Shown in pieces: positions 1 to 64,000 of a stretch of DNA of 64,000 nucleotides. The notes beneath the pieces are model-generated. The model ran no database searches. It worked only from the letters and a program-made list of their open reading frames with translations, and was not told where the DNA came from. Made by a program: the position numbers and the translations under genes. The DNA is from Octopus vulgaris (lineage: Eukaryota), in assembly GCA_951406725.2 (NCBI GenBank), contig OX597814.1, positions 159,216,001 through 159,280,000 on the forward strand, written 5' to 3'. Each line of letters opens with the position of its first letter. The first letter of the stretch is position 1.

Positions 1-176
1 AGTACCGCCTTTAGTCGAGCAAATCGAGCCCAGGGCTTATTCTTTGTAAGCCTTGTACTTATTCTATCGGGCTTTTTGCCGAATCGCTAAGTTACAGGGA
101 CGTAAACACACCAGCATCGGTTGTCAAGCGATGTTGGGTGGGGGACAATCACAGACACACAAACATATACACACAA

Positions 177-230
<54 letters not shown>

Positions 231-232
<2 letters not shown>

Positions 233-273
233 CGACGGGCTTCTTCCAGTTTCCGTCTACCAAATCCACTCCC

Positions 274-321
<48 letters not shown>

Positions 322-500
322 TTTATTCTTTTACTTGTTTCAGTCATTTGACTGCGGCCATGCTGGAGCACCACCTTTAGTCGAGCAAATCTTCCCGAGG
401 CTATAGTAGAAGACAGTCGCCCAAGGTGCCACGCAGTAGGACTGAACCCAGTATCATGAGGTTGGTTAGCAAGCTACCTACCACACAGCCACTCCTGCGC

Positions 501-501
<1 letters not shown>
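231..501 (-). mobile_element. tRNA-derived SINE (octopus-type), interrupted
   Basis: Minus-strand head GGCGCAGGAGTGGCTGTGTGG (A box) ... GGTTCAGTCC (B box). Body GAGTGGATTTGGTAGACGGAAACTG at 231-271. Associated repeat pieces at 1-170 and 319-390. Confidence 0.7.
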
Positions 502-573
<72 letters not shown>

Positions 574-660
574 ATCGATATATATATATATATATATATA
601 TCGACAGAAACGTTGTGTTAACAACAAAGATGAGGACAAATGTCCGTGTATGTATGTATG

Positions 661-661
<1 letters not shown>

Positions 662-731
<70 letters not shown>

Positions 732-750
732 CAACAACAACAACAACAAC
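662..750. repeat. (TAA)n/(CAA)n microsatellite
   Basis: Direct reading. Confidence 0.95.
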
Positions 751-798
751 ATCGAAAAATATCTTAGGAAGGAGAACCCAGGTTCGAAATTCCCCCCA

Positions 799-844
799 GA
801 CACCTGAAGAAGGCTGGAAGGTATATCAGCCGAAACGTTGTGTT
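799..844 (+). ncRNA. Minimal type I hammerhead ribozyme motif (Penelope-like element pLTR)
   Basis: GACAC-CTGAAGA-A-GGCTG(10 nt)CAGCC-GAAAC-GTT-GTGTT: stem I, catalytic core, stem II, palindromic stem III. The 3' half is duplicated at 607-646. Confidence 0.7.
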
Positions 845-1043
845 AACAACAAAGATGAGGACAAATATCCGTCGAATGTAAATAATGTAAATAATTTACA
901 TAATCCCTCATCTCTTAAATATAGAACTATGTGTGTGTGTGTATGTGTCTGTGTCTGTGTGTTTGTGTGTATGCGTGTGCGTGTGTGTGCGCGTGTGCAT
1001 GTGTGTGCGCGTGTGCATGTGTATTGTGTGCGTGTGTGGGTGG

Positions 1044-1080
<37 letters not shown>

Positions 1081-1504
1081 TAGGTGTGTGAGCACATTAT
1101 GAATATTCCATTCTATGTTTTAAGTTCTTTTGAGAATGATCTTAATTCTTGTATTAAGGCAAGCCTAACGGGTAGCTATACAGAGACTGACAAAGAACAG
1201 ACAGGTAAATCAACAGACAGACAGACAGACAGACGCACGGACGGACGGACGGACGGACGGACGGACGGACGGACGTTCGGACTGACGGACGGACGGAAGG
1301 ACGGACTGAATATAACCTTATACATTTAAATATGTTTCATCATCATCATCGTTTAACGCCCGTCTTCCATGCATGCATGACTAGGACGGTTGACAGGAGC
1401 CGGCCAGGTGTGTGTGTGTGTGCACGTATGTATGTCTGTGTATATGTGTGTGTGGGAGTGTGCGTGTGTATGTGTGTGTTTTCAGGTGTTGATACGATAT
1501 CATA

Positions 1505-2075
1505 TAAAATAAAATACTGAATAGTTGAGCCCACTTATTCCATGTTCGCTTCATGTTGCTTCATGTCGATATTACTGTCTTCTTCAAGTCTTTGGAAAAT
1601 ATACCCGTGCATGGTTCTTTTGGTAGGCTGAGTGTTTCACATCCCAGTCGTCTTTTTTAACCTGACTATTTTGGGGTTGTATGGGAAGTCATCAGAAAGA
1701 ATGTGTTTCCTGAAGAGCTCGCTGCCAACATGTAGGATGTTGTTTTCCTCACTTCTCAGCACTAAGTTAATGTATTCATTTTTGCTCATGCTGTTTATCA
1801 AGTGCTGTCTGAGAGAGACTATACGACATACGAAGCTTGTCTGCACTGATTTCAACTTTCTACCTTCTTTATCTCTTCTTAGATAGAGTCAATCGACATC
1901 ACTATTTCTGATGGTATATGTCAGTATCTTGCAAGTTTTAACATCTATGGTGTGGATTCCTTCTACAGACCAGTCAAGTATCCCAAATGTTGGAATCAAC
2001 ACTAGTACTACAAATGCATTGTAATAAAAGAGTTCCGACTGTCATACTTTTGTACGTCTGACATAATATTCCTGG
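1505..2075 (-). mobile_element. Degenerate R4/Dong-like (restriction-like endonuclease, RLE) non-LTR retrotransposon fragment
   Basis: Minus-strand remnant SDVD.LYLRRDKEGR...IVSLRQHL, typical of the region after the RT domain in this clade. Boundaries approximate. Confidence 0.55.
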
Positions 2076-2172
2076 TCACTCTATGTATCCATGTATGTAT
2101 GTATGTATGTATGTATGTATGTATGTATGTATGTATGTACCATAACAGAAAAATCATATTAAATAAACTCAC

Positions 2173-2439
2173 CTTCTACTATCAGCTTAGCAGTAGTTGA
2201 CACATTGCCAATGGTACAAGAATACTCTCCAAAATCTTCAAGTGTAACTTTACGAATTATAAGTTTCTGAATTCTTTTTTCCGTTATTATTTGAATTCTT
2301 TTATTAGCTGTCAATTTGATTCCATTTTTGAACCAATCTACTTTTACATTGTCTTTTGATAATTCACAAACAAATGTAGCAATTTCTTCTTCTTTGACAG
2401 TTACATCTTGAAGATGTTTTGTGAATTCTGGTTGTATTT
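2173..2439 (-). CDS. Single-Ig exon (absent from ORF track); the gene continues beyond position 1
   Basis: 267 nt, phase 1-1, ttgcag| and GAAG|gtgagt. EIQPEFTKHLQDVTVKEEEIATFVCELSKDNVKVDWFKNG...DFGEYSCTIGNVSTTAKLIVE. Confidence 0.92.
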
Positions 2440-3276
2440 CTGCAATGAATTAACATATGTATTTTACGCCATGGAATTTTCCTCTAAATGATTTTTGATA
2501 ACAGCTTCAATGTACAATAAACGACCCACAAAATGAGAAAAGTTTTATAATTAGTGTAATTTTCCCCATACATTAACAAAATATTTTAAACAGACTAAAC
2601 AGATTGACTGATGACAATTAATAAACAGCTAAGATTATTGTATTGCACAAATTACATTCAAATAAAACGGTGTCGGCAATTTCTTTTTAGCTCATAGATC
2701 AAGATTATATTTGCAAGTTTTTTACCATGTCAACAATATAGCCTGTTATGTCTAATTTGTTATTTTTCTTTCTCTTTTTGAATGGAATCAAAATTTTAAG
2801 ATTTTGATGAAACTGTATTTTGCTTCACGCCTTTGCTATTAAAAGTCATTTTACAAAAAATGGTCTAAGTGTATCAAAATTATACATTTTCGATGACTAT
2901 AAACATACATTAGAACTTATATCTTTTTTATTCTTAATACATCTAGGTAGGTTCAGATGCAAAATATGATGATCGTTGTGCTGTACATTATAGGAAAATA
3001 ACTACTCTCTTTTACGACGATAGTGTGTTCAAGATACTCAGCTCATTGGCGCATGGTATTGTAGGATAGTGTTTCGACATCGCATCAGTCAGATATACCC
3101 AGACCTTTGAGCCTAAATCAAGCCGCTGGTTTTGTTTACACTTTTAGCAAACAAATTGTTTGTATCAGCGAGCCGAGTTAATTGAACACACTGTCGTCGG
3201 AAAAGAGAGAGTTTATTCTCCTATCATGTACACAACAGCAACCAGCATATTTTGCGTCTGAACCTGCGTAAATGTA

Positions 3277-4138
3277 CGACGCCTGATCAATAAGTATCCG
3301 GACTGTTGGTATAGTAACGAAGCTAAAGCATGTAGAGTGAAGCTTGGCACAGATTGACTTTAAACTCTGTTGTGCATGCGTACTAAGTTTTAACGTTCTA
3401 GATGATTTCGACTGTTTACAGCAGTGCTTGGAAGGAATGTGTGTAGTATGTGATTGTCGCAGTGACCACGACAGAGAAAGTTGTCATGGTGATATTTGCA
3501 CAGTGGCCGACACAAAGTTGCAGAAAGGGTATGGAGAGGAGTGTATGAGTCGCACACATGTGTATGACCGAAAAAATGTCGGTTTTGACGAAGGTTCTGG
3601 GAGACCCGCAACCAGCAGAACTGAGAAAAACATCGCAGATGTGCGTGCAGTTGTGAGGAGAAATCGTTGAATCACGATCTGTGAGTTATGAGAGGATGTG
3701 CAGATTAGTTACTGTTCAGTTCAGTCCATTATCATTGAAGATCTTTATACGAGATACGTGTCTGCCAAGTTTGCGCCAAAACTGCTTTCGGTTGACCAGA
3801 AAGACACTTGGGTTTCAATTGGACAAGATCTCATTGATTGAGTCGAGAACGATGGAAACTTTTTGAAAACTTTGCGTAGGCCTCTGAACAGGTATCACCA
3901 AGCTTTTGGCAAAATCTGATGCAGATTTTCTACTCAACTGTCATAGTCAGTGCGACGATCACACTCTACGCACCTTCTATCCAAGCGCTACCGTAAACAG
4001 CAGAAGTAAGCTAGAACTTTAAAACTTAGTGCACATGCACAGCAGAGTTTAGGGTCAATTTCTGTCAGGCGGCTTTACTTTGCGTGCTTTAGCTTCGTTA
4101 CTATGGTAACAGTCCGGATACTTATTGATCAGATCACG
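3277..4138 (+). mobile_element. Internally deleted mariner element
   Basis: TA-flanked ~120-bp TIRs (CTGATCAATAAGTATCCGGACTGTT / AACAGTCCGGATACTTATTGATCAG). Transposase N-terminal remnant SGRPATSRTEKNIADVRAVVRRNR. Confidence 0.85.
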
Positions 4139-4400
4139 TATTAAGAACAAATATGCAAATAATCTTTCCAGTAATTAGGGAAAGACATGAGTAGATGAGG
4201 TCTGGATGCTGGACAAATTGCTAATTTAGTTAAGCAAGATCGATTATATTAGTAGGAAACATGAGAGAAATTTACAGTGCATTGATCAATCAGTGGATTA
4301 ACGTGTGTTGGGAAGTGCAAATTTGCTGAGTGATCAAACTACAATTTACTTGATATGATCTACAATGCTTGTACGTCTAGCTGCAGTACCATCCTAGATA

Positions 4401-4444
4401 CAGCCACCATTAGAGTACTGCTAACAATACTCTAATGGTGGCTA
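4401..4444. repeat. Tiny palindromic MITE-like hairpin
   Basis: AGCCACCATTAGAGTA (4402-4417) pairs perfectly with TACTCTAATGGTGGCT (4428-4443); TA on both sides. Confidence 0.6.
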
Positions 4445-5122
4445 TACTTATGCTTTGTATATGGTCAGCAACTCTTTAACTTTTCAATATCGTTTTGTCT
4501 TTAAGAGAAAGCTTCATCTTTAGAATAAATTTTGGCAATATTTAGATGTATAATTGCACAAGCGAATATCATATATTGCAAGGTTTGAAACTATTTCGAA
4601 GCTTGTAGCTATTTTATAATAAATAGACTGGATGTAGTGTTGAAAGATTGTGTTACAAACATCTATAATGTATTGTGTTTTAGTATTGTTGAACGAGACC
4701 AAGTTAGTATATTTAAATCATATCAATATACTTTGTGCAAACAATAATTTCAAATATTATTTAGCATTAAGATATTTGCTGCTCTTTTTCTACACTATGT
4801 TTTATATTTTTTCATAGTGTTAGTTTTGAAAAATCCCCAAACTTTGTAACTAATTTGTTTCAAACAGGTACAATTAATTTGTAAGTTTCAAATTTTTATA
4901 TTTATTCCAATAATGAAAAGAAATATCAAGTTGTGCGCCGTTTAGTAGCTTCTTGAAAGACAAAATTTTAATTTTGCAATTCAAACTCACAATGACAGGG
5001 CGAGGATATATGAAAAAGTAATATATTGTTAAAAAAAATTAATTCTTCATTGAATGTAATTTTCAAATAGTAATTAATATAAATTTTATATTTCATAATT
5101 TGTAATGTTTCTAAACACTTAC

Positions 5123-5395
5123 CCTCAACATGAAGTTTAGCTGAAGTCGATATTTGATCAATAAGACAAGAATACTCTCCTCTATCCTCCACCTTAACAT
5201 CAGAAATAATAAGTTTGTATTTATTCTGCTCTGTGATGAATTTTGTTCTTTCATTTTCAAATATGAGATTTCCATCTTTCAACCAAACAGGATCGAGACA
5301 ATCTATATTTGTTTCACACATAAAAGTAGCTGTTTCTTGCTCTTTAACTTTAACTTCTGTGAGTGGTTTTATGAATTCTGGCTTCACTTCTTGGA
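5123..5395 (-). CDS. Single-Ig exon
   Basis: 273 nt (267 nt if the AAG acceptor 6 nt downstream is used), phase 1-1, ttatctag| and GAGG|gtaagt. VQEVKPEFIKPLTEVKVKEQETATFMCE...WLKDG...DRGEYSC. Confidence 0.92.
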
Positions 5396-6246
5396 CTAGA
5401 TAAATAAAATATTATAAATGAGACAACAATTTTCTTCATAGTAAAATCAAAATATATTTTTCAAAACTGCCATTCTTCTGTTTTCTTTATCAAAGAGATA
5501 GAAAAAAGAATGTGTCACATATCTGAAAGGAAAATCAATGATGATGAGGAGTAATGGTAGTAGCGATGATAACAAAATAGGAATCGAAAATAATGTTGTT
5601 TGCACAATATATTAAAACTATTTTAGACCGGGCTTAAGGAGTACGTACAATTTTGAAGAAGTGTAAACAAAGAATTTAGTTCCCTCTTTAAACGTGTACA
5701 TTTTATTTCATAAAATGCATATTAATGCATTGATAGCACTTTATTGCTCCAGAACATACAAAATATGAATTTCGAACCGCATAAAATGGATAAATTAAAG
5801 TTAAAAGTCATATTTAAAGAGATACATCTAAAAGAAAACTATATAAATGTTCAAAAATTTAAACATGCTATTGTTCGTTAACATAAATGCATGTATATAC
5901 ATATATTCATACATACATAGATACACGCACACACACACACAATAACACACACGTTAACTTTTTTAAAGAAACTGAAGCTGAAATTTGCCTCGTGATTTGT
6001 GCTCATACCACTTGTTTGAGGGTCATGGTGTGAAACACGAATCGCGAAACAAATTCTCAGTTTCTGTTTCAAAAATACTACTATATATCAAAAAATTATC
6101 AAAGTAGATAATTTTTTTTTTTTTTTTTTTCAGTATTCATGAAATTTACATCTATGGTTTCCATAGTTCCTGCAGAAAATAAATACAAAATTTAAAAATT
6201 ACAACTCATCAAGGAAGATTAATTTTATTTTATGGAGCTTTTAACA

Positions 6247-6280
6247 GTGTGTGTGTGTGCCTATACACACCACAAACACA

Positions 6281-6358
<78 letters not shown>

Positions 6359-6510
6359 TATATACATATACATATATATATTTATATACATATACATATA
6401 CATATATATATACATATACATACATATACATATACATACATATACATACATATACATACATATACATACATATATATATGTATGTATATATATATATATA
6501 TATATATATT
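6247..6510. repeat. Compound (TG)/(CA)/(TA)/(TACATA) microsatellite
   Basis: Direct reading. Confidence 0.95.
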
Positions 6511-7478
6511 CTTGAGTTGTATTTGTTCAACTAGTGATGTGGTCTGAGACTGTGTACTGAAAATAAAAGATTTAAATCGTTGAAGAGCCATTTAGCAATT
6601 TAAAAAGACAAAAACAATGAAATTCATTTTGCATTTATTTCTAGAAATTTTTTAATCTTCGTCGCACATTTACGACCTCGTCCGGCAAAATTTGATTGAA
6701 ACTGTTAGAAGTGTATGCCCAGTTCTTATAAGTCTTCTGGGTTTTCTTATTAGTTAAATCTATGGTAATACGAGTTTATTTTATTCGTGTTGACTGACTG
6801 TGACTTCTTAATAGTGACTAACAATTGTCGTAAGTTATTTCCAGATTTTACTCCTTGTTTATTTACAACTTTGTATGCATCGTTATCATTCATCTCTTTT
6901 ATTATATCCTTTTCTTTTTTCTGCTTTCTCTTCTCGAATTTCCGTACATTAAGTTCGCTATGTATAAACATGATATTCACGAATGTGTGAGTGCGCGCGC
7001 GTGCGTGTTTATGTGTCTGTGTGTGTGTGTGCCTTTGTGTATGTGTGTGCGTGTGTGTATGTGTGTAACATAGACAGAAATAATGGGTTATATAGATTTA
7101 TTTATTTATTATAGGCTTACAGCTGTTTCAGATGCATTTTGGTTCAGTTCATGGTTCAATTTAATCAATCGTTTGATTGAGCGACTGAAAATATAAGGAA
7201 CCACCAGCACAATGCTTTCTTCCTTAGAGCCGAAACAAACCAACTACTTCTGATTTACAAATTTGACTGAAGGACTTCTGCTTCGAATTACCAGAAGCGC
7301 AATACCTATCACAAGACATTTTTTGTTAGCCTGGTGTATTTTTATCTGCATATATATATATATATATATATATATTAATAGTAATGGTAAGGCAACAAAA
7401 GAATGAAAGAGACCTCGATATTATGTAAATAGAGGAATTTATTTGTAATACAATATGTGACAATTATTCGGTTGCCGT

Positions 7479-7586
7479 GATAAAACTCCGAGTTTCGGGT
7501 GTCGGGGCGGAAACCTGCACCCGCATTTCTTCAGTCATCGAGGAATTGCCTCGATGACTGAAGAGATGCCGGTGCAGGTTTCCGCC
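7479..7586 (-). ncRNA. Degenerate hammerhead motif (7479-7539) overlapping a 38-bp inverted repeat (7506-7543 / 7549-7586); Penelope-like remnant
   Basis: Minus strand: GATGA-CTGAAGA...GAAACT-CGG-AGTT-TTATC. Inverted-repeat arms match at 36 of 38 positions with a 5-nt loop. Confidence 0.6.
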
Positions 7587-10500
7587 TATTTTGTGTAAGT
7601 CGGACCTTTTTATATATAAACATATGTTCATTTCTTTTATCAAATGTATTTAACATCATTTGTATATCGACTTGCCTAAATTGTTTGTACTTACATTTAC
7701 TTCTCTAGGTGCTCATGTTTAAATCTCTTGAGCACTACGAAGTGTATCCTATACGGAGAATATCTGTCTCTAATCTATAATCTAAATATATATATGTATG
7801 TGAACACCCATATATTCGAGTATGCTAATAGCTAAACTAATAGACTAATCTTCAGAATGATTCATAATAGTCCAAAATTATCAGCTCTATGACAGAGAAC
7901 TAGCTGACTCAATATATATCCACAGGTAATAAGTGTAGCTAGTAGGATACTATGCTTGATTTGTTTTAAGAGAGCAATAGTCATAGATCAATATAAATTT
8001 TAAAAAGAAACAGTAGATATATACAAAAGATTAAAAAATCACACATAATATACACACATGTTCATGCACATATATGTATGCATTCACATGTAAGCTTATA
8101 TAAGTAAACTAGATAATGAAATCTATATCTTATAATTCTCTTATTCTCTTATATGTTTCAGTCCAATGATTGTGGCCATGCTGGAGCACCGCCATTGCTT
8201 AAATCTTTATTATCCCATCAAATGTAGGTATCTTCATTTCAAACAAATTTGGATCAGTAAATAGTTTCCAAACATCATATCTATTTGATACCTTCAGTTA
8301 TATGTAGTTTATATTCAAATACATTATACCCATATAACAGAATTTGATCAAATCTTCCACTGAACATGTATTTGCTTATAAAATCTGAAACATAAATTAT
8401 ATGTATTAAGTGTATAAGTGAAAGAAAGAAAAAATGACACTATGTTGGTGTGTGTATATGTATGTCACACATAATCTAACAGAAAACTTTGTTTCTAATT
8501 ATGAGCTAAAATAAGATTCTGCAATAACTATCTTCCTTTCATAGTTGTTCTTTAGAATGACTGTAAATTTCAATTGTGAATTATATGAAAATATGATTTT
8601 AAAATATCATAAAATATTCACTTCAAATATATAAGAAATGTGAGCATTAAAGAAGTTTAAATATCATGGACTTACTATAGCAATTAAAAAGATGTATATT
8701 AATACCAATATACAATTCAGACTTAATATATCTGATGTAAAATAAATATCTCTTTTAAGTCATAATTCTGAAATTAACTGTAGGCATTAAGAAAAACATG
8801 GATTTGTAGTCATATGCCCAATTAATATCCACACTGTCCAATTTGGAAGAAACATTCACTAATATAAGGTGAAATAAATATATTTAATTTTTTTTAAATG
8901 GAATCATATCATTTCAAAAATATTTGATAATATTTATCTAATATTATCTAATATTTATTAGATAATATTTTGGATAAAATTTATAGCTAATATCTTACCA
9001 ATTTCATCTAATCTTTTCCTTTAAAACAATGTTATTTTTAAAATATTCCATTTAAAAAATTGAATGAATTTTTATGGCTTCTATAACAGTGTGTTTTTGC
9101 ACAGTATCATCAAAATATAACATTTTGAATTATATTTGGGCCAGAAAAGAGAACAAATCACAAAATACAATTGTATAAGATTACTTTTTGCTTATATTTA
9201 TTTCTGACAAAGCTAATACTTGAGTAGAAAAAAATTATCCTTGGACTATAATCCTCATCATTTCCATTTTTATTAAACTTATAAATTAAAAGCACAAAAG
9301 ATGAGGTCATTTTTACTTTTAAAGTATTCCAAACTGACATCACCATTATCAGAATAATATTGTAAAATATTAATAAATATTTCAATACCTTTTTGAAAAT
9401 AGAAACATGAATTTATCAACCTTTGAAACTTAAACTATCAAAACTTATCAAAGAATAATTAAATTTGTGAAAGAATTTTATGTGATAAAATCTCTCACAG
9501 TTAAAGGAAACTAAAACAGAAAACTAAACTTTATGTATTTTCCAGGCACAGTGAAATCAAAACCAACATTTCCTAAGAATACACAGAAGCAACCACATAA
9601 ATGATTATATAAAGTTATTTAAAAAGCCACTTTCTATCGCGCAGGATAAATTTAATGAATTTAAATAAAGAAAAGTATTTCAAATAACACAGATGGCTGA
9701 CCAAGAACTGAAATAAAAAAAATTAGATTTTTGTTTACAGATTAAATTGATTTGTCACTCAAAATCGGTTTGTAGAATCTTTAAAGTATATTTATTTCCA
9801 TTGTATTATAAATATACAGTTTTTTTTATGATTGTACATTCATTGAATGTGCTGTTCAATCCATAAAACCAAAGTAGCCATGTGCAAATCTGTAACAAAG
9901 TCTATATGCAAATCAGAGTATTAATATATGTTAATTCAAAGCAAAATAATCTTTGTAACAGAGGAATATTCTATCAGCTTGAGAATTTTAAAAAAGTGGG
10001 GCTTTTTCAAATAGATAAAGAAATTTATCACAAAAGTGATTTTTTAAGTAGTTAATACCAAATTTTCTGAGTGGAATGGACAACATCACAATGATGCTTT
10101 TCTATTTCATTTATCCACACAAAAAAGAATATAACTACATAATTATAAAATGTTAGCTTAATATTTTTAAATTTTTTATTAGATGTTTCAATTTATGGCT
10201 TTAAAATTGATATTGAATTTTTGATGCCTCAGAGGTAACAGTTTGACTTTATGGCTCAGCTAAATTTTTATTCAACTAAATTACCTCTTGTCTTACTAAA
10301 AAAAATCATCCATTCATTTAGATAATGGCAAAAACTCTAATAACTTTTAAAAATCTAAATATTCAAAGTAAACTTATCTTATTTATGTATTGCTCAAATT
10401 AACTATTATAAAATGTTCTCTCTTTTAAGTTTTAATTTAATTGTGCTAAATTAATAGAAATTTACTCTAGTAATTCACAGATATACTGTCAATCAAGTAA

Positions 10501-11469
10501 TAACTAAATGAGATCCAAAATGAAATTTAGTTATTAATCATTTAAATATCATTCTGTTACAAATCATATTTATATGCAAATAAATCAAAACACTTAAAGC
10601 ATATTTAAGAATTACAAACATAGGTGTCTCAAATAAAATCAGTGCAATGAAAGAAAACACAATAGCATGCTCAAAATATCAAAGAAATATACTGAATAAA
10701 TCAGGGAATATTTTTTATATAATCTGATAATGTGACATCTAATTATGCAATGCTGAAAACACAATTTTATTATATAATATTTTTAAATTTATGTTAATAC
10801 ATAATTAAGTAAATGTAGTCACAAAATAAAGAAGAAGCATTTTAATTGGATTATACTTTTGAAAATCTAATGACTTGAGAAAGTAATAATCCATATTTAA
10901 ATAGAATCATTAGTTTTAAAGAAGTTTCTAACTGCTTTATGCCATCATATTGAAGATATTATATTTGACTCAGTACATTTAGTGGAATAAAAGATCATAT
11001 TAAATATTATTATAGTAAGAATTTTAAAAATTAAAATTAATATCCTTCATTTTAAAATTATAACTTAAAATCATAATTTAAATTGATTTGCTTTATTCAT
11101 GCTTCAAAATTCATAAAATAGTAAACTTCTATTCCAATATGGATAGAATTATAATATTCATAAATAATTTTAACATTTAAGTAGAATGTCTTTTAAAAGC
11201 ACTATGATTTTATGTTTTAATTACAAAGTAATTTAACCTTGAGCAAAGAAAATTGTTTTGATTATATTTTAATGACTAAAATTTCAGAACGCTTTTATAA
11301 ATATCTTATGATGTAATAGGACATCAGAATTAGTTTTCAATGGTGAAATAAGGAACCTAAAATTTGCAGTATCTATGTAGACACTGCCAAAAAGTTACAG
11401 ATTTTTTAATTTACATCATAGAAATATATGATAACAACAATAAAACAAATAAGGATGATGATGATGATG

Positions 11470-11546
<77 letters not shown>

Positions 11547-12039
11547 TTCTTGCATTAATTAAAATAAAAACAACAATAACAACAATAATTGTTCTAACAT
11601 GAATAAAACCAGAAATTTGGTTTGGGGATAACAGACAATAAAATCATCTCTAGTATTTGAATGGAACTTCATCAACCCATCAACCCTGGAAGGATGAAAG
11701 GTAAAGCTGACCTTGTAGGTTTCTGAAGTCAGAACATAAAGATCTAGGGCAAATATCATGAGGAATTTCATTCAAGACATTAGTGATCTTGCCAATCCAC
11801 CAGTAATAATGTCAGCTAAAGTCAACTTTGCCTTTCCTCTTTCCAGAGTTTCTAGATTAAAGTACTAGTCAAATATTGAGATGGGATAATTGACTTTTCA
11901 TTTCATCCAACTTTCAGACTTTGTGCCAATATTAGGAACATCATCATTATTATTATTATTATACATACATACATTAGATTGGACTGTTGGAAAAGGAAAA
12001 TTCCTAACATCGGGCAACAACAAGTAACTGTAGATGCCA

Positions 12040-13545
12040 AGAACCCTCCAAAGTAACCTTAGATGCCAAGAACTTTCCTTAGTATCCTAGCTGTCCCTAA
12101 TAACATTGTTTTCTGAAACTGTACTAAACTGGGTTTTAACCTATTTCAAATCTTTAGGGACAGTTCCTAATGTACCTATAACTACTGGGCTACATTTTAT
12201 CTGCACTTTCCATAATCTCTCTAATTCAATAGCTAGGTCCTGGTACTTTGCTATTTTTTTCTATACCTCTCATATTCATTTTGTCATCATTTGGTATTGC
12301 AATGTCAATTATCTGGCACTTTTTATTCGCTTTATCTACTACTATTAAATCAGTCCTAGCTTTTATTATTCTGTCAGTCTGAATGTTAAAGTCCCACAAC
12401 ATCTTATATTTCTTACTTTGTAGCACTTTACTAGGTTCATGCTCATACCATTTATCAGTATGGTCAAATTCTACCTTTCTACATAACTTCCAGTGGATTA
12501 CTCTCCCTAGATTGTCATGTCATTTTTTGTATTCTTTCTGTGCCAGCATGCTACATTCACTTACTATGTGAGTAACACTTTCCTCTTTTGATTTGCATAT
12601 CCGACATGGAGAATCTACTTGGTTTTTATCTATCTTGGCTTTTATCCAATTAGTCCTTAATGCTTGATCTTATGCAGTTACCTACAAACTTACTGTCTTC
12701 AGTCTTCCTTTCTGCAATCATAATCATGTCTCACTACTACTATTTGTTGCAACTATCTTTGGCAATCTACCATGCAAAGCCTTCTCCAGCCAGACAGATA
12801 ACTTTTGTTCTTTTTCCTGGTTTTTAACTTCATTTAGCTTTTTGGTTTCCCTATGTCTTGCTGTGACTCTAACAGCTCTTAATAAATTTTCTTCTATTAT
12901 CTACATAGGCGCCTATACTTACTCTAGCTAACTCCACGCAGTCTTCTGCTGATATTAAACCTCTTCCACCTTCCTTTCTAAGTAAGTGTAATCTTGCTAT
13001 ACCTGCCCTTGGGTGGAGTTCTCCAATCATATTGAATTCCTTCCTAGTTCTTCTGTCTAGCTTTGCTAATTCAGTTTTTGTCTAATCTACAAAAGCTGTT
13101 GGGTGTCTAAGTAATGATACTGCCCAATTATTTACAGCCTTCAGTAGGTTCAGACTATTTAGCTTTGACTTCATTAGCTTCCTGATCCTTCTGATGTACT
13201 TCTCAATTTTTGCTTTCATTTCTAGAGTTAGTACTCTGTCAGATTCTAATACTCCTAGATGCTTATAACTCTCTCCTTCTTGCAATGATTTTAATGTCTG
13301 GCCATCTGGTAAGTAGATGTCTTCACTTTTGACTACCTGTCCCCTTTTTGAAACTGATATTGCACACTTATCTATGCAAAATTCCATGCCTATATCTTTG
13401 CTAAAGAGTCTTACAGTCTGTATTAAGTAATCTATCTCTTTTTCATCCTTATTAAAAAACTTCAGATCATCCAATGGTTAAATTTTCCCTTACTATTTCT
13501 GAACTGATACCCTGCCTTTGCCTTCCTTAATACTAAACTGAGGGG
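12040..13545 (-). mobile_element. R4/Dong-like non-LTR retrotransposon, 3' portion
   Basis: MDDLKFF...GMEFCIDKCA...YKHLGVLE (RT) and LWDFNIQTDRII...IIDIAIP (RLE); frameshifted. Confidence 0.85.
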
Positions 13546-13599
13546 GAACAAAAAAAGACATATGTTAAAGAGGATATTTCTTTTTATTACAGGTTTTGT

Positions 13600-13802
13600 T
13601 GGAACTCCTAGGATCTTGCTACATGCAGCCTACAGTACCATGCTATCCATTCTTTTCAGCTATCTAATACTTTCCTGATTATTCTGGCTGTGCCAAGGAG
13701 GCAAACTTTTGTAACAGTTCTACTGAGCACTGTATTCCAATTTCCTTTATATTCCTCTTGATGCCTTCTGATACTGTCCCCAAGGACTATTATTATTATT
13801 AC

Positions 13803-13845
<43 letters not shown>

Positions 13846-14805
13846 TTCTCTTTATCACAAGTTTTGTTGGAGCTCATGGAGTCTTGCATACATAGTGGGC
13901 TTGCTACCAGCAGCCAACAGTACCATGCTATTTGTTCTTTTCACCTATCTTATAATTTACTGATTATTCTGGCTAAGCCAGAATAATCAGTAACAGTCCT
14001 ACTGGCACTCTATTCCAATTTCCTTTACATTCCTTTTGGTACCTTCTGATAATGTTCCCAATGACCCAACAATAATTGGCACTATCTTCACCTTCTTCAT
14101 TTTCCATAGCCAGGCTATTTCCTACTTAAGAGGGTTGTAGCTATCTATCTTTTCACCTTCCTTTTTGATTATTTGTGGGTCAAAGGGGCAAGCAACATCA
14201 ACCTTAAAGCCTATGTGGTGCACCTTGTCCACCACCACTAGGTTCGGTCTAGTATGCTCTAGCATCTGATCTGTTTGAATGGGGAAATCCCAGAGGATTT
14301 TGCTTATTTCTTACTCTGCCACTCTCTGTGGTTTGTGCTTATACCATGTCTTGCCTCTTTCTAGCCCTCACTTTTTGCACAGCTTCCAATGGAGCACTTT
14401 TGCTACCTGGTTATATTGCCACAACTTGTAGGGGTTTCGGGTAAGTCTAGAGCTTTCATTCGTGATATGGACAATGGTTTCATCCACTCCATTGCAGATG
14501 TGGCATAGTGGAGACACTTGCTCATTACTTGGGTTGACCCTCCAGTTCATGGCCAGAGCTTGGGCCTGCACTACCAGTATAGTGCTCTTGGTCTTTTTTT
14601 TAGGGTTCCTTTCATCAGCCAATCCCACCTATTTTTTCCAGCAACTTTTGTTGTGGCTACATGGAATTGATTGTGTAGTCCCTTCTTGCATAATTCTTCC
14701 TCATGTCCTTTTTGTATTTCTTTTGTTTTCCCTTTGTTCTCTGCTCTCAATACTCCCTCGTTCCTAACTGTCACTAGCAAGGTTTCCTTACTTTGGGCTA
14801 GGTAT
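13600..14805 (-). mobile_element. R4/Dong-like non-LTR fragments (two 3' ends) interleaved with (TTA)n
   Basis: LLGTARIIRKVL C-terminus; CHIC...ETIVHI CCHC-type region; LHWKLCKK. Confidence 0.8.
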
Positions 14806-14829
14806 CATTATTATTATTATTATTATTAT

Positions 14830-14864
<35 letters not shown>

Positions 14865-16139
14865 TTGTTATCATCATCATCATTATCATCATCATCCTCA
14901 GCGGATTTACAAAATTAGTAGGGTGTCAGACATAAATGTCTTGTGACATTTAGTTATATCCCTCTTTCTGAAAGGAAATCTTGTCAGGAGTTGATAAAGA
15001 AATGGAAATGACTGAATCAACTATCACACAAAATAAATTGTTCTTTGTTAAGAACCTATGCAGAAAACCATTATTATTATACATGAATCTGTAACATTAG
15101 AGAAAGAAATAAGATACCTTGCCTTTGCCTAGTCCAAAACAGCAGAGCAGTAATTAAATAGACATCAGCAATGACATTAATAATGAAAATAATAAAGATA
15201 ACAGCAACAAATAAAAATAATCAGATAAAGCTAGACCTTTAGTGGGAAACTAAATCCCTTGAAGGAAAATATGCACAGAGAATTTTTTTTAAATAGTTTA
15301 TGAAAAATTCTCATTTGTAGTTGATCAACTGTAGCCTAAGATTTAAAAGAAAGAGTTCTAATAAATTCAGCAGTCTTCACACCTATTCCTTTCAGCAAAA
15401 CCTTCTGAAAATGAAGTTGACCAAACTTGCAGAATACATAGATTATGTATGTGAGGAATCCGCTGCCAGGATATTTCCATTGGCATGAATGTCATAAGTA
15501 TGAACATGATATGGTATTGAGAAAGTTCAATACAACTGCACAATATGATTCTGTTTACAAAGAGGGGGATTATAACTTAACTTCTAATCATAGTTTTATA
15601 TGACAAAAAATATATATATATATGTACAATGATTGCTATACCTTACCTTGAAGAAGGAAGCCTATTAAAGGAACCAAAACCTTTCAAAATGCACAAATTT
15701 AGAAGCAGAAATAGCAAGTCTCTTTCACGAAATTTTAGCACTGTTTAAAATATCAGGCTTCCAGTAGTGTTTGTCAAAAGTGGAGAGTCCTTACAAGAAA
15801 GGTATTTTCATAACGAAAATGGTTCATGGAAATTGAGACTATGAAATAGCTCCTTTCCCTGTAAATGGTTATTTTGACATTTAAGTGTATTTAAATATTA
15901 TCAGATGTAGTGGTCTTCATTTATAAAAGTGATTATGTGATGGCACAATCAAAATATCTAAAATTCAAAAAGTTAGGTCAAAAGTAAAATGAAGACATGT
16001 CATCTGTGCAAAAGGAAACAGAATCTGTAGGACTAATTAAACTATAAATCATTGATAAAAAGAAAATACTGTAAAATTAGAGATCTTGGAGAACACCAGG
16101 CTTTGTAGTATAGAGGAATGTGAAAGTGCTATCAATACA

Positions 16140-16545
16140 TGCTGGGTAAAATGTTTGGTGGCACTTTGTCTGCCTTTAAACTCTGATTTCAAATTCTGCC
16201 AAGATCAACTTTGCCTTTAATCCTTTCAAGGTCAATGAAATAAGTACCAGTTAAGTACTAGGGGTTCAAAATTTCAGGCTTTGTACCAATAATAGAAAGG
16301 ATGGTTATTATTATTATTATTATTATTAAGGTGGCAAGCTTTCAGAATTATGAGAACATTGTATAAAATGCTTAGTGGCATTTCCTTTGAGTTTTTAGCT
16401 CTGAATTCAAATCCTACTGAGGTCAACTTGCCTTTCATCATTTCAGAGTCGATAAATGAACTATCAGTCAGATACTGAAATCAATGTAATCAACTAATCC
16501 CCTCCCACTAAAATTGATGGCCTTGTGTCACAATTTGAAATCATT
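16140..16545 (+). mobile_element. Two tandem tRNA-derived SINE copies (Meta-domain-like core)
   Basis: Share the core TCAACTTTGCCTTT.ATCCTTTC...GTC.AT..AAT.AGTACCAG with copies at 34297-34490 and 53689-53905. Confidence 0.65.
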
Positions 16546-17834
16546 ATCACTACTGCTACTACTGCTATACAATAATAGTTTCATGACTGGAAATGAATGC
16601 ATCCTATTGAGCAGGTCTGTATAGGAATTTTGTACTCCACATTTTGTCAAAAGCTTCCTTTTCTAATAAGAAGTGCATCGGCCTTTGTTTTGCTGGATTG
16701 ACAGTGAATTTGGTTTAACAAACTCCATTTTTCTGAATACTGAAAAGAACTGACATGATAAACACATATAATTTTTTTGAATATTGGAATCTTGCCAACC
16801 TATAAAAGTAAAATCAACATGATACACAGCTAAAGTGCTTCTAAGGGCAGCAGCTGGGCAACACATAGTTCTTAGAATCAGACTGTTGAATGCTTATGTA
16901 TATGAGGACATATAATGAATTTATTGAGTTTATTATTTTTGCATATATTTTTGAAATTAGCTATTTAGAGCACTGTTTGAATTTTCCAGAAAATGTACCT
17001 CATCTGTTATGTTTCCACCAAGAGGAAACATACGAGAATAAAAGTCTGGAAAATAGAAACTACTAATTTTCTTTTCTTACTCTTTCTTCAAACTTTTCCT
17101 CATGAAGAATAGATTAAAACTATTAAGAATAGGCTACAGTTTGGCTGAAGAATAATACGTATGTTTCTTACTTTATTGAAATAGTTATATTTTAAGGATC
17201 TAATCTTCATTTTTGTAGTAATTTCAAAGACTATATACTTCAGAAATAATATTATTAAATTTCATATCAAATTTGTGTTAAATTTTAGGTTGAATTCATG
17301 ATGATTTTGGATTTTTAAACATTGGAAACTGTACCACAAAAAGTACAGAAGCAAATTCCAATATCATGCATTATATTATGAGAGAAAACTTAATAGTGCA
17401 ATGGCAAAAGTGTGTGTGCTAAATAAGTAATGTCACAATGTGGGATAGTTATAAATAATGTGCCACATGGGTTCATCCTGTGCACAGCACTCAGCTTCTG
17501 GTTTATAATTGATTCCAATTTTCAAAGTAATTATGCAAAATATTTTCTGGTGACACCAAAAATTACCGCTCAGTGTGTTGGTGGAAGGTTTTGATTTGGC
17601 TGCAAAAAGACATCAACAAATTGATGGCATAAAGTGATACACAAATATTAAGGTTAGGTAAAACAACAATTAGAAAATTTATAGTCTTATTTAACACATA
17701 AATATGAGTAGTATCAATCTCAGTAATTTGCAACATCGTTCAACAAAAACCGCAAATAAACTTAAATAAGCTTGAAATTAAAAAATAATTAAGCCTGTAA
17801 AACAAGTTGATCTCTAATATATATCTTATATAAA

Positions 17835-17840
17835 CATGCA
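17835..17840 (-). promoter_or_regulatory. UGCAUG Rbfox-type intronic splicing element downstream of the micro-exon
   Basis: Minus strand reads gtgagttcaga-TGCATG. Further copies at 17365-17370 and 18617-18622. Confidence 0.5.
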
Positions 17841-17851
17841 TCTGAACTCAC

Positions 17852-17875
17852 CTATTTCTTCATAAGTTTCAGTTT
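17852..17875 (-). CDS. Candidate 24-nt micro-exon encoding (E)TETYEEI
   Basis: ttatttatttcag|AA ACT GAA ACT TAT GAA GAA ATA G|gtgagt. Consensus splice sites, phase 1-1, open frame, TGCATG at +12. Confidence 0.7.
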   Translation of the reverse strand, partial: KLKLMKK

Positions 17876-18740
17876 CTGAAATAAATAAGCATGACATTTA
17901 TTAAGATGTTTTAAATTATAAATTTTATCAAATATGTACCCATATTTCATATTTTTAATGTGTAAATTAGTGCCAAAATTTATTTTGTCTGAAAATTTTA
18001 CATCAGTACCCTCTACCCATTTCAAATAAATAATTTATTAATACTTAGATGCTTTGTTTTAGATTCCTGAAAATTTTAGCATCACTGGATCTAACAATTC
18101 TGAAAACTGCACAAACTAGATCCTCTAGAAAGTGCCACATAAATCAAGATCATAAACTCTTGACCCGTTAACTATCAAGTTCTCAATAAAATGTATTAAA
18201 ATTGAATGGAATTCATTTTTTTTTAGCAAAACAAAAAATCATTTCAAAGACAAGGAAGATAATTATTGCTAAAACAAAACAACACAAATTTAGTATTACA
18301 TAATATTTGAATATTAAAAATTAAATTTTAAATCATAAAGAAAAGATTTTAATAAAAACATAATGGCATATTTTCAAACAGAAAAGCCCAAAATAGAACA
18401 TGAAGTCTTCTACCTAACAATATATATTATTATAAAATGGTAAGTAAAAGTGAATATAATAGTGTATGAATCTACAATGATACAATTGTTTTAGTCTCAA
18501 CACACTATCTCAGATCAAATATTGGCCGTATAAATGCAACTCAATACTATATTTTCCCTTTGAGAAGAGAAGTAAAAATTATTTATTTGCACCAACTTCT
18601 TAAGCACTGGACTTCTCATGCAACTGGCTTATGGATAATATTCCAATATATTTTCAGGTTTTTAATTGTCACCACATGATATTTTTTTTTAAATCAGAAA
18701 AAATAGCATTTACAAAACATAAAAAGAAAGAAATACACAC

Positions 18741-19007
18741 CTTCAACTAGTTTAGATGTAGTTGTAGAGACTGTTCCAGCCACACAAGTGTAATCTCCTT
18801 GATCTTCTACAGTAACATTGTTAATAATAAGTGTGTGCACTTTCTTATCTACTTTCAGTTCCATGCGATCATCAAGTTTTAATTCCTCATCATCTTTCAG
18901 CCAAGTTACTCTTATATTTTCCTTGGACATTTCACAAGTGAATATTGCTGTATTGCTCTCAGTGACCCTCACTTCACATAATTGCTTAGTAAATCGAAGA
19001 GTATCTT
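18741..19007 (-). CDS. Single-Ig exon
   Basis: 267 nt, phase 1-1, ttttag| and GAAG|gtgtgt (weaker donor). EDTLRFTKQLCEVRVTESNTAIFTCE...VTWLKD...DQGDYTC. Confidence 0.9.
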
Positions 19008-19076
19008 CTAAAAATTAAAAAAAAAAAAAGAAATATTTTAAAATATAGTTAATAATAATAATAATAATTATTATTA

Positions 19077-19131
<55 letters not shown>

Positions 19132-19132
<1 letters not shown>

Positions 19133-20680
19133 AGTAGGCTCAATGGAAAAACAAGATCAAGGCAATGAAAACATGGGCTGTTTCTTTAATATGATATGGT
19201 GCAGGTGTTGTTAGGTGGACAAAGAATGAGCTTGAAGAAACAGACAGGAAAACCAGAAAAGTGACAAAAATCAACTAAGAACTACACCTGAAAAGCGATA
19301 TATACAGACTGTATATGCCTAAGAACAAGGGAAGAAGAAGCCTCATAGAATGCAAAATCTGTGATGTCAACGAAAAGAACAGTCTGGGATGGTACATCAA
19401 ACAGCAAAAAACAAGATAATAGGTATCAACACTCTAGCCATCCCAGTTATAAGTTAAGTATTCTTAACTGGACTCTAAATGAACTAATCAAAATAAACAG
19501 GAAATCAAGAAAAATAATGACAGGATTTAGGATGCACTTCCCAAAATCTGACAGAAAATTTATGCAGCTAAAAAACTATTACAAAATAACTACCAAATAA
19601 CAAATACAAATAGCAACAAAACATGAACAAAGCAAAAAACTGTTTTCAGTCTTTAAGGAAGCTGACAAATACAAAAAAGAAGTCAGAATACCTAACAGTT
19701 ATGAACAAAAAAGAAGAAACAACAAAAGCTATAAAACAACTGAAATCCAAACTAAAACTGGAACAGCAACAGTAACAGATCATGATGAAACGATGGCAAG
19801 AAAAGCTCCTTCATAGCAGATACTGGATTAAACTAAACAGAAAAGAAATCAACAAAGCAAAATCCCAACAATGGCTGAGAAGCTCAGGACTCAAAGCAGA
19901 GACTGAAGGATTTTTAATTGCAGCGCAAGATCAAAGCCTTCCCACCCGAAATTACCAAAAATGTGTAATGAAAAGAAATACACATACAAAAGAATTACAT
20001 TTTTAACTGCAGAATATGTGGAGATGGAGAAGAAACAATAAATCAATTTGTCTCTGGCTGACCAATCCTAGCTAAGAAATAATATATTTGCAGACACGAT
20101 AGAGTTGGGACCTATATATACTGGCAGCTATGCCAACACTATGGAGTAACAACAGAAAAAAGATGGTACAGGCACACACCAGAAAAGGTCACAGAAAATG
20201 AAAGAGCAACCATACTCTGGGATATGCCAATACACACAGATAGAGAAATTAAGGCCAATAGGCTGGATATAGTTGTCATAGATCACCAAGAAAAAAATGC
20301 CTTCTAATCAATGTATCAATACCAACAGATGACAATGTTTCTCTAAAAGAAACAGAGAAACTTCCAAAATACAAAGATCTGGAAATAGAGGTAACTTGAA
20401 TGTGGAGTCTTAACACAGAAACAATTCCTATCATAGTAGACACATTAGGTATGATAAAAAAAATATTCAGACAAATACTTAACAAAAACATCAAGACTAT
20501 CAAGTATATATAACATACAGTAAATAGCACTACTAGGCACCACACACATCCTCTGTAAAACACTTTCAATACAGTGAAAATAAGAGCACAACAAAGCACA
20601 GCACATACCCAAGGCACACAGAGCTGCGCTCAGTAGTGCAGTGAAAGCATGTGATAAAAATAAGACTACTTAATAATTAT
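19132..20680 (+). mobile_element. R4/Dong-like non-LTR fragments starting at a (TTA)n tract
   Basis: WLRSSGLKAETEGFLIAAQDQSLPTRNY; LWDMPIHTDREIKANRLDIV. The 3' end runs into TAA/GAT repeats. Confidence 0.85.
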
Positions 20681-21380
20681 GATGATGATGATGATGATGA
20701 TGACGATGATGATAATCACCATCATCACCAGGAGGATTATTTTCACATCTACTTTTTCATGTTGATATGGGCTGAATGTGACATCCTGAAGCAGTATAGT
20801 ATAACCAGATGTCTTCAGAAGACAAACCTTATTTTTGTTTTAAAGTAAAGTATTTTATTCTATCTCTTCACATGCTAAACCACCAAACTGCCAGACTATT
20901 CAACATTTCTGCACTCCAAAGTGCAGTAATATGAAGATATGGTGAGACTAACACACAAGCTCACAGTTGTGTATCATGAAGTTCCATTCAGAAAGCATTA
21001 ATCAACTTGAGGATAAAGTTGCCCTAGAAGTTATGAAGTGTGATTGAATTGAAAACCACAAGAAAGTAGATTTCTTAAGTACACAGCCATGTTTGTATCT
21101 ATAAGCTGATCTAAAAAATTTTCTCTTTTGTAACAGAGTACAAGATTTTTATTGAGTAACATGTTCAAATTGTTTTACTGAAATTATCAAATTCTGTACA
21201 ATAAATTACCATGACTGTCCATATTGTATACATCCTGATTATTTATCTTAATTGTTATGACAACATCAATGGTGAAAGAGATGAGTGGTGGAGTCAAAGG
21301 GATAACAGTTTTGAGAGAACAAGAAATAAAGAATGATATAAAGACGTATTCAATAACCTTCTATTAAAATAACAACTTAC

Positions 21381-21644
21381 CTTCTACAGTCAAATTGGAT
21401 TCTGTATATAATTCTCCAACAAAACATTTATATTCAGCTGTGTCTTCATCTGTAACATTTTTTATTCTAAGTTTATGAACTTTTCCTTCATTGATGATTT
21501 CTGTTCTTTCATCACTTGTTATTTCTAAGCCATCCTTTGTCCACACAACCTCAACGTTTTCAAGTGATTCACAAACTAATTCAATTGTTTCATCTTTAAA
21601 GACTCTCTTATCAGTTAATTTCTTTGAGAATGCTATTTTCTTTT
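21381..21644 (-). CDS. Single-Ig exon
   Basis: 264 nt, phase 1-1, ttacag| and GAAG|gtaagt. EKKIAFSKKLTDKRVFKDETIELVCES...VWTKDG...DTAEYKC...NLTVE. Confidence 0.92.
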
Positions 21645-23677
21645 CTGTAATTAAGTTAAAATTTTAATTAATATAAAATTTTAAAGAATTATTCTGAAAA
21701 GTTAACTACAGGAACACTTGCATTACAAGAGTATCCTGGAAAATGCAAAATCCTGTAACACAGAATCCTATAATGCAAAATTAATTTTCCCGTTGATTTT
21801 CATGTTATAAAATGATAATGCCTTCCAACAAATAATTTCAAATAAACATAAAAGGGAAAAACAAGTAAAATGACTACTTTTATGCAAGACAATAACAATC
21901 TCTAATAATAGACAGTACAATATGAATACATAAAAGCATTTAAAGTGAAATATGTTAAGGAATATATAAGAAATGTCTTGCACCCATACTCTATTACATT
22001 TAATACCCAGCTGTTCTCTCAGTTCACTTTTACAGTCCCTGTCTCATTAGAGTAAAATACTACACACTTTGTGTATGTTTCAAACCATCTTCCTTTCATA
22101 TAGAGTGAAACTCTCTTGCTAACAAAGACAACCTCTTCCTATTCTAGTAGTTTCTGCTCCAAATAGCTGTTGTTCGTATTATAATCAACTATCAACTATA
22201 ATTAATAAGCTGACTGAGCAGTTTAGGAACTTCATTTCATACATGTTCCAATCATTAATTATCCTATGCATTTGTTGTATCTGAAGTTCTTTTTTTTTTA
22301 TTTCTTGTATCTGAAGTTCTACCAAATTCCTAATATCGTTTTTGCACATACTCTTTGGTGTGTCTGCATTCCTCAGCTTCTACTCACTCCTTTTTTATGT
22401 ATATTACTAGATTACAATCCGCACTCCATGTGGACTTTTAAGCTTGCTCCTGCGGAGGGTTAATTCAGCCTGCAGCCCAAAACTAAAGATAGTAATAATA
22501 ATAAAGCATTTATTGGTACCCTACCAATATGGTATTACTTTGAATTCAGTTTCAATGAAAAACTTGTGTATTTTTGGACTTCTTCTAAAATTTGAATTTT
22601 CAACTTTTAGCATATAACAAATCCTCAGCCAGACCTGATCCCAATGCTGGATGTTCAAGACCAAATGAAGGGCAGATTTTCAATCCTGGGATCATCCTGA
22701 TTCCAAAAAGATATAATATGTCTATGTAGAACAAATGTAGACTGAGATAGAGGGGTCGTGGTCAGAAAGAAAGAATTTCATGTTTATTATTATAGAAGTA
22801 AGGAAACTTCCCAAATTTCATGCTCTCTATTAGTAACACTTTAGTCTTTAACATTTAGTCCTTTGAATCCAAGATTGTACTTTTGAATCATGAACTTTTT
22901 CTGTAACTCTGTAGCTCTCAACTGGTTCTACTCTGAATACCAGATCATTAGCATATAAAAGTTACCAAAAATAACTGGGATGAACTCTTTATAAATTCAA
23001 GAACTTTAATGAATGGTCAGGTGCAGAGGTCAGTACCCTAGTGAATACCCACCTATATTATTATTTGTTAGTAAATTAAATTATGTTTTGCATTTGCTGC
23101 TAAATTATCATCTTCATTATTTACCTTATTTTTTACCAAGTGAAAAAAAAATATCAATTAAATCAATTATCACAAATGATAATAATGTAATTATTGATGA
23201 ACTACAAGTAATATTTCCATCATTAGATACATTTTACAGCTCTATAAATATTTGCAATATTTTCTGCAGAAGAATATTCAAGTTGATTTTCTAATGTAAA
23301 ACTATTTTATGATTTTTCTTTTCACTGAAAACTTCCCCCTTTTCATCAAGCTTCAATTTTGCTGAGTTTTTTCTTTTTTTTTTTCTTTACTAGATTTCAA
23401 AATTTCTATAAAGAAAAAAACTAATTAAAAACATTTTTAGGTGAATGCCATTTTGATATACTAATCTTCCTAAACCATCTGCTTGTTTGTAGTTAGAAAT
23501 CATTTAATAATTGTGTTTTTCTTTTTTTTTTTTTTTTTAGTTATTTATTTTATCTGTCAGCAAATAATTAAAACAGCAATTTTTATCTGGTTTGGAATTC
23601 AAAGTATTTCTAAAAATACAAATATCTTTTTTTTTTCATATGTAAATTTAAACTTGATTGAAAAGAAAACATCATAC

Positions 23678-23944
23678 CATGTACAATCAACTTTGCTGTA
23701 GTTGCAATACCATCTACAACACAAGAGTATTCTCCAGTATCTTCCATATTAACATGGTTTATAATAAGTTTGTGAAGTCTTCTGTCAGTTGATGTCTCAA
23801 TTCTGTCAGTGTCAGTCAGTTTCTCACCATCTTTCAGCCAAGTAACTAAAACATCATCTTGAACAGAAACACATGTAAGAATAGCTATTTGTCTTTCATC
23901 TACTGTGAGACATTTCAACTTCTGTGAAAAACCAGCTGTCATTT
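23678..23944 (-). CDS. Single-Ig exon (duplicated group, copy 6)
   Basis: 267 nt, phase 1-1, ttacag| and CATG|gtatga. EMTAGFSQKLKCLTVDERQIAILTC...DTGEYSC. Confidence 0.92.
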
Positions 23945-24579
23945 CTGTAACATAAATAAGAATTTATATTTAAATACTTTTATTCAATTCAAAGGTACAT
24001 CTAAGTATACTTACATACATAGTAATAAATTATATTAGAGTAATTAGTAATCAAGCAATGATAGAATATGAGAAATGCTCATTTCATTAATTCCATGATT
24101 CTAATTTACAGCACCTTTCTCAATAAATGATCCACAGATGATCAAATGAGTACTTTCCAGACTACAAATCAAAGAATTGTAAATTCATATTCTATCAGCT
24201 GTGTTAATATCAATAATAAACAGCTGAATTCATGGAGTTGTAAATAGCTTCTAAATGGGTGAACAATTACTACTATACACAGGACGAGCAATGTAAGAAC
24301 CTATCTTTTATCAACTTAGAGAACTGAATTCAAATCTTAATGTGAATATAACTATAGAACTGAGGAAATCTGAAAGGTGATATGCTATAGTTACACTAAA
24401 TGAAATAATATGCTTATCACACACATACCTAATGAGTATAGAATAGATGTAAATGGGCTGGTCATGTAAGTTACTAGACTTTAATAATTTGGGTTTATCA
24501 ATAGCATGGAAGTTTTTGTTCTGCATCTAGTCAAGACATATTTTTACATATCCAAGTTAAACTACGAGGAAAATAAATA

Positions 24580-25868
24580 CGAGGGACGTTCAATAAGTAA
24601 TGCCTCTGACCCACTTGCAGTTGTTGGATCTAGCTGAAATTTTGTATGTGCAATTATTTATATCTCTATAGAGTAAGTGACAAATTACAGCTCTGAATTA
24701 ATTGTGGTTTCTGATTTACAGGTGTTTGAACCGAGTCAAGTGTGAAATGGAGCCTGTTGAGTGTTGAGCAGCGATCCGGTTTTTGTATTTGAAAGGACGC
24801 ACACCACGGGAGACTTTTGATGAAATGAAAGCAACTTATGGTGATGATGCCCCATCATATGACCTTGTAAAACGCTGGCATCGTGAATTCAAACATGGTC
24901 GGAACTCTGTGGAAACAGCTCCCAGATCTGGTCGCCCCTTCTGCCATTGATGAGGCATCTGTCCGTCAAGTTGAGGCTGCCATTTTGGAAGATCGACGCA
25001 TAATTATTCGCCAAATAGCCCATGAGGTCAAGATTAGTACCGGGTCTGTGGAAACTATCATTCATGACCATTTGCATATGCAAAAGGTGTCTGCCAGATG
25101 GATTCCCAGGTTGCTCACGCCTTTCCAGAAGCAAGAACGCGTCGAGTGCTCGAGGGTGAATTTGGAGATGTGCAAGAAGATGAGTCAAAATTTTTCAAAA
25201 GACTGATTACACAGGATGAAACCTCGGTCCATCACGATGATCCAGAGACCAAAGCCCAGTCAATGCAGTGGAAGCACCGTGACTCACCCCCTCCAAAGAA
25301 GGCAAGGGTGCAGCCCTCCGCTGGCAAGGTCATGCTCACAGTCTTCCGGGACCAGGACGGAGTAGTGATGACAGATTTCCTGGCAAAGGGTACCACAATT
25401 GCAGGAGCCTATTATGCTTCACTTTTGAGGAAATTAAGAGAAGTTATCAAAATCAAGAGGCGGGGCAAGATCAGCAAAGACATCCTCCTCCTGCAAGACA
25501 ATGCTCCGGTCCACAACTCGCTTGTCACCAGATCAGAAGCACAGGCATATGGCTATGAACTCCTCCCCCATGCCCCTACTTTCCTGACCTTGCACCCTCT
25601 GATTTTCACCTCTTCCCAGTCATGAAGTTGTTTTTGAAAGGAAAGCGTTTCCCAGATGATGCAGCCTTGATTTCTGAAGTCACGTTCAGGTTGGAGGACC
25701 AAGCTGGGGTCTTCTACAAAAACGGTCTCCAGAGCTGCATCAAACAATGAGAGAAATGCGTAACTCTGGGTGGTTCCTATGTAGAAAAAGACTAATAACT
25801 GTGCCAAGTTTCGTTGCTCTACTGCTATGGGAAGTGGGTCAGGGGCATTACTTATTGAACGCCCCTCA
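24580..25868 (+). mobile_element. Near full-length mariner (DD34D-type) with inactivated transposase
   Basis: 1289 bp, TA TSD, TIRs CGAGGGACGTTCAATAAGTAATGCC / GGCATTACTTATTGAACGCCCCTCA. ATG at 24747; motifs SGRP, WIPRLL, TQDET, LQDNAPVH, PDLAPSDFHLF, GGSYVEKD*; stops and frameshifts. Confidence 0.95.
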
Positions 25869-26130
25869 TATAAGGTTCTGCTGAAAAGTTACTATTGATA
25901 AACTGGAGCAAAATTCCATGCTGCATCTCTTTGTCAGTGAACAGGTCACGGTCTCAAAGCAACAAAAATATTTCGACAAATTAAATTTAAATGTTGAAGT
26001 GAATCTAACGGTTTTCGTGTTTCTTAAATGGCTTATAAACACTTTCCATGCTGCAATTTTTTCATTTCAGCACACGATCTCAGATCAGGTCACTTGTTAT
26101 GCAAGTACATCTCCGTAAAATATATATATA

Positions 26131-26756
<626 letters not shown>

Positions 26757-27210
26757 AATAATAAGAAGCAAATAAATACTATGAATAAGAATGAAAAAAT
26801 TTACATTCTATGTCATATTATAAGCTTTATTGAGTAGATATAGATTTTGAATTCTTTCTGGACTTGAATTTATCCTGACTATAAGAAAATGATTTTTTCT
26901 GTTGGGTGGCAATATGTGTAATTTTTTCAGGTGAGAATTTTAATAATTTCGTTTAATTAATTCTCAAAAAGAAAAAAACTTAGAATGCCAGAAAACTTAA
27001 AATTCCAGAACCTGTTTCTTGCATGTTAATTGTTCAAAACCTGTTGCCTAAAATTGTCTCCAGTTAATATGTAAAGCAACTAAACATTCTGCTGGAGAGC
27101 AAATAAACAGCAACCAATTAAATTTACATTTTTAAATCATTTTGCAGTAATTTATAATATTAATACATTTTCTCTTAAAAATATTTGAAATAAATCAATT
27201 TTTCACATAC

Positions 27211-27477
27211 CGTTTACTTTCAGTTTGGCTTTGGTTGCAACACCATCCACAACACAAGAGTATTCACCAGTATCTTCTGCATTAACATGTTTTATTATAA
27301 GTCTTTGAAGTCTTCCATCAGTTGTTGTTTCAATTCTTTTGGTTCCCTTCAAGATCTCACCATTTTTCAGCCAAGTAGCTAAAACATTACCTTGAACAGT
27401 GACACATGTAAGAATGGCCATTTGTTTCTCATCTATTGCTAGATCTGTCAACTTTTGTGAAAAACCAGTGGTTATTT
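27211..27477 (-). CDS. Single-Ig exon (duplicated group, copy 5)
   Basis: 267 nt, phase 1-1, ttgcag| and AACG|gtatgt. EITTGFSQKLTDLAIDEKQMAILTC...DTGEYSC. Confidence 0.92.
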
Positions 27478-29138
27478 CTGCAAAATTTATATGGGATATA
27501 ATTAATATTATGTATTTCAATACATAAATGTATGCATAATAAACAAAATTTAAGAAAACTTAACAGATTTATATCCTAGAAAACAGTATATTTTGAAATG
27601 GATACACTCCCATGAAAACATGAAGAACATCTAAATGGATAATATGATTTTCTTTCATTAATTTCTTTGTGGAAACACCTGTTTTTAAAGAAAATTAACA
27701 ACTGTAATTATAAAATAACAGATGTTAATTTTATTATAATCATGGTTAAATATCTACTTTTTCCTACAGTTATAAAGCTGAAGCTATTTATATGTTCCTA
27801 ACTTATGAGACCTAACTTTCTATGGTGTGTTCTGACAACAATATCATTGAGCTTTTTTTGAATATTGTTATTAGATTAAGTTTGCCCATATACTATTTTC
27901 AGTGTTATATCTACACTTTTCAAATATACTGCATATGGCCATTTCTAATTTATCACTTGTGAATGCAATCACTAACGCATTAGTTTTTTAATATGCCTCT
28001 AATTCAAAATGCTGTTTCTGTATTACATATTTCGCATAAACTGATATTGACACAGGTATGGCCCCATAGTTTTAGAAGCTTATTTCCCAACTATGCAGCT
28101 CCAGTTCAGTCCCACTGCACAATATCTTGGGTGGTGACAAGAAGAGCATCTGGCTGTAGAAAACCTTCTTCAATAAATTCTGTCTAACCCATGAAAAATT
28201 GAATTATGTTAATCATTAACATAAAATTATGTTAATGATTCAAAAAGGAAAACAAGGATAGCTGCATACCAAAACTTGATACACTTAGGTGAAACAATAG
28301 GTTTCAAAAAGAAATACTGATTGATTTATAGGTTAAGCTATATGTTCTTCAATAAATATACCACAAACCTTGACCTAGGTTTCATTGCACTAAATTTTAT
28401 ATCACCAAAAGTGCTTGCAAATCTACAGAATGTGGAAAATTGTTTTCGTTTTCACTAATATAATGTTATCTCTAATCTCCCAGGTACTCAGTCATTTTGT
28501 GAAGTATTATTCAGTAACCTAGAACAAGTATAAGTCGGTCCATTCACCTTAACAGTATAAGGCAACAGCCTTGCTTTAACTGCTTTAACTAATTTAGGAT
28601 AAGAGTCATTAATTTAAGTCTCCTATAATTTCTTTTGTGAAGTACAGCATTTCTCATAGAGGGAGTGTAGATCTCTCTAAATGAGTAAGGATTGTAAGGA
28701 GAGCTGGGGCAGACAAATTACTAAAATTAAAATAGTTTAAAATTTTTTTTAGCATGTTCAGCACCATAGAAAAAAAGAAACATCCTATGGATGCTAACTC
28801 TGTTTTGTCTACTCATTAATAAAAAGGTATACTATTTTTGTAGGAGTGTCAGGTATTAACCATTTGCAGAACTACTGGTTATAAAACAACAGGAATGTCA
28901 TTATAGAAGTTAATAATAAGTTTGCTGTGTCAATCATCTAGAGCAGAATTTTATATATATTATATTCAGCTTAAACAAATATGGTAATGGATTTCTCTAT
29001 TTGTTGCTTTTAAGGGTTAGATTATTGAACACTGAAAACTGGTGTTTTAGCTTAAATGTAAATTTCACTACTTTTACTGACATAAAGTTAATAATTTTAC
29101 TAATATGAAAATACTTTTTAAAAACAATGTCAACATAC

Positions 29139-29405
29139 CATTTACTTTCAAGTTTGCTTTAGTGGAAATATCATCCACCATGCAAGAATACTCTCCAGTA
29201 TCGTCAGCAGTAGTATGTTTTATTATAAGTTTATGGAGTCTTCTATCAGTTGTCATCTCAGTTCTATCAGTTTCCTTCAACTTTTTGCCATCTTTCATCC
29301 AGGTAACCATGACATCATCCCGAACAGAGACACATGTAAAAATAGCCATCTGTCTCTCATCTACTGTGACACTTGTCAATTTTTGTGAGAATCCTTTGGT
29401 CAGTT
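29139..29405 (-). CDS. Single-Ig exon (duplicated group, copy 4)
   Basis: 267 nt, phase 1-1, tttcag| and AATG|gtatgt. ELTKGFSQKLTSVTVDERQMAIFTC...DTGEYSC. Confidence 0.92.
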
Positions 29406-31082
29406 CTGAAATATAATACAATTATTATTCCAGTGAAAAACAATATAATTGCTCTAAAATCAAAAAGTGTTCTTCAATGTATTTATGTTTATGTGTACTA
29501 TGATACATAACTATATAAATATAATTAAGAGATTGTAAATCATTTACTTCTTAATAAACTAATACAGAATTCCTATTAGTTTTTTGCTGCACAACAATGG
29601 ATTCTACTGATCATGAAAAATTCTTTTATGATTAGATGGTACATATGGTATTAATAAATGCTTCTAATTAACACACCAGCAATTTTTGAGGAAGTGCGTT
29701 AGTTGATACCATCAACTCCCGTAGTCAGTTTCAGAGTTGATGAAAGACAAAGTTGACCTCAGCAAGATACAGATTAAGAAAATAGTCATAACTAAATACT
29801 GCTAAGCATTTTGTTCAATGCTTTAATGATTCCGCCAATTCATCATTCTTGATATAGATATGAACAATTATAACAATAGTTATTATTGCTAATTTCTAGA
29901 GTAATAATAATAGTATAATAATAATAATAGTTTGCACGCACATGGTATACATTTAATGAACTCAACATGTGATGGTGTTTCAAATTATAGATGGAGCCTT
30001 TTTTTTTGACTTATGCCAATTTTACTGGGAAACGAATAAACACCCTAATATGCTATTCCTTCTTACAAATATAAAACTTGTGCAAAATTAGAAGAAATTA
30101 CAACCAACAGAATTCTTGAAGATAAGTGAAGAGAAGAAATGTTATGTTTTTGATACTGTTATATATAATATTAGCAGTATAAAATATTTCCAGTTAATAG
30201 ATAATTACTTTGTGGAATGAGATGCTTGATGTAGCACTAACTATTTGGCCAACAGGTAAAGAAATGCAAATACCTGGCAATATTCCTGATACCAAGCCCC
30301 TAATATTAGTCTTTGCTTGACCTAGGACAACAGTTGTTTTAAAGAGATGAAATATAGAAAGATATGCCTAACAAACAGTGACCACATCCAATCCCTTTCT
30401 AAGAATTCTGCAAATCCCATATCCTCAGCACTTGTCTAAGAACCATTTGCCATGGCTTCCCAAGCCACTGTATAGAGAGTTTGGACAGTTAATGAGCCTT
30501 CTGACCAGTCAAAACATCCACAGGAAGTGAAAAACAATTTCAATTAGTCATATGAAAACTGGTCAAATCAAATTGGTTCAAAAACTTACTTCAGTATGGT
30601 ACTTTTTTTTATTGATCTCTATAATTGAATTCTTAAGTCATTTTTCCAATATATTCATATCCCAAAAAACAAGAAATTCACATACTGATTAAGTAATTAA
30701 GAGAGACTCCCTTGTTTCAAAATGACAAATATAGAAATTTATGGAGCCATTATTTAAAAATGCAATTTTAGATGTGCCAGCTTGGGAGCATCTAGCTGGC
30801 CAATGCTTGTCCTGCTAAAAATAGTAACCAAATTTTTCTCATATCACACTTCACCATCTTCAAAGTGAAAGTATACACCATATAATACAATCCTACATTG
30901 AGCATGTATGAAAAGATATGATGATCAAAGCCAGAATGGTTACTTTATCAGAAGTAACCTTGGTTAAACAGCAACAATAAAACTACATCATTTTCTAGTG
31001 TTATGAATGAAAATAACATTTCAATTGTCATGATTTCCCTTCAGAGAAAAAAAGAAGAGAGAGAGAGAGAGTGAGTGTGTGT

Positions 31083-31137
<55 letters not shown>

Positions 31138-31350
31138 TGCATGCACATGTGTTCATGTCAGTATGCACACACACATGTGAGTGTGCATGTGTTCCCATGT
31201 GTGTGTGTGTGCATGTGAGTGTGTGTGTGAGAGAGAGAGAGAGAGAGCATTCAATTTGCTTAAAGAAATATTGCTGGATAAGATAAATGATACATTTTTC
31301 AGACTCAGATGCTATACAATGATATATGAATTATATTTAAGGTTCATTAC

Positions 31351-31617
31351 CATTTACTTTCAAGTTTGCCGCAGTAGAGATACCATCTGCAACACAAGAG
31401 TATTCAGCAGTATCTTCTGCATTAGCATGTTTTATTATAAGTTTGTGAAGTCTTCTATCAGAGCTTGTTTCAACTCTTTCAGTTTCTTTCAAGTTCTCAC
31501 CATTTTTCAGCCAAGTTACTAAAACATTATCTTGAACAGTAACACATGTAAAAATAGCAATCTGTTTTTCTTCCACAGTAAGACTTTTCAACTTTTGCGA
31601 AAAGCCAGAAGTTTGTT
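31351..31617 (-). CDS. Single-Ig exon (duplicated group, copy 3)
   Basis: 267 nt, phase 1-1, ttacag| and AATG|gtaatg. EQTSGFSQKLKSLTVEEKQIAIFTC...DTAEYSC. Confidence 0.92.
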
Positions 31618-33476
31618 CTGTAATATATATGAAATCAGTAAATTTATATGAATCACAATATATATATATATTAGACAAAATTTTTCAATTGAAGAAAAAA
31701 AAAATAAATGTGAAAGTAGGTACAAGTTTTAATGATGAACCAGGAAACTTTATCAATAACCATGATTCTTGTTCAACACAGAAGTAGCTAGGTTAATGAA
31801 CAACTTGTTAACTAATCCTAATATATTTTGCCCAACCAGTGAACACAACCTTACTATGGTTATTTCTGATGTTAAAAGCAATGAAAATACTCGAATCAAC
31901 CAAATTTCTTTTCTAATTACTACAGTTCTTGAGTCATCTGTAACAATTAGTTAATAAAATAGTTTTAAATAATCTAAGACAATTTCTTAAAATATTAATA
32001 CTTATATATTCAACTCTTTCCCTGCTAAAGAAAGAGGCCATATTAACTTCCTACAAGTGCCAATACTACAATAATACAATACTACATACACAATACATCA
32101 GCCAACCATTACTACTCACCTCAAATATACTAGTTCTAAATCTTAAAGTTCAGCTCAATTGATATTGATCTATATAACTACTCTGCTACATTTCTACTAT
32201 TTATTCCATTTATAATTTGTTCCCTAAATTCATCAAACACCTGCATTTATAGCACCATATCATCTGTAATATGAATGGAAACTTGAGAACCTTGCAAAAA
32301 TATACTAGAATCCAAACTGATTAGACTAGCTGTACTAGCAATTTTAAGACGACAAAAATTATTGTTAATGTACATTTAAAGGTGAGTAAAATAGATTTTA
32401 CAAAGTATGGTGGGGTTTTTTTATGTTTTTTTTTTATATTAGAGCTCAACAGTTTTTAGCCTTTCCACTTTTTAATTTACCCAAATCAACTCAGATAATA
32501 ACTATTTTCTAGTCCCTATTTCTCTGACTTTCTAATTATACTTCTTTGCTAAAGAGTCTTCTATATGGACAAAATGAAATCTATTCAACAGCTGTCACAT
32601 TATAAATTTCTTCATCAGTAGCAACTTTTAACATAGCACTTAAACACATTGAAAATTCGAGGATAATTTTCATTATACATGCCATACACAGTATCTTTTT
32701 CTAAATCACATATTCTTTATTTCACCAAAAAGTCATTAAGATTTGATTTCCCTTCATTATTGGTCTACATTGACAAAACTTTATCATATCTAGGATTTGT
32801 AAACTTATGTGTTCCCTAATGTCACTGACTGCCTTCAGAAAAGAAATATTTGTCAGCAAACTCTTTTACTTTTTCATAATCAAACTCCAGATCTTCACCT
32901 ATTTTATACTGTATTTTCCTTCATTGCTAAAACAGATCCAGCTTCTTTGAAACTAATCTAACTGCCATTCACTCAAAAATGCTCTTATACTATTGATACT
33001 GAAAAACTTTCTTTAACATTACAAAGTGTTCTTTTTTTTCCAAAATCATAGCATTGAAACCCCCTTTGTATTTCATGTTTCTTTAGTTTTTCACTTTCAT
33101 CAAGCATATTTCATGCACATTATGTTCAAAATAATACAGACTACAAAGTATATATTGCTTAGTGTTCAGAAAGGCTTTGGAAAGCTGGCTTAATAAAAGT
33201 AAGTCAGAAATTATCAAGCTAAAATATGAAAACAGTTCATAAGTATGTTATGTGTTATGTATGAGAATATATCATTCTCTATATTAAAGTTAACAGGGTA
33301 ATCTAACTATAAAATTTTAATAAAAAAATTAAGGTAAAATATATGTCACTTTGATACTTTTCAGCTGTATTCCATAAAAAAATTAATGTATATATTTGCA
33401 GGAATAGGAACAATGATGTGTTTATTCTATGAACCATTTAACATATTAAGAACTTCATAAATGTATGTTCACTCAC

Positions 33477-33743
33477 CATTTACTTTCAGTTTTGCTGAAG
33501 TTGAGATGTCATCAATAACACAGCTGTATTCACCATCATCTTCAGCAGTAACATGTTTAATAATAAGTTTATGAAGTCTTTTATCTGTTGTTACCTCAAC
33601 TCTTTCGGTTTCTTTGATCTTTTTGCCATTTTTAAGCCATGTAACAGTGATATTTTCTTGTATGCTTACACACATGAAAATGGCAGTTTGTTTCTCATCC
33701 ACTGTGAGACTTGTTAATTTTTTCGAAAAGCCTGTGTTTATTT
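33477..33743 (-). CDS. Single-Ig exon (duplicated group, copy 2)
   Basis: 267 nt, phase 1-1, ttttag| and AATG|gtgagt. EINTGFSKKLTSLTVDEKQTAIFMC...DDGEYSC...AKLKVN. Confidence 0.92.
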
Positions 33744-33936
33744 CTAAAACAAAAAAGAAGTTCTCGTAAAAAGATATTCTCTATTAATAAGGTATCAAAA
33801 AAACATGTATAAACGTGAACAGGGTATGTTCATATAGAACAACCAAGGATTTTAATCCAACTCAAGACTGTTTTATCATTCACAAAGTACAAATTTAATA
33901 AACAATACCATGCACTTTTCACTACACATATGCTTG

Positions 33937-33990
<54 letters not shown>

Positions 33991-34296
33991 TCTATGCACA
34001 CACCAGTTGTAGACCTTTTACACAACAGAACTAAAATCTATGAAGCTTGAGAAGAAAGGTGAGTTCATGATACTAAATCACTCTTATTAATATAACTGCA
34101 ATGGAAAATTTAAATTTTTAGTGTGCATATGTGTCTCTATGTATCTGCCACTATGTTTAAGTGCACCTCTTCAATAAATTATATATAAACATTATTCTAA
34201 GAATTTCAAACAATTATATCTAATGAATAAATTGCAGATAAATGCACACAAAGTACATTCTGAAAGTTTTTTTTATAATATAATTACATTGCTCAA

Positions 34297-34490
34297 AGCA
34301 GCGAGCTGGTAGAATCATTAACACACCTGATAAAATGCTAAGTGGCATTTCATCTGTTTTTACATTCTGAATTCAAGTTCAACTCAGCTTTTTATCCTTT
34401 CAAAGTTGATGAAACAAGTACCAGTTGAACACAATTAATTTATCCCCCACCCCAAACTTGCTGGCCTTGTGCCAAAATTTGAAATCAGTA
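34297..34490 (+). mobile_element. tRNA-derived SINE copy
   Basis: Aligns by eye with 53689-53905 (GAGCTGGTAGAATCATTA...AAGTACCAG...GGCCTTGTGCC). Confidence 0.6.
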
Positions 34491-36470
34491 AAATCATATT
34501 GTTTATGGAAAGAATTATTACAAAAATAATTTAGGTTAACTGTGAAGTCTCTAACACTGAGTCACTGAAAAAAAAGAACTTTGCGTTTTACAGTTTTTAA
34601 TTCAAATCCTATCAATGTTGCTTTCTTGTAATAGTCAAGAGTAGATCAATTATTTCATTCTAACATTATGTAATATTTATTATCTATCAAGAAGGTTTGT
34701 GAAAAACTGAATACAACCATTACAATAGGAATCTAGATTACCAAACAAAAGCCAATCATAAATTTGATAAGTCTGTGATACTAAGTCAACATATTAACAG
34801 ACAAAACTTATAGTATTTTAATACCACCAAGCTGGTTCTTTGGTGACTTTAATAGAGTTCACTTTATTGCAAGTATTTTTGTCAGGTCTCATTTCCTTCC
34901 TTCCCTCCCTCTATTAATCTTAGAGGCCCTTTAAAGTATTCTAGAAACTTCCCATCTTCCACTGCCAATGCCTGCTAAAAGAATTCTTTAGTGTAAATAA
35001 AATTAACATCTCTTTACTGCCTTAATGCATAACATTCTGCCAAAATGCACAGTATAATTTTGACAGTATGATCTTCACAACATCCTGCCTATGCATAAAC
35101 AAAACACCACTAAACCATCAACTTTTCTGCAAATACTTTACACCACAAATTCTGAGGATTTTAAGTATGACATCCTATATATAATGTTGTTACAAGCTAA
35201 AGATTAAGCTTCCTTTCCAGAAACATAAAATACCTCATATATAATCAGTTGCAGATCCTCTACAGAGTCTACATATGACTGATATGCAAATACTGCCCAT
35301 ATATCTTGGGTATTTCCAGGACTAGAATTTTTGTATGTGATATATACATCCTCTCTCCATAAGAATGCTCATTCCTCAACATACAATGGCAAATGACTCA
35401 CACATTCACTGTCTCTCTCTCTGACCCTCTTTTCTGAAAATGGGTGTTACTTTTCTGCATGCCTCCTCTACTCATTATATCTCTTATCCTCTCATCAACA
35501 CTATCATGCATCACTTATAGATACTTTTCCTAATCCTTATTTCTCAACAGCTACGGTCCTCTGGAATTCCCTCCCTATACCTAGTTTTCCTGCAGACATT
35601 AATCTCCAAATGTTTAAAGTGGAGATCAATGTCTACAGGAAAAAGCTTACTAGTTTGTAAGGGTTTAAAAAGTAATGAGTATTTCATCTATGAACCTAAC
35701 TAAAAGTGCTTTAACACTAAGTTACAACTGAAGGCTTTGGTGCTTCAACTTCATGTAATTTTCAAGTTAGCTTCATGGCATCCATTCCTATCCAAGCTAT
35801 TGTCTAAAGCTGAATATTACATGAATGAGGAGTAAGTGAAATAAAATGGCTTGCCCAGGATTTGAGCATGAAATGTAAATACAGCATGCCATCTACTTAT
35901 TATCTCATATAACTTTCAGCATATTGATAAATTGAAAGTTCAGTATCTAAATAAAAGTATTGCCAAATAATATTTTGTGTATTACGTACCAACTTAAAAA
36001 TAAATTAACTTGCTCTGAAAAGATGTAAATTCTGAATAACTTTGCAAATATACAAAATACTACATTATAGTTATCGTCATCATCATCATCATCATCATTG
36101 TTTCTTTCTTTTTTTTCTTTCATGTTTTTCATGGATTAGATGGCTCTTTTCCAGTGCAGTTTCTGACATTTCAGTTCAGTTCCTTGTTAGCTTGCTTATG
36201 AGGTGAAAGTTAGCAATCTAAAGTCAACCTTTACTACTTCTCATGATTTTCTTTTCAGTTGGCTCCTTCCACTTAGATTACTTGACATTCTCCACCCAAA
36301 TGTCAACCTTCATATACATCACAGGTTCATATCACCTCAGTTGACTCTATTATACACAGCAGCTGATTCATCTTATAGCCATTTGTTTTTCTCAAAACTC
36401 ATCTCTGCTCCCTTGTCATACACATTAATCTAAGATCTGGTAGAGAATGTTTGTAAAAAGGGTAACTTAC

Positions 36471-36737
36471 CATTTACTTTTAAGTTTGCTTTAGTTGAGG
36501 CTTTCTCGATAACACAGGTGTAGTCACCCCTATCTTCAGCAGTAACACGTTTGATGATAAGTTTATGGAGTTTTCTGTCAATTATTATTTCTGTTCTGTC
36601 AGTTTCAATGATCTTCTTGCCATCTTTCAGCCAAGTAACAGAAGGATATTCCTCTGCACTTATGCATGTAAAAATGGCCATTTGCTTCTCATCTACTGTC
36701 ACATCTGATAGTTCTTCCAAAAAGTAAGCACCAATAT
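36471..36737 (-). CDS. Single-Ig exon (duplicated group, copy 1)
   Basis: 267 nt, phase 1-1, tttag| and AATG|gtaagt. DIGAYFLEELSDVTVDEKQMAIFTC...VTWLKDG...DRGDYTC...ANLKVN. Confidence 0.92.
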
Positions 36738-38071
36738 CTAAATTTAAAAAACAAAAAAAAAATCATGAAACCAAAGAAATATAAAAGAACATGAAATATT
36801 TCAAATCAAGCAAACTATAAAAGCTCTCGTCATCAAATTTTATGTTATAATCCTATGAGCATAAAATGTTAATAACCACCATCACCTCTATGATCATCAT
36901 AAACATTTTATATATCATTAGCATTTAATGTTTATTTTCCATGATGGCATGGATTGGATGGTTTGGCAAGGTTTCTACAGCTGGATGCTCTTTCTAATGC
37001 CAACCACTTTACAGAGTGTACTAGGTGCTGTTTTTGCCACCAGCACTAGTGAAGTTGCTAAGTAAGTTGCAAAACAGAAAAGGAACAAGGATAAACCCCC
37101 ATGACTAAGTGGGGAAAGTAGTTGAGAGGTGGGAGGTGGCTTTATGCCAGATGTTGAAAGGCTAAAATATGACAGAGAGAGGGACAAACAAAAGAGTCTT
37201 GCTACTGAGGATATACATGGCTACCCTACATTATGTAAAGGTGGGTGGGAGTAGCTGGTAGGAAGATTAAGCTAGCAGTGAAAGGTTATCCTAAAAGAAT
37301 AAAAGTACTTATAAAGATAGAATACCTAATTCATTTATTTAAAACAATTTTTTTTTAAGAATTATGTCTAAAGATTTTTTTATATATATATCTGAGGAAA
37401 GTTCTCTCAAAATAGAAGTCAGCTTGATAAGTAAGTCTGATAAAATTAATATGGCAACTGAAAATTTGGTTGTTTGTAAATCACAGGAATACTCAAAAGA
37501 ATGAATATTTTATGTAAATTTTAAGTAAAAAAAATATTGTATATTGAGAAGAACTGTAAATGTGATTCAGATGACTCTTTTCTTTATATTTTGCTATTTC
37601 CACTTTGGCATGATGACATTAAAACTGAGACTTGTGAAATTTTTTTGAAAAAGTCAAGAAATAAATATATATCATTTCCAAATACGTCAATTTTCATAAA
37701 TCATTCATCTGTGATGGTTTATAAATAACAATGAATTTAGATCTACAAAGTGTGATTTATAATCTGAATTTTTGCTGAAATGAGGAATGAGTGTAGATAA
37801 GAATTTCAAGAAATGCAATTCTGGATAGTATTTCAAGAAATGCAATTCTGGATTAGGTAAAAATTTAATACTTGTTCAGATAGGTCGATATTGCTGGTAA
37901 AGAGATGAAATATATTCTGAAAGTGCATTGAAACAAGTTTAGATATGAGTATTATGGAAGTAAAAGTTCTAAGACACAGATATTCTGGTAACAATAAGTA
38001 AGACAAAGAAGGTGTATCTTGTTAAGTAACATGTTTGAATAATAACAGTTCAGGAGAAATCAAACACTTAC

Positions 38072-38269
38072 CTCCAACTTCAAATTCAAATTCAGTTGAA
38101 GTTGTACCATATTGGTTTTCTGCAATACAAGTATATTTTCCCATATGTTGGTCAGAAGCATTTGTAAATTTCAAAATATGTCTTCCTTCTGATTCATATA
38201 TTTTGATATCTTCTCTGCTTGTAAGTATTTCCTCATTTTTCATCCATTTAATGTGAGGTTTAGGGTAAC
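38072..38269 (-). CDS. Exon: C-terminal part of I-set Ig domain
   Basis: 198 nt, aatag|GT TAC CCT to GGAG|gtaagt. GYPKPHIKWMKNEE...HILKF...GKYTCIAENQYG. Confidence 0.9.
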
Positions 38270-38563
38270 CTATTAAGAAACGTTGGTGCAAAATAAATGT
38301 GAATCTTACAAAAATATGATCTTATATGTATATTTTAGATTTATTTCTTTTGAAGTTAAAAAAAATCGTTTTAAAATAATTTTTAGTTTTTTTCAAAATA
38401 ACATGAAGATGTTTTAATAATATTACATTAAAAGCTCAAGTATTTTCCAGGTTATTAAGCTCATCATTGTTTGTCTTAATAATTTATCTAAACATTTCAG
38501 ACATATGATTTAATAAATGATTCATATTTTATATTCATTTTGTCTATAGCAAAATGTTTTTAA

Positions 38564-38737
38564 CCCTTTAGCATTGAATTAATCATGCACTGAATTAATC
38601 ATGCATTGTTTTGAAGAAACTATTGTTTATTTTTAGAAAGACATTGAAGAGTAGGTGTGAGAGGCCAAATCTGGCCAGTTTGAACATAAAACAGATAGAA
38701 TATTTAAGCCTGACATGACCAGTTTAAATGCTAATGG
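38564..38737. mobile_element. piggyBac-type MITE
   Basis: TTAA|CCCTTTAGCATT ... AATGCTAATGG|TTAA: TTAA TSD and short TIRs. Confidence 0.65.
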
Positions 38738-38971
38738 TTAACACTGAAATTATTCTAGAATAAATCATAATTAAGGATAGTAATGCAAATGTAAAAATAA
38801 TATTCTAGACTGAGAGATATTAACTAAAAGTCATCACAATTTTTTTTTTTTTCAAAGTAAACTACCAACCATTTTACATAAGAAAACTTTATGTCCTTGT
38901 ATATTTTCTAAGAACAGACATAAAAGAAATTAAGAAGTTATAAAAGTTGAAATATATTCATTTATTCTTAC

Positions 38972-39060
38972 CAGACACTTTACAGGAAAATATACATGAT
39001 TTGGATATTCTAACCTTCTGAGAAATGGGTTCTTCAAGGAATTTTGGTTTTTCTTTTAAA
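38972..39060 (-). CDS. Exon: N-terminal part of I-set Ig domain (absent from ORF track)
   Basis: 89 nt, ttgccag| acceptor, TCTG|gtaaga donor, phase 2-1, matching both neighbours. Encodes (S)LKEKPKFLEEPISQKVRISKSCIFSCKVS(G). Confidence 0.88.
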
Positions 39061-39232
39061 CTGGCAAAAAATTTGTAACAGATAAAATTTTAATTCTTGT
39101 CATTTAATTTCATTTATAATATTGACTTTTCATTAATAATAATAACAGTCTTTAGCTCCAATTTCATTGACATGTGGTAATTTCTTCCACTTTTGCTTTC
39201 AGCATACATGCATGCATACATACATACATACA

Positions 39233-39264
<32 letters not shown>

Positions 39265-39265
39265 C

Positions 39266-39318
<53 letters not shown>

Positions 39319-39322
<4 letters not shown>

Positions 39323-40500
39323 GTTGTTTTACATGAAATGTTGTATTTGAAAGGTAACAATAAAATGTTTCAGAAGTGTTAGGGAACTGATTTATTTACT
39401 TAAAGTATGATCCATGTTCCTTTATGGCATTTACCCAATGTTTCTCTATGTCATACATTTCATCTTTAAAAAAATATTCATCTTTTGCTGTGATACACTG
39501 TCTGAATGCTTCAATGACCTCTTCTCTTTTGAAGAATGTTTTATTGCTTATGAAAAGCTCAAAATGCTTAAATAAGTGATAATCAAAGGAATAAGGAGAA
39601 TGTTACAAAATCTCATAATTCAGGCTTTGCAAATTTTGGACTGTAGCTTGAGAAGTGTGAGGATGTGCATTGTCAAGGAGCAAAATTGGGCCATCTTTAT
39701 TCACTAGTCTGGATTGCTTCTTTTTCAAATTCTCATGCCATTTCCTAGCAATACGATGTTGCTGTTACCATTTTTCTTTGTTGCAAAAATGAATACAAAT
39801 AACTCCCTTTGCAGTCCACCATACATTGACCACTAACTTTTTCGGATGCAATGGTGGGTTAGGATAGTGTTTAGATGACTCTCCTGCATCTAATCACAGT
39901 CCTGTTCTCCTGCTGCTTTCAAAGAGTATCCGTTTCTCATCACAAGTAATGATTTGATGCAAAAATGGGTTTTTTCCAGTCGGAAAAGCAATAAGCAGCA
40001 TACTTTGAGGCATGTTTTTTTATTTAATCTCATTCAGTTGATGTGGAACAAATCTATCCATTTTCTTAACTTTTCCAATTTTTTATAGGTGTCAAAACAC
40101 AGTTGTGCAAGATGTCTGGAGTTCTGATAAGACATCAACCAACGCATTTAATCCTTCATGCTGAATAACTGATTTTGGTCTACCCCTTGGTTTATTTTTA
40201 GACTATCATCTCCTGAACGAGAGTTTTGGAATCATCTCTGCACAGTTCTGATGTCAACAAAACCATTACCAAAGGCCCGCTTGATATTCTGTAAAGCTTC
40301 TGTGGCAGAGTGACCCAGTTTGTACTCATACAAGAAAATCACACAACATAGTTTGATTGTTATCATTTTCATAAGGTCTGTGAGTACGAATTTTGTATAC
40401 CAATATTGATGGGAAAGAAAAAGAGTTAAGATTAAATCCAAGGTATACATAATTGAGTTTTTAAATGACTGAAATAGCAAATAATTAAAAATGGGACATA
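39319..40500 (-). mobile_element. Degenerate mariner transposon
   Basis: IFLYEYKLGHSATEALQNIKRAFG...RTVQR, ITCDEKRIL, NVWWTAKGVI, PILLLDNAHPH. Ends approximate. Confidence 0.85.
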
Positions 40501-40699
40501 TATATATATATATTTAGGTTGGTTGTAATAGCTGGTTAGAGAGTGACCATTGGTTTCGCCCCTATAAAGTGCTTAGCTGTATAGGTGACTCATCAGATTC
40601 AAATGGCTGGAGGCACATAACTTCTCTACAGCTGGAGCTAGGAAAACATCATGGTCAGTTAGTTTTGTAAACAAAAAATACATCTGGAATGACACTGCA

Positions 40700-41320
40700 G
40701 ATAGGGTTTCAAGCAAGATGGGGTTATCCCCCTTACATCGGCTCCAACCCCACCCTCCACTGAGCAGTCACTGTACACCCTACATAAGCATCCTGCTCAC
40801 CTGCTCAGATGATTCCCAAGAGGTAGTTAATAGTTTCTCTTGTCTAGTTGGCCTTATTAGCAGTGTGTATGGGTGCTCTGAAAGTTTAGTTACCAGAGTA
40901 AGAATGGACTGGTTAATATTCAGGGTGTTACAACCTCTGCTAGTTACAAAGGGCCTCTTCTTCAAAATGAAGAGCAGATAGTATGATACTTGTGTGCAAA
41001 ATATGATGTTATGTAGTACTGAGATACAGGCCTTGAATTCAGAGTATTTGCAAAGAAAAGAAAGAAATGAAGGAATTATGCTCCGCTGGATGGGTAATGT
41101 TTGTATAAATGAATGGCGAATGAGTTGAGACATGTGTAAAAGAATCAGATTGCATTGACACAGTTTTGTGATGCAGGTGGAAGATGGCAGTTGCATGAAA
41201 AAAGAGTTGAGCACTCAAAGTGGATGGTGCCTGTGGAAAAGGAAAACCTAGAAAGATATGAACTGAAGTGGTGAAAACCAATCTTAAGATGTTGCACTTC
41301 ACAAGGAACTGTGACAAATC
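40700..41320 (+). mobile_element. RTE-like LINE 3' fragment
   Basis: Similar to the minus-strand copy at 48700-50000 (LLVTKGL...YDTCVQNMMLCSTE). Confidence 0.6.
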
Positions 41321-41854
41321 ACAACACTACACAAACACTCTCTCTCTCTATCTCTTTCTCTTTCTTTCTCTCTCTCTCCCACTTTTCCTTTCTATCTCCC
41401 TCTATTTATCTATCTATCTATCACTTTCTCATGCAAGCATGGCAGAGAGTGCACTAAAACAGGCACTGATGGTGACATGATGCTCTTTCTGTACTCATTC
41501 TCTACTACCTCATACTCCTACTTTTCTTCCTTTCACTTCCCTTATCTTCTCCTCTTTTCTGCCACTTCAACACCTTCCAATCTCTGGTTCTCTGGCCCCC
41601 CTCCACCACCTACCTGACCCACTCACACTTTCTAGCATAAGGTAGAATAACACTGGATCCTTCTACTCAAATCATCATGTCACCTTTACCATTCTATCTC
41701 ACTCAGTCTGTGGACCTAAACACTAATGATATAAAGAAAGGCTTCATTGTAATGTAAATGAGGTGATTCTAAAATAAAATTCCACAAATGATTATTATTT
41801 GATAAAAGACTAAGAAATAAGAATTACGAAGAAAAATCTTAAAATAGATAGTAC

Positions 41855-42053
41855 CTCTCAACATTAACCATAATGTCGCCAATTTTAGTACCCTCAGTAT
41901 TGTGTGCCGTAACAGTATACTTTCCACTGTCTTTTTCTGTAGCTGCTGCTATCTCCAAGCTGTACTTATCATTTTTCTTTCTTAGAGTGAAATTATAGTT
42001 AGTTCTGATAGCATTTCCATCTTTAAACCATTTTACATCAGGCTCGGGATAAC
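41855..42053 (-). CDS. Exon: C-terminal part of I-set Ig domain
   Basis: 199 nt, tttaaag|GT TAT CCC... to GAGAG|gtac, phase 1-2. GYPEPDVKWFKDG...YSLEI...DSGKYTVTAHNTEG; completes the Ig begun in exon 42468-42965. Confidence 0.9.
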
Positions 42054-42467
42054 CTTTAAAAATGAAACAATTATTTATAATTAACAATTTATTCAACATT
42101 CTCATACATATCAGTTTTTTTATAGGATATGCAATGCATTATTATCGTTAACAAAATAATCCCTCATTCAATTAAGTTTTCTACTTTAATCATAAAGATA
42201 AAACACAGATACATAAAATAGAGATACCAAAACTTGACATTATATATATAATTTTTTATATATACCAAAATTAATTTGTTAAAATAACATGATTTCAGTT
42301 CTAAAAATGAACTTTCAAATATATATTGTTACTCAACAAGTTATTTGCTAGCAATATATAACTTGGGGAAATTATTTAATGGTTAATTTTGATTAATAAC
42401 TTCATAATTTAACATCAATAAAATAATAAGACCCATATTTTAGATTTAAATCTAAAAATAAATTTAC

Positions 42468-42965
42468 CTGTTATACAACATTCTAATGTCACTGTCTTTT
42501 CTTCTTTAGTATAGACATCTTCACTGATGCTAGTAATAGCAGGAGGACACCTTCCATCATCTTCTTCGGTAGCATTTCCATTTTCAAATATCTCTTCTTC
42601 TTCTTCAGGTTTATCAGGAGACATTTTTCTTTCATATTCAGTTGCTTTTTTCAAAGAGTCTTGTTTGGTCGTATCAACTCGTGATTTCTTTGACATCATT
42701 TCACTTACTGATTCCATGTGTTCAGAGTCAACAATATCATCAAGTGATATTCTTCTTTTGTCCGATTTCATAATTTCTTCATAAGAATAAACATCAACAG
42801 ATTGGGATTTCATCATTTTGCTTGATTTTGAAGTTTGTACTTCTTGTCTTGACATACTAGATAATATACTTTTATATTTATCATCTTCATAACTTTCCCT
42901 TGTTTCAGCTTGCATTGCATCCATAATATGAGTTGTGGAACGATCGTCCCCATTAAGCATATCAT
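42468..42965 (-). CDS. Exon (most 5' one seen) of titin/obscurin-like multi-Ig protein: acidic/Ser-rich linker plus start of an Ig domain
   Basis: 498 nt, ttgcag| acceptor and ACAG|gtaaat donor, phase 1-1. Encodes DDMLNGD...VYSYEEIMKS...CPPAITSISEDVYTKEEKTVTLECCIT(G); lies inside ORF 42415..43044. Confidence 0.85.
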
Positions 42966-43079
42966 CTGCAATAACAAATAAATTAAAATATACATACATA
43001 TCAATTTTCCATAATTTTATATATAAAATAATAACATATTTCATAAATTCTTAGACATAACATACAGTGAAACTCTTAA

Positions 43080-43516
43080 TTACGTGTGAATGTATGTATG
43101 CATGAATGTAATATATTTAAGTATACATGTGTGCATGTCTGTTTGACTGCCTGTCTGTATGTGTGTACGTGTGTTTACATATCTTTCTATGTATGTGTGC
43201 TTGCATGCATGTGTACATACATACATACATACATACATACATACATACATACATACATACATACATACATACATTCATTCATTCATTCATTCATTCATTC
43301 ATACATACATACATACATACATACATACATACATACATACATACATACATACATTCATTCATACATACATACATACATACATACATACATACATACATAC
43401 ATACATACATACATACAATCATAAGTGCATGCGGATGGATGGATGGATGGATGGATGGATGGATGGATGGATGGATGGATAGATGGATGGATGGATGGAT
43501 GGATGGATGGATGGAT
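43080..43516. repeat. (TACA)n/(CATT)n/(GGAT)n compound microsatellite
   Basis: Direct reading. Confidence 0.95.
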
Positions 43517-44364
43517 TTGGGTTTATTCAAAAATGTAAAATTACAGATGCTATATTTCTGGAGACAAATGTAAGAGATGCACTGGGTAAAAATACAATCC
43601 TATTTTGCATTTGCTAACCTATCTCATGCTCATGTTGACCTAGGGTCTCAGAAACAGCTTTTTAATCAGTAATGAATGAAAGACATGAGAAATATGTACA
43701 TGATATGTAAGGTGTTAAAAGAGTGGGTGAGTGCTTGAAATTTTGATCTAACTTTCCTAACAAAATTCAGAATGGGAACTTGATACATATAGAAGAACCC
43801 AAGAATTACAAAAGAAGTTTGAAACATAGAGGAATGAGTTTCAAAGCAAACAGGGCTCTGATTCTCTGTGAAATAAAAGGGGAGTTTTTTTGTTTCTTTT
43901 TAATTTCAAGGAGCTGTAGTTTGTAATACATTTCATTGATGACATTATTGTGATAAAATTATATATGTCACCAGTGACATGCACATAAGGTTTAGAAAAA
44001 CCATTGTAATTTACTGATCAAATTATATGAAATTAAAGGCAACAGATTATAAGATCAAAAGTGAAACTTATTTCTGATTCAATTATATCATAGATCAAGC
44101 AACAATAATTTCAAAATATGAAAATTCTATAAATAATTTTGTTCTTAAGACAATATGGAATACAGAAGATTCTTTATAGGCAGGAGAGACTCTCTAGTTT
44201 TATTGGGAACACAATAATTTCTTTTGTACTGGTGCTATGACAAAATGCATCTAGCATGCTCTATAAAGTGGATGGGAACAAGAAAACTATCCGATTGTAG
44301 AAACCATACCAAAGAGTTACAATGTATAAGCAACATACAGTCACTCATCTATCTAAGAGGGCAG

Positions 44365-45000
44365 TATCATCATCATCATCATCATCATCATTTAGCGTTC
44401 GTTTTCCATGCTAGCATGGGTTGGACGGTTTAACTGGAGTCTGTGAAGCCAGAAGGCTTCATCAGGCCCAGTCAGATTTGGCAGTGTTTCTACAGCTGGA
44501 TGCCCTTCCTAACGCCAACCACTCCGTGAGTGTAGTGGGTGCCTTTTACGTGCCACCTGCACAGGTGCCAGACAGAGCTGGCAAACAGCCATGAACGGAT
44601 GGTGTTTTTACATGCCACCAACACGGGGGCCAGGCGAGGCTGGCAACAGACACAAACGGATGGTGCTTTTACGTGCTACCGGCACGGGGGCCAGGCGAGG
44701 CTGGCAACGGACACGAGCGGATGGTGCTTTTACGTGCCAACAGCACGGGGGCCAGGCGAGGCTGGCAACGGACATGAACGGATGGTGCTTTTACGTGCTA
44801 CCAGCACGGGGGCCAGGCGAGGCTGGCTACGGACACGAGCGGATGGTGCTTTTACATGCCAACAGCACAGGGGCCAGGCAAGGCTGGCAACGGACAAACG
44901 ATCGGATGGTTCGCTTAACCACAGCTGCAATTTCCACTGATGTTGATTTGGTTTGATTTTGACTCTTCTCACTGGTCTTGTCGGGTCTTCTCACGCACAG
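44365..45000 (-). mobile_element. RTE-tail-type retroposon containing a 61-bp minisatellite (about 6 units, 44538-44910)
   Basis: (CAT)n-CGTTTTCCATGCTAGCATGGGTTGGACGG...CTACAGCTGGATGCCCTTCCTAACGCCAACCAC is shared with 46130-46710, 48200-48560 and 36900-37050. TGGTG recurs at 44600, 44661, 44722, 44783 and 44844. Confidence 0.7.
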
Positions 45001-45002
45001 CA

Positions 45003-45050
<48 letters not shown>

Positions 45051-45053
<3 letters not shown>

Positions 45054-45456
45054 CTGCACAAATAAATAAATAGAATTTTAACCAGTCAGAGGCATTAATA
45101 TAATTTTTCTCAAATACTTTAACAGAGCAAGAAGATGGAAGAAATTCATGTTGTTGCTATTGTAGCTAAGAATAGATTACACTTCCAAGAGTCACATGAA
45201 GCCCATTGGCGTCATAGCATTGTAAAGGATTATAATTCATTTCTAATTCATTTATTTCTAATTAGAAAGGAATTACAATCCTTTACAATGCTACGATCCC
45301 AATGGGCTTCATGTGATTCTTGGAAGTGTAGTCTATTCTTTGCTACAATAGCAACAACATGAATTTCTTCCATCTTCTTGTTCTGTTAAAGCATTTGAGA
45401 AAAATTATACTATGTGTCCTACTGGTAAAAATTCTATTTATTTATTTGTGCAGCTG
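45051..45456. repeat. ~200-bp-arm inverted repeat (45051-45248 / 45260-45456)
   Basis: Arms read as reverse complements throughout, with scattered mismatches and an 11-nt spacer. Confidence 0.92.
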
Positions 45457-45534
45457 AAGATAGCACTGCATTTAAATTGATATAATGATTGCATTATTGA
45501 ATTAAATGAAGCTGCTTGAAATGGTTGTACTGCG
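45449..45534 (+). ncRNA. Degenerate hammerhead motif abutting the inverted repeat
   Basis: TGCAG-CTGAAGA-TAGCA...TGCTT-GAAAT-GGTT-GTA-CTGCG. Confidence 0.5.
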
Positions 45535-45643
45535 TCACTAGTTGATATCCTGTTGCTTATTTGGATTTTATCCACCTTACATCGAGGTGTGTGGATAATA
45601 CTAGATTGACTTAAGTACCTAACTCAACTGAATCTCAACTATG

Positions 45644-45682
<39 letters not shown>

Positions 45683-45683
45683 A

Positions 45684-45721
45684 TCTTTCTGTTGAAGAGC
45701 GTAGGCTCGAAACGTTAAAGA
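45684..45721 (+). ncRNA. Minimal hammerhead motif with A6>U core change
   Basis: TCTTT-CTGTTGA-A-GAGC(GTAG)GCTC-GAAAC-GTT-AAAGA; perfect stems I and II. Confidence 0.6.
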
Positions 45722-45818
45722 CTTGTTTTATTTATATTTCCTGAGCGCCATACTAATACAATTGTTTGTTTGTTTTCCACCTGCCTTCGTCTTTTGTCTA
45801 TTTTCATAAAGCTTCCCG

Positions 45819-46102
<284 letters not shown>

Positions 46103-46129
46103 TATAACTATATAGATGTATACATATAT

Positions 46130-46710
46130 ACATATATCATCATCATTATCATCATCATCGTTTAACGCTAGCATGGGTTGGACGTTTTGACTGAAGACTG
46201 GCGAACCAGATGCTGTACAAGGCTCCAATCTGATCTGGTAAAGTTTCTACAGCTGGATGCCCTTCCTAACGCCAACCACTCCAAGAGTGTAGTGGGTGCT
46301 TTTACATGCTACCGGCATGAGGGCCAGTCAAGCAGTACTGGCAATGGCACACTCAAATGGTGTTTTTTACGTGTCACCTGCACAGGAGCAAGTCTAGTGG
46401 CACTGGCAACAACCTCACTCAAATGTTTTTTCGCGTGCCACCAGCACAAGTGTCAGTAAGGCAACGCTGGTAATGATCATGCTCAAATGGTGCTTTTTAC
46501 GTGCCACTGGCATGGAAGCCAGTTTGCTGCTCTGGCAACGATCATGCTTGGATGGGGCTCTTAGCGCTCCAGTAGCAAAGATGCCAGTTATCAAATTTGA
46601 TTTCGATTTCGATTTCACTTGCCTCAATAGGTCTTTGCAAGCAGGTCTTTAGTGTCCAATGAAGGAAAGGTACACATAAGTGGGCTGGTTACACCCCTGG
46701 CATAGGCATA
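46130..46710 (-). mobile_element. Second copy of the RTE-tail retroposon with a diverged minisatellite
   Basis: Same tail motif and GGTGCTTTTACGTGCC units as 44365-45000. Confidence 0.65.
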
Positions 46711-46754
46711 TATATACCTATATATATAAATATAAATATGTATGTATATATATA

Positions 46755-46791
<37 letters not shown>

Positions 46792-46990
46792 TGTAGTATA
46801 TATATATATATATATATACACACACATATATATGTACCTATATGTATACATGTATATACATATATATACATATATATATATATATGTATATGTACATATA
46901 TATATATATATATATATACATATAGATATATATATGTATATATATGTACATATACATGTGTGTGTGTGTGTGTGTGTCAGTGTGTGTATA

Positions 46991-47900
46991 TGTGTTCCAG
47001 AAGTCTTGGGCACATTTCAAGTCTTCATATCTACTGGACTATTACTGGTCGTAACATGAATCTGGTACCATTTTAAAGTTAAATTCATTAAGTTTTTTTG
47101 TTTTCTTTTGTAATGCTAATGATTTTTTTCATATTTTTTCAGATCCATTAATGGCGTTCACTCAACCAGGAAAAGCGTTTTGCCTCCTTGAATTCGCAAA
47201 AACTGAATTAAGGTCACTTGTTCAACATGCATTTCACACAAAATTCCAAAAAGCGGCACCAGAAAGGAAGTCCATATTGAGATGCCATGGTAAATTCATG
47301 AAGGTGTTTGTGCCCAGCTAAGAGAAAAGGATGCCCATCAACTTCAGATGATATGGCTGAGTGAGTTCGAACTGCCTTCGAGCCAAGCCCCCATAAATCG
47401 ATCAGAAGAGCCAGTAGGGAACTTCAGCTTCCTACAACAACTGTTTGGCGTATCTTAAAAAGACGACTGCAGATGACATCTTACAAGCTACAGTTAGTCC
47501 AACAGTTGTAGGGTACTGATAAACCAGCTCATCGTGCCTTTTGCATTGCAATGCAAGAGAAGTTGGAAAATGATGGATTTGATGACCGGCTTGTTTTTAG
47601 TGATGAAAGGACTGGTCTATGTGCCTCCTGTTCCAAAAGACGCAGATGAACTGAAGGCCCGAATAATGAAAACTGTTGCAACTATCGACAATGCAATGCT
47701 GGAATGCATTTGGCAAGAATTGGACTATCAGCTTGATGTGTTCCATGTGACTAATGGTGCTCACATTGAACATCTCTGAACATTCTGTAAAAAAACTTGA
47801 AATTGAAGGCTTTCAGAATATATCAGATGCATTTTTATGTCCTTAATAGTTTTCAAGATATTCAATGTCAAAATGTGCCCAAGACTTCTGGAACACCCTG
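46991..47900 (+). mobile_element. Internally deleted Tc1/mariner-superfamily element
   Basis: TIRs GTGTTCCAGAAGTCTTGGGCACATTT / AAATGTGCCCAAGACTTCTGGAACACCCTG|TA. The N-terminal part SPHKSIRRASRELQLPTTTVWRIL...LVFSDE joins directly to the C-terminal KGLVY...NGAHIEHL, so the catalytic middle is deleted. Confidence 0.85.
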
Positions 47901-47964
<64 letters not shown>

Positions 47965-47978
47965 TATATACATATATA

Positions 47979-48028
<50 letters not shown>

Positions 48029-48106
48029 TAATTACAAGGTAGCTAAATGTTGCTTAAGTGTCCTATATCTGTAAAAATGTCTATTTGACGAGTGTTCTTG
48101 TTTATC

Positions 48107-48194
48107 TCTTCCCTGATGAGATTGATGTATAGCTGACCGTAATTCTTCCTGTCAGATGTATTTTGAATGCATCCATCGAAACATATTTAGAAGA
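48107..48194 (+). ncRNA. Degenerate hammerhead motif
   Basis: TCTTCC-CTGATGA-GATTGATGTAT...ATGCATCCATC-GAAAC-ATAT-TTA-GAAGA; stems I and III imperfect. Confidence 0.45.
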
Positions 48195-48199
48195 TCATT

Positions 48200-50000
48200 A
48201 TCTTTATCATCATCATCATCATCATCGTCATCATCATCGTCGTCAAACTCTGTTTTCCATGCTGGCATGGGTTGGACGGTTTGACTGAGGTCTGGAAAGC
48301 CAGCGGCTGCACCAGACTCCAATCTGATCCAGCAGTGTTTCTACAGCTGGATGCCCTTCCTAACGCTAACCACTCCAAGAGTGTAGTAGCTGCTTTTTAC
48401 ATGCCAACAGCATGGGAGCTAGTCAGGGGGCCCTGGCATTGATCATGTTCAGACAGTCCTTTTAAGTGCCACCAGCACTGACAGCGACCACATTCAGATG
48501 TTGCATTTTATATGCCAGCAGCATGGAAGCCAGGCAGGTGGCAATGCCACAGCTACAATATTGATTTAACTTGACTCAACAGGTTTTCTCAAACATATCA
48601 TATCATCTAACGCATCAAGGGTACTTTTAAACAGGCCGGACATGCAACACTGGCATCGGCCATAGCTGCGATCTCACTTTAGTTGCCAGGTCTTCTCAAT
48701 CACAGCATATCTCCAAAGGTCTTGGTCTCCTGTCATTGCTTCCATGAAGTCCAACATTCACGGGTCCTGCTTCACCTCCTCATCTCATGTCTTCCTGGGT
48801 CTACCTCTTCCATAGATTCCTTCCACAATTAGGATGTGGCACTTACTCACACAGCTATCCTCATCCATACCTGTGCAGTCATCTCTCTTGCACACTACAT
48901 TTTATGCTTCTTATGTTCAACTTTTTTCTCAGTGTGCTCACACTCTGTTGTGTATGCTCACTAACATTACACATCCAGCAGATCATACTAGTTCCATTTC
49001 TTTCAAGCCTTCGCATGTCCTCAGCAGTCATGGCCCATGTTTCACTGCCATGTAGCATGACAATTAACATACATGCATCATACAGTCTACCTTTCGTCCT
49101 GATCGAGAAGCCCTTAGTTGCCATTAGAGGTAAGAGCTCCCTGAACTTTGCCCAGGCTATTCATATACTAGCCACTACACTCTCAGAGCATCCACCCCAA
49201 CAACAGACTTGGTACCAGAAGCTATTAACTACTTCATTTTTCCCCCTGACATGTGATGGAATCTGCTTTCTGAACATCTTCAGTGTTTATTGCCCATGTG
49301 CATCTTCCACACACAAAAACTATCTTCCCCAGTTAACCTTCCTTTGATATTGCTGCACCATATATGTGCCCATAGCTTATATCGGGTACATCTTATGGAG
49401 TTTCTACCCATGCTATTCTACAAATCGAGCAGGGCCATCTACCTAAAGGGGTTTCTAATTTGTCAGCCTTCCTACTTAATAAGGCTTTGGTTTTTGCTAG
49501 GTTAACCCTAAGGCTCTTCGATTCTAGACCTTGCTTCCACACCCTAACTTCATCTCTAGTTCTGGTAGTGACTCGGCTATTAGAGCAAAGTTATCAGCAT
49601 AGAGGAGCTCCCAGGGGCAGCCCGTCTTGAATTACTCTGTTATTGCCTGGAGGACTACGATGAATGAGAGGGCGCTGAGCACCAATCCTTGGTGAACTAC
49701 TTGTACCCTGAATTCTTCGCTGTACTAGTCGCCAACCTTCACCTTACTGGTAGTATCCCTGTACAAGGCTTGTACAGCTCTCAACAACCACTTGTCTAGC
49801 CCTAGTTTCTGCATTGACCACAAGATTAGGGATTGGGAGACTCTGTCACAGGCTTTCTCCAAGTCAACAAAAGCCAAGCACAGAGGTTTGTCATCAGTTA
49901 GGTATTTCTCCTGCAGCTGCCTTACCAGAAATATAAGCACCAGTGGTGCTTCTCCCTGGCACAAAAACAAAATGCACCTCATCTAGACTCTCTCCTTAAT
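48200..50000 (-). mobile_element. RTE-clade LINE, RT and 3' end
   Basis: QLQEKYL...LAFVDLEKACDRV; LLYAD; KGRLYDAC...MLHGSETWAM; tail ends in (CAT)n at about 48200. Confidence 0.85.
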
Positions 50001-50028
50001 TAGTTGGGAGGGAGGGAGAAAGAAAGAA

Positions 50029-50029
<1 letters not shown>

Positions 50030-50106
<77 letters not shown>
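50030..50106. repeat. (GAAA)n microsatellite
   Basis: Direct reading. Confidence 0.95.
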
Positions 50107-50108
<2 letters not shown>

Positions 50109-50618
50109 GGGGAAAGAGAGGTATGGATGAATGGATGGATGGATAGACAAACAGAAAGACAGATGGATAACAAGAATGGTCAGCTCAGAACAGCACTACA
50201 CACCTTTCAAGTGTGGTTAGCTATTAACAATGCAAAGTACATAGCTTAACATTATGTAATCATGCATTGTTGTATAACAACCCATTCCATCAGTTGAATT
50301 GTATAGTGTTATATAAAGAGCTTTGCATTGTTAATAAACATCCTCATTATCTAAACACATGCAGTGATGTTTTGAGCTATCCATTCTTATTTGTTTACTA
50401 AATGATATGTTGCAACACATACATATATAGATTTACAAGATGCTTGATATCAGTAGACAGTTGTTTAAATTTATATGAACTCCTATTGTGACTATTTAAA
50501 GGATTTGGAATATTTGTATATTCTTTCAAAGTAACCTGTTAGCCTAGAATAAATGGAAGTAATTCTAAGTTAATTTGCCAAGATCAGATTGATCCCCATT
50601 GCATTATATGTATGTATG

Positions 50619-50670
<52 letters not shown>

Positions 50671-50995
50671 CATTTGTACGAAATGGAAGGTATACACAAA
50701 ATTAATTTATTTATCGAATACTTCATTCTTTAAATTCTCTCATTATTGGATATTTTCCTTCTTTTCCTGCTATACGAAGCATACCATACCAAATGATTAG
50801 CAAGCTGAATTTTAATAGACTTGCTCATTTTCCTTAACCTTCATTTTTTCACCTAATACCAACATATTACATTGGTCTTTTAATCATTCGGTTTGTTAAT
50901 GTTTGTATTAAAAGAAAAGAAAACTAGTAGATGACAAGTGAATTTAAAGATCAGAAGCATTCAATGAATAAACTATTTAAATTTGTATATCTTTG

Positions 50996-51129
50996 AGTGA
51001 AAGTAAAGAATACGCACACCCAGTGTTTAGGATTAGGCTTAGGGTTAGGTTTAGGGTTAGGGTTTAGGGTTAGGATTAGAGTTAGGGTTATGCCAAAAAC
51101 GGGTGATGTGCATATTCTTTACCTCTGCC
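50996..51129. mobile_element. MITE with internal degenerate (TTAGGG)n and 8-9 bp TSD
   Basis: TATCTTTGA at 50988-50996 and 51130-51138; TIRs GTAAAGAATACGCACA / TGTGCATATTCTTTAC. Confidence 0.7.
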
Positions 51130-51499
51130 TATCTTTGACAGGCCAGAAAAAATGTCATGCCAGAAAGAATGCTTAGCAGCATTTATTCTGGCTCTTTACA
51201 TTCAGGATTAAATTCTGCCAAAATTGACTTTGCCTTTCATTCTAAGGGGATGGGGTGAACTGGAAAGAAAAAGCATTGAGGTCAATGGCTGAGGAGCCCT
51301 ACCAGAAGAGGAAGAGGGAGTGATGAAGTGAGAGAAGTAGCGCCAGAGTGATCCTCTTTTGTGTTGGGCAGTCACAGGGAATGGACATTAGGGAGACAAG
51401 TGAGCTGGAAAGGGCTTTAGCCATAGGTTCTAGTGTAGGTCAGGTGGGTAGAACACACCACGAATTTAACCCAGCTAAACAACCAGCACTGAGAGGTAG

Positions 51500-53201
51500 G
51501 TGAACCATATTTTATTCCTCACGTTACAAGGATTCACTCTGCCGTTTGATGTACCAATCCAGACTATTCTTTTCATTGACAACACAGATTTTGCATTGTA
51601 TGAGATCTCTTCCACCCATTTCTCATCACATACAGTCTGTCAGTATCACTTTTAGGGTGAAGCTCCCTGTAAACTGTCATCACTTTTCTAGCTTTCCTGT
51701 CTTTGCCCACCTAACAACACCTGTACCATATTGCATTAAGGAAACAGCCCATGTGTTCAGTGCCTTGATTTTTTTTTGCCATTGAGTCTACTTACCATAA
51801 TTAACTTGGTTCTTCTAAGATATTCTCACCTAAAGCTTTCCTTCATTTCATTTTCCTTGATTTTGTTGTATTCTAAAATCCCCAGATATTTATATCCATT
51901 AGTCTCAGTATCCTTCATTTACTCACTGTTGGGGACCTCTAAACCATCAAACGATACTACTTTGCTTCTTTGTATCATAAGCATACCATACTTTTTAGTC
52001 CCAAATTCCCTTTCGATATCCTTACTGAATATCTGCAATGTTGAAACTAGGCCATTTATTTCATGTTCAGCTTTTCCAAAGATCTTTGAATTATCCATAT
52101 ATTGGATGACTTAATTTTTCTCCACTTTACAAGAAGTACCCTGATGTCACTTTCCATAGTATCTGCATGAGGGGAATCATACAAATCACAAACAGCAATG
52201 GTAATAGGCTATATCCTTGAAATATGCTTCTCATGATGTTAACCATCATCATCATCATCATCCTCGTTTAACGTCTGCTTTCCATGCTGGCATGAGTTGA
52301 TATGTTTTCACTGTTCATTCATTGATTATTTTATTCTTCTTTTCCACCAATGACTTTTACTTCATTTCCACATTTATGGTTTGGTTTGAGACCTACTTTA
52401 TTTCCTATATAAATGATGCAGGTTTTAATCAATCTATTTATTCCAGTTATATTATTTGTCTTGATTTCTTTCAGGATTTTATTCATCTTAAGGGTCCACC
52501 CACTGAGCAAATTTCTATCTACTTTCCTGAATCCATTTCTTTCCATATCCAGGTTTTCCTCAATGATACTAGTAATGTCTTCAATCATTCCTTTGTCTTC
52601 ATTATTTAGTCCTTCTCAGGGCTTGAAACATTATACTTTTCCTGGTTACTCTCATTAGGTGCAGCATCCTCAGCATTCTCTATATCTACTTCTGCATCAC
52701 TACCCATGTTTTCAGTCATCACCCTCCTTCTAATCACATCAAGCTCTAGTACGATTAGCTATCCTTTCTTCCTTATTGCTCTTACCTGGTCACAGAGCCT
52801 TTCTTCCATAATATCTTAGCCCTGCTTCTCCATCCATGTGTTATGCATCCTCTTTCTATATCATCTTATGGGTCTCCCTTCATTATCAGTGGGTCTGCTC
52901 AAAATATATCATTCCATGACAGCTATATTCATCATCTTAGTCTATTTAGTTCTAGCAGCCATATAATGACAACCGGGCCTGTACTGCTCACCCACACATG
53001 CTCAGCAAAAGTCCATCACCTGTAGTTCTGTCCTTATCTATGCCGCTGCTTGTGTTTATTCTATTATTCATTACTCTCATGCAGAGGGAAGTGTTGCTAA
53101 GGTGTCACAACCACCAGTATTTTTATCGAGACACCATCTCTAGAGGGGTTTGTCTAAAATGACTCAAAGAGATTCCTCTCCCTTTAAAAGTTTAAGTGAG
53201 C

Positions 53202-53294
<93 letters not shown>

Positions 53295-54494
53295 TATTAA
53301 TATTGTTATTTCACTTCTCAAAGTTTTCAATTTCACTTGCTCTGGTTAATTCTGTCAGAGCAGACAACTTGTTGTCAAAGGTCTCACAGGGTCTCTTTCC
53401 ATGTTACTTTATATCTAAGAACCAATCTCTAAATCCTTGCTATCCCCAATAAAGTAGTTTTCTTGAGAATATTCTACCCTCATGTCAATCCCAGTTTCTC
53501 CAACAAATTTCTCAAACCTGGTTGTTAATGCTCTCAGTGTCCCTACAACTACTGAGATGACAGTTACTTACTTCATTGCTCACATTCATGCAATTTCAAC
53601 TTTTAGTGGCTTGTACTTTTCATTCTTTTTCCAATTCTTTATCAACCACTCATACATCCCTAGGTGTGGCAATATCTATGATCTTGAAGGTGGCAAGCTG
53701 GCTGAAACATTAGCATGCCGGGCGAAATGCTTAACAGTATTTCAGCTGTTTTCACGTTCTGAGTTCAAATTCCACTGAGATCAACTTTGCCTTTCATCCT
53801 TTTGGGGGTCAATAAATTAAGTACTAGTTGCATACTGGTGTCAATCTAATCAACTGACCCCCTCCCCAAAAATTTTGGGCCTTGTGCCTAGAGTAGAAAA
53901 GAATATCTATAATTTTGGTTTCCTTCATCATTTAATCAACTACAATAAATATTTGGTCACTGGATTGTAAAATCCCACAAGATCTTATACTCATTCTCAG
54001 TGATGCCTTCTGGTTTATACTCGTACCATTTCAATGTCCTTCCAAGGCCTTATTTTTAACACAATCTCCAACAAACATACTTAGCTACATTATCATGCCT
54101 CCATTTATATTACTTTGGGGCTAATTTTCTACACTCACACACAATATGTGAAACTGTTTCATTTTTAATGCCACATATTCTACAAAGGGGTGATTCACTA
54201 ATTTTAAATATTTGGAACTAAGTGCAATTAGTTCTCTGAGCTTGTTCCTGAGCACTGAATATTATTGCCTCAGTGTATCATTTCAGATCACTTTTCTTTA
54301 GCTACCTCCAAGTGTTGGTCTTGTCTTTCCTGTCCATTTCTCCAAGATATTGCCCATACATCGCTTTCATTTTCCAGTTGTTCCATATTTGCTCTCCGTT
54401 TTGTTTCTTAAACACTTCTGGGTACATAAAGCCTCTCTCTATGTTATTTCTAGTATGAAGGCACACATGCATAGCCATTATTGTTATTGTTGTT

Positions 54495-54545
<51 letters not shown>

Positions 54546-54815
54546 ATTTTACTTCTCAAAGCGCTTAATCTTGTTTGCTCTGGTAGATTCTGTGAGAGTG
54601 GACAGCATCTTACCATCAAAGGTCTCACAAGGTCGCATTCTGTACATTATAAGCTTTGATACTTGGTTGTTAATTATCGTGGGAGTCATTCAACATCCAA
54701 GTACCAATCTCAAAAGTCCTAGTTATCCCCAACAGCACATTTTTGGGGGCTTGCTCTGCTCTCATGTCAATTCCAATTTCTCCAATATATTTCTCGAACT
54801 TGATTGTTCGAGAAA

Positions 54816-54885
<70 letters not shown>

Positions 54886-55700
54886 GTTGTTGTTTATGGT
54901 TTCCTTTCATCATAACTTTATTTCAGCTGTCATAGTTCAGGGTATCTTCTGGAGGCCAAGAGTAGCAAGGGCTCTTTTGTTTTGCTATGCATGCTAAAAT
55001 TATCACCACATTTATTCCATTTTAGAAGGAGAGTGCTTTCCATGGTATATGGGCTGTACCCATCAAGGTTATCTTTTGTAGTTCACAGAGATTGGGGTTA
55101 CCAGGAAGTTGCTTAATATACTTCTCAGCTTCCTTCTTTATCATTCCCAATACACCAATTACCACTGGCATTATCATAGTACTAAGCTTCCACATTTTTG
55201 TGATTTCAATTTGCAGATCTTTATAGTGAGAAAGCTTTCCGTATTCCTTTCTTGAGACAATTTGACAGATATGTCTATTAATAGACAAGTTCCTTTGTTG
55301 TAGTCCTTGATCCTAATGTCTGCTCGATTGGAGTCAATTTTTCTGTTTGTATTGGGACGTTCCAAAGGATGGTGATGCCCTCACCATTTACTACATTCTC
55401 TGGATGGTGCCTGTAAAACTTATGGGATTTAATTTTGTAGTATTTACAAGCATTCCAGTGGATGTACTACCCTAGTCTGTCATGTCTTATGAGGTATTCT
55501 TTTTCAGCGAGAACTGGGCAGCCAGAAACAACATGATCAATTGTCTCTGTGAATTTTCTGCAAATTCTGCATGCGGTGTCAGATCCATCTTTAAGGACGT
55601 TTGCTTGGTAGTTTCTGTTAGGTAAGTTCTGATCTTGTGCTGCAATAACAAAACCTTTTGTTTCCCCTTTCAGACCTGTCCCTTGTAGCCATTGGTGTGT
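51500..55700 (-). mobile_element. Cluster of nested R4/Dong-like non-LTR fragments separated by (TTA)n/(TTG)n tracts
   Basis: SHYKDLQIEITKMWKL...PVVIGVLG...LQKITLMGTAHI; MYGQYLGEM; RT-region remnants at 51500-52240; similar 3' ends at 53310 and 54550. Confidence 0.8.
53689..53905 (+). mobile_element. tRNA-derived SINE inserted in a LINE fragment, with TSD
   Basis: Head GGTGGCAAGCTGGCTGAAAC...GAGTTCAAATTCC; flanking ~16-bp imperfect TSD AATATCTATGATCTTG / AATATCTATAATTTTG. Confidence 0.75.
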
Positions 55701-58039
55701 TTTATTATCATTATTATCATCATCATCATCATCATCATTGAAGATTTATATTCAAAACTTTTGCTCCATGCATTACATGAAGACCAAAATGTTCTGAAGA
55801 GCTACTTTTTGATCTACGTGGGGAAAATTGTGATTGAATTTGTAAAGTTTATTCACTACTTCAAATATTTTGAAAAAGTATGGCGTTGACTTTTTCGGTA
55901 AAAAGCCACAGAAACGAGATTAAATATTGGAAGAGCTATTTTCACTGCACCTTCCTTTGTTAAAACAAACTAGTGTGATCTTTAGTGCCTCGGGAAAGTA
56001 TGAAATCCATCCCAGGCCCGATCAATCTGCCAGATGGCTTACAACTGTACATAGCTGTTAAGAGAACAAAGTCAAGATGTCACATATTTAGTGACACAAA
56101 CCATCTCAATGTTTTCTGCCTGCAGCAAAGATGGAGAGAAACAAGGTCCCATTTCTACCAACATCATCACCACAACAGCAACAACACTAATAGTACCAAC
56201 AGCATAATCGCAACAATAAAATAACTTCAACACTACTCAGTTACAATAACAGTAACAACACCGACAGTAGAAACAACAGTGACAAAAATAACTAAGAAAC
56301 ATCACCCTCAAGAGCCACCACATCACCAACAGTGCAGCAACTGAAAGTCCCCAAACAACAACTGAGCAAAAAAGAAAATTACATTCTCAAAGATATGCCC
56401 CCCACTTGGAACCACTCAGACATATTGTATGATTAGGGTGGTAGAAAGGAAAGCAAATGGCAAAAAGTAACAATCAAGAAAAAAAGTAAAGAGAAAAACA
56501 CGCCAAAAAAAATCCTTGACGGTTCAAACGGACAAAAACATCTCCCAGCGACAATACCACCTCCACCACCAACAACACCAATACTATCAACACCATCGTC
56601 ATCATCACATCACAAGCACAGCCAACATCAAAAACACCAGCAAAACCTAATTATGCACCTAAACCAAGAACAACAACGACATTATAATTTTCACTGCTGT
56701 AAATGCAAACAACAAACAGTTAATGAAACACGGATATCAACTGAGAGGCATTACTCAGAACGACTTCCTCACATCATCAAATATCATACCAACACATAAA
56801 AATCATCGAAACATGAAGCATATACAATGCCACCCAAAGTGAATATACCGACGGAGAAGGAAACTTCAGAAGTAATATCAATAAAAGATTTTACACGGAA
56901 CTGCTAATGGAAACCCGCAAATCTGACCAGGGCGACCGAATGCCTATCCCCCACTCTCAGAATTAATGTAAATAGGTTTTTATAACCTCCCTCCTTCTGT
57001 CGAATATAGATTTACTCAGAATAGAGAATGTATGTAATCAGAGGTCGCTTAGGAAGCAGGGTTAGCTGCTCTACGACCTCAGGTCACTAGACAGATGTGA
57101 TGGCCATCATTGAGACCGGGATTTCCTATCCATGAACCTTCGCGCCCACTTTGGAGGATCTACTTGTCTCCAAGTTAACCGAGAATGGGAAGCAGAGTTG
57201 CAGTGTCCTCTCGGAAAGGTTTGGATCTCGTGATACAGACCATCTTCTTGGACCCAGAAAATAAGTCGATGGTGCCAGATGTGACCAGCAGCGAAAGCTA
57301 TACTTTCAGACTAGTAGACATCTACAGTCCAACAGGGACCAGCAACCTCATTTCTTTAGGTGTTTGGAGTTTTTCCTAGGAATTTACCGTTCCTTAATGC
57401 TAATGGGAGATTGGAAAGGTATCTTGGATGCATACTTAGATTATGTGACGCTAGCTGGTAGAATAGGCTGCAGAAGCCCTACAAACCTGCACTGACGTTT
57501 CCAACTGTCTGGCGGGTACCGACTATGTTTCCAGAATATACTAATGTATAAAGAGATAACAATGTTTATGGATATTCTTCTTTGGGTAATACATGCTGTA
57601 TATAAAGAAGTATTCTAATTACTAATTTCAAATAAACCTTAGATCAAGTGTTTGTTAATTTCCCTGATCTAACTATCTAATTTTTCACGCGTGCAAAGCT
57701 TGATAACTCAGTATGTGTGTGAGTGTGAAAGAGAGAGGTGGGGATAATCTTTTATACGGAATTCCTAATTTTTTTCCGGGGAGAGAAGCGCCACAAACTG
57801 AAAATTTGAGAAAGCTCTTCGACGGTTTCCTACAAATGTAGACCAGTTGCCCGGCATGCGATGAGATATCACTGTTGGGACAAACCTGCACTGACGTTTC
57901 CAACTGCGTTGGGCTTGCTCAGACCGGTTACTACGAGTTTATCGTCAGCAGTTGCCATGGCAAAAGTTTCGTGCGTACATTTCTTGTTTTTTATGCTCTA
58001 CTCTATGTAAAAAAAAGAAAACACAAAGGCCTGTGGATA

Positions 58040-58830
58040 TCCCCATGAATGTAATAACAAAAGTCTAAAGGGCATACGTGTTCAGAAACACCACAGAATG
58101 TTAAACTGGAAAATTCAACAGCACTGTGTAAAACGTTTGACTGATCACAGTGTTGAATCGGTCACAATATATAACCTTAAGAAGCAGGAAAACGAAACAT
58201 TTCTATACCGAAAGTAATAAAAGTGAGAAAAACATTACATAGATCGAAAATAAGGAGATGACTGTGTGTTGATTGTGCTGGGATAAATATATGAAACAAA
58301 TAAAAAATCTTTTATAACGAACTGAATATTCACAAAGCTGGTTACAAAAATTTAAGAGAAGACATTGCATTAAATACTTAAATATTTGTGGTAGTAAGCT
58401 TCAACTGATTATAAAGCACCTGAGAAATCTATGAATGTGCTTGCAAAGATTATCACTGATAAAAATTTAATTACAGAAAAAATGTACAATGTTGACGAAA
58501 TATCAATGTTCTAGCGTTATTGTCATGGAAAACATTCGCTAAAGCTAATGCGAGATTGACCAGAAGCTAAGGATAGCAAGGGCAGATTAACTGTGGTAGG
58601 ATCATTAATACAAGTACCCTTAAGTGTAAGCTTACTTCTTAGGCAAAACCTTGTATCCTCGGTGTCTGAATACGTTACCTGTACATTATTACGCTAACAA
58701 CAATTATGGATCTCTAGGGATCTCATTTAGATTGTGTAATGCAAGAGAACAAGAACTGGATTCCAAGAGTAAGATTTTGTTATTACTAGATAAATGTTCT
58801 GAACAAAAACAGTGTTTATGCACTTCCTCC
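58040..58830 (+). mobile_element. pogo/Tigger-like transposase remnant
   Basis: EYSQSWLQKFKRRHCIKYLNICG; EKMYNVDEISMF*RYC; KDSKGRLTVVG. Confidence 0.75.
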
Positions 58831-59534
58831 AAATGTAACATCCTTGTTAGAAATAGAAAATATGTTTTCTTAGAGTTACTTTACTATTCTTAGATCTACT
58901 TCTTTTATAACTGTTTCCCACGTATTTCAGCGATCTTGTGGTATAACATATTGCTTTCATTTTTGTAAAGTAGTTTTCGCATGGATTTACCGTTCCATAA
59001 TATTGAAATAGCTTGAATTCCTGTAAATTACACATATGAGCCAGACGGTGGAAATAGCTTAGCTTCTTTAAACATAACATACTTCCAACACCGTGTGACC
59101 GCCCTACGCACTCTGCTGGGTCACCGAGTAGAAGGGGAGCAGTAGCAAAATAAGAGTTACATTTCCTTCCCTTTTTTTCTTAATTGTAACTGCTTTAACA
59201 ATATTGACTTCATTTGTTTTGCAGTCATATTGTTACAGCAACATAATTGGTGTTCATTTTTGAAACTGAAAGGAAAATGTCTTACTCCAAGATCACTGAT
59301 TTACTAGTTTCCAGCTTTCTTGTAAATGTTTAAGAAAAACAGAGGGAGGAAAGGTAAGCGGCTTGCTCTTTACTTCTTGTTCAGAAAAATTTGGTTGTTA
59401 ATCGAACAAACATGCCTTCCAATGTTTGCGAACGAAAATCAAACGTCAAGTATGATTCGTTAAAATTATTTCACTATTTTTAACACTTTCAAACTTACTT
59501 TTTAAGAGTTATTTCATTATTTATTTATTTCGAT

Positions 59535-60230
59535 CTCATAAACGCTACACACCGACCATGAATTGTCCTGATGAGGTGAAAGAGCATTCTACAAGCAGCT
59601 AGATCATCTGATACAGACTGTCTTGCATTCCGATAACCTCTTCTTACTTGGCGATTTTAATGCTCACGTAGGGATAGGCAATACGGCAGAAAATAATGTT
59701 ATCGGTCTTAGGGAACGAAAATTCCTTCTAGTGTGAAACAAAATCATAGAGAAAGAAAATTCAAATGACACTCTTCTACCAATTCTCACTGTTGAGGAAC
59801 AGCTGGTCGTCACAAACACTTGTTTCAACAAAACCTAACTTTAAATCAATATGGAGACATTCAAGCTCTGGAAATTTGCATCAAATAGACTTCATCATCA
59901 TTAGATAATGTAATTGGGAGGATTGTCAATCTAACCACGCTATTCAGTGAAGCAAAATTTTTATTATGTTCAAAAGGAAATACTGGCACCAATAAGTACG
60001 ACGAATGAAGAAGCTAGACGTTACAAATCTTGCTGCCATCCAGTCACCTTATCCCGGGGCAATGGGGAATGATGGAAACACCCACAGACCATGCTAGTAA
60101 TGACTATGACTTAGTAACCAGTTACTGGCTTCAGCAAATACAAACGGGTTAAGAAAAAGCATAAAGATCGGTTCGACGCGAACGACACACCAGTAAATTC
60201 CTTACTTATCCAACTCCACTCTCTCCGAGT
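59535..60230 (+). mobile_element. RTE-like LINE AP-endonuclease remnant
   Basis: PTMNCPDEVKE...FLLGDFNAHVG...NTCF...HQIDFII. Confidence 0.7.
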
Positions 60231-60586
60231 CAAATATACCAATGGTACAAAACAAGCGAAATGAGAAACATTTGTTGGATAGAGATGATGGAACTACATT
60301 CATTAAAGAGCTGGTGCTGCTCTGGTGATTCCTAACAAAGATAAGATCTCCCCCAAGAGTAGTTGTGATCATTTGCTCAGGCTCTGACGACACACTATAT
60401 GTATTTCTGTTGTAAATGGAGACACTTATGCATCATGACACCACTCCTATTTTGTACCGTCCTCTCTGCAATGCCCTAAGTTGTTTTCAGAAAATGTAGT
60501 AGATGAATGAATAAGTGTTTCATGAATATTCATGAATAAATGTTATGTTCTCAACCTCCAGTGCCTACAGATACGGGCGAAGCTCC

Positions 60587-63315
60587 TGTAGTGAGCGTAT
60601 ATAGCGGCGCGCGCGCGCACCGTCCATTTTCTATCTCGCGCGTGCGAGTGTTGGTGCCTTCACCAAGGCACAGAAAGGAAGGGCCCTCTCGCGCATGCGC
60701 GAACCACCGGAAGCACGACCCTGGCCAAGGCAGGGGGATCGTAGAACGTTTGACCACTAGCAGCAGCAAGCGGTGACTTTGAGACATGGCTATCGAAGGC
60801 AACGGTCACGTATATTCTCTCTCCGTCAGGCCTTGATTCTAGCAGCAGTCGGCCGAATGCCTTTAACCAAATTGTTGCCGACCACATTCAACTTCCCTGT
60901 ACGACGCCATCTTGAACCCGTTCTGGTTTTTAGCGGCTGAATATTGTAAATATTACAATCGATTAACTTTCAGCCTTGCGCGCCCCGAACCAAGGACATC
61001 AGATAACTACTTATTGTTATTGTTACCAAGAAAGAGAATAAAGTAGTATATATATATTTTACGTCTGCGTCTTGTTGTTTTTGACTGGTAGAGTCTGGAT
61101 TATTAAAGCAACGGCTAGTGATTGCTTTCTTGTACCCCGAAAGTACAAGAGAAGATATTCACACTCACGCTAAGTTCGTTACAGTGGTGACCCCCCGACG
61201 TGATTCTGGTCTAAAACCAGAAATCACTGAACAACAAAAAAAATCCAGTTTTTCTGCGAAGTCGGAACACGATTTAACTCTACGCATTCAACTTTCGACG
61301 ATTTGTTTCCGTCCTCTCGGACCGTTATAGAAGGAACCCTTTTATTCTTCAACATGATGACGGACGCCATCACATCATCGATGCTATTTCTCTGCCTTCG
61401 TCATCATCATCGTCGTTTTTCTACTTCACGTCGTCGCTATCTTCGTCGCCATCATCACTAAGAACGATGTTGTCTCAAGTCCACTACAGTCGCCACCACC
61501 ACCGTCGCCTTTCAACACCGTCGACCTCCACCAAGATGTACATAGCAACTCGCGGAAGTTTGGTCCACTTGCCGTTTGTGCATTAGCACACCAAGAATTC
61601 ACAGCCCAGCACTATCTACGAGATTTCTTCTGTTCCAGTTAACCTGTCACAGCATTGAAGCCACAACCGCTACACGATATGTGTTCAATCGGCATCTGCA
61701 TTTGTGATCTCAACATTCTGTTACAGAACGAACTGCTATTGTGCATCAGGCTATTACAGACTGGTAAATTAACTCTTGTCTGAAATAGCACATGAGAGAC
61801 ATTTTTCTATGCGCTGTATTTTTTTATATTTTGCTCGCATTCACCTTGTATGTATTTCTGTCGCACACACGTACACACACATAAATGCTCTCTCTCACAT
61901 ACATACGTCACACATGCTTTTCTCGCTTGTTTTTTTTCCATGCTGAATTTGCCTTTTGTGGACACACCTCATTTCTATAGACCCTAGCGGTCACGTATAC
62001 ATAGAGAGGGTTGTTTGTTCATTATAACGCGCCAGCATGTCATACCTTTGTTCCTGTACGAACGAGGCATATAATCGCTCAACCACTGGCATATACTTGC
62101 TGTTTTTTGGTCTGGCAAGCACTATTGCATTTCATGCGCCTTGCTTCGCACGTGTATTGCCTTGTTTTTAGCAACACGTTTGCGTTGGCTTAGTTCTTTT
62201 CCCGACTCATAGGACGTCGGATGTTCACATGCGTTGCGCCATGTTTAGGCGTAATTATTTTTCCCTGTTAGACCCCTGTTTGGTCACGTAATTAACAGAG
62301 AAAATTATCTGTGTCGCGCATCACACCAGCGTGTTTGCACCTTTGCCTTTTGTGTTACTAGCGAGCTTCTGTCAATTCCATTTCCTCTCCTGCAGCAATT
62401 GATTTAACTGCTATTTTGCAGGATCAACCACCTTTAGAGAAGTTGGATTTAATTTCGCCTAGGTTCATTGACTGTGAGTTTTGTTTTCCCTCCGCTCCTT
62501 TCAGCGGAAGGGTTTATACTTTGTGACGTATACACTTTCATGCATGCACTCTTGATTTTTGCTCATTGAGTATTTTTTCTCTTTTTCCTTTAGTAAATTT
62601 CTTGTGTATGTTATAAATTTTGCCATTATATTATTGTGTGCTATTTGGTTATCTGGTGTCCACCTTGAGTTTAAAGTCACTACAAAGGATTTTGTGTCGT
62701 GCTACCCACTGGAGGGGAGCCTTGTAGTGACGCTATATAGCGGCGCGCGCGCGCACCGTCCATTTTCTATCTCGCGCGTGCGAGTGTTGGTGCCTTCACC
62801 AAGGCACAGAAAGGAAGGGCCCTCTCGCGCATGCGCGAACCACCGGAAGCACGACCCTGGCCAAGGCAGGGGGATCGTAGAACGTTTGACCACTAGCAGC
62901 AGCAAGCGGTGACTTTGAGACATGGCTATCGAAGGCAACGGTCACGTATATTCTCTCTCCGTCAGGCCTTGATTCTAGCAGCAGTCGGCCGAATGCCTTT
63001 AACCAAATTGTTGCCGACCACATTCAACTTCCCTGTACGACGCCATCTTGAACCCGTTCTGGTTTTTAGCGGCTGAATATTGTAAATATTACAATCGATT
63101 AACTTTCAGCCTTGCGCGCCCCGAACCAAGGACATCAGATAACTACTTATTGTTATTGTTACCAAGAAAGAGAATAAAGTAGTATATATATATTTTACGT
63201 CTGCGTCTTGTTGTTTTTGACTGGTAGAGTCTGGATTATTAAAGCAACGGCTAGTGATTGCTTTCTTGTACCCCGAAAGTACAAGAGAAGATATTCACAC
63301 GCTAAGTTCGTTACA
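60587..63315 (+). mobile_element. Intact-ended non-autonomous LTR retrotransposon (probably Gypsy-derived)
   Basis: LTRs 60587-61183 (597 bp) and 62723-63315 (593 bp), TG...CA termini, CTCC TSD. PBS TGGTGACCCCCCGACGTGATTC at 61185-61206; PPT GGAGGGGAG at 62711-62719. No gag/pol ORF in the 1539-bp interior. Confidence 0.93.
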
Positions 63316-64000
63316 CTCCTATTTCTGCTTGTACCCGAGCTCCTCTATTCATATGACTACGCATTGGTAGCCTATTCCCAAGATTATTTACAAACAATTT
63401 CGCCAGAGCAACTATTTGTTTAATGCCTCTCACCATTAACACTAAGAAAACATGAGTGATGTTCTAGCTAAAATCTCATGATGAGATCATAAAGTTAAGT
63501 GAAGAATAAATGAAGTTTGTTTACAAGTTCTACTGTCTGCGAGGTGGGAACTTCTAATGAAATATTTACATAACGGTGAAATCACGGTGTGGATAGAGAA
63601 AGTAAGTATTGCTTCTGATGACTACATGACATGGTCTGGTCTGACCATGGAATTCACCTTAACACTTAGGTATACATCGGAATGTTGACCTGACTACTCT
63701 TTTATGCGATAGTGAATTTTCCACGTAGCAACACCAAGGTGTCAAAAACCAAAACAGTTCCAGCAAATATGCCTCCAGAAAATCATGTGAGAAAACATGG
63801 TATCTAATACAACAAATATGCGTGAAAAATTAAATTAATATACCAAACGTAAAAATTTTCATTTAATTTTAAAATTTCAAAAAGTGAAGCCAAGTAGAAT
63901 AGATCCGAAGAATATAAACATTTAAAAACTTTGTAAAGGAATACAAAATTTATATAATAAAAATCGTCGCAACTTATATTACAGTAAATACATTTTGTTT

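Follow-up and report, generated by a model that had tools for sequence, protein, structure and literature searches.

A 24-nt micro-exon in the obscurin-type gene of Octopus vulgaris is spliced into all the transcripts examined and likely encodes an acidic, flexible hinge between two neighbouring Ig domains, Ig11 and Ig12, rather than serving as a switch. The exon is located on the minus strand of the window analysed here, which is the whole 64,000-nt stretch of contig OX597814.1 (assembly GCA_951406725.2) from position 159,216,001 to 159,280,000. An earlier note, made from the letters of this window only, had interpreted the exon as a hidden, tissue-regulated element that adds a phosphotyrosine dock to the chain. 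The observation is confirmed and this first interpretation is partly supported; its two functional components, the splicing switch and the docking of Src, are unsupported. The features discussed below are listed in Table 1.

Table 1. Micro-exon, flanking exons and introns, splicing motifs and the related linker array. Positions are those of the window unless a contig is named.
Feature	Position	Strand	Description
Micro-exon	17852..17875	-	24 nt, phase 1-1; peptide ETETYEEI (P0106, 1143-1150)
Upstream exon	18741..19007	-	267 nt; one I-set Ig domain (Ig11) with atypical last strand
Downstream exon	5123..5395	-	273 nt; two extra codons (VQ) and one I-set Ig domain (Ig12)
Upstream intron	17876..18740	-	865 nt, GT..AG, removed in 4/4 runs; contains a short interspersed repeat
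Downstream intron	5396..17851	-	12.5 kb, GT..AG; no extra exon in the aligned contigs
Donor GTGAGT	17846..17851	-	from sequence
TGCATG (Rbfox-type motif)	17835..17840	-	at +12; candidate by sequence
3' splice region	17876..17905	-	YTRAY branch-like site near -26, TGC at -16, T-rich tract, CAG
ACTAAT	17966..17971	-	at -96, within the 111-nt AG-free zone; QKI-like or distal branch-point-like
30-nt linker micro-exon array	G000:C1:158,930,836-158,955,118	-	same gene, outside the window

The host gene is of the obscurin/UNC-89 type. Eleven exons between 36737 and 2173, the micro-exon included, give a stop-free translation of 898 residues that matches exactly within the protein P0106, described as 'titin-like [Octopus vulgaris]', and Ig11 and Ig12 are the 11th and 12th Ig domains by our own count. 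Each I-set Ig domain has its own exon, and related Ig exons are scattered across ~350 kb of the same contig in a genome of 2.8 Gb. The O. vulgaris models (CAI9716209-12 and -14) are annotated as 'titin-like', and the relative in O. bimaculoides, XP_052826240.1, as 'obscurin, partial'. The order of domains in the chain, tandem I-set Ig followed by SH3-RhoGEF-PH and then by Ig and Fn3, is likewise that of obscurin/UNC-89: P0001 has 17 I-set stretches, and SH3_2, RhoGEF and PH all score above cut-off in part of the O. bimaculoides protein P0002. Two C-terminal kinase domains also belong to the obscurin/UNC-89 plan, and no kinase family is listed among the precomputed domains of the two models covered, P0095 and P0106. 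At least ~30 Ig domains precede the SH3-RhoGEF-PH module in P0106 and P0002, and a long Fn3 run follows it. According to the available text of PMC12812942, an Ig array in front of this module is the arrangement of chordate obscurin and not that of the nematode or insect protein.

The 24-nt exon, its GTGAGT donor, its ttatttcag acceptor, its phase of 1-1 and its open frame were all found as the earlier note had described them, and joining the exons reproduces the product KLVE-ETETYEEI-VQEVKPEF, with YEEI placed between neighbouring Ig domains of a giant chain. Micro-exons are spliced exons of 27 nt or less, and this exon, small and spliced at GT-AG sites, belongs to that class. When splice matrices trained on 13 other exons of the window were used to scan the introns from 36737 down (31,892 intron bases), the micro-exon scored 21.5 and ranked first among 841 in-frame candidates of 6-51 nt; the runner-up on the sense strand scored 13.7 and the best of 765 antisense controls 14.6. 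An additional exon near 39.06 kb was excluded from the training. The acceptor is strong, with a score of 13.4 (13 ordinary exons: 3.8-16.1, six of them lower), and three of these exons have a donor weaker than that of the micro-exon (8.1). At its end (18741-18770, minus strand) the preceding Ig exon reads TTTSKLVE where the usual type is TTAKLIVE, a difference that may be drift owing to the long linker that comes next.

The surroundings of the exon had been described as free of the repeats that fill the other introns. This is true of tandem repeats, which are missing from 14896 to 19067, the fourth longest such gap in the window with five others exceeding 4 kb; it is not true of interspersed repeats, one of which lies at ~18410-18540 and has 20 other matches in the genome by a search of this intron alone. 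Other elements are seen elsewhere in the window. Intronic fragments at 24871-25888 resemble a mariner-type transposase, a GC-richer element is present twice in nearly identical form, ~2.1 kb apart, at 60540-60890 and 62690-63020, and a tandem array of six 61-nt units occupies 44538-44910.

The strongest evidence for inclusion comes from public contigs. Among 24 runs listed, 20 contain matching sequence, all of it as assembled contigs and none recorded as RNA, and four of them, from four studies, were aligned. Both junctions that the earlier note had proposed are present in all four. The joint 18741>17875 is formed by removal of the 865 nt with GT..AG ends, and for 17852>5395 the contig letters past 17852 match, as reverse complement, the opening 30 nt of the exon that begins at 5395. 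Three contigs of 5.1-5.2 kb span the micro-exon without a break, and the fourth run, labelled as a different organism, carries the identical 24 nt. A loose end at 18741, as would be expected from a skipped form, is seen in none of the four runs among contigs aligned to 16900-19010. Assembled contigs lose minor isoforms and the tissues of the runs carry no labels, so that the contigs identify inclusion as the main form and skipping may be missed; muscle-containing samples are also likely to be over-represented, because all runs were found through this gene.

Annotated proteins agree with the contigs. ETETYEEI is present in all five O. vulgaris isoforms read, to which the accession series suggests one further isoform should be added; these models come from automatic annotation and are possibly derived from the same assembly. 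The five isoforms vary widely in the later Ig array and have the 24-nt exon in common. In O. bimaculoides the octapeptide reads ETEMYEEI, both in the obscurin XP_052826240.1 and in the two proteins of that species' cluster, and the peptide is kept in a second octopus, as the note had expected of a real exon. The exon is not hidden, as had been thought, since it is already part of public annotated proteins of two octopus species. The skipped form is represented in none of the four runs and in none of the seven annotated proteins of these two species.

The spacing of the Ig domains and a structural model suggest what the included residues do. From Ig to Ig the distance is 99 residues across the micro-exon versus ~89 in the otherwise linker-free tandem, the excess being the eight residues of the exon and the two codons (VQ) that follow, and this increment of 10 equals the increment of 10 at the 30-nt linker micro-exons downstream in the gene. 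In the AlphaFold2 model of Ig11-linker-Ig12 (mean pLDDT 88.8, pTM 0.56) both Ig domains are confident, Ig11 ends in a short strand (residues 80-85), and residues 91-98 have pLDDT below 50 and are without secondary structure; the micro-exon corresponds to residues 90-97. The low pLDDT of the linker is expected anyway, because 22 of the 24 rows of the alignment are vertebrate sequences, 26-34% identical, that give little support at the linker. In the available text of PMC3859903, short linkers fix the domain orientation in titin and no obvious linker separates the Ig domains of vertebrate obscurin, whereas the octopus gene adds linkers of 10 residues by means of micro-exons. From the short-linker orientation in titin and the absent linker in vertebrate obscurin we infer that an acidic spacer of 10 residues should act as a hinge. 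Under the preferred reading, strong splice sites, perhaps together with Rbfox bound to the UGCAUG at +12 in muscle, would keep the exon included, and the 10-residue spacer would uncouple Ig11 from Ig12 in the same way as the 30-nt linkers would in the later Ig array.

Twelve of these 30-nt linker units were found between duplicated Ig exons, ten with an intact AG and two decayed, and they encode spacers of the type E-x-P-x-x-x-E-P-D-T. The 24-nt exon shares with them the phase of 1-1, a GTGAGT-type donor and an acidic 10-residue spacing between Ig exons. The 30-nt units alone are proline-rich and duplicated together with Ig exons, and they have neither a downstream TGCATG nor a tyrosine. Homology of the 24-nt exon (with 6 nt added) to the 30-nt micro-exons was rejected, as the best match is 14/30 nt and the codon-shuffle p is 0.47. 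The annotated isoforms (n=5) use different Ig-plus-linker blocks of the array. One unit, at 158,939,241, is used in none of the five O. vulgaris isoforms although its sites are intact, and P0002 of O. bimaculoides includes it, which makes it a candidate cassette. Two decayed copies of Ig exons with stop codons lie in the duplicated array at G000:C1 ~158,940,700-158,943,400. Of the two features, this array, which lies beyond the window, is the more unusual.

The alternative that survives best is a regulated cassette, in which Rbfox acting at +12 would drive inclusion in muscle and the exon would be skipped in other tissues or muscle types or at other stages, so that the linker would alternate between 10 and 2 residues. 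The motif positions given by the earlier note are correct: TGCATG begins at +12, a TGC stands at 17891 (-16), and ACTAAT runs from 17971 to 17966 (-96). TGCATG within 45 nt has a background of 1.4% and is the sole motif that stands out here. It occupies the proximal downstream intron, the position from which UGCAUG favours inclusion of Rbfox-activated exons, and within +100 it accompanies none of the 13 ordinary exons and none of the twelve 30-nt micro-exons. This uncommon motif, absent near the other exons, argues against fixed inclusion and fits a regulated cassette, as do the AG-free zone of 111 nt upstream (the third longest of 14), the preservation of the reading frame on skipping (the joined exon ends being in phase 1-1) and the alternative splicing of the gene elsewhere. 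Rbfox1 binds UGCAUG and regulates the splicing of sarcomere genes in fly muscle (10.1101/2021.05.09.443278), where obscurin goes unmentioned in the available text. Against the cassette stand the strong acceptor and the lack of the skipped form in the four runs (contigs of unlabelled tissues) and the seven proteins, and the tissue-regulated switch of the note is accordingly unsupported. Of its Rbfox-like signal, the TGCATG at +12 stands as a fair lead that may aid inclusion, and Rbfox control is a candidate by sequence. A search of the genome for the Fox-1_C family returned no match anywhere, its controls included, and is uninformative; none of the 76 pattern matches that a search for orthologous intron DNA gave in metagenome contigs was confirmed. 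We regard the regulated cassette as unlikely on balance, and still as the main competitor of an included hinge.

A further alternative, compatible with either pattern of splicing, is that the exon supplies a tyrosine, Y1147, which upon phosphorylation would recruit a Src-family kinase to obscurin. The available text of PMC7337045 describes pYEEI as the best ligand of the Src SH2 domain, bound in an extended conformation (polyomavirus middle T peptide; PDB 1SPS). The octopus chain has the same four residues in a predicted extended and accessible stretch, the unstructured hinge of the AlphaFold2 model, following acidic residues, and the model suggests that the tyrosine is probably exposed; the octopus motif differs from the ligand in that it sits in a short linker between two folded domains and is a candidate ligand by sequence. 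YEEI occurs twice in P0106 versus 0.23 expected from composition, a mild excess noted post hoc. The second copy, at residue 165 of P0106 (window 42468-42965, minus strand), belongs to a non-Ig N-terminal insert and reads YDEI in the relative P0130.

The conservation of YEEI in O. bimaculoides favours such a dock at first sight but is uninformative, because the surrounding Ig region keeps 846 of 900 aligned positions (94%) and all 15 of its tyrosines as well; with 7 of 8 residues of the micro-exon peptide identical, YEEI as read from the two sequences is conserved no better than the background. The comparison is confined to the genus Octopus, as the searches found no sequence spanning the linker from squid, cuttlefish or any other mollusc. 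The best 120 of 2349 matches in the orthologue search consist of 118 sequences (28-36% identical) that are vertebrate by name or by placement and two from O. vulgaris, and further searches yielded one octopus sequence among 39 candidates, one exon-only open frame from a single candidate, and one match at 94% identity. YEEI also occurs somewhere in 14 of 118 other long obscurins, and the proposal, although structurally possible by the model, depends on a four-letter match. The words 'tyrosine' and 'SH2' do not appear in the available text of a 2026 review of obscurin (PMC12812942). Src docking at this site therefore seems improbable, and YEEI has most likely arisen as a by-product of a linker rich in E, T, V and I.

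A broader proposal would combine these elements into a linker code, in which micro-exons set the length of the hinges, at least ten 30-nt proline-rich spacers doing so in the array and an Rbfox-controlled 24-nt exon adding a phosphotyrosine dock for Src-family kinases in chosen muscle types; we consider it very improbable. Hardly any weight can be given to a neural, Srrm3/4 (eMIC)-dependent micro-exon, which the note had also raised. Exons of that class are marked by an extremely weak 3' site and a long AG-free zone, with UGC close to the AG and a UCUC-rich tract at some distance from it (10.1101/2021.02.24.432780; 10.1101/2024.09.17.613571; available text). The octopus exon resembles them in being short and frame-keeping, in its TGC at -16 (seen in none of the 13 ordinary exons), in its long AG-free zone and in the CTAAT upstream. 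It differs in its strong 3' site, in a T-rich tract that directly adjoins the AG with the TGC upstream of it, in the absence of UCUC and CUCU over 60 nt, in its muscle-type host gene and in being the main form in all four runs aligned, whose tissues carry no labels; TGC within 15 nt has, moreover, a background of 14.6%. The proposed QKI site fares no better, as ACTAAY, whose background is 6.7% per 100 nt, is also found before 2 of the 13 ordinary exons and 4 of the twelve 30-nt micro-exons. A pseudo-exon that arose by chance in an AT-rich intron, a class for which these introns offer 841 open AG..GT candidates, is ruled out by the splicing in four of four runs and by the annotation in two species.

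Two octopus species already have the 24-nt exon in their automatic annotation, and its inclusion seems to be the default. In a literature search on octopus obscurin, micro-exons, linkers and cephalopod splicing (available texts, with subscription journals outside its coverage) we found no paper on this exon or on Ig hinges built from micro-exons; the tables of tissue-specific exons in 10.64898/2026.09.05.749416 include O. bimaculoides and may report how far this exon is included in each tissue, and its available text does not name obscurin. The value of the exon is that it marks how an octopus obscurin-type gene builds hinges between Ig domains from micro-exons, which vertebrate obscurin does without. 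If skipping were specific to a muscle type and the tyrosine were phosphorylated, the exon would connect splicing with filament flexibility and with tyrosine-kinase signalling in the muscle of cephalopods.
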